From a virus (Duplodnaviria > Caudoviricetes): a DNA stretch of 61,804 bases. The notes below the pieces were generated by a model that did no database searches, was not told the DNA's origin, and saw only the letters and a list, made by a program, of their open reading frames with translations. The position numbers and the translations under genes were made by a program. Of the stretch, positions 1-61,804 are shown piece after piece (within the stretch, counting starts at the first letter, position 1; each line of letters begins with the position of its first letter). The stretch covers positions 1 through 61,804 of the IMG/VR virus record IMGVR_UViG_3300047392_000043. One strand, given 5' to 3'.

Positions 1-456
1 CAATTGCACATTAGGAGCAATAAGTTGTTCAAAGTCTGTGTCGCTTGAAACGATAATATGGTTATCGTCTTTGTGCAATTGAATCCAACGTGCAATGAAA
101 TCGTCAGCTTCGCATACAGGATTCTTAAGAACAGTTACGTTAGTCTTAGTACTAATGTATTCGTAGAACTTGTCAAAGGATTCCCAAAACAGTTTTTCTT
201 CTTCTGCTTCTTTAGGAGTTTGTTTAGCACGACCTTCTGCACGATTGGCCTTGTAAGGCTTGTAAACGTCCTTGCGCCAGCTTCGACCCTCGAAACAGAA
301 TACAACATGCTTGCCCTGACGATCACGCCATTGACGCAGGACCGAAGCAAGGATAATATGGTAGCTCATTGCAACACGTTCCTCAGGATCACCAGAACGG
401 ATCACATGACGGGCACGGAAGAAGAGATTAGCGGCATCAACAATTAAGTAACTCAT
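1..456 (-). CDS. rnh: T4 RNase H-like 5'-3' exonuclease/flap endonuclease (runs off the left edge)
   Basis: Not in the ORF track. Manual translation from ATG 456 gives MSYLIVDAANLFFRA...FCFEGRSWRKDVYKPYKANR...EADDFIA...VSSDTDFEQL, carrying the FEN/PIN acidic motifs. Confidence 0.9.
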   Translation of the reverse strand, partial: MSYLIVDAANLFFRARHVIRSGDPEERVAMSYHIILASVLRQWRDRQGKHVVFCFEGRSWRKDVYKPYKANRAEGRAKQTPKEAEEEKLFWESFDKFYEYISTKTNVTVLKNPVCEADDFIARWIQLHKDDNHIIVSSDTDFEQLIAPNVQL

Positions 457-462
457 GTGTGT

Positions 463-491
463 ATTGTAGCAGGTCAACGAATCTTTGTCAA
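463..491 (-). promoter_or_regulatory. sigma70-type promoter for rnh, probably giving a leaderless mRNA
   Basis: TTGACA-17 nt-TACAAT with extended TG; ATG lies 6 nt after the -10 box. Confidence 0.75.
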
Positions 492-1127
492 CGGAATTTT
501 ACGGAATCTGGCAAGAGGTATCGATTCGAGACGCTTCGGAAGGTCCACAGCATCAGGAGGTATTTCTACAACAATTGGATCATTGGGTCTAATTACACCA
601 GACTCTAACACACATGCTTGCACACCAACTTCGTTCATGTTAAACCGCTGATTTGGTTGTACGTTTTCAACACCAATAGCATTTATAAACTTAAAACAAA
701 AATTTCGACGAGCAGTTACCTGTAACTTAGCAGTATTTCCAATGTGTAGTATTGTACCTTTTGGTAAGTTGTCTAAATCAATTCCGCTTGTTAAAATGTT
801 TTCGCCAAGTTGTCCGGGCACAATTAATGTTCTAAAGTCTGTAGAATGCTTATTCAATGTTTCTATGGAAAGCAATACTACTCCGCGGTCAGTACGTTCG
901 AGGGTAAATGCATAATGGCAATCACCAATTACCCCACCCGGCCCCAATGTAATACTATCTTGAACAAATTTTGTTATATTAAATTCACTAAGCGCCCTGC
1001 GATCAACGCTGTGTTGCTGTTGCATTAAGGCATTGTCAACTTCTGCAGACTTAACAATATAAGAATTCCTGTCATTTTCCGACATCTGGGTTGCTTTCAA
1101 TGATACTGCAACAACATAGGCATTCAT
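474..1127 (-). CDS. MOSC-domain protein (YiiM-like), copy 2
   Basis: PGQLGENILTSG, GTILHIG..AKLQVTARRNFCFKF (conserved Cys), GVQACVLESGVIRPND. Start placed at the ATGA overlap at 1127. Confidence 0.85.
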   Translation of the reverse strand: MNAYVVAVSLKATQMSENDRNSYIVKSAEVDNALMQQQHSVDRRALSEFNITKFVQDSITLGPGGVIGDCHYAFTLERTDRGVVLLSIETLNKHSTDFRTLIVPGQLGENILTSGIDLDNLPKGTILHIGNTAKLQVTARRNFCFKFINAIGVENVQPNQRFNMNEVGVQACVLESGVIRPNDPIVVEIPPDAVDLPKRLESIPLARFRKIPLTKIR

Positions 1128-1849
1128 TGTAAATCCTTTAGAGTATTGCATAGTGTTTTGCTTGCAAGCCCATGCGGCCGCTGTACATATCCTAGCTTTG
1201 AATAATTAGTTGGTTGAAATACTATGGTGATATTATCACCTGCGTGTATTGTACCTTCAGCAACTACTTGCCCAATTACACCAATACGATCTATTGGTCG
1301 GCCCATAGCATGTTTTTTCCAATAGAAAAATTCTTCAACTGTTGGAAATAAAACATTTGCAAACTTATAGCAGTATGTTCTAAGATGCGTTATTTTAATT
1401 TGTGCAGTATCGCCAAATTGAAGTATAGTACCTTGTGACAATCCTTCTAGTCGTTCAATGCCTTCTGTTTGGATGTTCTCTCCAAATTGTCCTGCTTGGA
1501 TGTTTTTATTGTAAAAATTATTAAGTTCGTTGTATCGCTCTTTGCTTAACAAACTAACTTGATTATACACCGACACATTGTAGAAGTTACCGTCGTTATG
1601 TTTTCGTATAACATCTGGCTCAAAATGTCGATCACCAACTACCCCACCTGGCTTGACCGTGATTGATTCTTGTGGAAGTTTTTGAATAGAAGTTTTTCGT
1701 AGCTCAGTAAATGCATTACGTAGTTCGTCATCTGGGACTGTTAGTTGCAGGCACCGCTTATGCATTGCAACTTCTAATTTGTTTTGGGCAGTACGCTCTT
1801 CTAATCGTAGCTTAGTGCCGGTTGCAATATTAACCGACCCAACTTTCAT
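1124..1849 (-). CDS. MOSC-domain protein (YiiM-like), copy 1
   Basis: GVVGDRH, AGQFGENIQTEG, RTYCYKF, GVIGQVVAEGTIHAGD. Confidence 0.85.
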   Translation of the reverse strand: MKVGSVNIATGTKLRLEERTAQNKLEVAMHKRCLQLTVPDDELRNAFTELRKTSIQKLPQESITVKPGGVVGDRHFEPDVIRKHNDGNFYNVSVYNQVSLLSKERYNELNNFYNKNIQAGQFGENIQTEGIERLEGLSQGTILQFGDTAQIKITHLRTYCYKFANVLFPTVEEFFYWKKHAMGRPIDRIGVIGQVVAEGTIHAGDNITIVFQPTNYSKLGYVQRPHGLASKTLCNTLKDLQ

Positions 1850-2166
1850 TGATTGCGAGTACGATTGTTTGTTTGCATGCGGCCAGCATCGGCAACAAAA
1901 GATGTTGCGGCATCGCTATCCATACTAACATTACGGCACATGTCAGTGAACCATGCATCAACAATTTCTTCGGCTGTGGCACCTGAATACCCACCACGTT
2001 GTAAAAACAATACAAACGCTGGATTCCATTCAAGTTCAAAGTATCCTTGTTTAGGATTATCAGGTGCAAGGTGAGCCTGTACTACATTGACCCAAGGTTC
2101 GGGACTGTTACGCATTGACTTTGCAGTCGGCTTCTTCTTGAAAATCTTTTTAATAAATTCAAACAT
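1846..2166 (-). CDS. hypothetical protein
   Basis: Tiles the operon; start placed at MFEFIKK. Confidence 0.7.
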   Translation of the reverse strand: MFEFIKKIFKKKPTAKSMRNSPEPWVNVVQAHLAPDNPKQGYFELEWNPAFVLFLQRGGYSGATAEEIVDAWFTDMCRNVSMDSDAATSFVADAGRMQTNNRTRNQ

Positions 2167-2167
2167 T

Positions 2168-2362
2168 TCAAATATCCCGTCCAAATACATCTTCTTCTCT
2201 CTTGGGTAACTCGGCTAGTACCTTATCCCGCCACTCTGTTGATTCAATGTACCAATTACTGCGCTCATCAGCAGTACGAAAGCAGCCAATGCAAGTGCCG
2301 TCTTCGTTTGATACACAGATACCAACGCATGGGTTCGTTAAATTTGCGTGATCATCATTCAT
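2168..2362 (-). CDS. DUF1289-family small Cys-rich protein
   Basis: NPCVGIC...CIGCFRT..ER..W signature. Confidence 0.8.
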   Translation of the reverse strand: MNDDHANLTNPCVGICVSNEDGTCIGCFRTADERSNWYIESTEWRDKVLAELPKREEDVFGRDI

Positions 2363-2543
2363 TCTTAAATGCCTTAAAAAGCATAGGGATTTGTTTTTCT
2401 CTATGCTGTGGTAGTTCTGGTACGAGTTTAATACGTTTATCAACTTCGTTACTATATGTAGTCTTGCACAAGCTACAAGTTTCTTCGGATTGCATAGTTA
2501 TAAGTTTCCCGTTAGATTTACAAGTATGAGTCCACGTTACCAT
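2355..2543 (-). CDS. hypothetical protein
   Basis: 62-aa ORF tiling the operon; contains CxxC. Confidence 0.55.
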   Translation of the reverse strand: MVTWTHTCKSNGKLITMQSEETCSLCKTTYSNEVDKRIKLVPELPQHREKQIPMLFKAFKNE

Positions 2544-2550
2544 GATATGC

Positions 2551-2928
2551 TTATTTGTCAGCTACTTCAAGTTCAGCTACTGTAGTTTTAATTGCTTCTG
2601 CAAAATTCAAGGCACTTTGCTTGTTAAGCAACATATGATGCTCTTGCTTATGCACACCTTTAAACAAGATATCATAAACAGCATGCAAACGCTTGCCCCA
2701 ATCAGACCACACAGGAGTCCATGTTGTTACATAAAAACTAACTTCAACATCAGGAATGTCTCGATCACGCTGGACTTCGATCCACATCTTTGCCGCATGA
2801 TCGTCTGATGTGCAATCACATTCAACGTTAAAAACTTTGGCATCTCCAAAGTCTTTTTCCAAACTAATACCCTGTGCTGGTGTTTGTGCTTTCATTGGAT
2901 TTCCTCCTGTGTATCCAGTACCGTACAT
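2551..2928 (-). CDS. hypothetical protein
   Basis: 125 aa; TAATG overlap with the queE stop. Confidence 0.7.
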   Translation of the reverse strand: MYGTGYTGGNPMKAQTPAQGISLEKDFGDAKVFNVECDCTSDDHAAKMWIEVQRDRDIPDVEVSFYVTTWTPVWSDWGKRLHAVYDILFKGVHKQEHHMLLNKQSALNFAEAIKTTVAELEVADK

Positions 2929-3788
2929 TACTTACCCCAACCGTTTGACCAAATGTCAACGTGGAGTCGTGGACTGTAACGATAGCCACGTGCTAATGCT
3001 TCATCAGCAATATGACGGGTGTTAGAAAAGTACGCCTTGTCGGTACCACCAACAGGCATAACATAAACTTGGCCATGGAAGCCAGCGCCGCGGTATTCCT
3101 TAACAGCACGATCGACTTCATTAAAGTCTAGGATGTTATCAATAACAAATTTCAGATACACATGACCACGTTGCTGGTACTCGACAACAACTTCCGGCTT
3201 AACTGCATCTTCCCACTTCTCTCCACTTGCACTTAGCTTGGGACTTACGCTAAATGTAATGTTATCTTTTGGCAAGTGATAGTTGTCAGATAAGAAGTCT
3301 TTAAACTCTTTATGTAAGTGTTGAGTGCCATTAGTTTCAAATGTTAGATTATGCAGATCCTTCATACGAGGATTGCTTAACAATTCTGGGTAAAGCATTT
3401 GCCAACCCAATAGTGGCTCTCCGCCTGTAATAACAAGATGTACATCATTGCCGTTGTCTTGCATCCAATGATTGTTAGGAGTCAAGTCTAGCATTGCATC
3501 AATGCTTTGCTCAACAGTGTATGAAGGACTCAAATGCTTAAATGCAGGATGCCATGACGCATAGCTATCGCATCCAGTTTGTGCAAGCGGCAAGTCGTTA
3601 AACGTTTTATATAAATGTACTACCTTACCAATATCATCTGGCTCTGTGGTCTTCTCACCAGCAGGCAAGCCAAAGCCCGGGCATTTAAAGTTGCAGCCAA
3701 ATGTTCTAAAAAACACACTTGGAACGCCTACAAAGCGACCTTCGCCTTGTGCAGAATAGAATACTTCGCTTACTTTAAATTCATTCAT
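2928..3788 (-). CDS. queE: 7-carboxy-7-deazaguanine synthase QueE (radical SAM)
   Basis: SEVFYSAQGEG..VGVPSVFFRTFGCNFKC-(insert)-GCDS, ITGGEP, ETNGT, SPKL, SPRLH. Confidence 0.92.
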   Translation of the reverse strand: MNEFKVSEVFYSAQGEGRFVGVPSVFFRTFGCNFKCPGFGLPAGEKTTEPDDIGKVVHLYKTFNDLPLAQTGCDSYASWHPAFKHLSPSYTVEQSIDAMLDLTPNNHWMQDNGNDVHLVITGGEPLLGWQMLYPELLSNPRMKDLHNLTFETNGTQHLHKEFKDFLSDNYHLPKDNITFSVSPKLSASGEKWEDAVKPEVVVEYQQRGHVYLKFVIDNILDFNEVDRAVKEYRGAGFHGQVYVMPVGGTDKAYFSNTRHIADEALARGYRYSPRLHVDIWSNGWGK

Positions 3789-4053
3789 AGATATTAGACC
3801 ATTTCTTTAATTTTTCAACTTTGGCTAACTTAGCGGCTTCGAGACCTGCATCAGTTACAACACCCTTTAATTTTAGCAGATCTACCATAGCAAGTAAATC
3901 ACCAATTTCGCCTTCTAGGTGTTGTGCATTAGTTAGGGGTTTACCTGGCTTGAAGTTATCCAAACCAAAACGATTACATTTGCTTACTGCTTGCACCACT
4001 TCAGCACATTCCTCTGAGAGGATGTTCATAATCTCGTAGAGTTTCTTATCCAT
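3781..4053 (-). CDS. MazG-like NTP pyrophosphohydrolase
   Basis: EECAEVVQAVSK...LEGEIGDLL (ExxE...ExxD metal motif). Confidence 0.8.
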   Translation of the reverse strand: MDKKLYEIMNILSEECAEVVQAVSKCNRFGLDNFKPGKPLTNAQHLEGEIGDLLAMVDLLKLKGVVTDAGLEAAKLAKVEKLKKWSNIYE

Positions 4054-4246
4054 TTTTAATTTCCATATGTGGTGCAATATCGTTATCAAAGATTTGGGCC
4101 ATTTGTTTCCACAATGCCATTGCTTCTTCGTCTGTCATACCAGCACTAAATTTAGTACCGTAATCTTCGGCGCCGCCTTTGCGTAGTCCGTAATCGTGAC
4201 GCCATGTGTAACACATGCTTGTAATAATTTGTTCTCTTGTTTTCAT
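4046..4246 (-). CDS. hypothetical protein
   Basis: Overlaps its neighbours and tiles the operon. Confidence 0.65.
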   Translation of the reverse strand: MKTREQIITSMCYTWRHDYGLRKGGAEDYGTKFSAGMTDEEAMALWKQMAQIFDNDIAPHMEIKNG

Positions 4247-4458
4247 GGTCTTGGAAAGTCTAATTGAAATACATGGGCTCGTGTGCCCTTTAGTGCTAAA
4301 AGCATTTGTTCTTGTTGTGCATCATCAAGGCTAACATAATAGCCTGGGAAGATACCCGACGACGCCGCAGAAGGACTATGTGTCGTCATTGTGCCACTTG
4401 TACTAATACTAGCTACAATCCAAACACATAGAGATTCTGGCGGGTCAATTGGCTTCAT
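4243..4458 (-). CDS. hypothetical protein
   Basis: ATGA coupling to the next gene. Confidence 0.6.
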   Translation of the reverse strand: MKPIDPPESLCVWIVASISTSGTMTTHSPSAASSGIFPGYYVSLDDAQQEQMLLALKGTRAHVFQLDFPRP

Positions 4459-4461
4459 ATA

Positions 4462-4986
4462 TTAAATCTCGCTGTACTCTGTATCTTCTAACTTGTGACG
4501 TTCGATTGCTTGTCGCAATGCTTCTTCGACAAATTGGTTAAACGTCATGTCACGCTCATGTGCCATCTTCATGTACTTTAACAACTCATCATCAGTAAAG
4601 TCAATTGGCACTTGTACTCGGGTATCGTACTCAGTATCATTTGAGATACCACGAATCTTTTCCAGGATATCTTCTTCAACTTCAATGTCAGTAAAATCAA
4701 CATTGTCGTATGCGTTTTCAAACACAACACTACGATCAACGCACTCAGCCTTGTATGCTTCTACGTAGTCAGGATGGATCCAACGATACACACGATCGTT
4801 AGTGTTGTCCCATGCTTCCAACTCGTAAATCATTTGATTAGTAGTGTCAAACACGCATGACACAGAGTTACCGGATTCAGTTTGCTGTTCTAATCGATGT
4901 GTATGATAACCATAAATGGTCCAGCAGTATTCACTGCCTTCGGTAATCTTATAGTTAATTGCTTCTAAAAAAGTTTTCAGTTCCAT
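4462..4986 (-). CDS. hypothetical protein with C-terminal ribbon-helix-helix-like segment
   Basis: VQVPIDFTDDELLKYMKMAHERDMTFNQFVEEALR resembles an RHH/HicB-C domain. Confidence 0.6.
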   Translation of the reverse strand: MELKTFLEAINYKITEGSEYCWTIYGYHTHRLEQQTESGNSVSCVFDTTNQMIYELEAWDNTNDRVYRWIHPDYVEAYKAECVDRSVVFENAYDNVDFTDIEVEEDILEKIRGISNDTEYDTRVQVPIDFTDDELLKYMKMAHERDMTFNQFVEEALRQAIERHKLEDTEYSEI

Positions 4987-4987
4987 G

Positions 4988-5842
4988 TTATACCTCTAAT
5001 ACAATGTTAGGATTCCAGCCACTGTCTTCACTGTAGCCATCGCTTTCGTAACCACGTGGATTACATACTACTCGAGTCTCACCAATCATGTAATCAAACG
5101 GATGATGAGTGTGACCATGTGTCCACAGTTTAATCTGTGGATGATCCATAATGAATTCACTCAAGTCGCTGTGGTAGCCACCGTTCATCAAGTATTCATT
5201 CTTGTACTGCTCATGCACACTTTGGAAGCTAGGACTGTGATGCCCAACTACAACAAACTTCTTGTCGTGCTGTTCAGCTAGCACACTTCTAAAGTACTGC
5301 AATGTACGAGCATGACGACCAACAACATCACGAGCACTCATGCGAGCAAATTCGCGTTTGTCATTGCGAATGATACGGAAGTCGTTCATCATACCTTCAA
5401 TGGCGTGCATTGTAAGTGGATCGCCTTTGTTCATGTCAGTCCACAATGTGCCGCCAATGAATGTCACATCGTCAATGACCTTAGTGTCACATTCCAAGAA
5501 GTAGATGTTGGGAAACCGGGCACATTCTTCGCGCAAGTAGTCAATACCAGCAAAAAACTTGCCATGATAGAATTCATGGTTGCCTGCAACATAAACAACA
5601 TGCGGGAATTGAAAACTGCAACGCTTTAAGAAGTCGCGGAAGCGAGCAACTCGTTGCATCTTGCGACCAAGGTCAGCTAATGCACCATTACTGTAAGGAC
5701 TAAAGTCTGCGGCAATATGGTCGTGCAAATCTTGAGCGATCATAATGTCGCCGGATAAGATAAGCACATCGCACTTGTCATTGTTAGTGATGTTGATATC
5801 ACTAAACTCCAAGTGTAAGTCACTAACTAGTTTGATCTTCAT
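4988..5842 (-). CDS. calcineurin-like metallophosphoesterase
   Basis: SDLH, GD, GNHE, HH and HGHTH motifs. Confidence 0.92.
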   Translation of the reverse strand: MKIKLVSDLHLEFSDINITNNDKCDVLILSGDIMIAQDLHDHIAADFSPYSNGALADLGRKMQRVARFRDFLKRCSFQFPHVVYVAGNHEFYHGKFFAGIDYLREECARFPNIYFLECDTKVIDDVTFIGGTLWTDMNKGDPLTMHAIEGMMNDFRIIRNDKREFARMSARDVVGRHARTLQYFRSVLAEQHDKKFVVVGHHSPSFQSVHEQYKNEYLMNGGYHSDLSEFIMDHPQIKLWTHGHTHHPFDYMIGETRVVCNPRGYESDGYSEDSGWNPNIVLEV

Positions 5843-6119
5843 CGCCGCCTTCTAATTTAGCTATTGAGTTAAGTCCATGAATGGGAATGCCATCCTCATC
5901 TACTATTGCAAAGTGATCAAACACAAAGCCACAGCCTTTACAGAAATCTTCAAATGCTTGGAGCACATCGTCCAAATTGGCATGTCCATGGTCCATAGCA
6001 ATATTTCTTATACCATCAGTATAACACAAAACCCAGCGGGGGTCAATAGGGTCTGCGTCCAAACCTCTAATATTTTGTAGTGCTTTTACAACATGTTGCC
6101 ATGGATCAGTTTTAGCCAT
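5823..6119 (-). CDS. hypothetical protein
   Basis: Tiles the operon. Confidence 0.65.
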   Translation of the reverse strand: MAKTDPWQHVVKALQNIRGLDADPIDPRWVLCYTDGIRNIAMDHGHANLDDVLQAFEDFCKGCGFVFDHFAIVDEDGIPIHGLNSIAKLEGGDEDQTS

Positions 6120-6903
6120 TGTTTCTCATTTCGTTATTTAGATCTGTGATGGCACGAATCAGGTCCACATGTAATCCAGACTTGACTAGTGCAGTTTCAA
6201 ACGTTTGCACATCTTTAGGAAAGCATTTACCCGAGTAGCCAGGAACACCATCAAAGCCAGGAACGGACCAATGGCTTGATCCTAGTCGTCCTTCGTTTTC
6301 GAGCATGACTTTGACAATGTTATAGTCTGCGCCAACAGCCTTGCATAACTGCTCAACTTGGTTTGCAAAGATAACCTTCATCGCTAAGAATGTGTTGGTA
6401 GATAGTTTTGCTACCATTGCTTCCATTGGATCAGTAATAAATGCTGGTCCTTTGTATTCTGTTAGCAAGTCTGCAAAGGCTTCTGCAGGTTCACCGCCAA
6501 GTACAATAAACTTTGGATTAACTGAATCTTCTCTCCAAGTGGCTTCACGGATGTACTCGGGCCATACTAACAAATGCTGGCCCAGTTGTTCAGTGTAATC
6601 TTTAATTGCACTCATGCCTAGTGTACTGCGAACAACCACAGTACCTTTAAATCCGTTTGCTAATGCTTCGTTGATAGCATCGCTTACGTTCTTTGTATTG
6701 TTTTCTGGTAGTGTCAGTGACTCGTCTAAGTCTGTGTTTACACAAACAATAACATAGTCAGCAGTTGACCAAGCGTCTGTTGGTAGGATTACTTGCTTAT
6801 ATGGATCATTGAATTGAACGTTTGCATTTGGTAAGAACTCTCGTAAAAATAATGCTGTTGATTGTCCAACAATGCCCTTGCCTTGAATAATAATGTTTGT
6901 CAT
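6112..6903 (-). CDS. UDP-glucose/GDP-mannose dehydrogenase family, short form lacking the C-terminal domain
   Basis: GKGIVG Rossmann motif, VVVRST, PEYIRE, K..NTFLA.KV.FAN, GYSGKCFPKD (catalytic Cys). Confidence 0.85.
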   Translation of the reverse strand: MTNIIIQGKGIVGQSTALFLREFLPNANVQFNDPYKQVILPTDAWSTADYVIVCVNTDLDESLTLPENNTKNVSDAINEALANGFKGTVVVRSTLGMSAIKDYTEQLGQHLLVWPEYIREATWREDSVNPKFIVLGGEPAEAFADLLTEYKGPAFITDPMEAMVAKLSTNTFLAMKVIFANQVEQLCKAVGADYNIVKVMLENEGRLGSSHWSVPGFDGVPGYSGKCFPKDVQTFETALVKSGLHVDLIRAITDLNNEMRNNG

Positions 6904-6904
6904 G

Positions 6905-7648
6905 TTAACCTTTGATAATGTACCCTGGGTACTTGTTTATGCTTTGATCAAGTAGCGACTCAAGTCTATCTACATCAACCCAACCTTTAATGACCACAAG
7001 TATTTTTCTATACTTGGGATCAAAATCTGCTCCGTGCAAGAAATCTTCATTGTTCCATGCAAATGTATTAGTATCTATCGGAAGTTTGACATAGTGTTTA
7101 TCCACAAGTGGAACTTCCGTTTGAGGATTGTGTTTGGTAACAGGCGTTAACCAAAATGTTTCTGTTGGGTTTTGATCATCCAACATAATCCTAATTTCAG
7201 TAGGGAATCGTAGCACACCATCTAGACTAGGCGGCATGTTTCCATCATAGTGTGCTCGTACTTCACGGTTAGCACTCCATAGCCTAACTGAACGTATTCT
7301 ATTAAATGGTAGCTGTTCAAATATGGATTTGAGAAACTTAGGTTGCGTAGTAGCTAATGCCGTTGATATTCTAGTATTCCAAGCAGCCTTGGATAGTAGC
7401 GTAGCATCCTCATACATTGCTAATCCTTCCCATTGGGTAAAGGACATAACAGGAGCATCTTTACCTAACGCACCACGATCAATATGCTGACGATCAACAG
7501 GGACTACTTGATCGTTCCATATACGCCAGAACGCTTCTGTATTATCTAACTCAAACTTGGGCAGTGCTAATGGCAACGCACCAACGCCAGCATATTTTTC
7601 TACTAGCTTTGGTACGCTGTCTAGTTTGATTAGATTGATCAAACTCAT
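6905..7648 (-). CDS. putative 2OG-Fe(II)/cupin-like oxygenase
   Basis: HxD (AHYD) plus a distal H (FLHGA) in a beta-rich region. Confidence 0.5.
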
Positions 7649-7962
7649 TCTTCTAATAGATGACGTTTATCTTTGATTGCTTTAAACTCTTCGGCTTCGG
7701 GCAACGGATTTTTCTTTTTGTTGATAACTGGCCATCCAACTGCCAAACGAGCATTGATATCAGTCCAAAACACATCCTTAACTTCGTGTCCGGGCACAAT
7801 AGCATCAACTGGACATTCTGGAACACACACGGCACAGTCAATGCAGTTGTCGGGATCAATAACTAAAAAGTTAGGACCTTCTTTAAAACAATCAACAGGA
7901 CAAACTTCTACACAATCAGTGTACTTGCATTTAATGCAACTTTCAGTGACTACAAATGTCAT
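7645..7962 (-). CDS. fdxA: 7Fe ferredoxin (FdxA type)
   Basis: [26 protein letters not shown]...[16 protein letters not shown] with the FdxA-type C-terminal extension. Confidence 0.95.
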
Positions 7963-7963
7963 T

Positions 7964-8377
7964 TTAAATTTTCCAATTCGATTCGATATATTCTTTATTC
8001 TCTGGCTTATTGCCAGTGAGACCTAACATGCTACGATAGGCTTGCCATGCTTCTTGTACCATAGGATCTTGATGTCCGCCTGTAGGTAGCAAGTCGGCCC
8101 ATACACAATCCTCGGGCATCATATTTCTATATGTGCCAAAGTTACGAGGTTGGTGAATTTTGCCTTCGCGAAACAAGATACTTGCTACGCCATGACATGC
8201 GGCTTCGTCTAGTCCCAACAAGTAGTTATCCCGCCACATATACTCGGCAACAATACCATCCAATTGTTCTTGTGTGGTAAAGCGAGTACCAGACACAATT
8301 ACAACAACATCATCTTGTTCCACTGTTCCATTGACAATGTCACGGATACAACGACCTAAACTAAATCCTACTTTCAT
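7964..8377 (-). CDS. hypothetical protein
   Basis: 137 aa; coupled to its neighbours. Confidence 0.7.
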
Positions 8378-8874
8378 GTGTCCCTACTCCAAAAAGATTC
8401 CCAAGGAAAGTCAATCCAAACATCGCGTTCAAGTTTGTTGATAGCAAACCCATAATAATCGCTGTACTCTTTGCTACTTTCGTTCTCAACAAGACTTGCC
8501 CAACGAACACTATTATGCCAGAATTTGTCAACAAAGTCAACCTCTATTCCTGCCACACTAGAGGCCCAGTCTGCCTTGAGCCATTCTTGTGTTGAGCCTT
8601 GATCATTAATGTCGTCTACTAACAGTATTTTCTTGCCCTCAATAACTTCATCTGGTGCCCATAGCAACGACTCAGTATCTGGTTGATCACGCAACGATAC
8701 CTTAACAGTTGTATGTGGTACAGCAAGGTAATGACTAAGCATAATACTAGCGGCAAGACCTCCACGATCAACACCAATGATCAAGTCTGGGCGCCAACTG
8801 TCTAGTTGCATATTACGAGCGATGGTCTGCACATGCCATTCGACATCATGCCAAGAAAGTGATAGTTTATTCAT
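8374..8874 (-). CDS. purine phosphoribosyltransferase-like protein (Gpt/XGPRT family)
   Basis: IGVDRGGL, PRPP loop ILLVDDINDQGST, C-terminal WIDFPWE. Confidence 0.88.
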   Translation of the reverse strand: MNKLSLSWHDVEWHVQTIARNMQLDSWRPDLIIGVDRGGLAASIMLSHYLAVPHTTVKVSLRDQPDTESLLWAPDEVIEGKKILLVDDINDQGSTQEWLKADWASSVAGIEVDFVDKFWHNSVRWASLVENESSKEYSDYYGFAINKLERDVWIDFPWESFWSRDT

Positions 8875-9325
8875 CAGTATCGGGTCCGCTTAGTAGTCGT
8901 TCCATTGCTTTGTACTCATTGTACAGTTCCTTAAGCATAGGATACTTTTCGTGCATTTCAAAGTTAGGTGCCAAGATAAGCAAACGCTTTTTAAGTGTTT
9001 CCATCATGTCAGCAAGTTCATCTAGATCAATTGTGCTCTTAGCTGTAGTAATAGTTGTTTTACCATAGTTGGTAGTGCCAGCATTGAGTGAGTCTCCACT
9101 GCTAAACGATATGCTACTGCCGTTTGCCCAACTACTTGGTCCAATGGTTATGTTGCCAAGATCGATAGCAGTAGTGTCGTTCATAATGTACGTATCACTA
9201 GCGCCAATGGCACCAATCTCTTGTGCAATAACACCAACAGACATGTTAGACTCGTCCCATTTAAACTCAACAGGATCTATACTTGATAGCACATCTTTTA
9301 GTTTGTCTTTATCGCTATCATCCAT
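8867..9325 (-). CDS. hypothetical protein with a peptidase-S74/chaperone-like N-terminal motif
   Basis: IDPVEFKW...GVIAQEI. Confidence 0.5.
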   Translation of the reverse strand: MDDSDKDKLKDVLSSIDPVEFKWDESNMSVGVIAQEIGAIGASDTYIMNDTTAIDLGNITIGPSSWANGSSISFSSGDSLNAGTTNYGKTTITTAKSTIDLDELADMMETLKKRLLILAPNFEMHEKYPMLKELYNEYKAMERLLSGPDTDE

Positions 9326-10002
9326 TACTTGATTCCTTTATATATAGGGAAACTGTAAGCAGGGTCAGCATACAGATTTTTCATGAATCTAATTTCCATT
9401 CTTGTTTTGCCTCTGTAAATTTTAATTTGTGCAAACTTTGGATCAATTAAACAATTAATAGTCATTGACGCTTGAGTAGCCTCAAAGAACGCTGGATCGT
9501 ATGTGAGTTCAGTTTCTTGTACTTTAAACCCAATCAGGGAACATTGTAAAGTTTCTTTGTTACGAATAATAGCTAACAGATAGTATTGCTTAACTGACTT
9601 TATTTTTTTAATCCAGCCTTCGACTAACAATTTCCATAATGACTCTTTGTCAAATCCTAAGTAGAAGCTAGCAGTATCAGATGTTAATAAGGCTTGATAT
9701 ATGCTGGCTTCTGTTGTCTGATTACCAGATTGCTGGAGGGCCTTAACATCAATAAATGCATCTTCGCCTATGCGTACATCAGCAATGCCTTTGCCAGCAC
9801 CGCACCATTTTGAACCTGGAATACTATCTGTTACTATATATTCCCATATTTCTTTTCCCATGCTAGGGGGACGACCTTGGTCAATGTATTTTCGCAATGG
9901 TTCGAGAACTTTTTCAACTTCGGTATGAAATGTATCAGCAAATGTTGGCCCAACAAGTTGCTGAATTTCCTCGACAGTCATTGGGACCAGGCAGTAGGTC
10001 AT
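9325..10002 (-). CDS. putative PD-(D/E)xK restriction-endonuclease-like protein
   Basis: GKEIWE helix, then GIADV...FIDVK; ATGA-coupled to folE. Confidence 0.45.
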   Translation of the reverse strand: MTYCLVPMTVEEIQQLVGPTFADTFHTEVEKVLEPLRKYIDQGRPPSMGKEIWEYIVTDSIPGSKWCGAGKGIADVRIGEDAFIDVKALQQSGNQTTEASIYQALLTSDTASFYLGFDKESLWKLLVEGWIKKIKSVKQYYLLAIIRNKETLQCSLIGFKVQETELTYDPAFFEATQASMTINCLIDPKFAQIKIYRGKTRMEIRFMKNLYADPAYSFPIYKGIK

Positions 10003-10718
10003 CGTGGAGCAAAGTCTTGTTGGAGTTTGATGTTGTCAAAAAACTCTTTCTTTGTACTTTGATCACTTTGGAAAGCACCTTTGAGTACTGTAGTCTGTGT
10101 CAATGACGAGTGTGCCATAATGCCACGGTTCTCACAGCATCCGTGTACAGCTTGCACATAAACACCTACGTCTTTTGCGTCTGTGGCTTTTTGGATTTCC
10201 CTAGCAATGTCATTAGCAAGTTCCTCCTGGAGAGTACCACGTCTTGCACACCACTGGGCGATGCGTGTGTACTTGGAGAGTCCGATAAGTTTCTCAGCCG
10301 CAATAATGCCAATATAAGCAACGCCACTAACGGGTTGGTGATGATGGCTACACATACTGCGAAGCTCACTACGAACAACCAACATACCTTCATAACGGTC
10401 CGCCGAGTCGTTTGGAAATGCTGTTGCGTCTGGTGCTGGGTCATATCGTCCTGCCATGATTTCATTGTAGTACATCTTGGCAAGTCGTCTTGCAGTACCT
10501 TTAGAGTTTGGATCTGTTTCGCGATCAATAAGCAAAGTGTCTAGCACTTGTTCGAACGCGACTGTAGCTTCATTGATTAGTTGATCCTTTTCAACATCGC
10601 TGATGTATTCGCTAATGTTGTCGCCTGCCCAAAAACGTTTGTTATCTTGTTTAAGGCGATTGCGGATAACTTGGCTAAGTGGCTTGCCGTCTTCTTCTTT
10701 ATAATGTAGTTCTGTCAA
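9999..10718 (-). CDS. folE: GTP cyclohydrolase I
   Basis: SMCSHH, IGLSKYTRI, LQEEL, HGCCENRG; TTG start after a GGAG SD. Confidence 0.95.
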   Translation of the reverse strand: MTELHYKEEDGKPLSQVIRNRLKQDNKRFWAGDNISEYISDVEKDQLINEATVAFEQVLDTLLIDRETDPNSKGTARRLAKMYYNEIMAGRYDPAPDATAFPNDSADRYEGMLVVRSELRSMCSHHHQPVSGVAYIGIIAAEKLIGLSKYTRIAQWCARRGTLQEELANDIAREIQKATDAKDVGVYVQAVHGCCENRGIMAHSSLTQTTVLKGAFQSDQSTKKEFFDNIKLQQDFAPR

Positions 10719-10774
10719 TTTTGTTTTCTCCGAGTTAATGACGTGGATGTCATATTGTTTATTGTAGCATCTAT

Positions 10775-11056
10775 TTAGGAATAAAGCAATACTTCACTTG
10801 GCCAAGTTAGCAAATAAAGCATTAAATCTTCTGGCTTTTTAAAGTGGACCATAATGGTAATATCAAACATCTCATGTGAGTGTTTAGCTGATTCTACCTT
10901 TGACAATTTGCGCCAGTTAAATGGATCACCCTTATAGTCGGTTGCTGTCCAACGATTCTTGCAGTTATCAATCAACCACCGCCTTATGTCCTTTAGTGTG
11001 TACAATGTGGCGGCAGTCTTTGCTGAATAGAACTTATCCTTTGTTAGCGTTAGCAT
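10775..11056 (-). CDS. small protein, outlying member of the F..E.DA..F.L.W family
   Basis: IRRWLIDNCKNRW...HFKKPEDLMLYLLTW. Confidence 0.65.
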   Translation of the reverse strand: MLTLTKDKFYSAKTAATLYTLKDIRRWLIDNCKNRWTATDYKGDPFNWRKLSKVESAKHSHEMFDITIMVHFKKPEDLMLYLLTWPSEVLLYS

Positions 11057-11282
11057 AGAACTCACTCTTACGTAAGTCGTCCCAGCCGCCAACAAGATTT
11101 CCATCAATGATAATTTGGGGAACAGTTCGGGCAGTTGGCACTGCTTCTAATAACTTTTCACGAGTAAAGCCATTGTGGCCTACCTTGTGTTCTGTAAAGG
11201 TAAACCCTTTGCTACTTAACCATGCTTTTGCTTGGTCGCAATAAGGACAGTGGTCCTTACTATAAACTACGATTGTTGTCAT
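11034..11282 (-). CDS. glutaredoxin
   Basis: CPYC, TVPQI and GG motifs. Confidence 0.93.
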   Translation of the reverse strand: MTTIVVYSKDHCPYCDQAKAWLSSKGFTFTEHKVGHNGFTREKLLEAVPTARTVPQIIIDGNLVGGWDDLRKSEFYANANKG

Positions 11283-11443
11283 ATTCCTGCTCCGTTATCA
11301 AATAATTGTTCTTCGTATTTCTTTAATGCTTCTTGATACTGTTCTTCAGCCAAGCCATGCCAGCTGATACACTTGCCGTTGGGACTGCGACCACAACCGC
11401 ACTTGCCAAATTCTTCTGGATTTTCTCTTACTCGTATTTGCAT
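11279..11443 (-). CDS. small CDGSH-like Fe-S/Zn-binding protein (54 aa)
   Basis: Not in the ORF track. Translates as MQIRVRENPEEFGKCGCGRSPNGKCISWHGL...; ATGA overlap with the glutaredoxin start. Confidence 0.7.
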   Translation of the reverse strand: MQIRVRENPEEFGKCGCGRSPNGKCISWHGLAEEQYQEALKKYEEQLFDNGAGI

Positions 11444-11444
11444 A

Positions 11445-11873
11445 TTATGCCTTTGATGTGTCGTATGTTTGTGCGAAGATATCTTTCTTCACCGCACCAT
11501 AGTCGCCTGCGCCATGACGTACAATGTAGTCATTACCAGCAGTATAGTTTAGGTCGCCCCATGACGTATGGATAACACCATCATGGTCAGCAAGTTTAGC
11601 AATCTTCATAATCTTCTTAGGAGTAGCAACGCCATTACCTAAGTCATCTTTGAGACTGTGAAACTTTTCTGGTGTAATAGGATACTGCTCACCTTTGGGA
11701 CCAGTTATAATATAATGACCAGCTTCGTACTGTACAGGACCTTCTAAAGTCTGTACAGTTCCTGCTTGTTGAGCAACTTCATACTTTTCCTGCGCTGGCT
11801 TCTTAAATGTTTCAAAGCTACCAGACTTGAACCAAGCATCATTAATGCCGTTTTCTAGTTCATTTATTTTCAT
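11445..11873 (-). CDS. PGDYG-like protein with an internal duplication
   Basis: GHYIITGPKGEQYPI and AGNDYIVRHGAGDYGAVKKDIFAQTY repeats. Confidence 0.7.
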   Translation of the reverse strand: MKINELENGINDAWFKSGSFETFKKPAQEKYEVAQQAGTVQTLEGPVQYEAGHYIITGPKGEQYPITPEKFHSLKDDLGNGVATPKKIMKIAKLADHDGVIHTSWGDLNYTAGNDYIVRHGAGDYGAVKKDIFAQTYDTSKA

Positions 11874-12297
11874 TGTTATCCTTTTGTGCTTCGGCTTCGT
11901 ATACTCGTCGGCGCAAGTTGCTAGAGCTAAAACTATGATCCCTACCGTTAAAGTATAAATCGATGCCTCGCTTGTGACAAATTTCTCGACCAGTAAACTC
12001 TTTACCTTCGTACTCTACTCCAAGTATACGCACATTGATAGGCAAAGTCAACAGCAAGTCTTCAAGATCTTTTTCAGTATTGTAAACCCAGACTTCGTCA
12101 ACATAGCGACTGCCTTTGAGTTGCATTTGTCTTTCGACAATGCTTTGTACTGGTTTATTTTTTGTAGCACGATCTAGCGTAGGATCGTTTTGCAATCCAC
12201 AAATTAGATAGTCGCACTGTGTCTTGGCTTCTTGTAGCATAGACACATGGCCTGCATGAAGCAAGTCAAATGTAGAACAAGTAAAACCAACCTTCAT
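11860..12297 (-). CDS. cytidylyltransferase (TagD-like, HIGH family)
   Basis: FDLLHAGH, ER..QL, YVDEV, FSSS. Confidence 0.9.
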   Translation of the reverse strand: MKVGFTCSTFDLLHAGHVSMLQEAKTQCDYLICGLQNDPTLDRATKNKPVQSIVERQMQLKGSRYVDEVWVYNTEKDLEDLLLTLPINVRILGVEYEGKEFTGREICHKRGIDLYFNGRDHSFSSSNLRRRVYEAEAQKDNNENK

Positions 12298-13289
12298 GCT
12301 CTACCTCTATACTCTGCAGAGTTGTACCATGACCATGCCGTCTTTACAATGTTATCAATTGAACTGTTGGCAGGAGTCCAACCAATAGTCTTCTTTGCTT
12401 TGTCGGCATAGGCAACTAATGTAGCCGGGTCACCTGGACGTGAAGGACCTTTATGCACCAATACAGTACGTCCGGTAATACGTTCGACAGAGTTAATAAC
12501 TTCTGTAATGCTTACGCCTTTGCCTGAACCAAGATTGAGTTCAATTGAAGTGCCCTTATCGGCTGCTTCGCCCCACTTGGTAGCTAGGTAATGTGCCTCG
12601 GCAATATCTTCTACATGCAAGTAGTCACGAACACACGTACCATCAGCTGTAGGATAGTCGGCACCATTCAACGTGAACACACCTTTGTTGACAATAGTCT
12701 CCATGATGCGAGCAATTACATGTGTTGCGGCTTTCAACTGTCCATGACGAACCTTTGAGTCGGCACCGCATGCGTTGAAGTAGCGCAAGGCTACAGTTTT
12801 AAAACCATATCCTTTTGCACAATCACGAAGCACTTGTTCGGCCATTAGCTTGCTTTGACCATATGGACTAATAGGAAGTGTTGGGCTATACTCAGTAAGT
12901 GTATTAACAGTGGGCTCGCCATACACTGCGGCACTAGATGAAAACACAACAGTCTTGTGCCATCCACGTTCAGCTAACGAAGCTAGCAACTTTGCAGTGT
13001 TGCCTACATTGTTAGCATAGTATGGACCCGGGTCTGTAATACTAGGTCCCACTAAACTTGTACCAGCGATATGAATAAGTGCAACTGGGTTCTTATCAAT
13101 GAAAGAATTAATAAACATTGCGTTATTAAAGTCTCCTTTAATAACTTGATCTAGTTGCTCTGTAATCCACGGAGCAGTAGCATTACGATCTACTCCCAGG
13201 ACTTTGTATCCAAGGTCTTTAAATCGTAATGCAGTTTGCCCGCCAATATAACCATTGCAACCTGTAATGGCGACCCATTTATCTGTCAT
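12294..13289 (-). CDS. galE: UDP-glucose 4-epimerase
   Basis: GCNGYIG, FSSSAAVYG, YGQSK, LRYFNACGA, DGTCVRDYLHV. Confidence 0.93.
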   Translation of the reverse strand: MTDKWVAITGCNGYIGGQTALRFKDLGYKVLGVDRNATAPWITEQLDQVIKGDFNNAMFINSFIDKNPVALIHIAGTSLVGPSITDPGPYYANNVGNTAKLLASLAERGWHKTVVFSSSAAVYGEPTVNTLTEYSPTLPISPYGQSKLMAEQVLRDCAKGYGFKTVALRYFNACGADSKVRHGQLKAATHVIARIMETIVNKGVFTLNGADYPTADGTCVRDYLHVEDIAEAHYLATKWGEAADKGTSIELNLGSGKGVSITEVINSVERITGRTVLVHKGPSRPGDPATLVAYADKAKKTIGWTPANSSIDNIVKTAWSWYNSAEYRGRA

Positions 13290-14497
13290 AATTTATACTT
13301 TGCTCCTGCAACATGATCGCGGTAACGATTGCCTGCACGATTCCACTGAGCGGCTTTACATTCCATGCCACCTTCTGCAACTGTGCCAGCAGTTTCCATA
13401 ATGTCGCAAATGCGATCAATGGTACCATTGTTCCAATCACTAATCTTGCCCATAGCAGGATGTGGAGCTTTTAACAATGTTGTCAATTTGTCAAACGCAT
13501 CTTGTTGGCTCCATGGCACGTACATTCTTGTGTGATCGTTTGCAAACGTTTCTGGAAAGCTACGATACGCAGGGTACAATACATTACAGCCTAATGTGTC
13601 TGCTTCGCTTACTGTATTGCTTACCCAGTCTTGCAACGCACAATTGAACAGCACCTTACTGTCATTAACAATATTGTAGTACTCATTCTTTTGCAGATCC
13701 TTGTAGATCTTTAGCATGCCACGTTCTTCTAACTGCGCCGCACGTTCAAGGTACTTAGGGTTATTACTACGCAACGGACCACCACTTAGCACTGCAAACT
13801 CAACCTTGGGCATGTTAGTACGATGCCATGCTTCGATCAAGTCCATAAAGAAGTCTGGTTGCTTCTCTTGGTCAAACCTTGCGGCAAATACAACTCTGTC
13901 GGCACGTTCAGCCCAAGGCTTAACTTGATTGTTTACACGAGCAAGTACTTCTTCTTTGCCAAATGCTAAACCACTGATGTTATAGATAGGTGCTTCGTAT
14001 CCTGCAATACGCATGTGAGCAACCATTTCTTCATTGGTGGCTAATACAGTAGCAAACTCATTGACCATCTTTTCATACAAGCTCATCCACTTGCCCATAC
14101 CCCATACATGAACAAAGTCATCGGGGTCAATAGCTTGTGCAAGGCAACGTACAAAAACACGGGGACGTTGGTGGTGAGGAATCTGATCCATAATGTATGG
14201 AAGGGATTCAATACCAGGTTGGAACATATCTTCAAAGTAGACAACGTCTTCACCTGTGACCTCACCACTACGCATCATTTGAACTAAGTTCATCATTTGA
14301 CTCATACCAAAGAAGCTTCGGCCATGTGCGTCTAACACTTGTCCCACTGAGATTGCTTTGGTGTTGTCAATAGTCTGTCCAGGCACTACAACATAGTCAA
14401 TGCCACGGCGGCGAAATACACTCTCGTTCCATTGCTGGAGTTGGAGAGTGTATCGCCCTTCATATGGCTCAAGGCCCATATAGAAGAGCTTACGCAT
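13286..14497 (-). CDS. GT-B glycosyltransferase (GT4-like)
   Basis: VVFAARFDQEKQPDFF and ALQDWVSNTVSEA (D/E-x7-E) acceptor/donor motif; start at the TAATG overlap. Confidence 0.75.
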   Translation of the reverse strand: MRKLFYMGLEPYEGRYTLQLQQWNESVFRRRGIDYVVVPGQTIDNTKAISVGQVLDAHGRSFFGMSQMMNLVQMMRSGEVTGEDVVYFEDMFQPGIESLPYIMDQIPHHQRPRVFVRCLAQAIDPDDFVHVWGMGKWMSLYEKMVNEFATVLATNEEMVAHMRIAGYEAPIYNISGLAFGKEEVLARVNNQVKPWAERADRVVFAARFDQEKQPDFFMDLIEAWHRTNMPKVEFAVLSGGPLRSNNPKYLERAAQLEERGMLKIYKDLQKNEYYNIVNDSKVLFNCALQDWVSNTVSEADTLGCNVLYPAYRSFPETFANDHTRMYVPWSQQDAFDKLTTLLKAPHPAMGKISDWNNGTIDRICDIMETAGTVAEGGMECKAAQWNRAGNRYRDHVAGAKYKL

Positions 14498-14988
14498 TAG
14501 ACTTCCTCTGTGAAGCGGTCTAAGCGTTTTGGCATGCAACACATACCATCTGCACTATGCACAGTTTCCTGGCACCATGCGCTCTTGTACAATCCAACGT
14601 GGATCTTAAGAGCCTTGCTTGCGCGATCGCGCCCGCTTTGGATATTAACCGTATATGTAAAGCTACGGTCACCGCTTGCTTCGTGTGTACGAAGTTCTGG
14701 GGTATCAATAGAGTATGAGAAGATCATACCGCTCTTGCACAAATCAGTTAGATACTGATTGTAGAAATCTAGTGGCAAGTGCCCTAGGTCTGCGTTCAAC
14801 ACGCCATCATACAACTCGCTGATCTTTAACAGATCAAACTTGATGTGGTTGATGTTTAAACCAGCACGACGAGGTTGGTACTGGTTGTTGTTATTGTAAC
14901 CACGCTGTTCACGTGGGCCACGGTTGTCGCGATTACCGCGATCGTTAAACTTAACGTGATTGTTAAGCGTACTGTTTGAGGCATCCAT
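14497..14988 (-). CDS. hypothetical protein with an R/G/N-rich N-terminus
   Basis: GGAGG SD; NDRGNRDNRGPREQRGYNNNN low-complexity segment. Confidence 0.6.
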   Translation of the reverse strand: MDASNSTLNNHVKFNDRGNRDNRGPREQRGYNNNNQYQPRRAGLNINHIKFDLLKISELYDGVLNADLGHLPLDFYNQYLTDLCKSGMIFSYSIDTPELRTHEASGDRSFTYTVNIQSGRDRASKALKIHVGLYKSAWCQETVHSADGMCCMPKRLDRFTEEV

Positions 14989-15334
14989 TTTCGCCATCCT
15001 CCGAAACTTCAATCCAAATTTTACGATCTGTATACTTTGATGAGATTTGACCATATAGATCATCTGCCATCATTTCACAGGACTTATAATCCAATGCTAA
15101 CGTTCCTTGGTTATATAAATTTTCCAACCAACGCTTGAACTGAATAAACTCAACATCCCTATCGTCATGAAAGACTTCGAGATACACTTTAAAGTGGAAC
15201 ATGTGTCGATGAGGATGACCCAAAAAGGAAACATCATACTCGTCACCTGTTGCCAACTTAGGATCCGTAAGTGCCGCCGGATACCTATGCACTCCTTCCT
15301 TACGAAAGGTAACCCAAATCATGTCTTGTGACAT
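14963..15334 (-). CDS. QueD-like T-fold protein (DpdL-like, LxxxHRHxF motif)
   Basis: EGVHRYP, FLGHPHRHMF, VEFIQFK, SCEMMA, EVSEDGEN; lacks the CxxxHGH motif of true QueD. Confidence 0.75.
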   Translation of the reverse strand: MSQDMIWVTFRKEGVHRYPAALTDPKLATGDEYDVSFLGHPHRHMFHFKVYLEVFHDDRDVEFIQFKRWLENLYNQGTLALDYKSCEMMADDLYGQISSKYTDRKIWIEVSEDGENGCLKQYA

Positions 15335-15342
15335 GTTACTCC

Positions 15343-15540
15343 TTAGTCAATGTAGTTATTGGCTTTTAAGTATACCCACATCTTCCAGTCGATAGCTTGG
15401 AGATGCTTCAATACTGTATCCAACTTTTCATTAAGTTCTTCTACAGTTGGAGCTGTTGCACCTTCTGCAACTGCCTTGCCTGGGACTGGCTTCTTTGTTG
15501 GCTTATTAAAGCTACCAACTTTAACTTCATCATCGCTCAT
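15343..15540 (-). CDS. hypothetical protein
   Basis: AAGGAA SD; short coiled-coil. Confidence 0.65.
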   Translation of the reverse strand: MSDDEVKVGSFNKPTKKPVPGKAVAEGATAPTVEELNEKLDTVLKHLQAIDWKMWVYLKANNYID

Positions 15541-15549
15541 TTTGTTTCC

Positions 15550-16086
15550 TTAGTTTACAGGGTTATCGCCTACATAGGCATGCCAAGGTGTAAATGTGTC
15601 TCTATCCATAAGGTCATGTAAAGCATGACACCATACACCAGGGTTTGTTGCATTAAAATCCTTATCGTCGATTTTAATTGTTGTATTGTAGTTAAGCAAT
15701 TTCGTATAAGGTAGTTTGACCGAAATCATTGGGATAACACGATTATCTTCACTTGCAAGACTTTCTAAGAAGCCTTCAACCTGAGCTGAGGTAAAGTCTA
15801 CTGTAACATAATCAACTTTACCAGACTCTAATACACCTTCAATCATTCTATCCCACTCTCGCCATCCATCATGGTCATCATTTGCTAAATTATGTAAGCT
15901 CATATTAGCACCAATATAAACGTGCTGTGACTTTGAGTTTAACACATTAGCAATGATTGTGTCAACCGGTTGAAGTCCAACTACAAACAAGGTCCGCATA
16001 CCTTTAGCAGGAGAGTTTTCAACTTCTACTCCTGTAAAGAAATCCGGTGCAACACGTTCAATCGTCATTGTCAAGGTCTCCTTCAA
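15550..16086 (-). CDS. hypothetical protein adjacent to the TGT-like gene
   Basis: 178-aa ORF overlapping the TGT-like stop; the real start may be 16068. Confidence 0.7.
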   Translation of the reverse strand: MKETLTMTIERVAPDFFTGVEVENSPAKGMRTLFVVGLQPVDTIIANVLNSKSQHVYIGANMSLHNLANDDHDGWREWDRMIEGVLESGKVDYVTVDFTSAQVEGFLESLASEDNRVIPMISVKLPYTKLLNYNTTIKIDDKDFNATNPGVWCHALHDLMDRDTFTPWHAYVGDNPVN

Positions 16087-17626
16087 GGTCCATTAACTTT
16101 TCATTGTCCAAACTTGCCATGTCATCATCATCTGGTACTTCTTCTGCTGTATCAAAGATATCATTGCTTTTGGCCTTACGGGCCGCCTCAACGCCACCAA
16201 AGCTAATTGAGTTCAAGAACGTTGTATTGTCCGAAATCATTTGACGCTTGTCTACCATTGGCGTAGCTGGATCAAATAACACTTCTACAAAGTTGTTAAA
16301 GTAAAGGATGTCGTTTGGAATAAACTCACTTAGGTTAGGAGCCTTCTTACCGTATCCTGTTGCATCACGATAATCTACGTTGGGGTTACGAGCATACTCA
16401 ATATCAGCTAAACGCAATGTTTCCTGTACTGCTTGGATATGGTTGTAAACGTTATGAGCCATGATAAACAAGTAAGACAAAGTATCCCAACTTGTTTTAC
16501 CAACCTTACCATTCTTATTTGGATCGTTAGGACCAAGATAACAAATGTCGCCGGCTACCAATCGTTCCATGATAGGTCCTTGGTGCGGCATTTCCAACTT
16601 AGAGTTTTTTAACGCCTTGTTATCAACACTCTTACTCATAGAGTAAGTTAGCTTGTTAGGAGTAAAGTAGTTGTAATTGTAAGACAATGCATAACCACCT
16701 GCCGCAACAAACGGACTTGCCGCGTCAAAGCTAATGTTAATGTTAGGATTGTAATGCTTTTGCAATTGTCGCTTGATACTAGTCAAATAACAAGCCCACT
16801 TTAGACGACCAATACCTAGAAAGTGAATCCAATCTTTATCAGAGATCAAATCATCTTCAATTAAGTCGAGCAAGCGGTTCAATACACTAGGCATGTGCTT
16901 CATGTTAATACCAGCAAACGCCCAACCTTCGAGTGTGCGATCTTTAGAGTAGCCCATTTCTTCAACAGATTCTGGCTTGCTAAAGTGTTTGATAGTGTCG
17001 TACCATAGTTTAGAGTTATCTGGTGTACTACCAGAGATAACGTTCAAGAACTTAGTAGCACCTGGCACACGATGCTTCATAAAGTAATGAAGATTGTGTA
17101 CTGAAATGTCTAGTGTATCTTCGAACTTGGTCAACCCAGTCTTGGCACTTAGAGGTGGTACTGCGGCAAACGCAGGAACGTCAAGTGTCATGGACCAGTC
17201 TGAAGTATGCTCTAAGTAGCGTAAAATTTCTTCACGGAACTTGTCACCTTCTGCACCTTTGATGTTCTTCCAATCCATCTTGATAACACCAGTTGCCAAT
17301 TGGAAACCAGAGCTATCACCTACAATGATTGTTTTGTTACGATCACGTTTGTGAATCATTGGCTCTTTGTCATCACAACGAGTCAAGTTGCGATCAGCAT
17401 GTCCTGCAGAGTACAATGCTACGCCATAATGATAGTAAGAGTTTTCGGGATCAAGAAAGTTTACGCCTTCAATTCCCTTTTCAAATTTAGCTGGCGCACG
17501 ACCTGGCGGTACAAAGTTAGGGTCGCTAGCAATCTTACCTAGCGTCTTAGTGTAGAAACCACTAATGGCTGGCAAGTAGAAGGCATAATTGCCTTCCATT
17601 GCTTTTTTAGTTAAGTCGATGCTCAT
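16058..17626 (-). CDS. TGT/DpdA-like transglycosylase (7-deazaguanine insertion enzyme family)
   Basis: GDSSGFQ (TGT DSGGFQ), MTLDVP, IHFLG, SFDAASP and a C-terminal AHN; no CxCxxC zinc motif. Confidence 0.8.
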   Translation of the reverse strand: MSIDLTKKAMEGNYAFYLPAISGFYTKTLGKIASDPNFVPPGRAPAKFEKGIEGVNFLDPENSYYHYGVALYSAGHADRNLTRCDDKEPMIHKRDRNKTIIVGDSSGFQLATGVIKMDWKNIKGAEGDKFREEILRYLEHTSDWSMTLDVPAFAAVPPLSAKTGLTKFEDTLDISVHNLHYFMKHRVPGATKFLNVISGSTPDNSKLWYDTIKHFSKPESVEEMGYSKDRTLEGWAFAGINMKHMPSVLNRLLDLIEDDLISDKDWIHFLGIGRLKWACYLTSIKRQLQKHYNPNINISFDAASPFVAAGGYALSYNYNYFTPNKLTYSMSKSVDNKALKNSKLEMPHQGPIMERLVAGDICYLGPNDPNKNGKVGKTSWDTLSYLFIMAHNVYNHIQAVQETLRLADIEYARNPNVDYRDATGYGKKAPNLSEFIPNDILYFNNFVEVLFDPATPMVDKRQMISDNTTFLNSISFGGVEAARKAKSNDIFDTAEEVPDDDDMASLDNEKLMDLEGDLDNDD

Positions 17627-18342
17627 TGCTGTGCAATTACTAGGTATTCGTATGCAATAACGCCAGAGTCGAATTCGATCTTGGCAACTTTTTCTGAGAT
17701 ACTAATAACAGGAGTACCTTGGCTTGCTGTCTTTAAGGCAAGCAACAAACTTTGAATAGGAAGTGTCACTGGACGCTTTAGTGTCTGTGTAGTATCTGCA
17801 AACACAAACTTACCTGAGTGGCCGCCACCAGCCGAGCCACCAAACGTAAAGATCAACTTGCCGTTATCTGTACTTGCTACCAAGTTAGGATCAATGCTGG
17901 CATACAAGCCTGCACGTTGGCTAAGTTCGCTAATCTTATTAGCGGCTGGCTTAACAACCACATCCCATGTAGTACCCTTGAATGAACGGCTCTTGGTCTT
18001 CATCAAGTTAGTAGGAGTTAAACGATACTCGTCTTTGTTTCCATCAACGCCACTGAACGCCAAGCGATCAATCTCACTCTTGTTGTTTGTACCAGTTGCT
18101 ACTTTGCTATCTTCGCTACGATACAAGCCGCTTAGACCTACTAGGAAGCCCAAGTTAAGCATACCAAACGCATCTGGCAGTTCATCTACTTTGGACTTGC
18201 TGTTAGCAAGAACAGTAATAGTAGAGTCCTCGGGATACGCTGTAAACTTAGTAGTATCAGCGTCCTGTTCAACTAGGATCTCGTCAAAGGTTCCTAGACT
18301 TGCGATGTTTTTTGCTACATCAAGCACAATATCTTTTAGCAT
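17623..18342 (-). CDS. DNA polymerase sliding clamp (gp45-like)
   Basis: 239-aa beta-rich protein directly downstream of PolB; FGMLNLGFL and a C-terminal DSGVIAYEYLV pattern. Confidence 0.65.
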   Translation of the reverse strand: MLKDIVLDVAKNIASLGTFDEILVEQDADTTKFTAYPEDSTITVLANSKSKVDELPDAFGMLNLGFLVGLSGLYRSEDSKVATGTNNKSEIDRLAFSGVDGNKDEYRLTPTNLMKTKSRSFKGTTWDVVVKPAANKISELSQRAGLYASIDPNLVASTDNGKLIFTFGGSAGGGHSGKFVFADTTQTLKRPVTLPIQSLLLALKTASQGTPVISISEKVAKIEFDSGVIAYEYLVIAQQ

Positions 18343-18368
18343 TGTTGTGGTTCTCCAGTTATGTTACA

Positions 18369-18397
18369 ATTATAGTTTAAAAAGTTTTTAAAGTCAA
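18369..18397 (-). promoter_or_regulatory. sigma70-type promoter for the clamp/TGT/modification operon
   Basis: TTGACT-17 nt-TATAAT, followed by a GGAG SD. Confidence 0.85.
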
Positions 18398-18402
18398 GGG
18401 AT

Positions 18403-21051
18403 TTAGGAAAACAAGTCATCCAAAAATCCTCTATCCTTACTTAGATTTAGGTCCCAGTTAAGTACACCCAAAAGGTTATCAATCTTGGAGTCGATGATCT
18501 TTTCTTCCATCGCACCATGATCAAATGGTAGCTCCTTGAACCAGTCTGGCAGGTTCATCTCATCAATTGGATAAGCAATTGAATTGATTTGAAGCGGATT
18601 GTTCTTTAGCTTACACACAATAGCTTTCTGGCCATCAGTGATGTCCATACTACGTCTATCGCCATAGGCTTCTTTAATACGATTCCAGTTAATAGCCGCC
18701 ATAGCATGTCCTACACCACACTTGCCTGTTTTCTTGTATGTGTCTGTATGCTTAGTTAGATTGTTAACACGCTTAGGTGTGCCCTTTTCCCAGCCTGGAC
18801 GACTCTTAAACTCCTCACGGAACTGTTTGACACGAGCCATGACTGTTTCCATGCTTGCACCTTCTAGTGTCATAGTAAGTGCTTCTTCTAAGAAACGTTG
18901 CATAAACTCTGGAGTATCGGCTCGCTTCATATCAAGACCCATGGCTTTAAGTTCGCCCTTAGATCCGTCCTTATCTTTGCGCTTGCCTTCCTTATCTGTA
19001 ATAAGAACAGCATAACGCTTTTTGGTCATATAAATGCCTTTGGATGCAACTACTTCTCGACCTGCTTTGATAATCTCGCCTTGACTTGCTGGAGCATTAA
19101 AAGCACGATTCATAAAGGCCGGGAACGTGCCGTTTACTTGATCAGAGATAGCATCATACAATTCAATAATCTTATCCACTGTCCAATCAATCTCACCACG
19201 TTCAATTTGTTCTTTGAACACTGGTACAGCCGAGAAGTAAACAGAGTCAGTGTCGCCATAGATAATAGCTTTACCCATATGATCGTATTCACCAGTTAAG
19301 CAATCATTTACTTGACTTGCCATGTGGCGTGCAACAAGACGTCCGCATAGTGTGGTACTCTGTCCAAGTCGTTGATCAAAGAATCGACTGCCTGCGTTCA
19401 ACAACGCACCATAAGCAGAGTTCAAGTTAATCTTCTTAACCAGCTGGCGCTTGTCCCAGAAGTCGTACATGTCTGTACCATATGCTTCTTTGGCCTTTGC
19501 TTGCAATTCCTTACGTTCAGCATACCAACGTTCCAGCAAGCCTGGAATAACACCTTTGGTGTCATACTTGAAGATGGTACCATTGCCACTAATCATAAGT
19601 GGTTGGCCACCGTGGAACACATAGTCATACACTTGTGCCGAACTCATTTGTGTACTTGTACCATCTGTCCAGTCAATGATCTCAGTTTGACCAATGTCGC
19701 GGTTCATTACAGATTCGTATTCAAAGCAAGCAAACTTACCTTCCCAGAATTCTGCAATGCCCTTACCTTCTGCAATAAACTCGTCAATACCAGCTAGTGT
19801 GCGAGTCTGGCGTACTTGTCCAATAATAGTCTCGGGACTCATATTCAACGCACGGATCAGCGATGGATACAGTGAGTTAATGTCCATGGAGCCAATCCAG
19901 TCATGCATACCTGCTTTAGGTACTGCAACATACGCACCAGCAGCCGCATTGTCTTTTGAATCTTCACTACGACGAGGACGGTCTGGTACCACCATGTTAA
20001 GGCGGTGAGCTTCATTGATAACAGCTTGGTCAGTCACAGCAACTGCACCTAACGTGCCACGAAGCGTGACAGTGTTTGCATGGCTAATCAGATTAGTAAG
20101 TTCAATAAACTTTAACTTGTCGTCTAGTTTCTTAAGCAATACAACGTCTTGTCTGTTATAAGCAACAAACTTTTCAAAGTCGTTGTTGTATAGTTGATCC
20201 AACGTGCCTTCATAGTGGATCTTGTTTTCACCTAGTTCAATTTCACCAACATAGTCCAGTCGATAGCTTGGAAGTTCGTGATAGTTATACTTGCGATACA
20301 GTTCAAGATAGTCAAGGTGGACACGACCAATAGGATCAAATGTTTCTAGAGTTTTGCCGTACTTTTCATACTCACGCTTCTTGGGATACTGATCCCACAA
20401 ACAAATGCGACGAGTTTGGTCTTTGCCCAACACACGAGTAATGCGGTTAGTGGTGTACGGAATATCAAAGCCTTCTGAGTTCCAACCACTTAGTATGTCA
20501 GCGTCTTCGATCAGCTCGAGCCACATGTCGAGCATTTCCTTTTCGCTGTTGCATAAGATAGTGTTGTCAAACTTGGCACAAATTTCTTTGGCAACTTCAA
20601 CACTCATGCCATCGGGCTTTAGGCAAAGAGTAATGTTGACATCCATCCATGTCAAGTATGTGGTAATGGCTGTGATATAGTTGAATGGATCCTCAGGTGG
20701 AGCAAAGCCCTTTACCTTGTCGTAAGATACCTCAATGTCGAAAAAGGCAACGTGAAGGTTAGGCGCATCTTGGCCTCCATACACTTCTTCCAAGCAACGG
20801 TTAAGCGGCTTGTAATCGCTTTCGCATAGTTTTCTGTTGCTGTAGATTCTACGCTCTTTGTCAAATGCCGCGGCATTGCCAAGGATGACTCTGCTAACTC
20901 GGTCGCCAGCAATGTTAGTAAACTTACCTTTAGAGTCAGGATAGTAAAATACGTACTTGGCAGGATACTGTTTGAGTACCCTCTTACCATCAACACGTTC
21001 TACAACGTGGATGATCTCTTTCTTTTTATCGTGATATGCGTCAATGAACAT
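18403..21051 (-). CDS. DNA polymerase family B with 3'-5' exonuclease
   Basis: Exo motifs DIEV, WNSEGFD, YNRQD; Pol motifs DINSLYPS, KKINLNSAYG, YGDTDS, KKRY. Confidence 0.97.
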   Translation of the reverse strand: MFIDAYHDKKKEIIHVVERVDGKRVLKQYPAKYVFYYPDSKGKFTNIAGDRVSRVILGNAAAFDKERRIYSNRKLCESDYKPLNRCLEEVYGGQDAPNLHVAFFDIEVSYDKVKGFAPPEDPFNYITAITTYLTWMDVNITLCLKPDGMSVEVAKEICAKFDNTILCNSEKEMLDMWLELIEDADILSGWNSEGFDIPYTTNRITRVLGKDQTRRICLWDQYPKKREYEKYGKTLETFDPIGRVHLDYLELYRKYNYHELPSYRLDYVGEIELGENKIHYEGTLDQLYNNDFEKFVAYNRQDVVLLKKLDDKLKFIELTNLISHANTVTLRGTLGAVAVTDQAVINEAHRLNMVVPDRPRRSEDSKDNAAAGAYVAVPKAGMHDWIGSMDINSLYPSLIRALNMSPETIIGQVRQTRTLAGIDEFIAEGKGIAEFWEGKFACFEYESVMNRDIGQTEIIDWTDGTSTQMSSAQVYDYVFHGGQPLMISGNGTIFKYDTKGVIPGLLERWYAERKELQAKAKEAYGTDMYDFWDKRQLVKKINLNSAYGALLNAGSRFFDQRLGQSTTLCGRLVARHMASQVNDCLTGEYDHMGKAIIYGDTDSVYFSAVPVFKEQIERGEIDWTVDKIIELYDAISDQVNGTFPAFMNRAFNAPASQGEIIKAGREVVASKGIYMTKKRYAVLITDKEGKRKDKDGSKGELKAMGLDMKRADTPEFMQRFLEEALTMTLEGASMETVMARVKQFREEFKSRPGWEKGTPKRVNNLTKHTDTYKKTGKCGVGHAMAAINWNRIKEAYGDRRSMDITDGQKAIVCKLKNNPLQINSIAYPIDEMNLPDWFKELPFDHGAMEEKIIDSKIDNLLGVLNWDLNLSKDRGFLDDLFS

Positions 21052-21068
21052 GTATTATGTATTTCTCT

Positions 21069-21461
21069 TTAGTAGAAGTGTCTAGCCAGTGCTTCACGTA
21101 GCCGTTCATCATCTACTTTAATTTCTAGTTCTTTGAGGGTATTGGATAGCACATGCTCTAAGTCTTCAAAGCGGTAAATGGCATTGTGTAGGCCCAAAAA
21201 TCCAGCATGTTGGGCGGCGGCATAAGCCTCTGGTCCCCAGCCAAAAGTATCATATAAGATACCACGATAGCTACGACCCTCATCAAGTTCGCCCCGTGCT
21301 AACTTTTCAACCACTGCACAAAATGCCCATAGCTGTTCTTCTGGTTCAAGGCTTGAGTAATATGAATTGGCCATTTGTTGCCACTCGTCTGCGGCTTTGG
21401 CAAATTCTCTGCCAGACTCATGTAATGCATCCATTACTTCTTGTTTTTTGATTTCTTCCAT
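21069..21461 (-). CDS. hypothetical protein
   Basis: 130 aa with its own promoter. Confidence 0.75.
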   Translation of the reverse strand: MEEIKKQEVMDALHESGREFAKAADEWQQMANSYYSSLEPEEQLWAFCAVVEKLARGELDEGRSYRGILYDTFGWGPEAYAAAQHAGFLGLHNAIYRFEDLEHVLSNTLKELEIKVDDERLREALARHFY

Positions 21462-21466
21462 ATGTT

Positions 21467-21495
21467 AGTATAGCATTATTGTTTAAGATTGTCAA
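21467..21495 (-). promoter_or_regulatory. sigma70-type promoter, probably giving a leaderless mRNA
   Basis: TTGACA-17 nt-TATACT with extended TG; ATG lies 5 nt downstream. Confidence 0.8.
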
Positions 21496-21697
21496 GCATC
21501 TCGTCCTGTGCTTGTTGGTGCCATTCCTTCATCCAAGGACTATGATCACATTCGCGCACATGAGCCATTATACGTTTGCGACCTGCGCCTTCGACTGCCT
21601 CACCAAGAAAGAAGTGCAGTATCACACGACCATGATGTTTAATTTCAATAATCATAGGATCATGCTTTGCGTTATCCCATGTAAATTCTTCGTACAT
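21476..21697 (-). CDS. hypothetical protein
   Basis: Tiles the region. Confidence 0.6.
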   Translation of the reverse strand: MYEEFTWDNAKHDPMIIEIKHHGRVILHFFLGEAVEGAGRKRIMAHVRECDHSPWMKEWHQQAQDEMLDNLKQ

Positions 21698-21698
21698 A

Positions 21699-21974
21699 TT
21701 AACTCCAAGTTAGTTTAAAAAGCGCCGCCTCGTTTTTGTTTTCGAAGACCCATGTGTTAGCACGATGCTTCCAATGATGCTTGCATTCATTGTGTAGCCA
21801 ATTGTTCATATCAAGTGTAATGCCAGAAGCAAAGAACTTTGGAAGTTCAACCTTTGTCCAACCAACTGCAACCATCATATCTGTCAACAGTTCCCAATTG
21901 ATTTCCTCTGCTAGGATCTTTGCCATTTGATCAGCATACTGCTCTTCCATGACCTGTGTTGCAGTTTTGTTCAT
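21699..21974 (-). CDS. small paralog family member (F..E..A..F.L.W)
   Basis: NWLHNEC...WVFENKNEAALFKLTWS. Confidence 0.75.
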   Translation of the reverse strand: MNKTATQVMEEQYADQMAKILAEEINWELLTDMMVAVGWTKVELPKFFASGITLDMNNWLHNECKHHWKHRANTWVFENKNEAALFKLTWS

Positions 21975-21975
21975 A

Positions 21976-22215
21976 TTATTGTCCGATTACATCAAACATA
22001 TCAGCATACTCGCTTTTGGCCCATTGCCCATTGTCCCCGCCGTAGTGCCAAATACAACGTCGATAGATAGTTCTAAGCCATACACGCTCACCTGATTTGG
22101 TCTTAACAGGTCGCCAAGCAAACCAAAGCCGCCATGGTTCAATTTCAACCTTACGCCAGATGTTGCCATCTGTTGTAACAGAATCTGGTGCTGTATTGTA
22201 GTTCATGCGCCCCAC
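21976..22215 (-). CDS. small Trp-rich protein, second family (AW.PVKT..GE.VW)
   Basis: WRLWFAWRPVKTKSGERVW. Confidence 0.7.
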   Translation of the reverse strand: MGRMNYNTAPDSVTTDGNIWRKVEIEPWRLWFAWRPVKTKSGERVWLRTIYRRCIWHYGGDNGQWAKSEYADMFDVIGQ

Positions 22216-22454
22216 CTCAACATAAAAAATGCACGATCATTGGTGTCCTTGATGCGCCAAATGTTGACGCCCCAGATAGAAGCCGCCCAAGTTGATCCTT
22301 CAATATTCGATGCCAATGCGGCTTCAATACCATTTTCATTGCACCATTCTTTAACTTTTATACGATACTTTGCAGGCACTTCAACATCACGCTCGTCGCT
22401 TATGAGTTTCATCCCGTTGCGTTCTCTAAAGACTTTCATTCCCATTATGACCAC
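22203..22454 (-). CDS. small paralog family member
   Basis: KEWCNEN...IKDTNDRAFFMLRWG. Confidence 0.7.
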   Translation of the reverse strand: MVIMGMKVFRERNGMKLISDERDVEVPAKYRIKVKEWCNENGIEAALASNIEGSTWAASIWGVNIWRIKDTNDRAFFMLRWGA

Positions 22455-22654
22455 CTTAGTTTACACATTATAGCATGTTCAATTTCGTCAAACACAATAA
22501 TAGCACGAGTGCCTTGTGCATGAACTTTAAGTTCATATTTGCTTCGATCCCATTCAACAAGTTCATCAAGCCAGTCTCGCAGTTCTATAACTTCTGCTGT
22601 ACGTGCATCAATATCAAACAGGGTATGTTCTTTTAGTTTAATGCGAACTATCAT
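22445..22654 (-). CDS. small paralog family member
   Basis: RDWLDE...VFDEIEHAIMCKLRWS. Confidence 0.7.
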   Translation of the reverse strand: MIVRIKLKEHTLFDIDARTAEVIELRDWLDELVEWDRSKYELKVHAQGTRAIIVFDEIEHAIMCKLRWS

Positions 22655-22796
22655 ATGGCGGGGCTATTGGTCGCTTCGTGCAATACTCGCAGTTGGCATC
22701 ATCACACTTATCTTCTAGCCACTTGTTGCATGTTTCGCAATAGTACGAATCGTACTCTTCCGAATAGTTTTTCTTGCAGTCTTCTTTACAATCCAT
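22638..22796 (-). CDS. small Cys-rich protein (52 aa, 7 Cys)
   Basis: Not in the ORF track. Translates as MDCKEDCKKNYSEEYDSYYCETCNKWLEDKCDDANCEYCTKRP...; TAATG coupling; fills the gap. Confidence 0.65.
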   Translation of the reverse strand: MDCKEDCKKNYSEEYDSYYCETCNKWLEDKCDDANCEYCTKRPIAPPYDSSH

Positions 22797-23062
22797 TATT
22801 CACCCCATGACAATTTAAGGTACGTGTATAGTTCTTCGTGTATGTCAAACACGTTTCTGTGCAACATCCACTTACTGTCAATATGGTCAAACCACTCTTT
22901 GTTTTCAACCCCGTGTTCGCGTACCCATATAGATACATCCTTGCGGCAACTAACAGTGTACCATGTTGCTCCATCAACAGTTGCTTGATCTAAAACTTCA
23001 AAGTTCCCTTCACCCATATGGGAAATACTCCATTGCTGTTGGACGGCAGTTTTGACTATCAT
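22796..23062 (-). CDS. small paralog family member
   Basis: SIWVREH...FDIHEELYTYLKLSWG; start at the ATGA overlap. Confidence 0.7.
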   Translation of the reverse strand: MIVKTAVQQQWSISHMGEGNFEVLDQATVDGATWYTVSCRKDVSIWVREHGVENKEWFDHIDSKWMLHRNVFDIHEELYTYLKLSWGE

Positions 23063-23424
23063 ACAGTCACTAGTGCAACAAGTCCAACATAAGTCAAGGC
23101 GTGCAGGAATTGATCCAAGCCCAACAGCCACCAAAATTGTTCGTGTGTGTTTGCACCCCAGCCGTACTTTTTGTTGATGTTCATCTTGGCCCAATCAATG
23201 TGGTAGTGAACCAGCATGTCAATTAGACCTAGGTAAATGGCTGCAACAGGAGCGTACCACATAAAACACAATGCTGTGAAAATGCCATGTAAGCCCGAGT
23301 GCAGTATGCCTCCAGGGTGTCCGTATGTACCTTTGTTCATCCACTGGTATGGTTTTTGTAGCGGAAAATCTACTACAAAATGTTTAGTAAAAAGAAATGC
23401 AATTAGGATCAATGTATCATTCAT
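23059..23424 (-). CDS. DUF3307-family membrane protein
   Basis: HFVVDFPLQ, HSGLH, HYHIDW.K, LDQFLH. Confidence 0.85.
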   Translation of the reverse strand: MNDTLILIAFLFTKHFVVDFPLQKPYQWMNKGTYGHPGGILHSGLHGIFTALCFMWYAPVAAIYLGLIDMLVHYHIDWAKMNINKKYGWGANTHEQFWWLLGLDQFLHALTYVGLVALVTV

Positions 23425-23426
23425 GG

Positions 23427-23783
23427 TTAGCTCCACATTAGTTTTGCAATTATAGCACACTCTTGATGCTTTTGCCTAATCTTTATTGTAAGCCGGTTGT
23501 CCGTTGCGTCTCGGTCCGCCATACCCCAATCCCAATCCCATTTTTGTCGGCCCACATTGGCTTCCATCCAGGGCCTATAGTGATCGTTTGGATCAGTTGA
23601 TTCTGTTGACACTTTTGATCCATCTGGATCTTCGTATAGAGTTACCCAACCAACGGGCCACTTTACGTTGATAATAACACCTGGCATAAATCGCCACCAA
23701 AGTTTTTCACGCAGATTCATACCACATGGGAAATGCACACCGTTAGGTAGTGTAAACAGCTTTTTTATTTCTAATATACTCAT
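23427..23783 (-). CDS. small paralog family member
   Basis: RPWMEANVG...IRQKHQECAIIAKLMWS. Confidence 0.7.
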   Translation of the reverse strand: MSILEIKKLFTLPNGVHFPCGMNLREKLWWRFMPGVIINVKWPVGWVTLYEDPDGSKVSTESTDPNDHYRPWMEANVGRQKWDWDWGMADRDATDNRLTIKIRQKHQECAIIAKLMWS

Positions 23784-24034
23784 GCCCATGTCAGCGCAAA
23801 CAGCGCCGCCTCTTCGTCACATTCAAATTGAATAAACTTTTCTTCTAAGTAGCCGGGACTGTGATAGTAAGGGTGCTTGCAGTTTTCTTTGAGCCATTCG
23901 TTTACCTTATAGTCTTTATAACTTATTTGCCACTGTGCTTGTACACCATCTACTGTTTTAGCATACGTAACTTTGTGCAACACTGGAAACTGTACTCCCG
24001 GCCATGCATCGTTTGTTTTATAAGTTACTGTCAT
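23780..24034 (-). CDS. small paralog family member
   Basis: NEWLKENC...QFECDEEAALFALTWA. Confidence 0.75.
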   Translation of the reverse strand: MTVTYKTNDAWPGVQFPVLHKVTYAKTVDGVQAQWQISYKDYKVNEWLKENCKHPYYHSPGYLEEKFIQFECDEEAALFALTWA

Positions 24035-24288
24035 GACCATCTCAATATAAACATTGCGGCATCTTCTTGCTCGCGAAACCAAAACTTTGCGTTATTAACA
24101 TACCAACGATGGCAAACACCTTGTTCGCCCCACACATCACCAGCAACACCATACTGCTCCACACACCATTCTATCATTTCATGCCAAGTTTGATTCTCCC
24201 AGTTGGGAGTATACCCTTCTGGCTTTAGTGTGTAATAGCGAGCGCCATGATGTCGTCCTGGTTCTCGTATGATAACTCGTTGTGTCAT
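24031..24288 (-). CDS. small paralog family member
   Basis: IEWCVEQYG...WFREQEDAAMFILRWS. Confidence 0.75.
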   Translation of the reverse strand: MTQRVIIREPGRHHGARYYTLKPEGYTPNWENQTWHEMIEWCVEQYGVAGDVWGEQGVCHRWYVNNAKFWFREQEDAAMFILRWS

Positions 24289-24719
24289 TGACCCCATTGC
24301 AGTTTAAAAATAAAATAGTCTTCGTCGTCTTGAAAAGCAAAGAACCAATGGTCTCCTCCGCCTAGTTCATTTACTTCCCATTGGTTGGCAGTACTTGGCG
24401 CTTTCATTACACGATGGCAATCATACCGCCACTTGCCTTGCAAGTGTTCCTCACACCATTCGCATATAACATGGAACCCATCGCGATAGCCACCGGGCCC
24501 ATAATCATATATTCTTTTATAAACAAAGTTTTCGTAGTTTTCAAAACAATGAATATGCTTGTAGCCTTGATAGTAGTTTCTTATTTGAGAGGCACGCGGC
24601 ACATGGTCTGGATCGTACTTGCGTTCGTACTCTTTGCGATTGCGGCAATGATGCTTTTTTAGAAAGCGGTCTTCTTTCCAAGCCGCGTACCTAGCTTTGA
24701 TATCGAGCATTAGGGTCAT
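24285..24719 (-). CDS. small paralog family member (extended)
   Basis: CEWCEEHLQGKW...AFQDDEDYFIFKLQWG. Confidence 0.75.
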   Translation of the reverse strand: MTLMLDIKARYAAWKEDRFLKKHHCRNRKEYERKYDPDHVPRASQIRNYYQGYKHIHCFENYENFVYKRIYDYGPGGYRDGFHVICEWCEEHLQGKWRYDCHRVMKAPSTANQWEVNELGGGDHWFFAFQDDEDYFIFKLQWGQ

Positions 24720-24966
24720 ATGTAATCAAATCAAAAGCAGTTGCATATTGTACATGCGGCTCCATGAGAAACCCTGCACCCCACGATACCCACACCTTGC
24801 GCTTAAAAAGTTTTTCGCGCCACACGTATTCTCCGTAGATGGTTTTGACTGGCCACCAGGCATACACTTCGCGCCATGGATAGCAATCGCAACCATCTGT
24901 AATAATAGTGTAATCCACAGGACTCCAATTATCAGGTAAAAACTTTGCGGCGCCGTTATAACTCAT
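24691..24966 (-). CDS. small Trp-rich protein, second family
   Basis: WREVYAWWPVKTIYGEYVW; paralog of 21976..22215. Confidence 0.7.
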   Translation of the reverse strand: MSYNGAAKFLPDNWSPVDYTIITDGCDCYPWREVYAWWPVKTIYGEYVWREKLFKRKVWVSWGAGFLMEPHVQYATAFDLITYDPNARYQS

Positions 24967-25151
24967 AACCAAGCGAGCTTAAACAACATAGCATCTTCTT
25001 CGTTGCCAAAGAAGTAATCAATTTTAGTATTGTCGTAGCTGTTATACCCGTCCATGTGTACATCATTGCTGATATAACTAGGACAATTTTCTTTGGCCCA
25101 GTTAAGTGGTTCTCGATACGGCCTAAATGGCAGTGTCACATAAGTTGTCAT
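24963..25151 (-). CDS. small paralog family member
   Basis: LNWAKENC...FFGNEEDAMLFKLAW. Confidence 0.75.
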   Translation of the reverse strand: MTTYVTLPFRPYREPLNWAKENCPSYISNDVHMDGYNSYDNTKIDYFFGNEEDAMLFKLAWL

Positions 25152-25342
25152 GAGCAGGCCAACTTGAACATTACAGCATCATCTTTGTTGGCAAAGCAAT
25201 ATACAGAATTGTTTTCGTTAAATCGCCACGCTTCCCTGGGCAAATTTTGCTTGAGCCAAATAATACGGTCATCAGTTGCATGCATATCCTTGATAGGCAA
25301 ATCAAACTGGTGGGGCCAAAGACGTTTGTTTAGAACTCTCAT
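25148..25342 (-). CDS. small paralog family member
   Basis: IIWLKQNL...CFANKDDAVMFKLAC. Confidence 0.75.
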   Translation of the reverse strand: MRVLNKRLWPHQFDLPIKDMHATDDRIIWLKQNLPREAWRFNENNSVYCFANKDDAVMFKLACS

Positions 25343-25343
25343 A

Positions 25344-25589
25344 CTACTTTCCGTATCTTAACGTAAACACCATTATAAACTCTTCTGCTTCTTCTTGCGA
25401 CCTAAATTTCCACAAATCGTATCCGATTCGAGTGCCGCACGAGTTTTCAGTGGTCCATTCCAGGATTCGATCTACTGCTTCGTAATCTACGATACTGCCA
25501 AATTCGTTTGAGTCAGCATAAGGATCAACCAGGCGAACTGTGTGTCCCCATCCTTTTTTCAATGCGTACTTTGGTACTAGCCAACTCAA
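25344..25589 (-). CDS. small paralog family member
   Basis: LEWTTEN...KFRSQEEAEEFIMVFTLRY; TTG start. Confidence 0.7.
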   Translation of the reverse strand: MSWLVPKYALKKGWGHTVRLVDPYADSNEFGSIVDYEAVDRILEWTTENSCGTRIGYDLWKFRSQEEAEEFIMVFTLRYGK

Positions 25590-25867
25590 TTAATAGATCC
25601 TCCAAATCGTAGCTTGGCAAGAATGGCATCTTCTTTTTTCTTAAAGCTGATTTGCGTTACGGTGTCCCATTTGCTACTGCTTACATCACTTACATCTGCT
25701 GAATGCATGATCCATAAGTCGTGATCGCCGTGATACATTTTAAAGTAATCGTACTCGGCTTGTGTGGTCATTAGCACAGGTGCAATGTTTTCAGACAGCC
25801 ACTCATACAATTCTCGCTCGTCGGCATCCCCAACAAACAAATTGTACGTTAGCCACTTAGACATCAA
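25586..25867 (-). CDS. small paralog family member
   Basis: YEWLSENI...SFKKKEDAILAKLRFG. Confidence 0.75.
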   Translation of the reverse strand: MMSKWLTYNLFVGDADERELYEWLSENIAPVLMTTQAEYDYFKMYHGDHDLWIMHSADVSDVSSSKWDTVTQISFKKKEDAILAKLRFGGSIN

Positions 25868-26144
25868 AGTTCAGCATAAAGTATGCCGCCTCGTCTTTGT
25901 CTTTAATATGTACAGTGACCATTGGATCACCAGAGTTGAATCTAGGAGTACAATCAGCTTTAGGACAATGTTCCATCATCCAATCTAAAAACTCATGATG
26001 GTCGTTGCAGTATACCCAGCAATGCCATCCTACAATTTCTTCTAGGAACTCACGGCCAACATCACCGTTCTTGCGTAAGATAGCAGGCACATTGTGCCAA
26101 CCATCCTCATGTCGCCAATGATGAATTGTAACGTGCTGTTCCAT
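25857..26144 (-). CDS. small paralog family member
   Basis: LDWMMEHC...HIKDKDEAAYFMLNF. Confidence 0.75.
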   Translation of the reverse strand: MEQHVTIHHWRHEDGWHNVPAILRKNGDVGREFLEEIVGWHCWVYCNDHHEFLDWMMEHCPKADCTPRFNSGDPMVTVHIKDKDEAAYFMLNFDV

Positions 26145-26435
26145 TTACTGCATCCACATTTTTACCAATGCGATAGAATCAATAGTGACCAGTAGTAGGT
26201 AGTTGGCAAGCATACCAACGCTACCGCGAGTACGTGCCGCCCAGGCAAAGATACCACACTGTAATATAAACAATGGGTATAGTATCAAGAACGGTGGGGT
26301 AGGAACAGTAAGCATCATAGTAACGCTACATCCGATGCTTAAGAACCAAGCAAGAATTTCCAGCACACAACGCACTGGATTTTCTTGCCAATCCTCGCGA
26401 ATGTAATTGCCTACACTAGCAAGCAGTTTTAGCAT
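26145..26435 (-). CDS. small membrane protein
   Basis: Three hydrophobic segments. Confidence 0.7.
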   Translation of the reverse strand: MLKLLASVGNYIREDWQENPVRCVLEILAWFLSIGCSVTMMLTVPTPPFLILYPLFILQCGIFAWAARTRGSVGMLANYLLLVTIDSIALVKMWMQ

Positions 26436-26686
26436 TACACTTTATTGCCAGTTACGTCAAGGATTTCCTCAACTGCTTCTAAGTCCGACTGGTCCTTATC
26501 AAAGTCACCCTTGAATGCTTTGGTAATGGCTTTGTTCAGTACTGCGGCTTTGATTTCCATTTCTTCGGCAATTGCCGCTACAGTTTCCTTAAGGCCCACA
26601 TTAAGGTCGTCAATCTCACGTTTGACTTGGACTCCCTCTTGGATCACTCGTTTCAGTTTTGCAATTTGTTCAGGTGAAAAGCTCAT
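26435..26686 (-). CDS. T4 DsbA/GapR-like dsDNA-binding protein
   Basis: 83-aa helical protein: KLKRVIQEGVQVKREIDDL..GLKETVAAIAEEMEIKAAVLNKAI. Confidence 0.6.
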   Translation of the reverse strand: MSFSPEQIAKLKRVIQEGVQVKREIDDLNVGLKETVAAIAEEMEIKAAVLNKAITKAFKGDFDKDQSDLEAVEEILDVTGNKV

Positions 26687-26720
26687 GTATATCTCCGGTT
26701 AGTTAAAGGCTTACCTAGTA

Positions 26721-26749
26721 AGTATACATGAACTGTAGCAGGAAGTCAA
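26721..26749 (-). promoter_or_regulatory. sigma70-type promoter upstream of the DsbA-like gene and the paralog array
   Basis: TTGACT-17 nt-TATACT; GGAG SD downstream. Confidence 0.8.
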
Positions 26750-27504
26750 GTGTCTTTGCGTTCGATATCTTCTTCTACGCAACTTGATCCATACTGGACC
26801 TCAATGATTCTTACTGGCTCATCATGAGGATTTGTAAGTTGATGCCACTCCCCAACTGGAACCTTAAATTCCTCGTGGCGTGCTAATTCGCTACTTGGTA
26901 AAGCATAGCCGCTAGCCATCATACTATTGATATTAGCCCTGCCTTCACTAACAATCCAGTATTCGGAACGGTGTTGATGACGTTGCATGCTCAAACTCTT
27001 ACCAGGGTTGATTGTTAGTTCTTTTACTTTCATGCCGGGCACTTCATGCAACACACGATAGTAGCCCCATGGTCGCTCAGTCTTAGGTGCTTTCCATTCT
27101 TCTAGGATCCAAGAGCTAGAGTTGGCTTTGTTATCCCCGCCTACCCCAAACTTAAACAGTACGTTCTTAACAGCCATTTCTGGAATGTTTGCCGCAGTGC
27201 GATCTCCACCATTGACAAAGATGATTTCAGCGTAGGAGTAGCTTGATTGGAAACTTTCCAATAGCTTGACTGCACTACCATCGCTATCATCAAAAGCAAC
27301 AACTTCATCTACGCATCTCAATCCTTCTAGCACTGCTTGACGTTCAGCAAAGGGCATAAATGGACGTCCTTTTTTGCGTTCAAGCCAAGCATCAGAGTTT
27401 AGGCCAACGACTAACTTGTCGCCGAACTCACGAGCCTCTTGTAAGTATTTTATGTGCCCTGAATGAACAGGATCAAAGCCACCAGTTGCAATTACTATTT
27501 TCAT
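26746..27504 (-). CDS. bifunctional cytidylyltransferase (RfaE-II-like) plus mannose-6-phosphate isomerase-type cupin
   Basis: GGFDPVHSGH, NGGDR, NSSSWIL; then RPWG, SMQRHQHRSEYW, WHQL.N. Confidence 0.88.
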   Translation of the reverse strand: MKIVIATGGFDPVHSGHIKYLQEAREFGDKLVVGLNSDAWLERKKGRPFMPFAERQAVLEGLRCVDEVVAFDDSDGSAVKLLESFQSSYSYAEIIFVNGGDRTAANIPEMAVKNVLFKFGVGGDNKANSSSWILEEWKAPKTERPWGYYRVLHEVPGMKVKELTINPGKSLSMQRHQHRSEYWIVSEGRANINSMMASGYALPSSELARHEEFKVPVGEWHQLTNPHDEPVRIIEVQYGSSCVEEDIERKDT

Positions 27505-27554
27505 ATGAGTATTTATTGGCACATACTGTCCTGGTTTTTCAGAATAAGTATCGT

Positions 27555-28478
27555 ATGAAAACCTTTACCGAAATATTCAAGTGTAAGTATCCAATTGCTG
27601 TTATGGCAATGAACAAAGTATCCGATGTGCCATTGGCTATTGCAGTTCGACGTGCCGGGTGCTTACCAAGTCTCAGCATCTTCAATTACTTTACAAGGAT
27701 AGGAGTAATTGATCCACAATTGTTGGGTAAGGACATTGAACAGTATGCAAATGCAGTAGGCGATACGTCTATTCTAATTAGCGTAGATATTGGAAATTTG
27801 TTAGACTTGCCAGGCTTAGTAGATGTGCTATTAGCACGGCAAGTTGGAGCAGTTGAAATCATCTTAGACGATGCACATGAAAATGCAGCCTATAGACGCA
27901 GAGTAGTGTTGCCGCAGGTTATTAAACAATTGCAAGAAAACGGCAGCATGGTTTTTACTAAAACACTATTGCCAATGGATGTGATGGTTGGAGCAGATGG
28001 TATTATCCTTAAAGGACCAGATGGTGCAGGTCGTGGTAATGTATCTGGCGAATCACTAGAACAATTATTTGACAAGTACTCAACTAGTTTTCCAACACAA
28101 CGTGTGATTACATCTGGCGGTGTAGGAACAAGCCAGCAGTTAAAATATTATATAGATCGTGGTGCGTTTGGCGTAGGCATTGGTACTATGTTTGCAGTAA
28201 GTGCTGAAAGTAAAATTTCTACAGAAACAAAACTCAAGTTAGTAGCATCCAGTGCTGCCGACGTAAAACGATTAGACAACGGTAAAACAGATAGCGACAG
28301 TCAAAACGCTATTGTATTTGCAGAAACGCCTGGCGACAACAGCAACAACACTCGAGGCTTAATGGCTGGCATAAAAAGCCCAACAAGCGGGCATGTGTTT
28401 ATGGGCAAGGGCATTGAACATGCAACTGAAATTCTCACCTGCGAACAAATTGTTGCACGTTTAGTTAAAGATATTTAA
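27555..28478 (+). CDS. nitronate monooxygenase/FabK-like FMN TIM-barrel oxidoreductase
   Basis: KYPIAVMAM..VSDVPLAIAV..AG, GADGIIL, SGGVGT, GVGIGTMF...ES; start placed at MKTF. Confidence 0.75.
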   Translation: MKTFTEIFKCKYPIAVMAMNKVSDVPLAIAVRRAGCLPSLSIFNYFTRIGVIDPQLLGKDIEQYANAVGDTSILISVDIGNLLDLPGLVDVLLARQVGAVEIILDDAHENAAYRRRVVLPQVIKQLQENGSMVFTKTLLPMDVMVGADGIILKGPDGAGRGNVSGESLEQLFDKYSTSFPTQRVITSGGVGTSQQLKYYIDRGAFGVGIGTMFAVSAESKISTETKLKLVASSAADVKRLDNGKTDSDSQNAIVFAETPGDNSNNTRGLMAGIKSPTSGHVFMGKGIEHATEILTCEQIVARLVKDI

Positions 28479-29091
28479 ACTCTATTCCTCTATAGCAAAC
28501 AACACCTTGTGTGGTATTTGCTATAGCATAGCCTGCGGCAAGCATTAATGGAATAGCAGTTCCGCACTTACCGCCCCAGCCTGTTGGACTAGTAGTATCA
28601 GGCCACGAGTCATCAATAAGAATGATACTTTGTGGTGCCATGTACGGCAAGCAATATAGCGTTTGTAGTCTATGTTCTTCTTGACTGTTTTCGTTATTCA
28701 TAACAACACCACGGGCCGCGTAAGCCGCAATTTGATCGTGTAGCCATTGGTACTGTAAATTAACAGGGTCAATCCAATCAAAGTTGTCTAGATACAGCAC
28801 CGAAATTTGCTTGCCCAAAGTTGGCAATACATCGCGACACCATGCGTGTCCTGTTTCTGTAATATGAAATTTAATATCACCTGCACCGCCTGCATGATTG
28901 ATAAAGTGTCGTAATGCATCATCTGTAACGTCCACAGTGTGAAAATCTATACTATGCACTGACACCCAGTCTCTAAAGTAAGCTGTGCTTCCTTCGCCAC
29001 GTTCACTTCCAATTTCTACAACACATTTTGAACTATCTACTTGCAATTCGCGAAAGTGATTGTCTAATATTTTATATGGTAACATTCCCAT
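28465..29091 (-). CDS. class I SAM-dependent methyltransferase-like protein
   Basis: VVEIGS.RGEGST, TVD, LYLD, IDD. Confidence 0.7.
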   Translation of the reverse strand: MGMLPYKILDNHFRELQVDSSKCVVEIGSERGEGSTAYFRDWVSVHSIDFHTVDVTDDALRHFINHAGGAGDIKFHITETGHAWCRDVLPTLGKQISVLYLDNFDWIDPVNLQYQWLHDQIAAYAARGVVMNNENSQEEHRLQTLYCLPYMAPQSIILIDDSWPDTTSPTGWGGKCGTAIPLMLAAGYAIANTTQGVVCYRGIEFKYL

Positions 29092-30202
29092 GATTTAAAA
29101 ATTCCCTAAGTTGTTGTTCTGCTTCTTGCATTTTTATTTTTCGTTGACGTCGAATACACTCAACGTTATGCTCTAATCGTGTTTCTATATTTGGTATATT
29201 TCGAAAATATTCAAAACCACGTTTGTATGCTATTTCAGCCTGCACTGCAACAGCCTGTACTCTTTGTAGAGGATCGTCAACGTTATCATAACTTTGATCA
29301 ATTACATCGTCAAATAAATCTAATCCCAATGTCCGTAAAAATTTAACATGATGCTTGACAGTGTTAAAAATTGGGATTTGCCTCATTGCAAAAGGCTTAA
29401 TTGTTTTTTCAGTTACAAACAGTCGTTCCCAGTGGTGTAAACCGTCAGGGCATCGATAGCCAGTGGCTTGCTTTGTTCGTATTACCCAATCATGAACCAT
29501 TATGGCTACATTGGGTCGAACGTCATGGCTTGTTTCTGACACAATGTTAACGTATGCGTTTGTAAACTCTGTTCCATTTGAAGTATATTCATCTTCTCGA
29601 GAAATAAAGCCGTCAACCGTCATTGGAAAATAATGCTGTAGCTCAGGCGTTACAAATAAATCAATCCAGCCGTCGTCTATTGCCGCTTTATCGGACCCAC
29701 AGCTTACTATTGAATGTTCTAATAAATTGCGCTTAATTAGTTCTTCAGTTAACGCTACTCTGAACCAATTTGGCCTGCGGCACAAACTAATTAACAAGTT
29801 TGTACGAGTTTGCCAAGGTACTACTGTTTCCTTGCTATAGCCTTCTAGTCTTAGAGAGTCTACATGATAAAATGTTGGGTACGGGACAACATAGTTTCTA
29901 CGCTCCTCGCCGCCATTTATGAATATTATATGCTGTCGCGGAATGCCTAATCTATCAACAACATGATCAAAAACTTCATCAACCTTGTCAAGGTTAACAG
30001 CTTCGGTTATATCGTCAATGATCAAGCGATCTATTGCAGGGACTCCCGCCAATCGTTTAACTACAGACTCGTATAAACCTTTTCTAAAATCATCAGTAGC
30101 TTCGTGGCGCAGTAAACACACTACAATATTCAAATCAGGATATTCGTCGAGTACGTTCTTATACGGAAACTGATAGTTTTCTGTACTAACAAATTGTATC
30201 AT
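29072..30202 (-). CDS. putative glycosyltransferase-like protein (ET...TEK domain)
   Basis: SLCRRP..FR, NIVSET, FVTEKTIKP, LGLDLFDDVIDQSYD. Confidence 0.55.
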   Translation of the reverse strand: MIQFVSTENYQFPYKNVLDEYPDLNIVVCLLRHEATDDFRKGLYESVVKRLAGVPAIDRLIIDDITEAVNLDKVDEVFDHVVDRLGIPRQHIIFINGGEERRNYVVPYPTFYHVDSLRLEGYSKETVVPWQTRTNLLISLCRRPNWFRVALTEELIKRNLLEHSIVSCGSDKAAIDDGWIDLFVTPELQHYFPMTVDGFISREDEYTSNGTEFTNAYVNIVSETSHDVRPNVAIMVHDWVIRTKQATGYRCPDGLHHWERLFVTEKTIKPFAMRQIPIFNTVKHHVKFLRTLGLDLFDDVIDQSYDNVDDPLQRVQAVAVQAEIAYKRGFEYFRNIPNIETRLEHNVECIRRQRKIKMQEAEQQLREFLNHGNVTI

Positions 30203-32544
30203 ATTTCACTGACAAATTTCCAAAATGTACCATTGTTATAAGACGGAGTAGAATCAAACTTTTCTTTGTTGCGGTTAGCAATGTTCATTAGCTTGTGGAA
30301 CAAGTCAAAACGTTCCTGTCCTTCCATTGAGTTGATGCGTTTCAATTCTGTAATGATTTTATACATGCGAGTATTAGCATCGTACTCTTGATCGTATGAC
30401 TCATCAATAACGCCGTCGAATGTTTCAAATCCAAGACTTCTTAATACACGCAAAGACTCTGCGGGACCTACAATAATAAACGGATGCCCATGTGCAATAG
30501 CACGGAATGTCTTTTCGCTGATAAACACATCACCGTTTTCGTAAGTGGTTTCGGCAATTACACTTAGCAATGCTTGCTCATAATGATTGCTTACTTGCGG
30601 GCCATTTTGTGTTACATCATACTCGTCAATGGTCAATGGTGTGTCTAATACTGGTAAGATTCTAGCTTTCACATCGGGGTGCAAGTACAGTGAGTTTTCA
30701 GCAACTTCGGTTGCAGTTTTAACTACACCTGGGTACAGTTCGCCGCTTGGGACAAAGCTAACCATATTACCGTCAATTAAATTATGTAGGCGCATTTCGC
30801 CTACTAAGTGGCAACGATGTGCTTTGATAACACGGTTGTAACTTAAAAAGTTTGCAGTCTTATTTTCGTAAGCATGATTAACTACAATGTTTCTATCTAC
30901 CCAATTATTAATTGAAACAAAATTTAACAAGTTGATGTCATCTTTTGTTTTATTTGCTATTGCCAATGCTTGACCTTCGCTTTGCAATTCATTGGCATAA
31001 TACCATTGGTCTTTAGTCAATTCAGGCCAAAATTTAAGTAATCTATCTTGCCACATAAACGCATGAGCAATCATACCTTCGTGTGGTGTAATAAACACAA
31101 TGCGGTCATTGGATTTAAATTCGCCGATTCGAGTTTGTAGTGATTTAATGTATTCTTGGGCAACACTATCTTTATTAACTGCTTCCACTGGCGCCAGTGC
31201 AAAGTATGTCATTGGCTCGTCACGCTTGGAAGTAAATTTAAACTGCGAATACAACTCAACAAAGATATCACACTTATTGACAGGATTTAAAATGCGGCCA
31301 TTGATAGTAGGCAAGCTAAATTTTGGATTACCATAATGTACTACCTTGCAACCTGGAAACTCTTTAATTGTACGCCATGGATCAACTAAGATACTGCCGG
31401 GCGCAATGTCATAATAAAACTCATCTGCTTTAACTTCAACACCAGTACCAGCATACGTAATAGCAGGGTTATGTGCCATTAGTACTACAGCAGGGCCTGC
31501 TGGTGTAGTATCGTCACCTGTTAAGGGGTCAATGTAGTATAACTCTACGCCAGCATGTTCAACAAAATGTCCTACCAATAAGCTATAGCTGCCAATTGTA
31601 TAAGGAACATACGGCTTGTATGCTTTGCCGTGAATAACAACAGGAAGATTGTTTTCTTGTGCAAGTCGTACTAACTTACTGGCCATTGCTTGCGCTTGGC
31701 TATCACGAGCACTCATGATAGCATGGAACATATCGTAACCTAGATTTAACTTGCCACTTAACCAACGTAGTGCAATGTTATCGCGGGGGTGGCAAGCACC
31801 AGCATCGCCTAAACCTGCTGTCAAATAACGCGGACCAGTGATACGTTGTGTTGCGGCTTTGAGTGCATCTGTTACTACATCAACGTTGATGTTGCCATTC
31901 TTTTCAGCAACGTCTTGGATCATATTAACAAGACCAATCTTGGCAGAGATGAATGTGTTGTAAAAGATCTTGATAGCTTCTGCTTCGTCCCATGTACCTA
32001 CATTAACACGGGGCTCATTCTTCATTAAAGGCTTGTAAAATTCAATTAGCTCCTGTGCATCACCAGTGGTGCTACCATCTTCTGTACCAATGATCAAGCA
32101 TTCTGGATTGACCATATCCCACTTAACACTGCCCATGGCAATAAGATACGGATTGTAAATGAAACGTGCGTTGGTCAAATAGTGAATTAGTACGTCACGT
32201 ACAGTACCCGGTAGCACTGTAGAAATTAACACTACCAACTGATCTTGTGTAACGTGTGGATTGATTTGTTCAAAGACTTTAATAACAGGCGTGTAATCAA
32301 AGTCACATGGTGTCATGTTGGAGATTGGAGTCTCGCCACCGTATTGTGGATTGTGCGGTGTAGGTACTGCAACAAAGATAATGTCGGCACCTTTAACAGC
32401 TTCTTCAACTGAGCTTTTAATAGCCACTGTCATTGTGGGATCAACTGTGTTGATATCATATCCGCATACTTCGTAATGTTCAGCCATTACTTCTGCACAT
32501 GGTAAGCCTAGCTTACCCAATCCAATCATTGCTACACGTTTCAT
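30199..32544 (-). CDS. UDP-glucose dehydrogenase fused to an ET...SEK GT-like domain
   Basis: GLGKLG, AVPTP, STVLPGT, KIFYNTF, GACHPRD; C-terminal SVIAET, FISEKTFRA, GFETFDGVIDESYD. Confidence 0.85.
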   Translation of the reverse strand: MKRVAMIGLGKLGLPCAEVMAEHYEVCGYDINTVDPTMTVAIKSSVEEAVKGADIIFVAVPTPHNPQYGGETPISNMTPCDFDYTPVIKVFEQINPHVTQDQLVVLISTVLPGTVRDVLIHYLTNARFIYNPYLIAMGSVKWDMVNPECLIIGTEDGSTTGDAQELIEFYKPLMKNEPRVNVGTWDEAEAIKIFYNTFISAKIGLVNMIQDVAEKNGNINVDVVTDALKAATQRITGPRYLTAGLGDAGACHPRDNIALRWLSGKLNLGYDMFHAIMSARDSQAQAMASKLVRLAQENNLPVVIHGKAYKPYVPYTIGSYSLLVGHFVEHAGVELYYIDPLTGDDTTPAGPAVVLMAHNPAITYAGTGVEVKADEFYYDIAPGSILVDPWRTIKEFPGCKVVHYGNPKFSLPTINGRILNPVNKCDIFVELYSQFKFTSKRDEPMTYFALAPVEAVNKDSVAQEYIKSLQTRIGEFKSNDRIVFITPHEGMIAHAFMWQDRLLKFWPELTKDQWYYANELQSEGQALAIANKTKDDINLLNFVSINNWVDRNIVVNHAYENKTANFLSYNRVIKAHRCHLVGEMRLHNLIDGNMVSFVPSGELYPGVVKTATEVAENSLYLHPDVKARILPVLDTPLTIDEYDVTQNGPQVSNHYEQALLSVIAETTYENGDVFISEKTFRAIAHGHPFIIVGPAESLRVLRSLGFETFDGVIDESYDQEYDANTRMYKIITELKRINSMEGQERFDLFHKLMNIANRNKEKFDSTPSYNNGTFWKFVSEI

Positions 32545-32546
32545 AA

Positions 32547-34004
32547 TTATTCTTCTTTATTTTCAACTGCCTCTCGTGCAGCCTGTGATTCTTCGTATTC
32601 TCGCTTACATTGATCGTAGAAATAACCAATTTCTGGAAACACTGTTTTAAAGTCAGTGCCGTTACGGCGATCATGTTCGGTAATATACAAGTAAAAATCC
32701 CTTCTACTTACCTGATTGTCTAAACTGCCTTGCCATTCTGCAGAAGCAATGTTATACACACGTTGCAGGTTTTCTACTTCATGGGGATAAAAGCCATCGT
32801 GGTAATCAACATATTGATATGTTGCAGTATTGTGACGCATAAACTGAATAGAACGATCAAGCAGGACAAGCATGTAAGGGTCAGCTAATAGAGAACTTAG
32901 ATAACGTGGATGACGTAAGTAAGGAAAGTCCAATCCCACACCGCGCATGCCTGAATTGTTAATACTAACACTTGGGGCTTGACGTAATGCCAACATATCA
33001 CGTAAGAATGATTCAAAGCGTGGAATACTTAACAAGTTAAATGTGACCATTACTGTAATGCTTAACGCAGGATAGCGCAGTGTGATATCCCACAATGTGC
33101 GATACCATTGTTTATAGTTTAGGCCTGTACGAATGTATTCTGCTTGGTCGCCCCAGGTGTCACAGCTTGTAAAGATTTTTAAACTCTTTACCAAATTGTT
33201 TTCTTGAATGTAGTTGGCCTTTTCTAAAAACTCATTTAATAGCTTTTCATCTACGCCCAAGTTACTGTTGATAGCCAGGTCAAGTTCGGGATTTGGATGT
33301 TCAATGATCCAGTCAAGTACTTTAAATGTGTCCTTGGCTAACAGCGGTTCCCCGCCAGTAATGCGGAATACTTTTAGCTTTGGATACAGTGTAGGCCACC
33401 ATGCCCAAAATGCTTCAATGTACGGATTGTGTTCTCTATTAGGAATAGGCATGCGGCCTTGGCGTTCTAATTTAATAATGTCACGATCAACCCGTCCGCC
33501 GTCGAGTAGTACAGGACCGTAGCGTTTGGCTTCTTGCATGATTGTACTGCTAATATCTGGACTACAATATGCACAACCAAAGTTACATACATTAGAAAAC
33601 GATACTTCTACATACGCAGGCGTAACATCAGCGTCCCAAGGCATTTGTGACGACTGCTTTAAAAATGGTTGTCCCCAGACTGGATCGGCACTTTTATGCA
33701 CACGGTCAGAGAAGTGGTGCCCAGGAGAGTCTTCGGCTTTCCAGCAGTAGTCACATTCACTTGGACGTTCGCCTTCCAACATCTTTTTACGTTGTTCTTT
33801 TTTAAACTTGGTATTGTGTAGGGCAGAAGGATTGGCAATAATTTCTTCTACGGGAATATGATGCGTAGCAGGGTGGTGACACGAGTGTGTTTGCCCAGTT
33901 GCAAGATGGATAGTTACTTGCTGCCATTTAGCCACACAATATGAACTGCTGACAGCGTCTAATTGTTGCTTGACCTTGTTTAAATGAATTTTAATTGGTT
34001 CCAC
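32547..34004 (-). CDS. radical SAM protein with an N-terminal Twitch/SPASM-like Cys cluster
   Basis: CVAKW...THSCHH...ECDYCW; CNFGCAYC; ITGGEP. Confidence 0.88.
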   Translation of the reverse strand: MEPIKIHLNKVKQQLDAVSSSYCVAKWQQVTIHLATGQTHSCHHPATHHIPVEEIIANPSALHNTKFKKEQRKKMLEGERPSECDYCWKAEDSPGHHFSDRVHKSADPVWGQPFLKQSSQMPWDADVTPAYVEVSFSNVCNFGCAYCSPDISSTIMQEAKRYGPVLLDGGRVDRDIIKLERQGRMPIPNREHNPYIEAFWAWWPTLYPKLKVFRITGGEPLLAKDTFKVLDWIIEHPNPELDLAINSNLGVDEKLLNEFLEKANYIQENNLVKSLKIFTSCDTWGDQAEYIRTGLNYKQWYRTLWDITLRYPALSITVMVTFNLLSIPRFESFLRDMLALRQAPSVSINNSGMRGVGLDFPYLRHPRYLSSLLADPYMLVLLDRSIQFMRHNTATYQYVDYHDGFYPHEVENLQRVYNIASAEWQGSLDNQVSRRDFYLYITEHDRRNGTDFKTVFPEIGYFYDQCKREYEESQAAREAVENKEE

Positions 34005-35265
34005 ATTTACCTTCTAATGTACGTACTATGTCACGAGCAACAGTTGCTTTCATTTGGTTCTGATCTGTAACCAATTGTTGATTATGTTTGAGTACTGCCT
34101 GACATTGAGCCAGTATTGCATCAAATTCCTCGTCAGAAATACTTATCAGACGTTTTAACTCTCTTGCTACCAGATTGGCACGGGCAATTGGTTCTGGTTC
34201 CTCATCGTATTCCTCGTTAATGTACGGCGCAAACGTACGAAACCCAATTCGTTTTAAACCACGTAGATAGTAAGGCCCACTTAGTACTAAAAATATTTGC
34301 CCCGCAGCCATTGGCTTCCATATCTTTTCTGACGCAAATGCACTGTTAGTAAAGCACAATGTTTCCGTGACAAGATTGACAGGATGCTCACTATATAAGT
34401 CTGCGTTAAAGTCTAATGCATGATTGGTTTCAAAGTCTGTTCTGTCGGCTATCAATGGTAGCTTATTGTGTAACGTTTGAAACGCACTTTCATAACGATC
34501 TAAAAAGCCTACTTGCAGTTCTTTTAATTCGTCCCATAGTCTGCGTAAGTCCCATTGGTCTTTAGCCCATCCGATATCTGGTTCCTCAAAGTCTCGGGGC
34601 ATACTGATAGTACCGTGTTCGATTAATCCCCTACGTTCTAATATGGTCATCATCATAATGCGATGATAATGCGGGCGTCGATTTAAACTCATATAACGAC
34701 GACGTCTTGCGGTTTGTGCAGTGGCTTGTAATTGTCTGCTGGCCCATACTGCAAAGTATCCATAATATGAAACTGTCATTGCCGGACGAACACGATGTTG
34801 AGCGCACCACATTCTATAGTTGTCTTGTATGTTTAAGTCCCCACTTACATAAACAAGTCTATCTTCAAGACCGTGTTCCCTGCTCCAATTGTACAAGTCG
34901 CCAAACGCTTCTTCGCCAAAGCCTTCCATACTGTAATCAAGTACAATGCAACAAGAGTCGTCACGCCAAGCACGAAGTCTGTTATGGTCAGACGTAAACC
35001 ATTGGGTGATTAATTCAAGTTTGATTCTGTCCCAGCCACCGTGCAGTCCAATAACTACAACACCATTGGAATTATCTTTATAGTCAGGAAATGTTTTTAC
35101 AGTAATTTTAGATTTAAATTCGGGTAGTATGGTCGAATCAATTGCAGGTTGTACTGTAAAATGATCTATGTTGTCAGTGTTGTTAGTAATAAACTGCTGT
35201 AGATAGCTGTGCAATTCAAAAGGATTGTCATTTTTGTGATCACAGTACCATATCATTTCTTGCAT
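33991..35265 (-). CDS. putative glycosyltransferase-like protein (ET...SEK domain)
   Basis: SLNRRPHYHR, NLVTET, FASEKIWKP, IGFRTFAPYINEEYD; start after TATAAGTA. Confidence 0.55.
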   Translation of the reverse strand: MQEMIWYCDHKNDNPFELHSYLQQFITNNTDNIDHFTVQPAIDSTILPEFKSKITVKTFPDYKDNSNGVVVIGLHGGWDRIKLELITQWFTSDHNRLRAWRDDSCCIVLDYSMEGFGEEAFGDLYNWSREHGLEDRLVYVSGDLNIQDNYRMWCAQHRVRPAMTVSYYGYFAVWASRQLQATAQTARRRRYMSLNRRPHYHRIMMMTILERRGLIEHGTISMPRDFEEPDIGWAKDQWDLRRLWDELKELQVGFLDRYESAFQTLHNKLPLIADRTDFETNHALDFNADLYSEHPVNLVTETLCFTNSAFASEKIWKPMAAGQIFLVLSGPYYLRGLKRIGFRTFAPYINEEYDEEPEPIARANLVARELKRLISISDEEFDAILAQCQAVLKHNQQLVTDQNQMKATVARDIVRTLEGKCGTN

Positions 35266-35292
35266 GTGATACTTATAAAGCAAACGGCCAAG

Positions 35293-35336
35293 AAAAACCC
35301 CAACGTGCTTGGGTAATTAATCCGCAGAGGTTGGGG
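35293..35336 (-). terminator. intrinsic terminator-like hairpin after the GH19 lysin
   Basis: CCCCAAC...GTTGGGG stem followed by TTTTT on the minus strand. Confidence 0.6.
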
Positions 35337-35351
35337 CCGTGTTAAGTTTAT

Positions 35352-35987
35352 TTATTCGCTGTCTAGCTCTTCGAGTACTTCTAAAATGTGCTCATAGTGC
35401 TTTTTACGATCAGCTAAACCAATTGTACCACCGTTGATCTTTTTAGTAACAGTAGTGACATCACCTTTGTCAGCCCAGTCATTTAAGCGGCGTGTGTTCC
35501 AGAACCAACCCGCACTTAATACTGCAACTGGGTTTTCAGCTACACAATCTGGATCAGTTAGTAAGTCCATGTCTAATGCTTTACCACATGCAGTATAGTT
35601 GTCCTTGCCAGTTAATTGGATTACGCCACGACCGCGATACTTGTAACCGTCGCCAGAACTTTCTGGCCCATTGCCCATACGGCCGCCATAAACACGGTTA
35701 GCAATCTTTTCTGGCTTACGTGCATAAGGTACAGCTGACTCCTCTGTAGGGAAATACTTTTTAAATGTACCAGTTAAGCCCTTGGCACTGTAGTTCAAGT
35801 TTTCTTGTGTTGCCGCAAAGTTGCCAGATTCGTGAGCAGTTTGTGCAATAAACATGGCCATACGCTTTGGCGTATCAATTTCAAAGTGTTCAAACGTTTC
35901 GTTTAAACCTTCTACAAACTTTTCTAAGTTGCTACGCTTGGCTTCGGGCAAGCATGCTTCTAAGATATCAATTGTTAATTCAATCAC
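35352..35987 (-). CDS. GH19 chitinase-like endolysin
   Basis: FIAQTAHES, ENLNYS, YRGRGVIQLTG, SAGWFW, TKKINGG..GLADR. Confidence 0.93.
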   Translation of the reverse strand: MIELTIDILEACLPEAKRSNLEKFVEGLNETFEHFEIDTPKRMAMFIAQTAHESGNFAATQENLNYSAKGLTGTFKKYFPTEESAVPYARKPEKIANRVYGGRMGNGPESSGDGYKYRGRGVIQLTGKDNYTACGKALDMDLLTDPDCVAENPVAVLSAGWFWNTRRLNDWADKGDVTTVTKKINGGTIGLADRKKHYEHILEVLEELDSE

Positions 35988-35999
35988 GACAATCTCCTG

Positions 36000-36614
36000 T
36001 TATTGATCTTTTTTAATAGCACGGGCGATTTCATGCGCCTTGTTAATAGTGCTTTTCTTTAATGGTGGCTTGTCACCTGTGCTTTTCATTGCTTGCGCCA
36101 TGCCAATTGCATATGGGTTTTTATCAGCTTCACGAATACCTACGTTGATTTTAGTCTTCTGCTGAAACTTTCTTAATACTTCAAACTCTTGCGGGCTAAT
36201 TTTACCAGCGTGATACATTTTATTTACTAAGGCTTGAATCTCTGGTGGAATGCCTATGGGATTTTGTTTCTTGCTTGGTGCATCGTAGTTGCGATCTACT
36301 CGAACTGAATCAGTGTCGGCTTGATTAAAGTAGTCGCGCATTTGTGCTAAACTGGCTTCATCAACTAAGTCTTCGTCAGCTTCGTTTTTCATTCGACGTT
36401 CAAACTCAGCTGACCAATCATCTTCTTTATGGTTAAAGGCATTGTCTAATGCCTTTGTACCTTGTTTAACAACATCACCTGGCTTGGCTACTTTACCGTA
36501 GTATTCTTTCTTTCCAGCATCATCTTCAATGCTGTCACGGCTACCACGATAACCTTGACTGTCCATTTCTCGAATAAAGTCTGGGCCTTTATCGCCTAAA
36601 TCTGAAAATTTCAT
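36000..36614 (-). CDS. putative virion/internal head protein
   Basis: MKFSDL N-terminus, phi-x-E sites, NPYAIGMA module. Confidence 0.6.
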   Translation of the reverse strand: MKFSDLGDKGPDFIREMDSQGYRGSRDSIEDDAGKKEYYGKVAKPGDVVKQGTKALDNAFNHKEDDWSAEFERRMKNEADEDLVDEASLAQMRDYFNQADTDSVRVDRNYDAPSKKQNPIGIPPEIQALVNKMYHAGKISPQEFEVLRKFQQKTKINVGIREADKNPYAIGMAQAMKSTGDKPPLKKSTINKAHEIARAIKKDQ

Positions 36615-36616
36615 AA

Positions 36617-39376
36617 TTATGCTGCCTTATCGTTGCTATCAACACTTAACAAGATATTACCTGCCAATGCTGGATTGTTTTTAATCATTGCAAGTGCATA
36701 AGCATTTGCAGCCGCTTTATTTGCAAAGCTCTTTGGTACACCTTTTTGCTTGTACACTTTGCCCGAATCTTTAAAGCGAATGTAGTATGTGTATTGTGGA
36801 GCTTGGACTTCTGGACGATCCCAACCTTCATCATTGGCACCACCGTCTTGTTGATAAGCATAAGATTGACGCTTGCCCATACCTGCTACACTTGAGTCAT
36901 AATCACGTTGATAAGCATCACGGCGATCATAGCGTCCATAACCAGCTTCGGCCATTGCACTTTGCATGATATTGCCAACACGAGCAGCCGCTTGTTCACG
37001 TACACCACCGCCAAAATAAGCAATGATTTCTTTGAAACCTTCTTCGGTGTTTAGTGTATTTTGTAGCAGTTCTTTGCTGTCTGGCTTCATTTTATCAAAC
37101 TTGTCTAACAACTGTCGAGCAATGTTTGGAGCAATAACGCTTTCGGTACCGTCTGCTAATTCAATCTTAGTTGGCTTTTCGTAATCGCTTGCTTTACGAA
37201 TTTGCATGATAATGTTTTGATCAGCTGCCGCTTGATCGCCCGGAGTAGCTTCGTCACCATCAGCTTCTACCACTGGGTCTACACCAGCTTCTTGATCTAA
37301 ACGTTGTGTAATCCACTCATAAGGGTCACCCTCACGAGCCTTTTGTACGCCATATGGCATTTCGCCAGACTCTGAATAATATGCAAACAATGCGTCAAAG
37401 AAGTCTTGGTTTTCATCAATGTCGCCACCTGCTTTAAACTTGGCATAGTCAGCACTGTACTTGCTTAGGATACCTTCTAATGTGTCAGAACCTTCGCTAA
37501 ATGCCGCTGGCGGATTGTCACGCAACATTTGTTCAACGTGCTTGACCCAACCTGATACATCACTGCTACCAATTTCTTCTACATCACCTACAAAGTCAGC
37601 AACTTCGTCAATGGCTTGCATTACTAATACCGGACCATAATCTTTTAATAAATCTAAACGCTGAGTCATAATGCGTCGAGCAATAGCAGATGCTACTGGA
37701 CTATCTTCGCCTTCTTTGATTTGAACACCAGCTTGTTGCAATTGTTTAACTGCATCAGCATCTAAATTAACACTGCCGTCATCTTCTTGTTCTGTGTCTA
37801 ATTCAATTTGGCCATTCTTATTGAACTTGGCGTTAGTTGTTTTACCTGTTGGGGCAAATTGTGTGCGGCCTGTACCACCAGATGTACCTGTACTTGGGAT
37901 AGTACCTACTGTAGCGTTTGGATCACCTTCTAATACACCTTGCTTGCTTTCGCCAATCTTTTTAACTACTGCCGCGCCTGCTTGCGCTTGTTCAGGTGGT
38001 AGTGTGGCCAACTTAGCATTAGTGTATTGTGTAACTTTATCATCGCCGCCCAATTTGTCTGAAGCCATGTCCCATAGCTTTTCTACACCCTTCATGCCTA
38101 ACTTGGCCGCACTGTAAGCACCGTATGCGGCAAATGGGATACCTAACAATGGACCTAAGATAGCAACAATAGCAGGAGCGCCAGCGGCAGCTATCCCGCC
38201 CAATGCCAAGCCTGCGGCACCTTTTACTAGAGCTGGTGCATCTTCGTCCATCTTAGCGTAATCTTCGTGTCCAATGTAAAAATCAGTTTCAGGATCGTAG
38301 TACTTGCCTTCTTTTGGATCGTAATAAACAACTTTACCACTGCGAGTAGAGAATGGGCCTTCTAAGCCTGGACGCTCTGTGTAACGTTCTTTGTCAATAC
38401 CGCGAGTTACTGTGTAGCCTTCTGCTACGTCTTTCTTTTTAGCTGTAGGTGCTCTTAATACACCGTCTTTGTCTCTAACTAATCCAAGCATGGCAGACAT
38501 ATCTTTAGCACCTTTAAGCGCACCCTGAGCTAGTTTCTTTTCTTTTGACCCCATCTTAGGTGCAGAATCTTTTGAAGCTTCTTCTAAATCTTTTTTATTG
38601 TCTATATCCTTCTGACGTAAGCTGTTTTTCATCGTATCAATTTTCTTACCTGCGCCAACTTGATCAGCGTTTGCATCCTTGGCCGCTTGATTGTATGCAC
38701 GTTTTTGTTTCTTTAATTCTGCGCCTTCTGCTACACCTTCAGTTACTGCATGTGGATGACGAACGTATAATACATTACCACCGGACGTGATATAGTGTGG
38801 TAAGCGTTGGCTATCACCGTGCATGTATTCTGTACCTGCAACTGGGATACGGCGTACTTTATTGTCAATTCCGTAAATGATATAAGACTTACCATCTTGG
38901 CTTAGTCGGCTTTGATCGTAAATTACATGTTGCTGACCACCACCTGCGGCAGCTCGAGCACCTGCAACTCGTTGCTTACGAATTTCGTTTTGTTCAGCGT
39001 CCCATACTTGACGTTCGGTAGAGCGTTGGTGCTCACGCTGGCGTCTTAATTCTTTATAGTTAGGGCTAAAAATGTCAGACAACTGTTGGCCAACTGAATG
39101 ATTCAAACCTGGATAATGTGGATTTGCGCCGCCTTGTGCTTGTGCATTACTTGCGCCACTCATTGCCATACCGGCGGCAAGCGCGGCTGGTACAATCTTT
39201 TTAGCAACATGATGCAACATATCTTTCGCACCTTCAGACAATTCACCTTCGACAATTTGAATAGTGTCGTACGGATCCTTGTACTTTTTAATTTGCTCAA
39301 GTACAACACCTTCGTGTAAGCGGCTGGTAATTTGTTTAACTACACGGCCTTCGTTGATTAGTCTAATGCGAATCAT
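36617..39376 (-). CDS. large modular putative internal head polyprotein
   Basis: 919 aa of short modules separated by VAEG/LEEA/IKEG/LSEG-type sites. Confidence 0.6.
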   Translation of the reverse strand: MIRIRLINEGRVVKQITSRLHEGVVLEQIKKYKDPYDTIQIVEGELSEGAKDMLHHVAKKIVPAALAAGMAMSGASNAQAQGGANPHYPGLNHSVGQQLSDIFSPNYKELRRQREHQRSTERQVWDAEQNEIRKQRVAGARAAAGGGQQHVIYDQSRLSQDGKSYIIYGIDNKVRRIPVAGTEYMHGDSQRLPHYITSGGNVLYVRHPHAVTEGVAEGAELKKQKRAYNQAAKDANADQVGAGKKIDTMKNSLRQKDIDNKKDLEEASKDSAPKMGSKEKKLAQGALKGAKDMSAMLGLVRDKDGVLRAPTAKKKDVAEGYTVTRGIDKERYTERPGLEGPFSTRSGKVVYYDPKEGKYYDPETDFYIGHEDYAKMDEDAPALVKGAAGLALGGIAAAGAPAIVAILGPLLGIPFAAYGAYSAAKLGMKGVEKLWDMASDKLGGDDKVTQYTNAKLATLPPEQAQAGAAVVKKIGESKQGVLEGDPNATVGTIPSTGTSGGTGRTQFAPTGKTTNAKFNKNGQIELDTEQEDDGSVNLDADAVKQLQQAGVQIKEGEDSPVASAIARRIMTQRLDLLKDYGPVLVMQAIDEVADFVGDVEEIGSSDVSGWVKHVEQMLRDNPPAAFSEGSDTLEGILSKYSADYAKFKAGGDIDENQDFFDALFAYYSESGEMPYGVQKAREGDPYEWITQRLDQEAGVDPVVEADGDEATPGDQAAADQNIIMQIRKASDYEKPTKIELADGTESVIAPNIARQLLDKFDKMKPDSKELLQNTLNTEEGFKEIIAYFGGGVREQAAARVGNIMQSAMAEAGYGRYDRRDAYQRDYDSSVAGMGKRQSYAYQQDGGANDEGWDRPEVQAPQYTYYIRFKDSGKVYKQKGVPKSFANKAAANAYALAMIKNNPALAGNILLSVDSNDKAA

Positions 39377-39387
39377 TTTTGTCCCTT

Positions 39388-40263
39388 TTATGGTTTATCG
39401 TGAATTTCTGGCTGATCATCTGTGCCGCCAATTATTTTGTATGTTAGGCCCATTTTTTTAATTTTGGCCAACATTTCTTTGTATTCTTCTGCGCCTTGTG
39501 CTACTAACACAGTGTCGCTATCGTCTTGCCCAAATTCATGGGGGTCAATTATTTTATTATTCCAATAATTGCCAATTTTGTACCAATCTAAATCCCCAGG
39601 TGTATTTACTACAATGGTATATTTTGGATTAGATAGCGTGTCTTTGGCATAACCTTGTGGATCAGGCTCTCGTGTTAAACCTTCCATTAAGCGATAGTTT
39701 TGTGTTGCTTGTTCTACTACACGAATACACTCGCGAATAAAGTTTGCATCCTCATCTGTAATACCACGGCTTCCACGACCGCCTTTGCGTCTTAATCGTG
39801 CAAGTTCATTGTAAGCGGCTACAATGGTATTGATTGTGTTTGTTAATTGTTTAATGTTTTCAGCAGAGCGACGGAATGCACCACCATGTTCAATGCTGAG
39901 ATCTTGTGCTAGTGCGGCGGCCTCTTTACGTGCTTTATCACGTAGAGCTTTTAAGCTATAACGGCCGGCACCACCTAATACTGCTACTTCTGTGTCGCTC
40001 ATTGGGTTTTCACGATCTAAACGATAGATAACATTATCGTGATTTAATACGTGTGCTTCTTCTACGTTTTCAAACACACCTTGACCAATTCCCTTAGGAC
40101 CCGGTACATACTTTTGTCCAACAGCGGCTCTAGCGTTCTTTCGCTTTTCTTTTGGTGTCTTACCACGTACAAACAGCGGATAAGCCACTGTAGCGATGTC
40201 AGCAGACGCAGTTGCACCAGCAGAAGCATCTTCAGACATCATAATTAATTCACGTAGTTTCAT
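39388..40263 (-). CDS. putative virion/internal head protein
   Basis: MKLRELIMMSEDASAGATASADIA N-terminus; ATAAATA 5 nt before the ATG. Confidence 0.65.
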   Translation of the reverse strand: MKLRELIMMSEDASAGATASADIATVAYPLFVRGKTPKEKRKNARAAVGQKYVPGPKGIGQGVFENVEEAHVLNHDNVIYRLDRENPMSDTEVAVLGGAGRYSLKALRDKARKEAAALAQDLSIEHGGAFRRSAENIKQLTNTINTIVAAYNELARLRRKGGRGSRGITDEDANFIRECIRVVEQATQNYRLMEGLTREPDPQGYAKDTLSNPKYTIVVNTPGDLDWYKIGNYWNNKIIDPHEFGQDDSDTVLVAQGAEEYKEMLAKIKKMGLTYKIIGGTDDQPEIHDKP

Positions 40264-40268
40264 AGATA

Positions 40269-40350
40269 TATTTATTGTTTTTGCACATTAACCTTCACTC
40301 TATTTACCAAACACGAAAGTGGTCCTGTTTTTGGTCCATTTTAATAAATA
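40269..40350. promoter_or_regulatory. divergent pair of T4-like late promoters (ATAAATA)
   Basis: ATAAATA on the minus strand at 40269-40275 and on the plus strand at 40344-40350. Confidence 0.6.
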
Positions 40351-40375
40351 CTACTATAGATAAAGGATTGCCAAG

Positions 40376-40657
40376 ATGGGTGAGTTTTTCAAATTAGTAG
40401 CAGAGGTAGGCTTTCCAATTGCTGCCGCTATTGCCGCTGGCTACTTTGTATTTTTAACGCTAAAGTTTATTTTAGCTGGTGTTACATCAAGTGTAGCAAG
40501 CCTTAAAGGCATCATTGAAGCCTTAGATAATCGTGTTAAAACAATGAACCACGACGTTATTCGCATTGACACTATTGTGTCTAATGCCTTAGGCTTAAAG
40601 CCAGACACATCACGTATTGCGCGAGCAGACGGTAAAAACGATGCGAGACGCGATTAA
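40376..40657 (+). CDS. YvrJ-like single-TM protein (GFPI motif)
   Basis: VGFPIAAAIAAGYFVF followed by a coiled coil. Confidence 0.65.
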   Translation: MGEFFKLVAEVGFPIAAAIAAGYFVFLTLKFILAGVTSSVASLKGIIEALDNRVKTMNHDVIRIDTIVSNALGLKPDTSRIARADGKNDARRD

Positions 40658-40857
40658 TGCTACACTTTGATTACAACTGGGATCTAAGACCAGATAGAAT
40701 TATACTTGACGAGGAATTAAACATTGACCGTTTAGGTTGGAAAGCCGGCGACTATTTTAAAGTCGTCAATGTAAATGGCCGTGCAATGTTAATTAAAGTA
40801 GATCCACTTACAGCGTTTGTTCGCGATGGCGGTGCAGAATTGGCAGGAAAAGAATAA
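40657..40857 (+). CDS. hypothetical protein, possibly AbrB-like swapped hairpin
   Basis: IILDEEL...LGWKAGDYFKV; TAATG couplings on both sides. Confidence 0.5.
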   Translation: MLHFDYNWDLRPDRIILDEELNIDRLGWKAGDYFKVVNVNGRAMLIKVDPLTAFVRDGGAELAGKE

Positions 40858-41186
40858 TGGATATTGCAACACTAATCAACAAATACGGCTTCCCGATTGT
40901 GGCCGCAGGCGGCATGGGATACTTGATATTTTACGTATGGCAATGGGCAACACAAGATATTAAGCCAGTGTTAAGCGCGGCTTCTAATACGTTAATTGCA
41001 CTAATTGATCGTGTGCGTATGCTAGACAACGATTTAATTCGCTTAAATCAAAAGGTAGATGTAGTGCTACACCTACGTGGCAAGATCATTGACGGTGAGC
41101 GTGTAGTTGAACAGCAAAAAGTAGATCGCGAAGCTGATGAAAAGTTCCGCGATGCTGTTAATATGGACAAGCCAGTTAAGAAATAA
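40857..41186 (+). CDS. YvrJ-like single-TM protein, paralog of 40376
   Basis: YGFPIVAAGGMGYLIF; LIDRVRMLDNDLIRL aligns with LDNRVKTMNHDVIRI. Confidence 0.65.
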   Translation: MDIATLINKYGFPIVAAGGMGYLIFYVWQWATQDIKPVLSAASNTLIALIDRVRMLDNDLIRLNQKVDVVLHLRGKIIDGERVVEQQKVDREADEKFRDAVNMDKPVKK

Positions 41187-41559
41187 TCAAGCCGTCCTGA
41201 GCAAAACCCTCAACAACCGAGTCATAATAATGCTGACTCGGTTTTTCATTGGCAAGTTTTGTTCTATAATGCGGGGTCATATAATATACCCAAGCACGTT
41301 TATTCTGACGATCATGTTCTACATTGGCTACAACACGGTCATAAAATGTAGGATACCCTTCGCGGTAATCTAAATCCTGCAATTCTGTTTCATCAATGTC
41401 CCACAATATACCAACTGTGGCATCGCCCTTTGATTCGAATACGTTAGCAAACTGTAGCATTTCCCACTTGTAATCTAATAGTACTGCGGGACCCAAACGC
41501 TTACTGGTTTTAGACATAGCATTATTATTGGTATTCATACCATATGCAAAATATAACAA
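41176..41559 (-). CDS. gamma-glutamylcyclotransferase (AIG2-like)
   Basis: LYFAYGMN, GILW, LDYREGYP, AWVY, PS..Y. Confidence 0.88.
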   Translation of the reverse strand: MLYFAYGMNTNNNAMSKTSKRLGPAVLLDYKWEMLQFANVFESKGDATVGILWDIDETELQDLDYREGYPTFYDRVVANVEHDRQNKRAWVYYMTPHYRTKLANEKPSQHYYDSVVEGFAQDGLIIS

Positions 41560-41560
41560 C

Positions 41561-42220
41561 TTAAACTCCTAATAAATGAATATTGTTTTCGATGTGTTCC
41601 CACACACCTGTTGGGTTGCCGTCGGCAAACACTAACTGGCAACTGATGGTTATCCTAAAGCCGTGCCCTTGTACGACTGTATGAGGTTGATTTGTACGTA
41701 ATATAGCACTGGGTACATTGGACTGTGTTTCAAATACAGGTCCCGGCAGGTCGTGCCATTGAATACGACCTGCCGCTAAATCCTCTACGCAATCGGCCAT
41801 TACATTAACTCGTGCTTGCGAATATTCTGTAGCTGGGTATTCTTTTATGGTAATCGGTAAGTCTCGACTATCCCACCAGCATATTGTGCCTGGAGATTCT
41901 GCTAATTCATAGTAGCTTAAACGTGCTTCTAATAGCGTAGGTTGGCGATTGTAATACACACCGTCAGCATGTATAGCATAAGAAGTTGAATCAGCATCGC
42001 CAGCAAATAGCGTAACAGCTCTTGTCCGCAATCCTAACAACTCTATCAGCTGATTGGTTTGAGCAATAGTCTTTGGGAACAATTCAGTTACTGTACCTAC
42101 ATTAACAAGTCCGTGACCAGTGCCTGCATATTTGGTTTGTAAAGCAGGCAACTGGTTAGCAATAAAAGATTCCTTTTCCTCGGGATCAATCGCCAATGAC
42201 AACGGATAAAAGTATGTCAT
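41561..42220 (-). CDS. putative cupin/2OG-Fe(II)-like protein
   Basis: IHADG ... PHTV ... RITIS. Confidence 0.5.
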   Translation of the reverse strand: MTYFYPLSLAIDPEEKESFIANQLPALQTKYAGTGHGLVNVGTVTELFPKTIAQTNQLIELLGLRTRAVTLFAGDADSTSYAIHADGVYYNRQPTLLEARLSYYELAESPGTICWWDSRDLPITIKEYPATEYSQARVNVMADCVEDLAAGRIQWHDLPGPVFETQSNVPSAILRTNQPHTVVQGHGFRITISCQLVFADGNPTGVWEHIENNIHLLGV

Positions 42221-44253
42221 TTACTTGTGGCACGATATGTACCATCCCAATTAGCCGGCAAGCCTTCGTTCATGCGCTCTAGCATATTTTCATAGTACTG
42301 CTTTAGTTCGTTATCTAGCTTAATCAGCTTTTCGCACTGCTTGATAGCACGAGTCCAATCGCCGCGATAGTATGCAGTTAGATATGTGTCGTGTAGCGTT
42401 GTATTAGTAGTTCCTAACGTGTAGATCTTTACGCCTACATTCTTACCTTTAACTGCAATACAATCTAATTCAACTACCGGGTATTCGTTTTGAACAAGCT
42501 CAGCAGTTCGCTGTCCGAGTACAATTCGTACGCCATAAGGCTTACTTTGTCCCTCAAGTCGGCTCGCAAGATTGACGCCATCGCCCAAGCAAGTATAGTC
42601 AAAACGCTGATCAGATCCCATGTTACCGACCACAACAACTGCACTATTAATCCCAAGACCCATACCAAAAGGCGGGATACCTTCTGCCGTAACTTCTCGA
42701 TTAAACTCATCCAAACTCTCCATCATTTCTAATGCTGTCTTAACAGCCATATGTGCGTGACGTTCTTCGTCAACCGGAGCGTTCCAGAACGCCATTTGTG
42801 CATCGCCAATATACTTGTCTAATGTGCCGTTATTGTCAATGATCTTTTTAGTCATTGCAGTCATATAACGGTTCATAATTTTAGTAAGTCCTTGCACGTC
42901 CTTACCATAGTGTTCGGAAATAGTAGTAAAGCCACGAACGTCTGTAAACATAATTGATAGTTCGCGTTCATCGCCGCCTAGCTGTAGCATCTCCGGATTC
43001 TTTTGCAACTTAGCAACAAGTGCTGGACTTAGGTACGTGCCAAACTGCTTTTTAATTTGTTGCTTTTGCTTAAATTCAACTACAAAGCAAGCAAATAAAC
43101 CATGTCCATACAATACAGTAGCCGCAAAGGCCAAATAGTAAATGTCCCACAGCTGGCTATAAGTTTGCCATGCATAGAAGCTTCCGCCAACTACTGATCC
43201 TAGTGTAACAAATAGTGCCGCACCTACTGCCCAAAACGGCAATCGAGGCATAACGAAAATTAGTAGAAACGCTATCAGCACAATTGCTAATAGTTCAATG
43301 CTTCGTGCAAATGCAGGACGTACTGGACTGTCACCGTCAAGTAATGTTTGTACTGTTTGTGCTTGAATATCATGTGCCCACGCTTCGCCATTTGGGGTGG
43401 CAATAATACTGCCCAATCCTTCAACGCCTAAACCCAGCACAACAACTTTACCTCGAAGGTCTACTTTTTTCTTAGACAATTCAGATAGTTCATAACGTGT
43501 AAAGTTCTTGTTCCAACGTAGCCAAATACGGGCATGCTCGTCTGTGGTAATAACAGGTTGTCCAGCAATACGTACCTTTTCAATGCCAGCTGAACTCATT
43601 TTAACTTGATAGCTGGTTTGCCCTGTGGCAACACGAAGTGCTTCGATAGGCAAGCTGGGATAGATTTGATCGCCTACTGCCACTACCAATGGCATACGAC
43701 GAACAACACCGTCTACTTCAGGTGCAACAACACTAGTACCTACACCAGAAGCCGCGTCGGCTAACGGCTTGTAAGGACTTAACGCACCCGGCCAAGCAAA
43801 TGCCCAATCTAAAGTGTCACCGCCAATAACAGCAACACCACGACGAACAGCGTCAGGCTTTTTATTTTGTGTAGTAGGTGCTTGAGCAATAACACTGTTA
43901 GTGTGACTTAGTGTATTAACTAAATCTTTGTCTCCGCCTAGACGATCTGCTTCGCTCATAATAACAGGAACAACAATAGCTGATGCACCCATCTCTTGAA
44001 TACGATCAATGGCTCGTGCTAGATCTTTGCGTGGCCAAGGCCACTGGCCCAAGCGTTCTATAGAAGCTTCGCCAATGTCAATGATAACAACACGATCAGA
44101 ATCAACTGGCGTGTCTGTAGCAAGTAATGTGTCAAAGCCTTTGAGCTGTATGCTTTCAACAGGCTTGGGGTTGGAGATTTTTAATGCAACAAGTACAACT
44201 GCCGTAACAGCTACCCATGCAATACTCCATGGTCCAGGAATAAAGTTTTTCAT
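42217..44253 (-). CDS. CHASE2-domain class III adenylate/guanylate cyclase
   Basis: LGQWPWPR and DGVVRR (CHASE2), TM bundle, FTDVRGFT, DKYIGDA, DYTCLGDGVNLASRLEG, VKGK; K/D residues indicate ATP specificity. Confidence 0.93.
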   Translation of the reverse strand: MKNFIPGPWSIAWVAVTAVVLVALKISNPKPVESIQLKGFDTLLATDTPVDSDRVVIIDIGEASIERLGQWPWPRKDLARAIDRIQEMGASAIVVPVIMSEADRLGGDKDLVNTLSHTNSVIAQAPTTQNKKPDAVRRGVAVIGGDTLDWAFAWPGALSPYKPLADAASGVGTSVVAPEVDGVVRRMPLVVAVGDQIYPSLPIEALRVATGQTSYQVKMSSAGIEKVRIAGQPVITTDEHARIWLRWNKNFTRYELSELSKKKVDLRGKVVVLGLGVEGLGSIIATPNGEAWAHDIQAQTVQTLLDGDSPVRPAFARSIELLAIVLIAFLLIFVMPRLPFWAVGAALFVTLGSVVGGSFYAWQTYSQLWDIYYLAFAATVLYGHGLFACFVVEFKQKQQIKKQFGTYLSPALVAKLQKNPEMLQLGGDERELSIMFTDVRGFTTISEHYGKDVQGLTKIMNRYMTAMTKKIIDNNGTLDKYIGDAQMAFWNAPVDEERHAHMAVKTALEMMESLDEFNREVTAEGIPPFGMGLGINSAVVVVGNMGSDQRFDYTCLGDGVNLASRLEGQSKPYGVRIVLGQRTAELVQNEYPVVELDCIAVKGKNVGVKIYTLGTTNTTLHDTYLTAYYRGDWTRAIKQCEKLIKLDNELKQYYENMLERMNEGLPANWDGTYRATSK

Positions 44254-44258
44254 ACTAT

Positions 44259-44287
44259 AATTTAGCATATTTTAATCTGAAAGTCAA
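44259..44287 (-). promoter_or_regulatory. sigma70-type promoter for the cyclase, probably giving a leaderless mRNA
   Basis: TTGACT-17 nt-TAAATT with extended TG; ATG lies 5 nt downstream. Confidence 0.6.
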
Positions 44288-44350
44288 GTCAAACAAAGGA
44301 CCAGGATCAATCGTAGCTATTCATTAAGAACCATATACGATATCATAGTC

Positions 44351-44447
44351 TTCGTGTTAACCATATTTTTGCGGCACATAATTTTTACGGTGCATCCATA
44401 TTTTTGCGGGTTAAAATTATTCTTATTGTGTTTTTGGTTAACACGAA
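44351..44447. repeat. 13-bp perfect inverted repeat enclosing three direct repeats
   Basis: TTCGTGTTAACCA (44351-44363) and TGGTTAACACGAA (44435-44447); CCATATTTTTGCGG occurs twice plus a variant CATAATTTTTACGG. Confidence 0.8.
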
Positions 44448-44469
44448 AAATTTGATTACAAGATGAAAG

Positions 44470-44865
44470 TTTTGCTAGATTGTGAGCTCATACGACACCC
44501 TGATAACGGGCGTCGTGAGTGGTTGTTTGCTGAGTTATATCGCCACACTGAGACAACAGGTGTTTGGGATTCCACGTTTCTGGGCTCTGTACCTTACCCT
44601 ACCTGCTACGATTTTTAAAGCAACCTCGGTGTCATGTGTTGCTATGAACGTATTGGATCTAAGTTAGCTTACGCTACACTCAACCTGTATACTAATATTC
44701 AAACGTAAAACCCAAAGGGGCATCGTTTTAAGGCATCCGTACTGAGACGGGTAGTGAATAATAGTCCGTGGCGTACTCACAGAATTGGGCATCGGCACAC
44801 ACTTAGATGCTTACCCAGCAGAATATCAACCGGCCTGCTAACCTTTTGTTACGCTTGATTATTGT
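44470..44865 (-). ncRNA. candidate large structured non-coding RNA
   Basis: No credible ORF; many nested helices whose G-U pairs work only on the minus strand; TAAGTA late-promoter-like motif at 44870-44875. Confidence 0.5.
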
Positions 44866-44911
44866 GTGTTACTTACGACTGCAAGACCTGGACCAGTCTT
44901 CAAAGATGACG

Positions 44912-45703
44912 TTATTGGGCAGGCTCGGGAGTCCACGACATGCTTTTGCCGCCTTTTTGTAATGGAGCAAAGCCTTGCCCTTTATAGAACTTTGTTAGCT
45001 TGGCTTGACTAACTTGTCCCTTGTCCCATGGGAATAATGTAAGTGCAATACCATCTTCGCGAGCCATAGCTTGTAGCTCTTTCATTGCACGACTACCTAT
45101 GCCTGCACGTAGCGGGTATGCTTGAAACCACTTGACTTCGACTGCACCACGCTTACTAAAACTTGGAACAAGTTCAAACATAGCAAACTGTTCTTCACCA
45201 AAAGGCATAACGTGATTGTTTTGCCATGTTTGTGGGTACTTTGCATAGACCTTTTCAATCCAGGCTTTAGCATCTGCGTTGCCGCCTAGCTTAATGTCAG
45301 CTTCATCAACTGGACCTAAGCTAGCATGATAGGCGCTGTTAAGATCCCACCACTCGCCTGGAAAATATTCTACTTCTAACATGTTAGCAGGCACTGCGCC
45401 TGGCACAATGATTTCGTTGTCATCGCGTTGGATGCCATTTTCGTTGTCGGGATATACACCAAATTTAGTAACTAACGCCGACCACTTAACACGAAATAAT
45501 GTAGCTTCTTCTTTACTAACATGATAGTATCCGCCTTCAGGATCGTATGCAAAATAAACACCTGGACCAGCATAGCCATCTTTACTTGGCTGCAATCCCT
45601 TTGTTAATACACTTTTTAAACCAGCCGCTTGATCAGGCAGGTAGCTAGCATGATAAACATACATGCCCGGAGAATTACTTTCAAACAGTTCGCGTATTAG
45701 CAT
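44912..45703 (-). CDS. ADP-ribosyltransferase-like domain fused to a GNAT acetyltransferase
   Basis: YHAS...GLQPS..G.AGPGVYFA...NEIIV (H-Y-E ART pattern); RAGIGSRAM...KFYKGQGF (GNAT motifs A and B); starts MLIRELFE. Confidence 0.65.
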   Translation of the reverse strand: MLIRELFESNSPGMYVYHASYLPDQAAGLKSVLTKGLQPSKDGYAGPGVYFAYDPEGGYYHVSKEEATLFRVKWSALVTKFGVYPDNENGIQRDDNEIIVPGAVPANMLEVEYFPGEWWDLNSAYHASLGPVDEADIKLGGNADAKAWIEKVYAKYPQTWQNNHVMPFGEEQFAMFELVPSFSKRGAVEVKWFQAYPLRAGIGSRAMKELQAMAREDGIALTLFPWDKGQVSQAKLTKFYKGQGFAPLQKGGKSMSWTPEPAQ

Positions 45704-45704
45704 A

Positions 45705-46604
45705 TTACCACTTACGGCAAGACCAGTAACGTGCTTTTGTACGTGGCCCTGGATTGTCACAGTTGTGACGAGCACGGAAACTGCGACGAGCCGCTGGATT
45801 GCTCTTACGAATCTTCATATCTGGATCGCCAAAGTTTACTTTTTTAACGTTGCCAGTACTAGGATCTTTTACATAGACTTTGAACTTTTTAACGTCACCT
45901 TGCATTGGTTTGCCAAGCGGAACAGAGCGGCCTTGATATTCGGCTTCGTCTAGCTGTTCATCTTCATTGTACCACAATTCGCCGTAAGCTTCAAAGAACT
46001 CGTCACCGTCATAAGTTTCTTCTAAATTTGACATTCTATCCCAAGCACGATCAGCAGTTTCTTTGTTTTTCTTAGCATACTTAGGATCAGTATCTGCTTT
46101 CTTAGACACTACTCTGTCCACGGCACGTTTCTGAACCTTGGTCAACATCTTCTGACCCTTGTCAGTATCGCCGTATTCTTCCAATGAGTCTTCTTTGACG
46201 CAGTTATTGACTTTGACTCCGCCTTTGATCTTAGTGCCATCCTTCTTATAACCATCCCAGCATTTGGGATCTAAACGTTGCTTTTCTTCCGCCACACCTT
46301 GCTCTACGCTTTCGACGAACTTTGACATAATATTTCTTGGTAGAGTCAAATCATATTTCATTAACCATTTGTTAATGTAGCGAGGATTTGCATCTGCTAA
46401 ACTACGCTTGGTACCATCTGGTGCCTGTACTATTACAGTGATAACACCATTTCTATCTTCTGCAGACAGTAACTTGCTAGCATTTTCGTTTAAGTAGCTT
46501 TCACTTACTTTTCTAGTCTGCTTAGGACCTTTACGAGTCTTCCACTTTTTATCTGTACTACAATAGTATCGGCCGTAGCCTTCTGCGATGTCTTGTATTT
46601 TCAT
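45705..46604 (-). CDS. modular putative virion protein
   Basis: MKIQDIAE start; CWDGYKK..TK.KGG..VNNCV module; C-terminal KKVNFGD...SFRARHNC...ARYWSC. Confidence 0.7.
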   Translation of the reverse strand: MKIQDIAEGYGRYYCSTDKKWKTRKGPKQTRKVSESYLNENASKLLSAEDRNGVITVIVQAPDGTKRSLADANPRYINKWLMKYDLTLPRNIMSKFVESVEQGVAEEKQRLDPKCWDGYKKDGTKIKGGVKVNNCVKEDSLEEYGDTDKGQKMLTKVQKRAVDRVVSKKADTDPKYAKKNKETADRAWDRMSNLEETYDGDEFFEAYGELWYNEDEQLDEAEYQGRSVPLGKPMQGDVKKFKVYVKDPSTGNVKKVNFGDPDMKIRKSNPAARRSFRARHNCDNPGPRTKARYWSCRKW

Positions 46605-46605
46605 A

Positions 46606-48627
46606 TTATCTCATTTCTGGGACTACAGAAACTTCAGTTCCATGTCCGTATCCATTTCGTGTTAGCCATTGGATTGCAAATCTATTTGCATCACTTTGAT
46701 TGTTTCCAATGCCGCCAAAAGAATGTAGCACACGATCACTGCCATCTTTAATTAGCCATTGGCCAGTCCATTCGCCTGTACCAGTTGTACTCGACGAAGC
46801 TTCGGCACGCTCTTGACCAACAGCACGATTCAATCTAAAATCAGCACGTTCTAAGCCATTATCAGCTAACCATTGACGAGCAACAATGTTGGCATCTGAA
46901 TCGCTGTCGGCGTTAAATGACACTACGGTTTCATTGTCAGTTGCTCGTTGTATTTCGTACTTTTGATTTCCTGTACTCGGAATAGTTGTGTATGCTTTTG
47001 CATCGCCACCTTTTTTACTCTTACGCTCTAATTGTGCCTGACGAACAAAGCTCTTTAGTGCGGCCTTAGGCATGGCACCAGCCGCATATTGTGCAAAGTA
47101 AGCTAATGTGTCGTTATGAGTCTTTGGTTGTAAAATAGCATACAACTTCTTTAGGTATTCTTGTTTGTACTTTTCTGGATCTACTGCGGCATCTAATGCT
47201 ACAACGAAACGTAGCAAGGTATTAGTAATAGAACCAGGATCGGACGCATACTCACCCAACCAGTCACCGCCAGGTGAGCGGAATTCAATATAGCCATCCT
47301 TTGTATTGATACTTGTATATTTGCTTGTGACACCAGAGTGGATTGCTTTACTTGCAAGACCGTCTAAACCAGTTTTCATCTTTTGCAGTAATGCACCTGC
47401 ATCTTCAGGACGTTGCGACACACGATTTTTAATTTCGTTCATTGCACTTTTGCAATAGGTATTGCCAGCACGACCAAACTTGTCTAAGATATAGTTGTCT
47501 CCTAATAACAATGCTAACTTAACATAGTCTAACTTGCCCACATCACCGCTCCAACCTTCAACGCTAACGTTAATGTGCAAGCCAGTTGAGTCGTTTGTGT
47601 AGCAGCCATAACGTCCTGCCCACTTGGCAACTTTGTCGAGATCGCTTAACAATTCAGCAATAGGTAATGCTGGGCTCACAAACTCTAAGCCAGCATCGTT
47701 GCTGTCGTCTGCTTCCAAGCTACCGTCGGGCTCTACGATATAGTGCGAGTTGTTGGCACCTGGACGTTCTACCCCGCCAGAGTGATAAGAGCCACTTGCT
47801 TTAACACTACGTCCAACTGCGTCAGCAAAGTCAGACGCAACTTCTTCTGCACTTACTTCGCCACCACCTTGACTTTGCCAGTAAGGCCAGCTAATGTCAA
47901 ACTCATTTGAGATATCGCTCATATAGCGTAGCCCAGAATCATCTAAGAAATCATCTTCATCAGCAGTGCCTTGATTTTCTTCGCGGTATTCGTCTAGTGC
48001 CGAGTCATACATGTTGCCACGACCTTCCCACTCAGACGTTACTAATTCTTCAAACTCATCGTCAGCCGCACTTTTTGCTTCCATGTAACGATCGTAATTT
48101 TCATCTGCTTCGCGTGCGGCTTGCTGTACATCTAATTTACTATAACGTGGAGCACTATTGCCAGCACTCATTGCGGCTTCAATTTCATCTTCGCCGAGAC
48201 CCTGCGATTCTAAATGCTCGCGAATCTTTTCTTCTTCGTCCCACTCGTTATTGTGGATCCAATCACGTAGATAGTCTTCCCCATCGTTGCCCCAATCGTT
48301 ATCGATCTTTTCTATTTCCCACTCGTAGTAACGCTCACGTAATTGTTCAATTAATCGTTGTACTTCACGACGGCCATTATAGTCACCATCATGGAAGAAT
48401 TCTTCAATATCCCCAAAGCTACGAGTACGTTGATCACTATCGTAATCGGGTTCTAAATCTCCCCCTTCATCGTTTTGTGCATTTGGCACAATCATTTCAA
48501 ATTCCATACCAGCACGGGCATTGATTCGAGAGGCCAACTGCTTTAAGCTAGATGGGCTCATGTTAATTTCGTCTAGCTGTTGTTCGGCTAAAACTGGTTG
48601 TTGGGGGTTGACGTCACGTAATTTCAT
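46606..48627 (-). CDS. putative amidoligase (COOH-NH2 ligase type 2) with an acidic insert
   Basis: GMEFE, DGSL, GLEFVSP, NDSTGLHIN, KYTSIN, IEFRSPG. Confidence 0.8.
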   Translation of the reverse strand: MKLRDVNPQQPVLAEQQLDEINMSPSSLKQLASRINARAGMEFEMIVPNAQNDEGGDLEPDYDSDQRTRSFGDIEEFFHDGDYNGRREVQRLIEQLRERYYEWEIEKIDNDWGNDGEDYLRDWIHNNEWDEEEKIREHLESQGLGEDEIEAAMSAGNSAPRYSKLDVQQAAREADENYDRYMEAKSAADDEFEELVTSEWEGRGNMYDSALDEYREENQGTADEDDFLDDSGLRYMSDISNEFDISWPYWQSQGGGEVSAEEVASDFADAVGRSVKASGSYHSGGVERPGANNSHYIVEPDGSLEADDSNDAGLEFVSPALPIAELLSDLDKVAKWAGRYGCYTNDSTGLHINVSVEGWSGDVGKLDYVKLALLLGDNYILDKFGRAGNTYCKSAMNEIKNRVSQRPEDAGALLQKMKTGLDGLASKAIHSGVTSKYTSINTKDGYIEFRSPGGDWLGEYASDPGSITNTLLRFVVALDAAVDPEKYKQEYLKKLYAILQPKTHNDTLAYFAQYAAGAMPKAALKSFVRQAQLERKSKKGGDAKAYTTIPSTGNQKYEIQRATDNETVVSFNADSDSDANIVARQWLADNGLERADFRLNRAVGQERAEASSSTTGTGEWTGQWLIKDGSDRVLHSFGGIGNNQSDANRFAIQWLTRNGYGHGTEVSVVPEMR

Positions 48628-48634
48628 AGTAACG

Positions 48635-48642
48635 TATTTATA
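48635..48642 (-). promoter_or_regulatory. T4-type late promoter TATAAATA
   Basis: Exact T4 late consensus, 7 nt upstream of the amidoligase ATG. Confidence 0.75.
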
Positions 48643-48655
48643 CTTTGTATTGGTG

Positions 48656-49801
48656 TTATTGTCCTTGCTGGACTTGGATGGCAGTACAACCGCCTGCTGT
48701 GGCACATGTATGCGTGATACTGTAGAATTGCTGGGTTGATCCAGACTGACTTAGGCTTAATGAAGTAGGATTACCACTTAAATTAATCTTAGCCATATGA
48801 CCAGCAGAACCTTGCTGTAGTACATCGACTGTTTTGTTGCTACCACTTACTGCAATATCAGCATAGTGACTTCCGTTATCTTTTTGTTGTAGTGTAACTG
48901 TATTAGAGTTGTTATTAACAGTGACAAATGCACCTTTTGATCCACCAGTGCTTTGTTGGGTGATATTTACAGTATTTGAATTGCCAACTACACTTAGCTC
49001 TGTGTAATTTACAGTAGTTGCAGGAGTGCCAGATTGTGTGATATTAACTGTGTTGCTTAATCCGTTACCTGTGTAATCTACATAATTGTTTCTAGTTCCA
49101 GACTGTATCACCTTAACTGTATTGCTGTTGCCAACTTGATCAATATAAACTTGACTATCACCTGTTGTACGTTGTACAAAAGACTGTACTCGTGCTACCT
49201 TGGCAGCATCAGCGTTGAACGGAGTATCAACTGCACCACAGCAATATGTAGGACCAGCAGGCTGTGCAGGCTGTGCAGTTTGCCCTGCGGCAAGAGGCTC
49301 GCTACTTGGCGGTACATAGGCTTGTAACTGAGCATTAGTAGGATAACTGGCAGTAACAGTCCATGACCCACTTTGCCCGTAATTATAACCTTTACCTGTT
49401 GTAATCAGCGTACCCCACATGCCGTTGCCATTGTAAAAGATGGCACCATCAGCTAAGGCTCTAAACGATCCTGTGTTGTTGATTATTTTATATCTAGTAC
49501 CGTCACTGTTAAACACTGCCATACCATACGTGCCGGGATTGGTAGTGCTGTTAAAGAATCCAATGTAACGACCATTAGATGCCGCATCAGCAGTTTGCGC
49601 CGCTGTCCAGCGAGCCGCAGATGTAGTTTGTGTAGCATAATTTACACTAGCATAGATATAGTTAAAACCAGATGCATTTAGTGTGCTGCCAGAAATGTTC
49701 CACTGTACATCAAATATCTGCGCCGTACTTAATTTTAAGTCTAATATACCTGCATAGGCATTTGAGCACAACATCAACAACACAAATAGTAGCTTTTTCA
49801 T
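48656..49801 (-). CDS. secreted curlin-repeat protein (CsgB-like) with an extra N-terminal domain
   Basis: Signal peptide; C-terminal I-x-Q-x-G-x-x-N repeats (IDQVGNSN, VIQSGTRNN, ITQSG, LQQGS). Confidence 0.75.
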   Translation of the reverse strand: MKKLLFVLLMLCSNAYAGILDLKLSTAQIFDVQWNISGSTLNASGFNYIYASVNYATQTTSAARWTAAQTADAASNGRYIGFFNSTTNPGTYGMAVFNSDGTRYKIINNTGSFRALADGAIFYNGNGMWGTLITTGKGYNYGQSGSWTVTASYPTNAQLQAYVPPSSEPLAAGQTAQPAQPAGPTYCCGAVDTPFNADAAKVARVQSFVQRTTGDSQVYIDQVGNSNTVKVIQSGTRNNYVDYTGNGLSNTVNITQSGTPATTVNYTELSVVGNSNTVNITQQSTGGSKGAFVTVNNNSNTVTLQQKDNGSHYADIAVSGSNKTVDVLQQGSAGHMAKINLSGNPTSLSLSQSGSTQQFYSITHTCATAGGCTAIQVQQGQ

Positions 49802-50901
49802 CTGCGAAGTACTCCGGTGTTTTGTTTGATGTATATGTTGTTCCCGCCAGGACTACCGTCACCGATGATAATAGAAGCAGGCGAGTCGTCATGTACTATG
49901 GTAATTGATGTGTTTGAAGCATAGCCCTGCGTCTTTACTTCTGCGTAATGTTCATTGACAGTGTCGCGATATGCTACACCCTTACCGCGACTTTGTATGT
50001 CTGCTTCGTTTGGCTGATCCCAACGAACACAAATTGAACGTGCTGGATTACAAGCTGGTGTGCCTGCGGCTTCTAATAGTGCTAGCAACCGTGCATCATC
50101 AATTGCTTGCTGGGCTTCTCGAACACGTTGGGCCAATCGTCTTTGAGCTTCGGATTCAATTTCAGCATCCTCTTCTTCTTTTTTAGTTTTACCGGTGGTA
50201 TCCTTAATGGCTTTGCCAATTTCATGCGGCTGACTAATGATCAATAGGTTGTTAATTTTAGCTTCAACTGTATTAAGAACAACAGGAGTAGTTGGTACTA
50301 AACTGGCACTGATAACAAAGGTAGCTTGAAACGCTTCGGTTAGCTCAACTTTGCCAGCGGACGTTTCAACAGTAATAGCACCTACACGACAACGTTGTTC
50401 TTCTAGCTCGTATGTTTTAATGTCTTTGTCTTCTTTGCACGAAGGAAGCAACACAATCAAACTTTGTCCAGCTTCATCTACTGTCATTGAAAAGTCAGTG
50501 CCGCGAACTGCAATGTTTGCAGTTGGTGTTGTAATTGCTACACGCTGTGGATTTTGTTTTGCAATTTGACCGCTTGCATAACGTACTGTACCCATACCAA
50601 CTCGCATTGCCAACTTACCTGCATCGCTTGCTTTAGGATCAAAGACAAAGTCGTCGATGACTAGACGACTGTTTTCTGTTACTTTTACTCGGGTATCATC
50701 AATGAATGTGATATTGCTTTCACACTTTTTGGTAATATAAGTGTCCATGCTTTCAACGCCCGAACCTTTAACACCTGCCAATTCTTTCTTGTTACGTTCA
50801 ATTGAACATGCCGTGCCTTTAGTCTCAGCAACTGTGCCAATGCTGGCTGCTGCCGTTGTTGTTCCTATTGCAGCCAACAAAAAGGCAAGCACGAATTTCA
50901 T
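49798..50901 (-). CDS. secreted FecR-domain protein
   Basis: Signal peptide; ITFIDDTRVKVTENS, TTPTANIAVRGTDF. Confidence 0.85.
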   Translation of the reverse strand: MKFVLAFLLAAIGTTTAAASIGTVAETKGTACSIERNKKELAGVKGSGVESMDTYITKKCESNITFIDDTRVKVTENSRLVIDDFVFDPKASDAGKLAMRVGMGTVRYASGQIAKQNPQRVAITTPTANIAVRGTDFSMTVDEAGQSLIVLLPSCKEDKDIKTYELEEQRCRVGAITVETSAGKVELTEAFQATFVISASLVPTTPVVLNTVEAKINNLLIISQPHEIGKAIKDTTGKTKKEEEDAEIESEAQRRLAQRVREAQQAIDDARLLALLEAAGTPACNPARSICVRWDQPNEADIQSRGKGVAYRDTVNEHYAEVKTQGYASNTSITIVHDDSPASIIIGDGSPGGNNIYIKQNTGVLRR

Positions 50902-50906
50902 AGTGC

Positions 50907-51698
50907 TTACCTTGGAATTGCTGAGACTGGATTGACGATTGCCGCAGAGCTACTTCTAACAGTGATAGTATTGTTACTACCATTGGTTGCAATGTTAATA
51001 GTTGTATCATTGAAACCTTGCTGTTGAGTAGTGATAGAGTTGTAATCACCAGTTGTATTCATTGTTAGCTTGTGACCGTTTGCACCTGCTGTATCAATTT
51101 GCTGACTATTGAATACGTTGCTGTTGCCTACTACAGTATTTGTTACAGTACCATTGCTACTCTTTAACTCGTTAGTAACTTGGTTAGAGTTGCCTGTAAT
51201 TGTATTTGTACTGTTTATGTTATTACCAACGACAGTTTGAATAATAGTGTTGCTGTCGCCTGTGATAGTTTCAGTTACATTTGACTGAGTAGTATTTGTA
51301 TTTGCATCACCCATTGTTAAGTTAGTTTGGTTGGTATTACCGCTAACTGTTGATGTGTATGTGTTTTGACTACCTTTAATGTTGTACTGTGCAGAGTTTG
51401 CATTACCAGTTTGTGTAATAGCAAGAGTGTTGCTACTACCAGTAATAGTACCATAGTTAGTAGTACCTGGCGCAACCGCAACCAAAGTGGTAACACCAGT
51501 ATTGGCAACTGTAGTAGTGTTGGCTGTACCACCAACAGTATTTGTGCCACCTACTTGCTCAATAGTGATAGTGTTACTATTACCAACTTGTTCAATATAT
51601 ACGCTATTTGGTCCAGTGGCAGTACCAGTAGCATGTGCAACAAGGGATGATACTGCTATCGCTGTTGCAACCGCGCTTTTCATAAATTTACGGTTCAT
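50907..51698 (-). CDS. curlin-repeat protein (CsgA-like major subunit)
   Basis: Signal peptide ending AHA; N/T/G/Q-rich repeats (IEQVGNSN, ITQTGNAN, ITGDSN, QQQGFND). Confidence 0.75.
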   Translation of the reverse strand: MNRKFMKSAVATAIAVSSLVAHATGTATGPNSVYIEQVGNSNTITIEQVGGTNTVGGTANTTTVANTGVTTLVAVAPGTTNYGTITGSSNTLAITQTGNANSAQYNIKGSQNTYTSTVSGNTNQTNLTMGDANTNTTQSNVTETITGDSNTIIQTVVGNNINSTNTITGNSNQVTNELKSSNGTVTNTVVGNSNVFNSQQIDTAGANGHKLTMNTTGDYNSITTQQQGFNDTTINIATNGSNNTITVRSSSAAIVNPVSAIPR

Positions 51699-51833
51699 AT
51701 TTTCAACATAGTTGGTTACATTTCCCAACTAAGCTCCCTGGGCTTTGCCCGTTATATAATATTTAAACTAACTCTTTCCAAAATTAACATACGCTGTTAA
51801 ATTTTTTACATGTTAATATTTTTACAGTGTAAA

Positions 51834-52679
51834 TTATTTTACAGTAACAGGCTTTTCTTCTACGAATGCCCAATGCCCTTTACGAGCACCTTCCTTGATA
51901 GTATTAACAACTGCGGCTTGTACTGCAACATCAACTGCTTTGTTGATACTTTCATTTATACTACCACCAAATTCGCCTTCTACTGCCTTGGTGCCTGCAC
52001 CTAAAGGTGTGCCATCATCCATAAAACGTAGAACTGTAATCTTATCCATATAACTTAAAACAGTCTTAGTAACGGTGACTGTTGTTAAAATTTCCCCTGT
52101 GCTAACGCTAACTGTTCTTAATGTAACTGTTACTGTATCGCTTTGGTATTGTGTGCTAGCACCAATACCAAATAGTCGCATACCGTTGCCACCTGTAATA
52201 GTGTTGCTGTCATAGCCAACAATGCCACCTTCTACAATTACACCTGCAAATAACATTGGAGGCAACGGAGTAGCATCTTTGCCCTGATACTGTTCGCGCA
52301 TGGAACGAATCATTTGGCGCTCTTTGATTAGGTTCTCTAAGCCAACACGTTCTACAACACGGAACCAGCGAGCATTGCCAACTTCCTGTAGAGATTTGAT
52401 TAGATAGTTTTCTGCACCCTGTGTCACTGCTGAACTTAAACTGGCAATGTTTGGCAAGCTCTTACGCTGACCAGTCATATCTCTAAAGCCATATACGGCA
52501 ATTGTAATTGGGCCACCTGCTGGAGGTGCTAATCGATTCTCGTCAGTTTTAAGATACTTGCTGTTTTCTACCACTGGAGCATCAAATTGATCACCTGTTA
52601 GCTTTTCACGAATGGCACTGCCAGTTGCACATCCACCTAATAAACTTACTACTGCCAAGGATACTAATAATCGTTTCAT
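51834..52679 (-). CDS. csgG: curli secretion channel CsgG
   Basis: Lipobox LLGGC; VYGFRDMTGQRK, SSAVTQGA, WFRVVERVGLENLIKERQMIR, EGGIVGYD. Confidence 0.93.
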   Translation of the reverse strand: MKRLLVSLAVVSLLGGCATGSAIREKLTGDQFDAPVVENSKYLKTDENRLAPPAGGPITIAVYGFRDMTGQRKSLPNIASLSSAVTQGAENYLIKSLQEVGNARWFRVVERVGLENLIKERQMIRSMREQYQGKDATPLPPMLFAGVIVEGGIVGYDSNTITGGNGMRLFGIGASTQYQSDTVTVTLRTVSVSTGEILTTVTVTKTVLSYMDKITVLRFMDDGTPLGAGTKAVEGEFGGSINESINKAVDVAVQAAVVNTIKEGARKGHWAFVEEKPVTVK

Positions 52680-52688
52680 GTGCTATCC

Positions 52689-53177
52689 TTAAAATGCGAA
52701 CGTGCCACTTGGCACCTTCATTGTTGTTGTTTGTGCAGGGTTGGTTAGGTTGGTGATTGTAATAATAATCATACCAGTATCGCTACCAGTACCCAACTTC
52801 CACTCAACTGAGTTGCCGGCTAAATCTGGGATACTACCGCACACTGCGCCGGCTGTTGCTACCGTGCAAGTTGGAGCATCAGTTGCACCAAATAAACTGT
52901 CTGTTAGTTGTTTGGCCAACTGTGCATAAATTCTGCTTTGTAGGTTTGCTACAAATTGAGCCTGTGGAGTGTTAGCGGCATCACGTTCTGCTTGTGCTTT
53001 TAATGCGTCAGCTTTGGCAACATTCTTTTCACGTTGCTGATCTTCTAACTGCTTTATTGTTAGAACGTGAGAACTATATCCGACGCCAGAAAAGGACGGA
53101 CTGCTAAAGTTATGTGATAGTTCTGCGCTTACTACAATACTTGGAACAAGCATTGCTAAAATAACTAATTTTTTCAT
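52689..53177 (-). CDS. csgF: curli assembly protein CsgF
   Basis: Signal peptide; ELSHNFSSPSFSG...QFVANLQSRIYAQL; directly upstream of csgG. Confidence 0.85.
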   Translation of the reverse strand: MKKLVILAMLVPSIVVSAELSHNFSSPSFSGVGYSSHVLTIKQLEDQQREKNVAKADALKAQAERDAANTPQAQFVANLQSRIYAQLAKQLTDSLFGATDAPTCTVATAGAVCGSIPDLAGNSVEWKLGTGSDTGMIIITITNLTNPAQTTTMKVPSGTFAF

Positions 53178-53246
53178 AGTAGAAACCCCATTATACCCTA
53201 CTATTTAAAGTAAGGCCATGGTTTTATTAACTACTACTATTGTATA

Positions 53247-54752
53247 TTATTTTAGTGCGCGAAGTGTAGAAGTCGTAGTCATTGCAGGCTTGTCTTTAGG
53301 TACGATCTTCTTAGGCTTGGGTGCGGCAACTACTTCCTCGCCGTCGCTAGGTACATCAGCCTCTTTAGCACCATTCTTAAGAATCTTAAATGTAAAGTTT
53401 CCTTTACCTTGTGTGCTCATGTATGCTTTACTAGCATCAAGTAAAACGCCTGTAACAGTTTCACTTGGATACACAGCATTAAAGCTGTCAATGCTGATTG
53501 TGTCCTTAGTTTCAGAACAATTTGTGTACATTTGTACCAGGGCAGAGTGGTTTAAAATGTCAGAAGCGGCTTTACCAAAGTTTGTATTTTCATTTACATA
53601 GTCAGCAACTTTATAAGCAATAGCACTAATCATGTGTTCCATTGGAATAATAACACGCATGTCACGTGCCTTACGTCCATTGTACAATGCTTCTAACTTT
53701 GTGTGACCTTGCCAATCAATTTGATCGTCGGGCCCGTACTTCTTTAATGTCATTGCAAATGTAGCATCTTCAGGACTAATCATCTTGTAGTCTACTGCTA
53801 ACTTTAGCGGAGCACCAAAGTGACCTTTGGCATCAATGTCCTTTAAAATTTCAACAACTACCTTGTGCTTTTCAAGTAAAGCCGCGCCTTTAGGAGCAAC
53901 TTTTAATTCGTTAATACTCTTAAGCAAGTTTACAACTGAAGCACTTGCGCCGCTTGCACCCTTACTTGATAACTTAATCTGCTTGCCTTGAGGATTAACG
54001 ATTAGACTATCATACAAGCCACCTGTTACGCTGTTGTTAAAGCTAATAGTACAGTCGTTGTATCCACCCTTGCCAAAGAAAATCTCAGCGGCTTCGCCTG
54101 CGTTACCTTTGATAGGCTTGTCCATTAACAGTGCCAATGGTTGTAGCATTTCGCAGAAATAATCGCGGAACGCTGTCATGTTCATGTTGCCCTTAGGGAA
54201 TGTAATAGGAAACTTGTTGGCAGTTAAGAATGCATTAAGCGCAACAACTTCGTTGCTGCCTTGTCCAAATTTGGCAATGATTTGGCGCGAGATAGAATCT
54301 ACATCATTGTTTTGGAACTGTGTTAGTACTTCACTTGGCTTGTAGCCAGTGTTTTCTTTTTGTCCTGCTTTGCTTTGGTACTTAAAGCCGCCAGGAATAT
54401 CATTGTGTTGCCAATCGTTTTGGATACGGTTAGCAGAGATTGTTTTGTAGTAGCGACCTAAGTAGTACGCTTTCTTGTCAGCATCGGTAAACGTAGCAAT
54501 GGCAAATGCCAATGTACCAGAGTTTGACTTGTTGGTCCAATGAATATTCTTGCCCTTTGTTTGAGCGTCAATTTCTGCTTGCATTTCTTCAGCAGAAGTA
54601 AATTGCCCACGCTCAGGAAAGAAGTCTAAACTTTGAAATGTAATAACATCGCCTTGGGGATTTTTAAATTGCTCGCCAGGAATTCGAGCAGCCAAGCCGC
54701 GTCCCTCAATCAATACTTCAATTCTAGTTTCAAATATATGACGTAATAACAT
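53247..54752 (-). CDS. putative virion-associated protein with a PD-(D/E)xK-like motif
   Basis: MLLRHIFE start; YFCEML...GLYDSLI...IKLSSKG. Confidence 0.5.
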   Translation of the reverse strand: MLLRHIFETRIEVLIEGRGLAARIPGEQFKNPQGDVITFQSLDFFPERGQFTSAEEMQAEIDAQTKGKNIHWTNKSNSGTLAFAIATFTDADKKAYYLGRYYKTISANRIQNDWQHNDIPGGFKYQSKAGQKENTGYKPSEVLTQFQNNDVDSISRQIIAKFGQGSNEVVALNAFLTANKFPITFPKGNMNMTAFRDYFCEMLQPLALLMDKPIKGNAGEAAEIFFGKGGYNDCTISFNNSVTGGLYDSLIVNPQGKQIKLSSKGASGASASVVNLLKSINELKVAPKGAALLEKHKVVVEILKDIDAKGHFGAPLKLAVDYKMISPEDATFAMTLKKYGPDDQIDWQGHTKLEALYNGRKARDMRVIIPMEHMISAIAYKVADYVNENTNFGKAASDILNHSALVQMYTNCSETKDTISIDSFNAVYPSETVTGVLLDASKAYMSTQGKGNFTFKILKNGAKEADVPSDGEEVVAAPKPKKIVPKDKPAMTTTSTLRALK

Positions 54753-54753
54753 T

Positions 54754-55569
54754 TTAAATTTCAACCCCGTCACGACCCAAAGTTTCTCTAGCATCTGCTA
54801 TTAACGCTTCGCGCTCGGGATTATTTTCTAGTGCTTTAAGTACTGCTTCTACGCTGGTTAAACTAGTACGATCAAAACCATGACCAAATAGCAGTGTAGC
54901 AATGTGATCTGGATCATCGCCGTTATCAACTAACTTCTTAGTTGCACGATCGATAAGACCAACAGTTGGATTCCATGTAAAGCCTTTTACTTTAGCAATG
55001 CTACTTAGCAAGATTTGTTTGTGGGCACCGCGGTACTTACTGTGTGGATCAGAAGCCATTGCAAACTTTGCAAACTCTAAATTTGGTACAAACATAAAGT
55101 CAGTTTGCACATAACCACGTTCTGGGCTACCACCAATTGGTGTTTTAAAGTGTACGCTGATACCAGACTTTCTGATAAATGCTTTTGAATCTTCACCGTG
55201 TTGCGAGCACCATGCACTTAGCTTGGCAACCAATTCTTCTTTGGTAACGCCTGGAGGGATACCAATGTCCAAGTCACCACTTGTAGGAGTCTTACCAGTG
55301 GTACCTAATGCGTGTTCAAAATGTGGAATGCCTGTAATTTTTTCAAGAAAGCGGATAGTTGGTTCTACATCAGCTTGGTTAATACGCTGTGTTAGTTCTT
55401 CGCCTTCTGCACTCTTGAAAACATTACCGCCTTCAACGATAATAGTGTTGTCACCGTGATAAAACTCCACGACTGTATTTGTTTCCGTGTTAACACGGGC
55501 CCAACGTCCGTTTACTTGACGTAGGGATTCATATACAGTAACTCGTGGAGTAATATCAGATAAGAACAT
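54754..55569 (-). CDS. Pol-beta-superfamily nucleotidyltransferase-like protein
   Basis: LGTTGK...SGDLDI...VQTDFM; EGGNVF follows a putative processing site. Confidence 0.65.
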   Translation of the reverse strand: MFLSDITPRVTVYESLRQVNGRWARVNTETNTVVEFYHGDNTIIVEGGNVFKSAEGEELTQRINQADVEPTIRFLEKITGIPHFEHALGTTGKTPTSGDLDIGIPPGVTKEELVAKLSAWCSQHGEDSKAFIRKSGISVHFKTPIGGSPERGYVQTDFMFVPNLEFAKFAMASDPHSKYRGAHKQILLSSIAKVKGFTWNPTVGLIDRATKKLVDNGDDPDHIATLLFGHGFDRTSLTSVEAVLKALENNPEREALIADARETLGRDGVEI

Positions 55570-55571
55570 TA

Positions 55572-55826
55572 TTATGCCTTAGGAGCTTTTTTAGCACGTG
55601 GCTTCTTTTCAGCGGCTGGCTTTTTAGCACGTGGCTTCTTGGCTGCTACAACTGGAACTGTAGCATCTGCAACTGGCACAACTTCAACAGCGCCTGCCCC
55701 TTCAACAACTACTACTGTTGCTGGTGGCTCGCCTAATGCAGTAACAGTTGGCGCTTCAACTTTGTACGGCGCTTCTGCGGCCGGTGCGCTACCAAAACCA
55801 AATAGCTTCTTTAAAAATGATAACAT
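55572..55826 (-). CDS. small Ala/Pro/Lys-rich protein with a histone-like tail
   Basis: KKPRAKK occurs twice (20-bp direct repeat at 55588-55607 and 55621-55640). Confidence 0.7.
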   Translation of the reverse strand: MLSFLKKLFGFGSAPAAEAPYKVEAPTVTALGEPPATVVVVEGAGAVEVVPVADATVPVVAAKKPRAKKPAAEKKPRAKKAPKA

Positions 55827-55917
55827 TTCTTTTCCTTTATCGTTGGTTGAGGAATCATCTACAACCGTGTATTATATTTAGTTTTTTGGCTGAACTTATG
55901 CTAGTTCAAAATAACCA

Positions 55918-57144
55918 TTATTTCATGGCAACTTGCATGTAATTAGCAAAGTTATCCTTGCGTTGTTCTAGACCACGTAAGCCTGGATTGACTTGTTTTG
56001 TAACACCAACTGTATCTTTAAAGTTATCTACGTTTGGTTGCACACGATGCTTCCAAAACCAAACTGATACTTGAGCCGCAATTTCTGGCTTTTCAAGTAG
56101 CTCTGGATGCTTTTCTAACGGGAGTCCAAGTTCTTCGCCGGCTTGTTTATAATTCCAACGGCCTGTGATTTGAATAAAGCCACGGCCTTTGTATTTTGCT
56201 CCATCACCGACATGCTTGTTGCCTAATGCTTTAGCTTTCTTAGGAGCATACTTTGGATCATACTTACGGAAGTCTAAGCTGCCTCCAAACTCTGTTAGTC
56301 GTTTAAAGTCTAATGTTTCATGAGCACATTGAGCCATAAATGCCGCAAGTTCAGAACCTTGCAAGCCCGATGCTTTTGCAACTTTTAATAACACACTTTC
56401 CAATGGATTACCTGTAATAGGCTGTACGTTGAGCTTTTTAGGTGCTTCGGGTTTTGGCTCTGCTTTTACAGAAGCTGGAGCACTTGGTGCAGACTTAGCT
56501 TGTGCAAATGTTTTTGGTGCTTCTGCTTTTTTAATTGCTGGCGCTTGTGCCACTGCGGCAGTTGGCTCTTTGAAGTAATCCTGTGCGGCTTGCTTGGCCA
56601 TCATGCCACCCATACCACCTGCGGCAATACCACCAGCAACAGCCAAGTTGGTAATTGTATCTTTCCAACCTTCTTCTAGGCCATCCTCAAATAGAGGTCC
56701 TGTAATAATGTTAGTTGCCTTTTCGGCTTGCAAGCCACGTACCAGGGCCGCACGGAATTCTGGAGTAATGTCTCGAGCACGATATCCACCACGAGGCAAA
56801 ATATGTACTTCAATTGGGGCATCGCCTTCTAGCTTTTTAATAGCTGTCATACGATTACGACCTTCGTGCCCTACTACTTGTGCAGTCTTGGAAAAGTCAC
56901 CATCATCCCATTCTTGCGGAATTTTAATTTCTAAGAAAGGAGCACCAATAGCACCACCATCAGCAATGTACTTTTCTAATTCGGGACTATGTTCTTGGCC
57001 AAGCGGCGCAGCCAAGCGTAGGAATGTGCTAGGACGCATCATAACTCGCAGACCAAAGTAGTCTATGTCTTGGTTATAAGGGACTGCTCCTGCACCGTCT
57101 TTGTTGTCAATTTTGACTTCAGCTAATAGTTCACGTAAACGCAT
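55918..57144 (-). CDS. ParB-like N-terminal domain, hydrophobic linker and GH19 lysin domain
   Basis: VVGHEGRNR (ParB/Srx); FMAQCAHET, YKGRGFIQITG, VSVWFW, TKQVNPG. Confidence 0.8.
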   Translation of the reverse strand: MRLRELLAEVKIDNKDGAGAVPYNQDIDYFGLRVMMRPSTFLRLAAPLGQEHSPELEKYIADGGAIGAPFLEIKIPQEWDDGDFSKTAQVVGHEGRNRMTAIKKLEGDAPIEVHILPRGGYRARDITPEFRAALVRGLQAEKATNIITGPLFEDGLEEGWKDTITNLAVAGGIAAGGMGGMMAKQAAQDYFKEPTAAVAQAPAIKKAEAPKTFAQAKSAPSAPASVKAEPKPEAPKKLNVQPITGNPLESVLLKVAKASGLQGSELAAFMAQCAHETLDFKRLTEFGGSLDFRKYDPKYAPKKAKALGNKHVGDGAKYKGRGFIQITGRWNYKQAGEELGLPLEKHPELLEKPEIAAQVSVWFWKHRVQPNVDNFKDTVGVTKQVNPGLRGLEQRKDNFANYMQVAMK

Positions 57145-57175
57145 CAGATATTTAGCTAATCGACGTTTATGGTAA

Positions 57176-58648
57176 CTACTTGCCTTTGATCATTTTCCAG
57201 ACACTATATGCAACAACTGACCCCATCAAGCACAATATTGCTAGACTAATTGGCCGTGTAACAAACGGAGTAAAGTCTCCACTGGTAATTGCAAGCTGTC
57301 GCCTAAAGTATTCTTCGAACATTGGACCTAACACTAGTCCTAACATCAATGGAGCAGGCTCTAAGTCTAATACGTTAAACACATAGCCAAGAAATCCAAA
57401 CAGACCTATTAGCATTACTTCATTGGCATTGTTGTTTACGCTATACGCACCTATGCAACATATTGCAATGATAACAGGGTACAAGATGTGATACGGTATG
57501 CGAACAATTTGTACCCAAAGTCGAACCAGTGGTACATTTAAAATTAGCAACATGATATTGCCAATAAGCATACTAACAACCAGTCCCCAAAATAGCGCAG
57601 GCTGTTTGTCTAACATACCAGGTCCGGGCTGAACACCATTCATAACAAGTGCGCCTAGCATCAGTGCCATGACAGCGTTCTCAGGTAGGCCGAAACTTAA
57701 CAAGGGAATAAAGCCAGTTTGACTCGCGGCATTGTTAGCGGCTTCTGGAGCCGCAACACCTTCAATGGCACCTTTACCAAACTCGTCTTTATGCTTGCTT
57801 ACTTTTTTATCAAGTGCATAAGCGGCATATGAACTAATAGCCGCACTGCCTCCTGGTATCAGTCCAAAGAAACTGCCAACCATGCCACCCCTTATACTAG
57901 CAGGAATGATTCGCTTAAATTGTTCCCACGTTGGAAACAGAGCAATACTTCCCGAGTACGCTTTCATTTCTGTATTGGATGCAATGTTCTTTGCAATCTC
58001 GCCAATAGCAAAGATACCAATTGCAATAGTAACAAAGCCAATGCCATCTTCTAGATCAATAATGCCAAATGTATATCTGGATTGTCCTGTTGATAAGTCT
58101 GTTCCAACAAATCCAATTAAGATCCCTACCAGTGCCATTCCAATGCCACGAACTAAATCACCTGTAGTGAGAATACCTACGGTAACAAATCCAAATGCCA
58201 TCAGCATACAATACTCAGCTGGTCCAAATAAAAATGCTAGCTTACTTAATGGAGGACTAAACACGGCAATTAACATGGTAGCTAAACAACCAGCAATGAA
58301 GCTGGCAAAGCCTGCTGTAAAGATTGCAACACCAGCTTGCCCACGTTTGGTCATTTCGTGGCCATCAACGCAAGTCATGACACTAGATGCTTCTCCGGGA
58401 GTGTTAAGCAAAATGCTTGTGGTACTGCCGCCGTACTGACTACCATAGTAAATGCCTGCCAGCATGATAATGCTTGGGATAGGACCCAATGCATAGGTCA
58501 TTGGCAACAACATGCTAATAGTTGCAGTGGGCCCAAGGCCAGGCAGTACGCCGATTAGTGTTCCTATCAACGCACCCAACAAACAGTATGCTAGGTTAGT
58601 AAATGACCCAGCAACTGACAGGCCCAACAGTAGATTGTCTATAATGAT
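57176..58648 (-). CDS. tctA: tripartite tricarboxylate transporter TctA (start codon uncertain)
   Basis: GTLIGVLPGLGP, YGSQYGGSTTSILLNTPGE, GVAAPEAANNA, FVTRPIS. Confidence 0.93.
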   Translation of the reverse strand: MIIDNLLLGLSVAGSFTNLAYCLLGALIGTLIGVLPGLGPTATISMLLPMTYALGPIPSIIMLAGIYYGSQYGGSTTSILLNTPGEASSVMTCVDGHEMTKRGQAGVAIFTAGFASFIAGCLATMLIAVFSPPLSKLAFLFGPAEYCMLMAFGFVTVGILTTGDLVRGIGMALVGILIGFVGTDLSTGQSRYTFGIIDLEDGIGFVTIAIGIFAIGEIAKNIASNTEMKAYSGSIALFPTWEQFKRIIPASIRGGMVGSFFGLIPGGSAAISSYAAYALDKKVSKHKDEFGKGAIEGVAAPEAANNAASQTGFIPLLSFGLPENAVMALMLGALVMNGVQPGPGMLDKQPALFWGLVVSMLIGNIMLLILNVPLVRLWVQIVRIPYHILYPVIIAICCIGAYSVNNNANEVMLIGLFGFLGYVFNVLDLEPAPLMLGLVLGPMFEEYFRRQLAITSGDFTPFVTRPISLAILCLMGSVVAYSVWKMIKGK

Positions 58649-59064
58649 ATTGTACTCCTTAATGCTAGTTTAAAAATTATCAATAGTCCAACTACAACTA
58701 GATACGAAACAACAAAACTTTTTACAGTAAAGTTCTTGTGCAGGATTGCAGTTGTTAGCATCAACAATAAAATTGCCAGTATTGCACCAATCTTCTCTAA
58801 TAAAAATCCAAAAGCTACAATTGCCAAAAGAACTATTGCAGGCTGTTTGATGTTGATCTGAACAGCTTCTCCGGGACTGCGAACACCACGAATCAATTGC
58901 AACACACCAATACCAATCAGCATGGCACTAATAGTCAATGGCAAAAATCCAGGACCCATATCAGCAGGTGTTCCATATTCAAGTGACCAACCAGACACAT
59001 AGAAGAATAAGCCTACTGCTATAAAGAGTAGGCCTGTAAAAAAGTTTTTCTGGCTTTTAATCAT
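58639..59064 (-). CDS. tctB: tripartite tricarboxylate transporter TctB
   Basis: YGTPADMGPGFLP plus 4 TM segments, between tctC and tctA. Confidence 0.85.
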   Translation of the reverse strand: MIKSQKNFFTGLLFIAVGLFFYVSGWSLEYGTPADMGPGFLPLTISAMLIGIGVLQLIRGVRSPGEAVQINIKQPAIVLLAIVAFGFLLEKIGAILAILLLMLTTAILHKNFTVKSFVVSYLVVVGLLIIFKLALRSTISL

Positions 59065-60002
59065 CGCCCTCGTTGAGCTTCGTTAATTGTTGCGTCAAAT
59101 TTAGTTAGTAGTACCTCCACTGTGGCAATACTGTCTGCATAAAACTTTTCGGCGCCGATCTTACTAAACAACGGAGGACTCATCCCACTAAGCTGATTAA
59201 TTTCTGCTTCGCCTACTCGAGTTGTTGCATCATTTAAGATTTTAGAAATGCGTTCTCGTTTGGCAACAGGCATAGCTTTGTTGGCAATGGTAATGTTAAA
59301 AATATACGGAGCATCAATGCCTTGCTCTTTTAATGTCTTTACTGTTGGAACACCTGCTAAACGCTTGGGGCAACTTGCGGCCAAGATTTGTAAGTTGGGG
59401 TTGGCAGTTTTAAAAGTCTCGTAGCTTTCAATGCGGTCAATAACAAAATTTACACCATTGTTGCCAGCCATGTTAACAAGTGCATCGTTGTTTGATTTGA
59501 ACACGATGTACTTGACACGGAATCCAAACTTCTCGCCAGCAAGCAAACCTGTCAAGTGTGCGGCATTCCCAATACCAACACCACCAACGATGATTTCTTT
59601 CTCTCCACGTAAACTAGCAATACCTCCAGCTTCATTTCCTTTGTTGGAAATTACTGCCCAGCAAGCATCGCCTAGTGCATGAACGGGAACGTAGTCTGTA
59701 CGATTCAACTTGCCATTGGATGTATTCTCAACATAAGCTGGAGCAATGATAGCCAGTCGGTTAGTTGGACTAGTATCCATTTGCTTGACTGCAATAACTT
59801 GATTGCCACCGGGCTTGTAATCCATTACAAATTCAAACTCATTTTGCAATGCATTAGCTTCTTTTAAGATGCGAAGCGTTGCTGGAGTAGCACTATGACT
59901 AGGGCTGTATGGATTTACGATAGTAATCGTCTCGGTAGCATGAGATGAAAAGCCAATGGCTAAGAATGCTGTGGCTAAAAGGGTTTTGATTTTGTTTGAC
60001 AT
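59061..60002 (-). CDS. tctC: TctC/Bug periplasmic substrate-binding protein (divergent)
   Basis: Signal peptide; ITIVNPYSP, DYKPGGN, GVGIGNAAHL, VKTLKEQGID. Confidence 0.8.
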   Translation of the reverse strand: MSNKIKTLLATAFLAIGFSSHATETITIVNPYSPSHSATPATLRILKEANALQNEFEFVMDYKPGGNQVIAVKQMDTSPTNRLAIIAPAYVENTSNGKLNRTDYVPVHALGDACWAVISNKGNEAGGIASLRGEKEIIVGGVGIGNAAHLTGLLAGEKFGFRVKYIVFKSNNDALVNMAGNNGVNFVIDRIESYETFKTANPNLQILAASCPKRLAGVPTVKTLKEQGIDAPYIFNITIANKAMPVAKRERISKILNDATTRVGEAEINQLSGMSPPLFSKIGAEKFYADSIATVEVLLTKFDATINEAQRGR

Positions 60003-60062
60003 GCAATTATGTATGGTAGTATCACTAACATACTATACCACTTCCGTGCTACCTTAGCAACT

Positions 60063-60263
60063 TTATTTGCCGTTAATGGATTTCATCTTCTCACGTTTTT
60101 CGTGTGTATCTCTGCAATCAACGCAACAGAATGTAAACTCCGTTGGTTCCTCGCATTCAATGCAAAAGCCTGTGCGAATTGGTACAAACTCTTTTGCTGT
60201 TGCTCGTCGCAATTCTTCTTGCGCTTCCATTGCTTCTTGTGCATCGTCGATAATATCTGCCAT
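60063..60263 (-). CDS. TraR/DksA-like C4 zinc-finger protein
   Basis: N-terminal DxxDxA (DIIDDA) plus CIEC...CCVDC. Confidence 0.75.
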   Translation of the reverse strand: MADIIDDAQEAMEAQEELRRATAKEFVPIRTGFCIECEEPTEFTFCCVDCRDTHEKREKMKSINGK

Positions 60264-60295
60264 GTTGTTTCCTTAAAACTATTTGTAATTATGCG

Positions 60296-60541
60296 TTAGG
60301 GTTTGATTTCAGTGATTTCGTACTCATTTTCGTCAAAATATGTCACTGAGTACTTGTTATCACCGTACTTGTACTTGTCTGTCCAAAATCGTTGATTGTT
60401 TGAGCTATCGTATGGAGTGATGAGCTTTAGTATAAGCATCATTTCTTCTTTCTCTTGCCCTTCTAATGTACGTTCATTTGGACGTATAATGCCTGCACGA
60501 ACCAAGAAGTCATATGCTTCCTCTTTGGTTTTAGAGTCCAT
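60296..60541 (-). CDS. hypothetical protein
   Basis: Tiles the region. Confidence 0.6.
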   Translation of the reverse strand: MDSKTKEEAYDFLVRAGIIRPNERTLEGQEKEEMMLILKLITPYDSSNNQRFWTDKYKYGDNKYSVTYFDENEYEITEIKP

Positions 60542-60797
60542 TAGTCAGTACCCACATAAACACATCAGGTCCGTCTAGGATGACCATATCGCTTGCATAC
60601 TTTAAACGCTTGGAGCGATACTTACCGCCAACCTTTTCAACTTCGACCATCTTGGGAGTAAAGCGAAGAACCTGAGCAATGTAAAGGCCATTGTCGGCAA
60701 CTGCAACATACTGGCCTTCTTTGAACTCTCGTCCCATTAAGTCATAGTGTAGCTCAGTTGGCTTTACACTTTTGATAGGCTTTTTAACTACAGTCAT
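60531..60797 (-). CDS. hypothetical protein (SH3-like beta barrel possible)
   Basis: DLMGREFKEGQYVAV...FTPKMV. Confidence 0.65.
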   Translation of the reverse strand: MTVVKKPIKSVKPTELHYDLMGREFKEGQYVAVADNGLYIAQVLRFTPKMVEVEKVGGKYRSKRLKYASDMVILDGPDVFMWVLTNGL

Positions 60798-61072
60798 TGC
60801 ATACTTCCAAAACTGCCAGGCTTGCTAGCATTGGGATTTTCACACTTTACACCTTTGCCAAACTCATCTAGAATTTGACGCGAGTTGCCACGTTGATCAA
60901 TGATAAACTTGTAGTTTTCAATGCAACGGCTTTCGGTCATACCCATAGCACCATATGTAATGTTGCTAGTGTTTGCCCCTCCGACAAGCACAGGGATGGC
61001 AACCATGATTACGATTGCCGCAATAACGCATAGGATCATGATCTCAATCAGTGTCATTCCACGTTGTTTCAT
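60794..61072 (-). CDS. small protein with a prepilin-type N-terminal cleavage/methylation motif
   Basis: MKQRG-MTLIEIMI followed by a hydrophobic helix and a C-terminal Cys pair. Confidence 0.75.
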   Translation of the reverse strand: MKQRGMTLIEIMILCVIAAIVIMVAIPVLVGGANTSNITYGAMGMTESRCIENYKFIIDQRGNSRQILDEFGKGVKCENPNASKPGSFGSMQ

Positions 61073-61269
61073 TTTATTCTCCAGAAAGGTGTGCCACGTA
61101 CAAGTTGAGGAATAGGAATTAACACAGGGATTAGCAATACCAGAATCCAAATCATTTGTAAGTACTCGGGCTCAATGAACCTATCTACAAAGATGTCGTA
61201 CATGCCAACAACAAAGTAGATAAGCCCAGTGACAAACATGTATTCGCCAGGGCTTATCGGTAACTTCAT
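61069..61269 (-). CDS. small membrane protein
   Basis: Two hydrophobic segments; ATGA coupling. Confidence 0.6.
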   Translation of the reverse strand: MKLPISPGEYMFVTGLIYFVVGMYDIFVDRFIEPEYLQMIWILVLLIPVLIPIPQLVRGTPFWRIK

Positions 61270-61270
61270 A

Positions 61271-61804
61271 TTACTTGGGCATCATCAATGCGTTGAAGTT
61301 AGCAGGTACAACAATGGTCTGCACCTTGCCGTTCTTGATACCTTCGGAGATGTTCATCATGGCCTGTGCTTGCATATAAGCAATTGATTGAGCACCTTGG
61401 TTACTTAGAGCCTGCATACGCTCTGCTTCCATCTTGGCAGTCTTAACTTCAACTTCCTTTTGCTTGAGTTCGTTTTTGGCACGAACCAAATCGTTAGCAC
61501 TAGCAACAACTGAGTCAGCTGGCACAACATTACGGATCAGCACTTGTCCAACAACCAAACTACCATCTAGCTTTTCATCAGCAAGACTCTTTTGGATTTG
61601 CTCTTTGATAGCGGCTTCCATTGCTTGACGATTGTCTGCCATGTCTAGAGCTTCGTACTTACGTGCTTCTTTGTAGATAGCATTACGTGCGGCTTGGGTG
61701 ATGTAGTTGTACATCAAGTAAATGTCGCCATTGTGACGAGCATGGAACGCTTGGCTCTTGGTAGAGTAAAGCTCTGCTACTTGCGATTGATTGATGTTAT
61801 AGAT
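61271..61804 (-). CDS. SPFH/band-7 domain protein (5' end beyond the right edge)
   Basis: ARNAIYKEARKYEA...VLIRNV....V..SAN followed by an EAE coiled coil; frame stays open to the window end. Confidence 0.75.
   Translation of the reverse strand: MYNINQSQVAELYSTKSQAFHARHNGDIYLMYNYITQAARNAIYKEARKYEALDMADNRQAMEAAIKEQIQKSLADEKLDGSLVVGQVLIRNVVPADSVVASANDLVRAKNELKQKEVEVKTAKMEAERMQALSNQGAQSIAYMQAQAMMNISEGIKNGKVQTIVVPANFNALMMPK

What the first reader, a model, noticed from the sequence alone, without database searches (positions are those of the whole stretch)
44470..44905. Candidate large structured non-coding RNA in the only long intergenic gap
Seen: about 630 nt with no credible gene in an otherwise tightly packed genome. 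Minus-strand helices include UAGCAG/CUGCUG (44816-44840), GCAUC/GAUGC (44789-44810), CCGU/ACGG, AAACG/CGUUU enclosing CCC/GGG, AGCAAC/GUUGCU (44619-44643), GCAGGU/ACCUGU (44601-44606 with 44556-44561) enclosing GGGU/GCCC, a long-range GUUGAGU/ACUCAGC (44678-44684 with 44529-44535) and a 12-bp terminal hairpin (44487-44519). Several G-U pairs would be A-C mismatches on the plus strand. A TAAGTA late-promoter-like box sits at 44870-44875. Inference: a roughly 400-nt multi-junction RNA, either a new class or a relative of large phage RNAs such as GOLLD or ROOL.
Basis: partly seen in the sequence, partly recalled or inferred. Interest (0 to 1): 0.78.

Follow-up and report, generated by a model that had tools for sequence, protein, structure and literature searches.

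The report
New pseudoknotted RNA of jumbo phages
The gap holds a real, roughly 395-base non-coding RNA gene with a conserved, heavily knotted fold, found once per genome in uncultured freshwater jumbo phages and matching no catalogued RNA family, so it looks like a new class of large phage RNA whose function is still unknown.

Summary
The 643-nt gap (44269-44911) is real and non-coding. Its upstream about 395 nt (minus strand, about 44465-44858) is a conserved structured RNA. Two motif scans fetched 165 loci, and 164 contain it: 140 full-length copies, 107 unique.

On 52 diverse sequences, an 82-pair, 17-helix model is 94.4% paired, against 33-42% when partners are slid. 54 pairs change on both sides, and 0 of 500 shuffles reach any measure.

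The long-range helix GUUGAGU/ACUCAGC is not. Single-sequence folding is no better than shuffles (z = 0.08), so the evidence is comparative.

No Rfam 15 family matches. It is not GOLLD or ROOL: true GOLLD sits elsewhere in 3 of 5 genomes searched (the window record and four related genomes).

The RNA is single-copy in 5 of 5 large genomes (217-354 kb) that carry 11-47 tRNAs. In some lineages it lies 4-125 nt downstream of a permuted tmRNA. Flanking protein genes vary, so it is a stand-alone RNA gene.

The 3' domain has two co-varying repeat modules that support two exclusive pairing schemes, and twin heptamers with no partner found. Function is unknown.

The parts
44465..44858 (-). The RNA gene: conserved extent of the family, about 395 nt
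   Evidence: nhmmer profile positions 2-395 of 397; conservation profile
44851..44854 (-). PK1 5' strand (GCGU). It pairs with the loop of hairpin P3 (ACGC, 44771-44774).
   Evidence: Mutual information. In one search (helix 1), 3 of 4 pairs are mostly paired and covary (GC/UA/AU, CG/UA/AU/GC, GC/AU/CG). The fourth pair is mostly unpaired, and the helix is 63% paired overall.
44817..44843 (-). H-type pseudoknot. S1 is GGU (44841-44843) with GCC (44832-44834).
   Evidence: S1 has at least 3 contiguous pairs in 84 of 92 sequences, with variants GGU/GCC, GGCG/CGCC, GGUG/CACC and AGCG/CGCU. S2 is 97.3% paired, with 4 of 5 pairs changed on both sides.
44787..44816 (-). Hairpin P2: closing GGG/CCC, with the inner stem GCAUC/GAUGC in this lineage
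   Evidence: The closing helix is 96.8% paired, with 3 of 3 pairs changed on both sides. The inner stem is out of register between sub-families and was not counted.
44766..44782 (-). Hairpin P3 (CUGUG/CACGG); its loop forms PK1
   Evidence: 90.3% paired, 5 of 5 pairs changed on both sides (helix 5)
44695..44761 (-). P4 (7 bp) closes a three-way junction with hairpin P5 (44737-44750) and hairpin P6 (44702-44727). The junction has the invariant strands CACUACC and GAUGCCUU.
   Evidence: P4 is 97.8% paired with 7 of 7 pairs changed on both sides. The P5 outer pair is CG 34 / UA 18. P6 is 100% paired with one covarying pair.
44683..44686 (-). PK-B 3' strand (AGGU). It pairs with GCCU (44731-44734) inside the P4 junction.
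   Evidence: 99% paired. One pair covaries: UA 70, CG 9, UG 4, GC 3 of 92 (helix 8).
44661..44681 (-). Optional GNRA-capped hairpin P7, present in about half of the family
   Evidence: 94.6% paired where present, 5 of 8 pairs changed on both sides (helix 10). It is absent as a block in 24-28 of the 52 sequences.
44551..44657 (-). Core double pseudoknot. P8 is 44647-44657 with 44571-44578. Hairpin P9 is 44619-44643, with loop L1 UGACACCG at 44627-44634. The junction UUAAAAAUCGUA is invariant. P10 is 44601-44606 with 44556-44561 and crosses P8. Hairpin P11 (44582-44599) is invariant. L1 also pairs with A' (44551-44555), stacked on P10.
   Evidence: In one search (84 distinct sequences), 93.3% of cells are paired against 35-47% when slid, the covariation score is 0.499 against at most 0.099, and 22 of 32 pairs change on both sides. 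One search covers the same helices (11-16).
44522..44556 (-). Repeat module A: A' (UGUC), then GUGUGGC, then ACUCAGCAAAC
   Evidence: Same-sense, position-by-position covariation with module B
44493..44515 (-). Terminal hairpin: T5 (CGACGCCC) with B' (GGGUGUCG). B' is also fully complementary to loop L1.
   Evidence: T5:B' is 98.0% paired with 4 of 8 pairs changed on both sides. L1:B' is 99.2% paired with 2 of 7 pairs changed on both sides. A':T5 is 95.5% paired.
44466..44502 (-). Repeat module B: B' (GGGUGUCG), then GUAUGAGC, then AUCUAGCAAAAC. This is the 3' end of the conserved RNA.
44525..44531 (-). Heptamer 1 (AGCAAAC), which varies in step with heptamer 2
   Evidence: Column 44528 against 44473: AA 48, GG 27, UU 17 of 92. 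No complementary partner column was found.
44470..44476 (-). Heptamer 2 (AGCAAAA)
44269..44460 (-). Not part of the RNA. This lineage-specific spacer has a 22-nt inverted repeat (44342-44363 and 44435-44456), two direct repeats 35 nt apart, and sigma-70-like hexamers just upstream of the cyclase start.
   Evidence: Not conserved across the family; repeats; promoter-like sites at 44254-44292

Best explanation
The region encodes a stand-alone, trans-acting structured non-coding RNA of about 395 nt (minus strand, about 44465-44858). It belongs to a previously uncatalogued family carried once per genome by uncultured, mostly freshwater jumbo phages related to the Rak2/GAP32/Atu_ph07 group.

SHOWN. 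The family exists and is under strong purifying selection for a fold of 17 helices. The fold includes an H-type pseudoknot, two loop-to-strand pseudoknots and a core double pseudoknot, with invariant single-stranded junctions. It is not coding, not tied to any one neighbouring protein gene, and matches no Rfam family.

ALSO SHOWN. The 3' quarter consists of two same-sense repeat modules (A and B) that vary in step. Four segments are mutually complementary: L1 resembles T5, and A' resembles B'. Two exclusive pairing schemes are therefore both kept: L1:A' with T5:B', or L1:B' with A':T5.

INFERRED, with rough odds. The RNA works as a folded core that toggles between these two 3'-domain folds (about 40%). 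It presents two identical, lineage-specific heptamers to an outside partner, which could be a nucleic acid present twice or a dimeric protein (about 30%). Its role lies in the phage's own tRNA/tmRNA/GOLLD-type RNA toolkit used during infection, as a scaffold, a self-assembling particle or a ribozyme (about 50% for that general area; none of the three is favoured by data).
For: Family. An invariant 20-mer found 47 IMG/VR stretches, 109 metagenome stretches and 2 MAG contigs. A second, independent two-block pattern found 51 stretches, 44 of them the same loci. nhmmer finds the RNA in 164 of 165 fetched loci. There are 140 full-length copies, 107 unique, and 92 below 97% identity.

Structure. RNAalifold gave 58 pairs, 37 with compensatory changes. 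The full model gives 94.4% paired against 33.5-42.2% when slid, covariation 0.423 against at most 0.097, 54 of 82 pairs changed on both sides, and 0 of 500 shuffles reaching any of five measures. The core domain is covered.

Not coding. There are stops in all frames. Variability is 0.243, 0.244 and 0.240 in the three codon phases.

Stand-alone gene. Flanking ORF clusters differ between loci. The cyclase is within about 4.4 kb in 14 of 48 loci, downstream in 5 and upstream in 9. A relative with a 92%-identical cyclase lacks the RNA at that place (L061). The RNA is single-copy in 5 of 5 large genomes.

RNA-gene company. A permuted tmRNA lies 4-125 nt upstream on the same strand in 5 loci. ARAGORN finds a tmRNA in 14 of 144 unique loci, against 3 of 132 control loci. 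The carrier genomes hold 11-47 tRNAs, a permuted tmRNA in 4 of 5, and GOLLD in 3 of the 4 large carrier genomes searched.

Two-state domain. T5:B' is 98.0% paired, L1:B' 99.2%, A':T5 95.5% and L1:A' 84.9%, each with pairs changed on both sides. L299 and L213 independently change the loop A to G together with U to C in B'.

Expression, a weak hint only. Contigs from metatranscriptome libraries of two studies cover 44388-44925, 44523-44925 and 44608-44848, while none cover 44940-45600.
Against: - Single-sequence folding energy is no better than shuffles.
- Transcription is not shown. The RNA-library evidence is assembled contigs, which cannot give strand, ends or level, and DNA can be present in such libraries.
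- The sequences were collected with conserved motifs, so invariance of those blocks is partly by construction, and divergent members are missed.
- Related sequences inflate shuffle statistics. The slid-partner control is the fairer one.
- Proximity to tRNA genes is not enriched against my control, which is not independent: 32 of 144 loci against 24 of 132. In 5 large genomes the nearest listed tRNA is 23-44 kb away.
- The two-state reading rests on complementarity and a few compensatory events that may trace to few lineages. Alternative pairings among G/U-rich conserved strands arise easily.
- No partner for the heptamers was found in the RNA, in adjacent tmRNA genes or in the window.
- No function is demonstrated.
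Confidence: 0.85

Rival explanations
1. It is a self-assembling RNA-only particle of the GOLLD/ROOL type. The seemingly exclusive pairings (loop L1 with B', T5 with A') would then form between copies, building a homo-oligomer.
For: GOLLD and ROOL are phage-encoded, multi-pseudoknotted, have no known protein partner and are often near tRNA islands. Pairings first seen as covariation in those RNAs turned out to be bridges between chains (PMC12286853, passages read). This RNA shares the phage origin, the pseudoknot density and, in some lineages, the company of tmRNA and tRNA genes. It also has more well-kept complementary strand pairs than one molecule can satisfy at once.
Against: There is no sequence or model similarity to GOLLD or ROOL. 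The RNA is about half their size. No palindromic loop that switches between palindromes was found; the GGCC in the first hairpin loop pairs within the molecule. GOLLD is already present in the same genomes, so this RNA is not a stand-in for it. Oligomerisation cannot be tested with these tools.
Confidence: 0.2
2. It is a ribozyme or the RNA subunit of an RNA-processing enzyme serving the phage's tRNA and permuted tmRNA genes, for example an unrecognised RNase P-like RNA.
For: The size, the pseudoknotted core and the invariant junction strands are typical of large ribozymes (general knowledge). The RNA lies directly downstream of a permuted tmRNA in 5 loci and occurs in genomes with 11-47 tRNAs.
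Against: No RNase P, group I, group II or other ribozyme model matches at E up to 10, on the window or on 14 homolog loci. In most genomes the RNA is tens of kb from tRNA and tmRNA genes. No associated protein gene is conserved.
Confidence: 0.1
3. It is a cis-acting 5' leader or riboswitch of the downstream CHASE2-cyclase gene.
For: In the window and four close relatives it lies upstream of the cyclase on the same strand. A bistable 3' domain resembles a riboswitch expression platform.
Against: The cyclase is downstream in only 5 of 48 loci and upstream in 9. Other loci have unrelated genes downstream. About 190 nt with its own repeats and promoter-like hexamers separate the RNA from the cyclase start. 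A 92%-identical cyclase gene does without the RNA (L061). No terminator-like or SD-sequestering hairpin follows the RNA.
Confidence: 0.03
4. It is a selfish or mobile RNA element, such as a degenerate intron or an insertion, rather than a phage-serving gene.
For: Presence and absence differ between close relatives (L061 against L060). Genomic contexts vary. Direct repeats flank the terminal hairpin.
Against: It is single-copy in 5 of 5 genomes. It lies between genes, not within them. No intron model matches. No endonuclease, reverse transcriptase or transposase gene is linked to it. The flanking repeats vary in step across lineages, which target-site duplications would not do.
Confidence: 0.04
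5. It is a decayed or recoded protein gene.
For: One relative has a 116-aa ORF over part of the region (L063). 13 of 92 homologs have a sense stop-free stretch of at least 100 aa.
Against: All three stop codons occur in every frame of the window. The ORF is not kept in other members. There is no codon periodicity. Substitutions are compensatory in helices.
Confidence: 0.01

Closest known systems
GOLLD RNA (Rfam RF02032)
   Same: It is a large, ornate non-coding RNA of phages and prophages with unknown function, first seen in lake metagenomes. It is found in the very same jumbo-phage genomes: 193-199 bits in 3 of the 5 genomes searched (the window record and four related genomes), inside their tRNA islands.
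   Different: There is no model or profile similarity. This RNA is about 395 nt, against more than 800 nt for many GOLLD members (PMC12286853, passage). It sits at a different place, roughly 54-152 kb from GOLLD in those genomes (coordinates). Its helices and conserved strands are different.
ROOL RNA (Rfam RF03087)
   Same: It is phage- or prophage-encoded, has multiple pseudoknots, has no known protein partner and is often near tRNA islands (PMC12286853, passage).
   Different: There is no match in the window, 14 homolog loci or 5 genomes (the last had no positive control). The ROOL model is 574 positions long, against about 395 nt here. ROOL hosts are mainly rumen and gut Firmicutes phages (recalled), not freshwater jumbo phages.
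tmRNA, including the permuted two-piece form (RF04321, RF01850)
   Same: It is a pseudoknot-rich stable RNA of similar size. A permuted tmRNA lies directly upstream on the same strand in several lineages, so the two are probably co-transcribed there.
   Different: No tRNA-like domain, tag reading frame or model match lies in this RNA. The neighbouring tmRNA matches its own model end to end without this RNA. In most genomes the two are tens of kb apart.
Candidate structured RNAs mined from IMG/VR (PMC10690425)
   Same: Same data source, and the same logic of covariation in intergenic regions. Individual hairpins of this RNA may well be among the 8,495 candidates.
   Different: Those candidates are 29-151 nt long (passage read), so none can be the whole 395-nt RNA.

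Membership tests
GOLLD (RF02032) | Match to the family covariance model at or above 150 bits | tested here: not met
   There is no match in the window at gathering score or at E up to 10 and none in G000. The same search found true GOLLD at 193-199 bits elsewhere in G001, G003 and G004, which serves as a positive control.
GOLLD (RF02032) | Sequence relatedness to GOLLD loci of the same phages, including about 800 nt of flanks | tested here: not met
   nhmmer --max with the profile of this RNA, at E up to 10, found 0 hits in 3 GOLLD loci.
ROOL (RF03087) | Match to the family covariance model at or above 99.1 bits | tested here: not met
   There is no match, and 0 of 5 genomes. That search rang nowhere, so it had no positive control.
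Bacterial RNase P RNA | Match to any RNase P covariance model (P4 core and conserved regions) | tested here: not met
   No RNase P family was listed at E up to 10 for the 1-kb region or for 14 homolog loci.
tmRNA | tRNA-like domain plus tag reading frame, or a model match | tested here: not met
   ARAGORN found 0 genes in the window. Rfam tmRNA models match only the neighbouring genes in relatives, not this RNA.
Group I / group II intron | Model match, and interruption of a host gene whose exons continue | tested here: not met
   There is no intron family at E up to 10. The RNA lies between complete genes, and no reading frame continues across it.
Riboswitch / cis-regulatory leader | Constant position upstream of one gene family | tested here: not met
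   Downstream genes differ. The cyclase is downstream in 5 of 48 loci.
Large ornate phage RNAs as a functional kind (GOLLD/ROOL-like behaviour: RNA-only multimers) | Homo-oligomer formation without protein | not testable with these tools
   This needs native gels, SEC-MALS or cryo-EM of the transcript.

The most novel reading that the evidence does not exclude
This is a third, unrelated class of large 'ornate' phage RNA beside GOLLD and ROOL. It would be a bistable, multiply pseudoknotted RNA whose 3' domain swaps strands between two folds and uses two identical, lineage-specific heptamers as guide-like elements. The heptamers would recognise an outside nucleic acid, or drive self-assembly, during takeover of the host's translation system. 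That would be either a new ribozyme or RNA-guided activity, or a new RNA-only assembly.
Probability: 0.25. Interest if true: 0.9.

Novelty: categorically new. Interest (0 to 1): 0.8.

Why it matters
Large RNAs of 300 nt or more with intricate conserved folds are rare. Almost every class whose function has been solved turned out to be a ribozyme or the core of a major ribonucleoprotein. The unsolved classes (GOLLD, ROOL, OLE) have recently been shown to build unexpected RNA-only assemblies.

This finding adds a well-supported new class with over 100 distinct sequences and a testable secondary structure. It has two unusual features that invite direct experiments: a strand-swap domain kept by selection in both registers, and twin co-varying heptamers.

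It also shows that one clade of freshwater jumbo phages carries a whole set of stable RNAs: tens of tRNAs, a permuted tmRNA, GOLLD and this RNA. That makes the clade a natural system for asking what large phage RNAs do.

The case also shows that a folding-energy z-score can fail completely on a genuine structured RNA.

Tried and rejected
- **Folding energy.** The z-score showed no signal. I rejected it as a criterion, not the RNA.
- **Cultured phages by DNA search.** blastn of the gap against 50,697 phage records found no match.
- **Cultured phages by model search.** The core-domain covariance model R1 found 0 matches in 5 cultured jumbo phages with the closest DNA polymerases (Phosso, XbC2, GAP32, Atu_ph07, Kaldavass). 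The same model found the RNA in 5 of 5 uncultured genomes.
- **Recoding.** Stop-codon reassignment is rejected because all three stops occur in every frame.
- **Relative's ORF.** The 116-aa ORF in L063 is not kept elsewhere.
- **Conserved partner protein.** None was found. The commonest neighbours are syntenic genes on either side.
- **tRNA-island link.** It is not enriched against control loci and is absent in five large genomes. Only the tmRNA adjacency stands out.
- **Palindromic kissing loop.** GGCC/GCGC in the first hairpin is better explained as an intramolecular H-type pseudoknot.
There is no compensatory change.
- **Other long-range candidates.** AGGUUG/CAAUCU and AAGGUU/AAUCU are paired in 90-93% of cells but have no double changes, and their strands are already used by better-supported helices. 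The 3-bp 'helices' from a blind scan are mostly noise among G/U-rich conserved strands.
- **Heptamer partner.** I looked for a complement inside the RNA, in 560 nt upstream including adjacent tmRNA genes (10 loci), and in the window. Nothing consistent turned up.
- **TAAGTA box as a repeated promoter.** It occurs 6 times against 2.0 expected, which is unconvincing.
- **RNA-library contigs.** A part without cover proves nothing, and depth cannot rank genes.
- **Resemblances to RNase P and the sarcin-ricin loop.** I noticed these from memory and dropped them because no model supports them.
Full report
**What is in the window.** The window is a 61.8-kb fragment of an IMG/VR virus record, estimated 19% complete. 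Almost all long ORFs are on the minus strand. Its family-B DNA polymerase is closest, at 41-48% identity, to those of cultured 360-490-kb jumbo phages such as Phosso, XbC2, GAP32, CBB and Atu_ph07.

The finding lies in a 643-nt stretch (44269-44911). Upstream on the minus strand is a 287-aa ORF with no Pfam match. Downstream is a CHASE2 plus adenylate/guanylate-cyclase gene. Every frame of the stretch has 9-18 stops of all three kinds, so neither a missed gene nor a reassigned stop explains it.

**The single-sequence tests fail.** The minus strand folds to -112.4 kcal/mol against -112.8 +/- 5.1 for shuffles (z = 0.08). The plus strand does worse (z = 1.04). Rfam 15 gives nothing at gathering scores for the whole window. 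At E up to 10 for the 1-kb region it gives only a 14.8-bit chance hit. ARAGORN finds no tRNA or tmRNA.

**Relatives change the picture.**
- Loci fetched through the two flanking proteins showed the gap DNA conserved at 75-89% in four distinct relatives (six loci, two pairs from the same contig). The most distant one keeps sharp blocks separated by variable stems.
- A 20-mer invariant in that alignment occurs in 47 IMG/VR stretches, 109 metagenome stretches and only 2 short MAG contigs among 185,579 species genomes.
- A second pattern that does not use the 20-mer found 51 stretches. Of these, 44 were the same loci, 6 were new members and 1 was a chance match.
- A profile finds the RNA in 164 of 165 fetched loci. 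140 copies are full-length, 107 are unique and 92 are below 97% identity.
- Conservation covers about 44465-44858 and stops there. The remaining 190 nt of the gap is lineage-specific.

One caveat applies. Because members were fetched with conserved motifs, invariance of those motifs is partly by construction, and more distant members will have been missed.

**Structure.** RNAalifold on 37 sequences predicted 58 pairs, 37 with compensatory changes. Mutual-information and helix scans then exposed long-range pairs.

I tested a model of 82 pairs in 17 helices on 52 sequences below 88% identity:

| Measure | Model | Control |
|---|---|---|
| Cells forming a standard pair | 94.4% | 33.5-42.2% with 3' partners slid 1-3 columns |
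| Covariation score | 0.423 | at most 0.097 (slid) |
| Pairs changed on both sides | 54 of 82 | 21-29 (slid) |
| Shuffles reaching the observed value | 0 of 500 on all five measures | n/a |

The core domain alone, on 84 distinct sequences, gives 93.3% paired against 35-47% slid, and 22 of 32 pairs with double changes.

The fold, from 5' to 3', is as follows.
- A tail pairs with the loop of hairpin P3 (PK1).
- An H-type pseudoknot follows. Its first stem appears as GGU/GCC, GGCG/CGCC, GGUG/CACC or AGCG/CGCU, in 84 of 92 sequences.
- Hairpins P2 and P3 come next.
- A three-way junction is closed by a 7-bp helix in which all seven pairs covary.
- A pseudoknot links the junction strand GCCU to AGGU just outside the junction.
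- An optional GNRA-capped hairpin is present in about half of the members.
- A core double pseudoknot follows. Helices P8 and P10 cross each other. The loop of hairpin P9 (L1) stacks onto P10 by pairing with the next strand (A'). An invariant hairpin carries the loop AAGGUACAGA.

**Not coding, not a leader, not a known family.**
- Column variability is 0.243, 0.244 and 0.240 in the three phases.
- The 116-aa ORF seen in one relative is not kept.
- Flanking genes differ widely. The cyclase is within about 4.4 kb in 14 of 48 loci, downstream in 5 and upstream in 9. No other protein cluster is more constant.
- A relative whose cyclase is 92% identical has another gene abutting the cyclase and lacks the RNA there.
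- An Rfam scan at E up to 10 of 14 diverse homolog loci again gave no hit on the RNA.
- ROOL finds nothing in five genomes, though that search had no positive control.
- GOLLD finds nothing in the window. It does find strong matches (193-199 bits) in 3 of the 5 genomes searched (the window record and four related genomes), inside their tRNA islands and far from this RNA. The profile of this RNA finds nothing in those GOLLD loci.

So the RNA is neither GOLLD nor a replacement for it. The two co-exist.

Four literature searches found no description. The IMG/VR-wide catalogue of candidate structured RNAs reports motifs of 29-151 nt only (passages of PMC10690425). Passages of a 2026 preprint on intergenic clustering did not mention phages.

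**Genomic company.**
- The core model finds exactly one copy in each of five large carrier genomes (217-354 kb, 59-100% complete).
- Those genomes hold 46, 23, 47, 39 and 11 tRNA matches. Four of the five hold a permuted tmRNA.
- In five loci from at least three sub-groups of the family, a permuted tmRNA lies 4-125 nt upstream on the same strand. It matches the beta-proteobacterial or permuted tmRNA models end to end. Co-transcription is likely there.
- ARAGORN calls a tmRNA in 14 of 144 unique loci, against 3 of 132 control loci without the RNA.
- Proximity to tRNA genes is not clearly enriched: 32 of 144 loci against 24 of 132. The control loci come from the same phage group and are not independent. 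In the five large genomes the nearest listed tRNA is 23-44 kb away.
- I therefore claim only that the RNA belongs to phages with a large stable-RNA repertoire and is sometimes fused to the tmRNA transcription unit.
- The beta-type tmRNA and a hit on a contig binned with Polynucleobacter hint at betaproteobacterial hosts. This is an inference, and short binned contigs can be phage.
- Five cultured jumbo phages with the closest polymerases lack the RNA.

**Expression.** RNA-labelled runs hold 20-41% of the sampled words of an 801-nt stretch in which the RNA makes up 49%. Contigs from metatranscriptome libraries of two studies cover 44388-44925, 44523-44925 and 44608-44848, at summed depths of about 3-49. 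Some contigs cover the cyclase gene, and none cover 44940-45600. Contigs cannot show strand, ends or level, so this is only a weak hint of transcription.

**The unexplained part.** The last 95 nt consist of two same-sense modules, A (44522-44556) and B (44466-44502), about two-thirds identical. They change together from lineage to lineage.

Two things follow.

First, four strands form a closed set. Loop L1 (UGACACC) and strand T5 (CGACGCC) are alike. A' (UGUC) and B' (GGGUGUC) are alike. All four cross-pairings are kept:

| Pairing | Cells paired |
|---|---|
| T5:B' | 98.0% |
| L1:B' | 99.2% |
| A':T5 | 95.5% |
| L1:A' | 84.9% |

Each has pairs changed on both sides. Two unrelated members (L299, L213) change the same loop A to G together with U to C in B'. 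One molecule cannot form all four pairings at once. The simplest reading is a strand-swap switch between two folds. Pairing between copies is the alternative.

Second, the heptamers 44525-44531 and 44470-44476 are identical within each RNA but differ between lineages: AGCAAA, AGCGAA, AGAUGA, AACAAA, GGAUGA, AGCGAG and AGUGGA. Their strongest covariation is with each other, and no complementary column exists. No complement was found in the RNA, in adjacent tmRNA genes of 10 loci, or in the window. Selection for two identical exposed words suggests an outside partner seen twice.

**Verdict.** The GOLLD/ROOL kinship does not. The function is unknown.

My best-supported reading is a stand-alone, trans-acting, multiply pseudoknotted RNA of the phage's stable-RNA toolkit with a bistable 3' domain. 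Self-assembly and catalysis are live alternatives that only bench work can separate.

Noticed in passing
window 44342-44456 (and 44254-44292): Between the RNA and the cyclase start lies a 22-nt inverted repeat (86% complementary, 71 nt apart). It encloses two direct repeats of CCATATTTTTGCGG spaced 35 nt apart, followed by three overlapping sigma-70-like promoter matches. It looks like an operator and promoter for the cyclase gene. It is conserved only in the closest relatives.
   Followed up: partly
window 42217-44268 (minus strand): This is a phage-encoded membrane sensor cyclase (CHASE2 plus adenylate/guanylate cyclase domains, 683 aa).
   Followed up: partly
G001:C1:281439-281904, G003:C1:74405-74871, G004:C1:292345-292808 (loci L309-L311): Genuine GOLLD RNA genes (193-199 bits) sit inside the tRNA islands of related 300-354-kb jumbo phage genomes. 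In L309 a tRNA-Lys lies within the span of the GOLLD match.
   Followed up: partly
L143:2994-3385, L203:1823-2187, L238:2312-2790, L204:300-691, L200:3296-3537: Related phages encode permuted (two-piece) tmRNA genes of the beta-proteobacterial type, with ARAGORN-predicted tag peptides ending in ALAA or AFA. This hints at betaproteobacterial hosts.
   Followed up: partly
L178:3855-3928, L189:3364-3438, and L226, L258, L280, L302: ARAGORN calls tRNAs with a CUA anticodon (labelled tRNA-Pyl) near the RNA in several related loci. These are possible amber-suppressor tRNAs, which would point to TAG recoding in those phages. L203 also has a predicted tRNA with a four-base anticodon.
   Followed up: no
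window 40264-41175: This is the only other long stretch without a minus-strand ORF. It holds two conserved plus-strand ORFs (109 and 93 aa, paralogous), opposite in direction to almost every other gene. The DNA is conserved at 64-90% in most of the cyclase-linked loci.
   Followed up: partly
window 44912-45775 (minus strand): In the 287-aa ORF upstream of the RNA, residues 161-284 form a domain with no Pfam or PHROG match. The domain recurs in 58 IMG/VR loci, where it is fused to very different partners of up to about 2,000 aa.
   Followed up: no
window 44602-44615 and 44834-44847: In this lineage the strand AAAAUCGUAGCAGG (junction plus P10) resembles AAAAGGUUAGCAGG (tail plus first pseudoknot) at 11 of 14 positions. 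The likeness fades in the family consensus, so it is probably chance.
   Followed up: partly
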